64,000 bases of DNA, taken from positions 35,588,001-35,652,000 of the forward strand of contig OX597834.1 of assembly GCA_951406725.2 (NCBI GenBank), in the 5' to 3' direction. This DNA is from Octopus vulgaris (lineage: Eukaryota). Of this stretch, positions 1-64,000 are shown one piece after another (position 1 is the first letter of the stretch; the number at the start of each line of letters is the position of its first letter). The notes beneath the pieces are model-generated. The model was not told where the DNA came from, did not search any database, and worked only from the letters and a program-made list of their open reading frames with translations. The translations under genes were made by a program, and so were the position numbers.

Positions 1-463
1 AATTAAAAAAAGAACCAAAATTAAAAAGAAAAAATACACTATCAAAAACAGAAGTTCATTTGTTTAATGGCAGCAGATATTCAATTAATATGTCATGTTC
101 GGATTTATTTCAAAGAAAATGGTAAGGAAAAAAATGCATTTGTAAAGGGAATTGAAGTATATAACGTTTGAAAGGAAATTTAAAGGAGAAATTATGAGGC
201 AAAAAGAGAAACAAACTCGACATCTTTGCCTTTCTTATCATTCTTTGTTCTCATATCTTTCATCACTCTTTATTCTCCCGTTCTTTGTTTACGTAATGTT
301 TCCCTTTATTTATCTTCCTATCCATTCACTTTGTTTTGCATCCATTGGTACATCGATACTCATACACATAAGAAGCATATAATGCATATGTATATATATG
401 TGTGTATGTGTCTGTGTGTGTCTGTGCGTGTGAGTAAATATATGTCCCAAAACACACACGTGT

Positions 464-568
<105 letters not shown>

Positions 569-1017
569 CATATATATATGCATATCTAGATGGGAAATAT
601 TTCAGCATGTTATATCAAAGACTGTGTTCAATTAATTGCTTTTCATTAATATTTTCCTTTCTGTATTGTTCTATATTAATCCTTTATGTTCGATTAAGGA
701 TAACAACTATAAAATATTCATTAACAGTTCAATACCCTCTTGGTCTCATCTTCTGAATGAAGGAGTGAGAGTAACGTGTTGTTACTGAGTTTTAATAAGG
801 GACACTACTGGATCGTGGGAATGATTTTTTAACAGATAAAGTTTTCATCGCTGGATATAAAATGCCTTAACATTTCAATCTAGATGACTTTCAAAGTCTG
901 TTTCCTCTTTTCAATTTGCTCTGCTCTTAAGCAATTCTCTGAGTCAGAATCCCTGGCAGGAAAAGAGTTGAAGAAAGAGATATTATTTAAAGAAAGCTCT
1001 TCCTGTCATACCTCGAA

Positions 1018-1760
1018 ATGATTATAAAAGACTTTGGTTGGAAAGGTGGTGCCATCATCAATGACGGGCTATTGACGCACTACCCAGTTGAAGGCGACAT
1101 CGTGCTCACTACAGAAATTTCAGATCTGCTGCAAACCCATGCTGACAGAGCAGGACAAGCAGAGTTTGGATGTTTTCTTCAAATTAAACAGCATAAAAAC
1201 GAAAATATAGGACAAGAGTGAACAATGGTGCGAAGCAAGGGGATTTAGACGTGGAAGAGTATGTCTGCTTCGGACAGACTGTAAATATATGCCGAGAGAT
1301 GAACACTGAAATTGCGTTCATAATAAGAGCAGAAAGAAGGGCCTTTGCTTCGATCAAAGATGTTCTTAAAGTACAGGTGTACAAGACCTTGCGTGCCAAT
1401 ATCTTCATTAGCACCTTCTCACCATGGTACTTACGTTCAAGTGAGACATGGGCTAGTACGAAGGACGACCAGTGACTGGCTTCGACACAGAGGGCCATGG
1501 AAAAGTCCATTGCGGGAGCATATTTTCTTAATTATGTAATTCGAGAATGGAGTGATCATACAGTCACAAAAGTACAAGTTGCTCTGGGACGAACATGTTG
1601 GAAGGCTAACGGGCTGTAGGTGGGTTGTTGCAGTTGTTGAGCGGTATATAAGAAATTGGAAGAGATAACGTAGAAGACTGTACTGTGAAAAATTTCGGAC
1701 CCAAAAGGAAGAGAAGGGAGCAATCAAGAAGAATGGAAGCATATTTTGATTAGCAAAGTA
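1018..1760 (+). mobile_element. Degenerate RTE-clade LINE fragment
   Basis: Frameshifted DIVL, VEEYVCFG, RRAFASIKDV, SETW and W.EHV motifs. Confidence 0.55.
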
Positions 1761-1788
1761 CAAGGAAATTTGATAGTCTCGCAGATGG

Positions 1789-1860
<72 letters not shown>

Positions 1861-1866
<6 letters not shown>

Positions 1867-2079
1867 TAAAAAATATTAAAAAAACGGAGAGAAAATACAA
1901 GAAAAACAAGAACGCGAGGACGTGGTACATGCAAAGTATTAATGAGATGCTCAGAGAAGGAAAGAAAAACTGGTTGTTTTACGTTTCGAGCAAAGCTCTT
2001 CTTCAGAAACAGGAAACATAGAAAAGTCCCAAAGAAAAGGAAGAAGGGGGAAAAAATTCGCCAACCAGTCCACGTGTAG

Positions 2080-2081
<2 letters not shown>
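1861..2081 (-). mobile_element. Short Penelope-like (pLTR-derived) element within (TA)n
   Basis: Flanked by (TA)n on both sides, carries a hammerhead, and resembles 62556-62745 and 50540-50745. Confidence 0.6.
1976..2010 (-). ncRNA. Minimal type I hammerhead ribozyme (Penelope-like element type), intact core
   Basis: GUUU CUGAAGA A GAGC-UUU-GCUC GAAA CG UA^AAAC: stem I GUUU/AAAC, stem II 4 bp, palindromic ACGU stem III. Confidence 0.75.
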
Positions 2082-2120
<39 letters not shown>

Positions 2121-2143
2121 TACCTCAATCCTCTAATTATAGA

Positions 2144-2222
<79 letters not shown>

Positions 2223-2797
2223 GTTTTCATGGTAATTTGACAACCCGAGAATTATTTATTTGACAACCCGAGAATTATCTAAAACTTTTTCAGATCGAAT
2301 AAAATAAAGCCACACACAGAGACAGACAGACAGTCAGCGTTTTTATGTTCCCCAATGACCAACGGAATGAAATTTGTAAGATCTGGAAGACAAGATGGCT
2401 GCTGATTTGTTTCGGTAACTATACATGCGCATGCGTGCATTGTTGTTAACAATGATAACGGGTTTCGTTGTACCTGCAGTTGTTTTGTTTGTAGCGTCTT
2501 CAGTACAGACTATTTTGTTGCGATCATTGTCAATTAAGATGCACTGACGAACTGAAATCAGAAAAAACCAGATGAACCAATGTTTTCATGTTGTGTTTTT
2601 TTAGAGGGTTTGTGTAGCGCAACGTAAAGCAGGGGCGGTCTATGTACGAATGTATGTAGGGTTGATTCTATATACGTCCGCATGAAAGCATGTTTGCATT
2701 TGTGTAGGTCTGTATGCATGACAGGATAGTGAAGGAAGTGACGGGGAAGGGAGAAAGAGATGGGGTGTGAAAGAGTGAGACCGACAGAGAGAGCTAA

Positions 2798-2835
<38 letters not shown>

Positions 2836-3155
2836 AGCTTATTGTTTTGTCATTGTCGGGACACCGATGCATTAAACAAGGGCAAAATCGTGGCGTGATG
2901 CACCAACCACGCTTTGTAATACAGGTTTTCATTTTTTCTCTGAAACACAAAACGAAAACAATTAATTTATTAATGAATGAATCATGCTTTTCATTATTTC
3001 CATAATTTAATCGTAGCCAACAGTTTACCACATCGATCTCCTCCTGAAAAATTTCTGTTCTGTTCCAACACAAAAAAGCATTATTAGTATCACATTTGCC
3101 ATACTGCACTAAGATAGTGTTACTCGACTAAATCGAGACGCATTATCTCATCACC

Positions 3156-3188
<33 letters not shown>

Positions 3189-3198
3189 TATAAATTTG

Positions 3199-3392
3199 AA
3201 ATTAATCAAAGGACATACTAGGTATGTCAACCTGCTTGAAATAACAGTCAAAACTCTTATTAAATCGCCCAAAAAATACACCGGTGAAAAACTACTGTAG
3301 TTTTTCACCGGTGTATTTTTTGGCGATTTAATAAGAGTTTTGACTGTTATTTCAAGCAGGTTGACATACCTAGTATGTCCTTTGATTAATTT
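3199..3392. repeat. Near-perfect 194 bp palindrome (96 bp stem, 1 nt loop, one bulge)
   Basis: Arms 3199-3295 and 3297-3392 are reverse complements; lies between (TA)n tracts. Confidence 0.95.
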
Positions 3393-3511
3393 TAATTCTT
3401 CGGCTATTTAATGCTATTTTTTGGCCTGCTATCGCCTGTTTCATTGATTCTGTGATTATCATTTTTAAAATTGTTACATTGGATAATAATAGAATTAATG
3501 ACACCTTCGTA

Positions 3512-3597
<86 letters not shown>

Positions 3598-4337
3598 TGT
3601 GTGTGTGTATATATATATATATGTGTGTGTGTGTATGTGTGTGTGTGTGTGTAAACCGTCTAAAAGTCCATAAGTCAGGAAAAAATGCACTCGTATATCT
3701 GTCAGTAGAATGGATGTATTATCCGAAGTGTACAGTATTATATATCCATTACGGCCGTTCTTACCAATCGGTTTCGCACAAAGGGTTCAACGGAGTGTTA
3801 TGTAAAAGCCCGATTATGCAACCCTGCGCTCTTCAGAGGTGGCCGATATGGAATGAAATATGGCGACTGTCCTCTATTTTGAAAACAGTCGCCATATTTC
3901 ATTTAAAGAAACGAAAAAGAAAGAGTAAGGAACTAGACGCTTCCTGATTTTGTCTTTTGTCGCTCGTGGGTGATATTTCAACCTACCACCTAATTAATAT
4001 TCAAGAATCGTAGAATGCTGTCATTAAAATAATATAACCCAAATTGATAACTCTCTTATGTCGCATATCTTGCTAATTGTTATACAAAACATTGAGAGTC
4101 TGTTTGTTGGTAGACGAAGGAACAATTTGAACACATAATTTAAATATAGCAATGTTTTTGTATGTTTTTTTTTATTAGATTTTAATTACATTTACAGTAT
4201 TTGCATAAAGGGTTTCGTCAGTATTTGTTATCGTATTACAAACAACATACGGCAGACGCTTTACAATATATATATATATATACATACATACATACATATA
4301 TATATACATATATATACATACATATATAAACATATAT

Positions 4338-4380
<43 letters not shown>

Positions 4381-4382
4381 CT

Positions 4383-4426
<44 letters not shown>

Positions 4427-4427
4427 T

Positions 4428-4532
<105 letters not shown>

Positions 4533-4858
4533 TGTACGTACAATGAAGTTATATAAAACACAAAAGTCCATTTATAAAAGCAGAAAGGAATATATACGTA
4601 CATACATTCATACATAATGCAATTGTAAATACATACATACGTATATACATACATACATGTATGTATATATGATTTACATGTGCCTATACATAGAAACATA
4701 TATATGCATATACAAGCATATATATGTATGTGTGTGCACGTTATGCCTATATATATGTATAAATATATACATATATATATATGGGTGTGTGTGTGTATGT
4801 ATACAAGAAGAAAGATAAGGGTATGTACACAAGAAGAAAGATAAGGGTATGTACTCAC

Positions 4859-55061
<50,203 letters not shown>

Positions 55062-55063
55062 CT

Positions 55064-56350
55064 GAGGACGGTGACAGAACAGTCGCGAATAGGGCAGCAG
55101 CGACAGCGGTGTGTTGTTGTTGTTGCGATCAAGCGTTTATGTGGAGTCGTGTAGAACCGTGAAGAATAGTACGATGTCATGTACAGCAGTGTAGAGTCGT
55201 ATTGGATAACGCGGTGTAATTTAGAGCAGAATGTAGCGTGTTGTAGATTGATGTAGAGCGGTGCAGCGTTATGTAGAGCAGGGCAGTGACGAATAGAATA
55301 ACGCAGTGTAAAAGAGTGTGATGTAGTATAGTATGGAGTATGGTGGTGTAGTTTAGTGTTATATAGTATGGTGTAGTTTCATGTAATGTAGTACAATGAA
55401 ATATGGGTGCGATGAAGTGTGGAACGGTGTAGATTAATGTTGTGTTGTTTAGGGTAAGGTAATGTGGTGTAGTGTTGTGTAGTGGGATGTAGCGGAGGTG
55501 TTTATTAGTGAAATGTAAGGTGGAAGCGAGTGGAGTAGTGGAGTGGTGTTTAGTGTGAGGTTGAAGGTAGCATTTAAATGTGCCGTTTGATTGTGACGTT
55601 TGAATGTGGAGTTTGTATGTGTCATTTGAATGTGGCGTTGGATGTGGTGTTGAATGCGGCGTTGAATGTGGCATTGGATGTGGTGTTTGAATGTGACGTT
55701 TGTATGTGACGTTTGAATGTGGTGTTGAATGCCGCGTTGGATGTGGTGTTGAATGAGGCGTTGGACGTGACGTTGAATGTAGCATTGAATGTGAAATTGA
55801 GTGTGGCGTTGAATGTGGCGTTGAGTGTGGCATCGAATGTAGCGTTGAGGGTGACGTTGAGCGCGGCGTTGAATGTGACGTTGGTGCAAACGTTCGTTTG
55901 ATATCAGATTGGCGTTGGTGTAAATGTTGGTTTGGCGTTAGCGTTAGCGTTGGAGCAACATCGGTGTGAGATCGGTTTAACGTTGATGCGAAGTTGTCGA
56001 ATCGGTTTGTGTGTGACGTTGATGTTTCGTCGAATATGACATTAAATCGGCATTGGTTTGGTGTTGATTGTTGATTCGATGGATGGAATATGAAAAACAA
56101 AGAAATGAATACATGAGTATATTAGATTATTAAGTAATACAGATATAATTATATTGTTTTTTTATAAGGAAAGCGTTTATAGAGAAAGAGAGAGAAAGAG
56201 ACAGGCAGACAAAGATAGAGACGAAGAGAGAGACATACACGTGCACAGACATTCATGCAGATACGTATTTGAATATAAATACAAATGTAAACACACACAC
56301 GCACACATACACATGCAGACGCGTGCGCACACACGCACACACAGTGTTAT
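55064..56350 (-). promoter_or_regulatory. Giant AG-exclusion zone with putative distant branch points (56113-56136) and polypyrimidine tracts (56092-56109, 56181-56233)
   Basis: No CT on the + strand (no AG on the sense strand) between 55064 and 56350, checked line by line. The function is inferred. Confidence 0.7.
55587..55885. repeat. Degenerate 12-13 bp minisatellite (TTGAATGTGGCG-like), roughly 24 units
   Basis: Visible tandem units; preceded by a degenerate (GTGTA)n pentamer tract at 55141-55560. Confidence 0.85.
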
Positions 56351-56984
56351 CTTCTCTCAGAACGTTACGCGTTACACTAATTTCCTTTCCCGAAGACATG
56401 CCAGACCCTCCGAAATTTCGTCAAATTTGGTACTGATGCGATGTTTTCAATATTTCCATGGCTTCTCTTTTTCGTCCCGCCAATAACTTTTCAATAATAT
56501 CTTAATATCAGTGATCATCTATCCATCATCCGTAGGACCTGGAGAAAGCCATAGACTGACTAAAACCGTGGTGTGGTATCGATCCCCAACTCTCGCCACC
56601 ATCGGAGGATAGCAAGATTTTATTCTAGCGTTGGTCTTCAAAAAATCTTTACATCCAGCAAATTCCAACATATCTCTGCGTGTGAGTGAGAAGGTCCAAA
56701 TCATACTATACAATAAAAAAAAATTTTATACAAGGTCAAGGGATCACGAACTGAGCAGGGTATTCCATAACCTCAGTAACATAGTGGACAAAGATGACAA
56801 CAGCAACTACAACAAGAGTTTTTGCTTATACTAAAACATTTGCGAGTGGAGAAGTAAAATCAGCCGTCACTCAAGAGCGAATGTAACTTGGTAACACGTG
56901 CGATGCTTTCGTTAATTGTTTTAGATGCCTACGTTGCCGGGAGCAAGCATAGATAGTTCATTGGCCCTTTACCCTTGATCCAGT

Positions 56985-57240
56985 AGCACATCTTGCTAAC
57001 ATCCGCTGGGCAGATAATTTCTACAACTCTGCAGTCTCTCTTCTCAATCCCGAATTACTTTATCGGGTCTATTGTGTTTTCATTTTATTGAGGTCCTCAT
57101 TGGGACATTGCACTAGTACTCCTTTATATTATGAGTGGATGTGGCTTCTACCATACTGTGGGTTCTTATTTCTTTGGCCTTGGGGTTATCCTTCCGACGG
57201 ATCTCATTAAATAGTGTTTCAGCTACAACATCATGTCTCA
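56985..57240 (-). mobile_element. Degenerate RLE endonuclease fragment
   Basis: KHNRPDK...VVEIICPADV, with stops and a frameshift. Confidence 0.5.
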
Positions 57241-57583
57241 TCGGTAGTTAATAGTATGATGATATTTTCGAACAACTATATGTATTTATGTATAAATGTA
57301 TGTATGTATGGTTTTACTTTGAGTTTTATTTAATTTCTTAACAACGCTAACAACGCCACAAGACTTTATCAGTTGAGAGAGTGCCTGTTGTTTGTAATTA
57401 AGTGTTTGACTTGGTGAGTTGGTTGAGCTGTCGATGCACACAATCAAGTGGGTGCATCTATTCACCTCTGTATGTATGTATGTTTGTATGTGTATGCATG
57501 TGTGTATGTATATAAATGCTTATCCCTCTATCCATCTACCCCCCTTCTCCCTATCTAGGTGGTTTCCTTCACTGCTATATTCC

Positions 57584-57658
<75 letters not shown>

Positions 57659-58261
57659 GCATATATATATATGCATATATATATATATGCATATATACAT
57701 ACAAACAACATGTATATAGGTATGTATGTGTGTATATGTGTATGCACATATATATGTCCTTGAGTAATAACGCGCACACGCACATCTGTGTATGCGTATG
57801 TGCGTGTGTATATGTTTGTGTATATGCCGAGTTAAAAATAGGTGTTAACAATTATATTCAGGTAAAATTAGTGAAAAGTCACAATAGATATTCTCGGTGA
57901 TGTTTACTGAGGGAAGTACTAAAGGATTTAGCAAGAATCTCGGCAAGAATTTTGCCAATTAACTCCACTTTAGATCAACTTACATTCACTTTTTCTTTGC
58001 TTGACGTCACAAAGTAATTCCTGTGTGATTAGTGTGTCGAACCTTCCTTTGTGTATGTATGCGTGCCTGTGAGTGCGTGTGCATATGCATGTGAGTGTGA
58101 ATGTGTGTGTGCAATATGTATGTATGCATGTATGTATGTATGTATATATGAAGATATAATGAAAAGGGCCGAGAGTTTTGAATATATATGCATATGTATA
58201 TATACACACACATATATATAATATATATATGCATATATATGTAAATGTATGTATGTACACA

Positions 58262-58329
<68 letters not shown>

Positions 58330-58859
58330 CATGCATGTATATATATACATATATAAATATATATCTTCAATGTATGTATATATATATATAGATAGATATA
58401 TATATAAATACATATATATGTATATATATGCATGCATGCACGTATATATATATATATATACATACATACATACATACATACATACATACATTATTTGAAA
58501 GCACATACCGAAACAATTATTAATAGTTTCATGTTTTTATGCTACTTTAACTTGGCAAATTTATAAAGTGAGCCATGTCTCTCAGGACAATCTTTCAGGC
58601 TCTGTTTATGCGTTATATATATTTAAAAAAAACCTGGGAGGCTGGACAGTGAGAAAAGAAGGAAAAATGTGAAGAAAAAAAAAAGAATATAAAATGAATG
58701 CGAAGAAGGTTGATGCAAAAAATGGAACGAGAAGAAACGAAATCAAGAAACCATGATCCTCGTTCTCTCTGATTGCAGAAAACATAGTTAATTCAGCTGA
58801 TATTGAACAAAATAACAAAATAATTCAGTCTGCGAGACAGCAACTCAATCCGGAGCGGG

Positions 58860-59160
58860 TAGGTCCTCCAGTTCGACAAAAGAAACCTATCCATGTGTCT
58901 ACACTTGTTAAAAATTTCAGATCTGGAATGACGCAGTGTGTTGCAATTGTTGGGTCTAAAAAGAAAATAATCTTTCTGCTACGCATAAATTGCATTTCTC
59001 AGATCCGTTAACATATGGCTTGGATTTCTCTGATTCCCCACTTGATTGTATGTGGTGTGTACCTGGTCTTCAAACTCCATACATGGCTAGAGAACTTAGT
59101 TGCATTAGTTTTGTCGATGTACTGGAAAGAAGGTATGCTGTTTGCATCAACCTTCTTCGT
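58860..59160 (-). mobile_element. Degenerate Penelope-like (Naiad-type) GIY-YIG C-terminal fragment
   Basis: Peptides ATKFSSHVWSLK...IKWGI, KPYVNGSEKCNLCVAE and SRSEIFNKCRHMDRFLLSN. Confidence 0.65.
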
Positions 59161-59447
59161 GGTTTTTTTCTTTTGTTTATATATGAAGGTGCATGGCTAA
59201 GTGGTTAGGGCGTTGCACTCACGACTGAGATTTTGTGCTTTCGATTCCCAGACCAGCGATACATTTTGCTCTACTCAACTCAGCTGTAAATTGTTAATCC
59301 TGCAAAGGGCAAGCTTTCCGTTTTGGGCGAATGTTGGCTAGCTCGCCTAGCCAGCGGGATGACACCATTGGAAAGCTACAACAATGCAAGGAAGGGCACA
59401 TTACCTTCCTCATTTTGTTGTAGCTTTTAATACCTATTATCTAGTCA

Positions 59448-59484
<37 letters not shown>

Positions 59485-59586
59485 CGCGTGTCTGTGTATA
59501 TTTTATTAGATGTATACATATATACATACATACACATATATATATAAATACATATATGTATATATGTATACATATATATGTATATA

Positions 59587-59634
<48 letters not shown>

Positions 59635-59764
59635 CGTATATACATATATATTTATACATATATAAATACATATATATATAGGTACACACACGCACACACA
59701 CACATACACACACACGCATACACACACACATATCTATTTATTTATATAAATATAGATATACATT

Positions 59765-59938
59765 AATTGATAAGCACAATTTATGTTTTTATGTGTTACT
59801 ATTAGTTTCATGTTCTGAGAGCATGCCAAACAGTGTTTTCTGGCACGTCTGGTGCCTGTGTTATGAAACACTGTTGGCATGCTCTCAGCACATGAAAGTA
59901 ATAGTAGCACATAAAAACAAATATTGTGTTTATTAAAT
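59765..59938. repeat. ~75 bp imperfect inverted repeat beside TA-rich simple repeats
   Basis: Arms ~59765-59839 and ~59865-59938 are reverse complements with a few mismatches. Confidence 0.9.
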
Positions 59939-60192
59939 AATATTTATCTCTCATCTGATGGAGTAATTTTTTTGCAGATCCTACCCTGATGGTACATTTC
60001 ACTAAGATTACTGGAAATATTATTACCAGCGGTTATATAGATCCACATCTCCACGATTTGTAACTAGTTTCATAAGGGACGACACACGAAACTATCGGCC
60101 CTTGAGTCACTTTGTTGTTTGTGCTAAATATTAATAAAGATACGCATATACACATATTCTATGTTCAATTTTGTATCACTAGAACATGTATA

Positions 60193-60235
<43 letters not shown>

Positions 60236-60445
60236 GCAAACACACACAAACCTAGATATATGTGGGAATTGCATAAGTGAACGTGTGCGCGTATGTGTCT
60301 GTGTGTGTGTGTGTGTGTAATAACATTCGCTCTGGCAATACATGCGTACAGAATAATGGTCTCCGGGCTTCCGTTTCGTTTGAGACATGCATATTTCTTT
60401 AGTTTGCCTTAAAAGTTCTGATGAGGTTTCAGAGAATAACCTTAC

Positions 60446-60451
60446 TTTCAT
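60446..60451 (-). CDS. Candidate upstream start exon end (ATG AAA, giving MK-LTDEERVF)
   Basis: gcgccATGAAA|GTAAGG: good start context plus a phase-0 consensus donor that fits the 55061 acceptor. No independent support. Confidence 0.25.
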
Positions 60452-60554
60452 GGCGCCACTTTGAAATTAAATCTGATTTTGTGTTTAAAACATCTGCCGT
60501 TATATACATTTATATATGAATATATTAAAAATTGCCTGTGCTAGAATGTTTGTA

Positions 60555-60659
<105 letters not shown>

Positions 60660-60748
60660 ATATGCCTATGTATATACTGAAAACATACATGTAAATATAT
60701 ATATATACATACGTATGTGTGTGTGTGTATATAATATATATGTGTGTG

Positions 60749-60801
<53 letters not shown>

Positions 60802-61011
60802 GTGTATGTATATATATATGTTTGGATGTATTTATTTATCTAGAAATGCATACACCGGGGTATGCAAGATATACTCTCACAATATGTATGTGTATATTTG
60901 CTTACATACATACTTCGCATCTGTATATACATACATAAAACATACGTAAATATATATATATATATATATACATATATACATACATATATACATACATACA
61001 TATATACATAT

Positions 61012-61080
<69 letters not shown>

Positions 61081-61341
61081 AAAATATATATGTAAAATAT
61101 GTATGTACAGACAGTGGAATGAAATTTATATAAACATGTCTGATAATCATGTGAAAATGAATTTTCCAAAACGCATAAGGCTGTATGTTGATTACAATGG
61201 AGGAAGTATATGAGAATATAATGACGATGATGATGATGATGATGAAGGTGATGACAACGACGACGACGACAACGATGATGACGATGGGGATGACGGAGAT
61301 GAAGATAATGAGGATTATGCAGTTGTGGTAGTATTAGTATT

Positions 61342-61373
<32 letters not shown>

Positions 61374-61847
61374 GTAGTTTGTAGTAGTAGTAGTAGTAGT
61401 AGTTGTAGTAGTAGTAGTAGTAGTAGTAGGAGTAGTAGTAGTAGTAGGAGTAGTAGAAATGTGAAGGCGTGTGGTCTAGTGGTTAGGGTAATCATCTCAT
61501 GATTGTAAGGTTGTAAGTTCGATTCCTGGCAAGGCATCATGTCGTTAAGCAAGTTGCTTTATTTCACGTTGCTGCAGTCCACTCAGCTTGGCCAAAATGA
61601 GTCATACCTGCAAATATTCTTTTAAAAACTTTCTTTTTAATTTTAACAGTGGCAATCGTCTTATCCAGGACAGTCCCATTATGTTGGCAAATAGTCTTTA
61701 CTTTAAAGTACTGTTACTGAATATCTGTCTTTGATAGATTTAGAAATAATAATGTTTCTATTTATTAGATCAGTGATGGGTGTGTCACTTTGAAAATTAT
61801 ATACTTTCGGACGGGAATTCAGCAACGCCACCTAGCCAAGCTGCTAC

Positions 61848-61890
61848 TCTGTGCTGATAAAGAGCAGTAACCCAGAAACCGGTCCACAGA
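61848..61890 (+). ncRNA. Degenerate hammerhead between ~70 bp direct repeats (61688-61757 and 62041-62109)
   Basis: UCUGUG CUGAUAA ... GAAA CCGG UC^CACAGA; 6 bp stem I and palindromic stem III. Confidence 0.55.
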
Positions 61891-62112
61891 TGTTGATTTG
61901 TGCTGGATGGGGCTGCTGGACAACCAGTTCGGAAATATAAGGACACAGATATTGGGTCGTATAGCCAGCTGGAAACGACGTTTCTCGGGGCTAAACAACA
62001 GTAACAGTTGTCCCTTCCAGTACAGGCCACATGACGTTAGCAAATAGCTTTTACTTTAAAGAGCTGTTACTGAATATCTCTCTTTGAGAGATTTAGAAAT
62101 AATAATGTTATC

Positions 62113-62195
<83 letters not shown>

Positions 62196-62458
62196 TGTGT
62201 GCGTGTATGACTTTGTAAAGAAATAACTATGTAAAAATAGCCGGCTGTATTATCACTCTTCTAAATGTTTGTATACAAACATAAAGAAACATTTGTGTAC
62301 ATAAATATATTGGGTACACCCACTCTTTTATAATTTTCTCTGAATTTCCTTCTTTCTATATATATAATTCTTATATACATGTGTACTTTACAAGTATGTA
62401 TGTGTGTATGTATGTATGTATGTATGTATGTATGTATGTATGTATGTATGTATGTATG

Positions 62459-62557
<99 letters not shown>

Positions 62558-62607
62558 CGATTTTTTTCTCCTCTGTCTTCCCTTCTCGGGATCTTTCCTT
62601 CTCGTAT

Positions 62608-62641
62608 GTTTCCGACGAAGACTCCGCTCGAAACGTTAAAC
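62608..62641 (+). ncRNA. Degenerate minimal hammerhead within a (TA)n-embedded element at ~62556-62745
   Basis: GUUU CCGACGA A GAC-UCC-GCUC GAAA CG UU^AAAC. Confidence 0.55.
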
Positions 62642-63078
62642 CCTCCTTCTTCCCTTCTTTCCTGGGCGTCCAATAATACTTTATTTGTTCCACGTCCTCG
62701 CGTTGCTGTGTTTTTTTTTGTGTTTTCTTGTTTGGATTAACTTTTTATATATATATATACGTTTACACACACATGCACACATAGCTTAAATGATAGATGA
62801 ATAGATGGATAGGTAGGTAGGAAAGTAGGTAGGTAGGTAGACCGACATACCGATAGATAGATAGATAGACGCATGTATGTATGTATGTATGTATGTATTT
62901 ATGGATAGATTGATGGATGGATAGGGAGAGGGAGGGGTAGAAGACGAAGCCGAAAGAATAAGTACAATGTTTGAAAAGAAGATGAGTATAAGAAGCGATT
63001 TTGGAAGAAGCGAGAGGCGAACGGTTGGAAGAGTTAAAAGTTAAAAGGGTATAAAAGACACATGAATAAGCACACTGT

Positions 63079-63119
<41 letters not shown>

Positions 63120-63186
63120 ATATAGCCAATTAGAGGGAGAGAGGGGGCGAAGTGAGAGAATGAGTGAGGGTGAAGCAGAGACAGAG

Positions 63187-63296
<110 letters not shown>

Positions 63297-63300
63297 GGCC

Positions 63301-63351
<51 letters not shown>

Positions 63352-63474
63352 GAAGATAGAGAATGAAAGTCTGAGTGACCGAGTGCAAGAGAGAACGTAG
63401 TTGTATAAAAGTGTATTAGAAAATCTTTGTAACATTAAGAACGTAGGAGATGCCCAGAAACGTACATGTTATGC

Positions 63475-63545
<71 letters not shown>

Positions 63546-63709
63546 CAATAACAAGCGTTTAATCATACGGAGAAGATAAAGGTTTTTGTGAAGAAACTGT
63601 CTGTGGAAATGCCTGGAGACATCGTGGTAGATGGGGGTGGGTGGGTGGATGGGTGGGTGGGGTGAGCGTGCAGCGAGCACCGAGTTTATATAGACAGATA
63701 GACAGATAA

Positions 63710-63756
<47 letters not shown>

Positions 63757-64000
63757 TACACAAACACACAGACACACACACAGACACATACACAGACACA
63801 TACATACACACAAACACACACACACACACACACACAAACACATACACGCGCGCATTCTCTCTGCTTCTCTCTTGATGTATGATGTAATTGTGCGTGTGTA
63901 TGTATGTATATATGTATGTGAATATATATATATGGATATATAAGAATATAAATACACACACACTCATATATATACACACATATATATATATACATATATA

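Follow-up and report, generated by a model that had tools for sequence, protein, structure and literature searches.

A kilobase-long AG-free zone ahead of an ankyrin-region exon of an octopus TRPC gene: a likely AG-exclusion zone with candidate distant branch points

The intron that precedes an ankyrin-region exon of an octopus TRPC3/7-like channel gene ends in 1,287 nt of sequence that is devoid of AG dinucleotides on the coding strand. It is a real, likely selected and extreme AG-exclusion zone, and a branch point more than 1 kb from the exon is probably used to some extent. The explanation that we favor, with middling confidence, is that the zone marks a distant branch point approximately 1.05-1.23 kb 5' of the CAG in use, with selection of the first AG as the 3' splice site and with a spacer that grew from AG-filtered repeats. 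A preliminary description of the window (the whole 64-kb stretch of DNA analyzed, G000:C21:35588001-35652000) had proposed such a distant-branch-point module and had added a regulatory role. The reading as a distant branch point with a repeat-grown spacer is the best supported part of that proposal, as the acceptor is used, the genomic backgrounds are exceeded and the U-rich tract is distal; the regulatory part is not supported.

Extent and composition of the AG-free zone

The zone occupies the minus strand from the AG at 56352-56351 to the acceptor AG at 55063-55062, and the 1,287-nt run ahead of the CAG acceptor given in the preliminary description was obtained again on recounting (Table 1). 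The same holds for its base counts, which had been estimated by hand at about 130 G residues, none preceded by A, three GG and some 40 AG expected. In the 1,286 nt counted, 130 G, 3 GG and 19 GA were found with 0 AG against 39.6 expected, while the number of AA was close to expectation. CGA occurs 13 times and CAG is absent, and TGA occurs six times and TAG is absent, as compared to background CGA/CAG and TGA/TAG counts of 8326/15635 and 20578/15002, respectively.

The 5' edge of the zone is sharp. AGs are found at distances of 2, 1291, 1294, 1296, 1317 and 1325 nt, five of them packed into the 35 nt immediately past the edge; the first gap of at least 150 nt is far above the next one upstream. 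The next-longest AG-free runs within the window measure 546, 511, 368 and 345 nt. For the other acceptors of the gene, zones of about 17-175 nt had been described at nine sites; the size is correct (17-174 nt), whereas the window contains ten other acceptors. All 16 other acceptors located for the TRPC gene show AG-free zones of 17-174 nt. A recursive splice site was considered and rejected, as GT follows neither of the bounding AGs.

Table 1. Features of the zone and of the surrounding gene. Plain coordinates are positions in the window; branch distances are relative to the acceptor.
Feature	Position	Strand	Remarks
Ankyrin-region coding exon, 332 nt, TRPC3/7-like channel	54730..55061	-	Donor GT at 54729; skipping causes a frameshift
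CAG acceptor, first AG 3' of the zone	55062..55064	-	Phase 0; position common to molluscs, annelids and flatworms
AG-exclusion zone (likely), 1287 nt	55064..56350	-	3' end of the 17.3-kb intron (43.4 kb in the form without the 54-nt exon)
Weak proximal YUNAY candidates, -99 and -68	55128..55165	-	Predicted
Degenerate 5/10-mer C/A-rich repeats	55230..55576	-	Genomic look-alikes contain AGs
Degenerate 12-mer array, 25 copies, 73% matches	55577..55883	-	Organism D has ~100 nt less; AG-making variants absent
Two CTAAC motifs, -883 and -877	55935..55951	-	Only 5 U per 20 nt, no U-rich tract
Best U-rich tract of the entire zone, -1052 to -1025	56086..56113	-	14 U per 20 nt; directly 3' of the YUNAY trio
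Three YUNAY branch candidates, A at -1069, -1061 and -1053	56114..56130	-	Predicted; A at 56130, 56122 and 56114
CT tract, 20/20 pyrimidines	56181-56233	-	Downstream of -1227/-1215
Second candidate module, YUNAY -1227 and -1215, 13-U window and CT tract	56181..56291	-	Predicted
Upstream exon, 54 nt	G000:C21:35660447-35660394	-	Intron to the zone exon 17.3 kb
Second upstream exon	G000:C21, ends 35686449	-	43.4 kb from the zone exon
Start-codon exon	G000:C21:35880596	-	~237 kb from the zone exon

Comparison with genomic backgrounds

Sixty random 10-kb loci of the octopus genome (1.2 Mb of strand sequence) contained ten AG-free runs of at least 600 nt and a single run of at least 1000 nt, of the microsatellite type, with a maximum of 1116 nt. 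All the random runs of at least 600 nt are simple repeats, with a 6-mer uniqueness of 0.22 or less compared to 0.59 for the zone. Among 300-nt windows, AG-free examples numbered none of 165 composition-matched and one of 5141 complex windows; the zone corresponds to four such windows in a row. After masking of microsatellites the zone retains 1273 nt with 39.1 AG expected, and its closest competitors among 1.72 Mb of strand sequence were a run of 641 nt (1.3 expected AG) and another with 19.7 expected.

Exon flanks provide a second background. The upper-bound AG-free length at 80 octopus kinase and ion-channel exon flanks has a median of 76 nt and a maximum of 470 nt, and the maximum at 19 flanks of octopus TRP-paralogue exons is 279 nt. 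Sixty long-exon loci, scanned for long AG-free runs and not for acceptors, gave a maximum of 591 nt. A second long zone of the octopus genome was noted at a kinase exon (L239; G000:C30:17421018-17422785, minus strand), where 420 nt at the likely true acceptor are free of AG, 247 nt of them outside microsatellites.

The exon and the use of its acceptor

The translation of the exon at 55061-54730 is an ankyrin-region segment with 100% identity to an Octopus vulgaris protein labelled TRPC3-like. It is not the first exon of the gene; three coding exons were located further upstream (Table 1). Related mollusc, annelid and flatworm proteins change to diverse upstream sequence at the exon junction 55061, and the genomic orthologues have an acceptor there, which indicates that the acceptor position is ancient. 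No intron was found at the equivalent position in the four loci of TRP paralogues that were checked, as judged by open reading and the presence of many AGs. In gastropod and annelid orthologues (P0004, P0013-P0015, P0022 and P0055) several distinct N-termini join at the zone-exon acceptor, a pattern suggesting that alternative first exons may converge on it in other lineages.

RNA junctions into 55061, which had been put forward as a check, were found. Two contigs of run X14 leave the exon at 55064, and their mixed loose end matches two upstream exons in 30 of 30 letters, compared to only 20 or 24 of 30 for pairs that include the intron. Because the ends match both upstream exons, the forms that include and skip the 54-nt exon both splice into the CAG at 55062. 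A contig of organism B (run X19) also ends at 55064, and the 680-nt intron downstream of the zone exon is spliced in three of four runs. Runs X14 and X19 are labelled as probable RNA, none of the runs being recorded as RNA; the label is a guess with which the spliced joints agree.

No skipping of the 332-nt exon was seen in a search that began from that exon, a stretch ill-suited to reveal skips. This exon looks constitutive, the alternative exon being the 54-nt cassette upstream. The regulatory part of the preliminary proposal finds no support in this frame-critical exon of constitutive appearance, nor in a spacer that diverges as fast as its upstream flank. The cassette itself (L006:8394-8447, minus strand) is in frame and adds 18 residues directly before the first ankyrin repeat; it is present in Octopus database proteins and missing from four transcript-derived relatives and from all non-Octopus matches. 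Further upstream, the Octopus protein P0100 carries 11 additional residues ahead of the exon located at 43 kb (L009 ~4536-4575). Its match reaches slightly 5' of the AG at L009:4536, where the acceptor may be alternative or misassigned.

Candidate branch points and structure of the spacer

The positions first reported for the YUNAY cluster, the U-rich tract and the CT tract are all correct. The cluster had been placed near the far end of the zone; its distance of ~1.05 kb from the acceptor stands, but it does not mark the far edge, since the zone extends for some 220 nt further and holds an extra candidate at -1227. A stretch of 220 AG-free nt past the main cluster is equalled at 1.4% of random positions. 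The distal U-rich tract closes, at 56091-56097, with a U run followed by CAT, similar to an acceptor that lacks its G.

Near the exon, the zone acceptor has a proximal tract of 7 U per 20 nt, the poorest among the 11 acceptors in the window (10-17 in the others), and YUNAY is absent from -12 to -67. The nearest YUNAY of other acceptors of the TRPC gene is often located at -50 to -100, so that a missing YUNAY at -18 to -45 is not diagnostic.

It is possible, though on balance doubtful, that two sites are in use, with a proximal branch at -68 or -99 performing most of the productive splicing and a part-time distal module, for example a holding state, purging the AGs. The proximal YUNAYs are within the range typical for the gene, and the changes listed for organism D, a relative described below, leave them intact. 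Mixed use of distal and proximal sites is common in long human zones according to two reports (PMC2991248, PMC5378181), and such an arrangement would explain the AG purge equally well. The U-poor proximal tract speaks against it, and the total absence of AG along 1.29 kb suggests that much of the flux would pass through the distal site. We consider unlikely the stricter scheme of an obligatory branch 1.05-1.23 kb from the AG, in which the spliceosome would cross a kilobase of unstructured RNA derived from repeats and this long second step would serve as a timer gating inclusion of the 54-nt cassette.

No stable fold across the spacer was predicted (z +1.11; equal or better folding in 17 of 20 shuffles), and the predicted folding energy is -4.6 kcal/mol per 100 nt in the spacer versus -16.9 in the upstream flank. 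The spacer is thus predicted to be unstructured. In a search for long inverted partners within 20 kb, the hits listed comprised only GT/CT microsatellites located 5' of the branch cluster. Elsewhere in the window, a six-frame scan revealed a long near-palindromic stretch at 17640-17900, similar on both strands and possibly an intronic inverted repeat element.

Contig pieces of probable-RNA runs within the zone (X8, 55151-56045; X13 and X14, short), with none at 56140-56690, were considered as signs of a stop near the branch. They were set aside as evidence because the runs had been chosen by words of the zone, X8 lacks the zone exon and the ends vary between studies.

Divergence in related organisms

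Organism D (run X12) is ~6% diverged. Across 55065-55474 (410 nt) it displays 26 substitutions and 7 indels (31 nt), none of which creates an AG, and the same is true of one more substitution, three more indels and a 130-to-31-nt array replacement elsewhere in the zone. This comparison covers 27 of the 65 zone substitutions; the remaining 38 include all 19 in the branch-cluster piece, and 56176-56347 was skipped as repeat. The expected number of AG gains is 2.4-3.4 under neutrality (P 0.03-0.08) and 0.94 under the observed spectrum of changes (P 0.35), which makes for a weak test. Organisms B and C and a second sample of A contribute five differences in the zone, none of which makes an AG; a polymorphism at 56131 alters only the N position of a YUNAY.

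The divergence of the spacer pieces (6.3, 12.1 and 5.2%) is no lower than that of the upstream flank (2.9, 11.3 and 3.7%), indicating that the spacer sequence itself is not conserved. Orthologous loci of other animals have short AG-free zones, of 6-177 nt in 24 of 24 non-octopus loci, and the long zone is therefore lineage-restricted. These loci, not all of them independent, are 24 of 29 metagenome loci, five having been dropped as their match lacked the exon start; seven had less than 300 nt of upstream DNA.

Motif content and other functions of the zone

The zone differs from composition-matched background in more than AG. GG (observed/expected 0.23 versus 1.14) and GA (0.48 versus 0.88) are depleted, and CG is raised (1.64 versus 0.74). 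The depletion of GG and GA is explained by AG selection alone only in part, and the closed mutational route through AG together with low structure may likewise account for only part of it. The pattern favors avoidance of purine-purine motifs or of structure in an RNA with a role of its own (a platform for proteins, a stable intronic RNA or, for example, a 5' leader of an alternative form that starts at an internal promoter), an explanation that we nevertheless regard as improbable. The AG-free run stops exactly at the used acceptor, AG is at zero while GA and AA are not, and the two junction contigs seen come from upstream exons and not from the zone. The overall divergence of the spacer, 5-12%, is similar to the 3-11% of the flank, and no Rfam family was matched at its gathering score.

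The protein platform had been suggested specifically for Nova, through YCAY motifs, or hnRNP L. YCAY occurs 47 times in the zone against 56.2 +/- 4.9 in dinucleotide shuffles (196 of 200 reach 47), and CA-type motifs number 62 versus 66.3, so that neither proposal is supported. The 12-mer array is YCAY-dense by genome standards, its density being reached by 41 of 3960 random windows, which would favor a platform; yet its 18 YCAY compare to 20.8 in shuffles, and its length differs between species.

Two further candidates were rejected. A stop-free stretch of 314 codons (56121-55180) does not share the phase of the exon, is of low complexity and contains frameshifting indels in organism D, arguing against a coding role. 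Of known RNA families, there were three weak matches to miRNA models on the GT repeat, far under the gathering scores.

Repeats in the spacer

Six blocks of unlike construction make up the zone as a mosaic, and about half of it is degenerate repeat. Each block has 1.3-9.4 AG expected and 0 observed. A look-alike 12-mer minisatellite on C28 (L116:1190-2050) contains 27 AG in 860 nt, each of them arising where the second A of CAA has become G; that A is intact in 25 of 25 units of the TRPC array. The latter array, 27% diverged, has no AG-making variant against 4.56 expected from its other variants. These data are suggestive of AG avoidance within the array, in a test that is not independent, as the units share ancestry. 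The C28 array is followed, after ~200 nt, by a possible small exon.

The earlier caveat that expansion of AG-free repeats inflates the statistic was addressed by the six blocks, the masked count and the C28 look-alike, and a simple artefact of repeats does not account for the zone. An origin as a mere by-product of expanding AG-free repeats, unselected and with an ordinary branch near the exon, is very improbable: the repeat content, the random microsatellite runs of up to 1116 nt and the short zones of distant orthologues, which recall the repeat counter-example of PMC1431707, fit such an origin, but six unlike blocks, a diverged array that is AG-free where its look-alike is not and the low 6-mer uniqueness of the random runs do not.

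A transposon family as the source of the spacer was rejected after DNA searches with its two halves, which returned two weak matches each elsewhere, 69-78% identical and all simple repeats; since this search skips repeats, few matches are no proof of rarity. Immediately upstream of the zone, high-copy interspersed repeats are present at 56990-57210 and 56720-56950 in the window, and their contig depth is very high in RNA-like as well as DNA runs.

Comparison with known distant branch points

In vertebrates, verified distant branch points include PTB exon 11 (zone 381, branch -351) and GABBR1 exon 23 (zone 287, branch -275) (Gooding et al. 2006, PMC1431707). The same source gives a zone of 438 for nPTB, a zone of 590 with a predicted branch at -566 for Fugu PTB, and one false case caused by repeats. 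Mapped distant branches are described as 'up to 400 nt' away, with frequent mixed use (Corvelo et al. 2010, PMC2991248). The octopus locus shares with the PTB/GABBR1 class the long AG-free zone, the dense AGs beyond it, a branch motif and U tract toward the 5' end and use of the first AG. It differs in a candidate distance approximately three times that of the mapped cases, a branch predicted from sequence, and a spacer of C/A-rich degenerate repeat instead of a pyrimidine tract. Again unlike the vertebrate class, the cassette lies upstream of a constitutive-looking exon, the host is a mollusc and the zone is not kept in distant orthologues. On its sequence features the octopus zone would be assigned to the class of Gooding et al., to which it adds a longer zone, a C/A-repeat spacer, a constitutive-looking exon and a mollusc.

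The closest counterpart in length is an intron of human PTPRS (tyrosine phosphatase sigma), with a zone of 1126 nt and unverified candidate branches at -1079, -829 and -288; the zone of the mouse orthologue measures 229 (PMC1431707). Both cases combine a kilobase zone with several predicted branches and a much shorter zone in an orthologue. The PTPRS zone fills an intron of 1132 nt, whereas the octopus zone, which has a sharp AG-rich 5' edge, takes up the final 1.29 kb of an intron of 17-43 kb. A glycine receptor gene, considered as the holder of the longest human zone, was discarded, as the term is absent from PMC1431707, which names PTPRS.

Distal branch points have been proposed as holding states and, in human minigenes, contribute modestly when a proximal partner is present (Taggart et al. 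2017, PMC5378181). The octopus intron resembles these sites in its candidate distal site and tract, its involvement in an alternative choice and a possible proximal partner. Those sites are lariat-mapped and often conserved in sequence, in contrast to the non-conserved octopus spacer and its predicted branch. In yeast COF1, RNA structure brings the 3' splice site near the branch (PMC3239191). The octopus locus would likewise have a long branch-to-AG distance, but its spacer is AG-free and predicted to be unstructured (z +1.1), and bridging by a hairpin is thus not indicated. A search of titles and the beginnings of abstracts, with subscription papers outside its scope, found no literature on octopus branch points or on this TRPC intron.

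Proposed mechanism and implications

In the favored explanation of a distant branch point with an AG-filtered spacer, U2AF and U2 would assemble on a distal YUNAY and its U-tract, mainly at -1069 to -1053 and secondarily at -1227 with the CT tract. The first step would take place at the distal site with no need of an AG, and the second step would pick the first AG, ~1 kb further on, over an unstructured C/A-rich spacer. Should an AG arise in the spacer, up to ~1 kb of stop-rich sequence would be joined to an exon whose reading frame is critical, and the change would be purged. Because new AGs would be lost in this manner, insertions and expansions between the tract and the AG would survive only if AG-free. 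Lengthening of the spacer would then act as a filtered, largely neutral ratchet in a repeat-prone genome, and the timing with which the upstream 54-nt cassette is included or skipped may be affected as a by-product.

The reach of the second splicing step from branch to AG is an open limit. In the cited papers, mapped cases do not extend much past 400 nt, and for the human case of kilobase size there is only a prediction. The locus offers a natural substrate for this question: its edge is sharp, its candidate branches form a defined cluster, its acceptor is in use and spacer length varies among relatives. Such a distant module would escape gene predictors and variant scans restricted to the surroundings of exons. 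If the explanation is correct, repeat-rich genomes can displace the branch point of a constitutive exon by a kilobase, and ~13% of spacer substitutions would create a splice-disrupting AG. Cephalopods exhibit heavy A-to-I editing; in the stricter scheme considered unlikely above, the 53 CAA triplets of the zone would also represent latent acceptors if edited.
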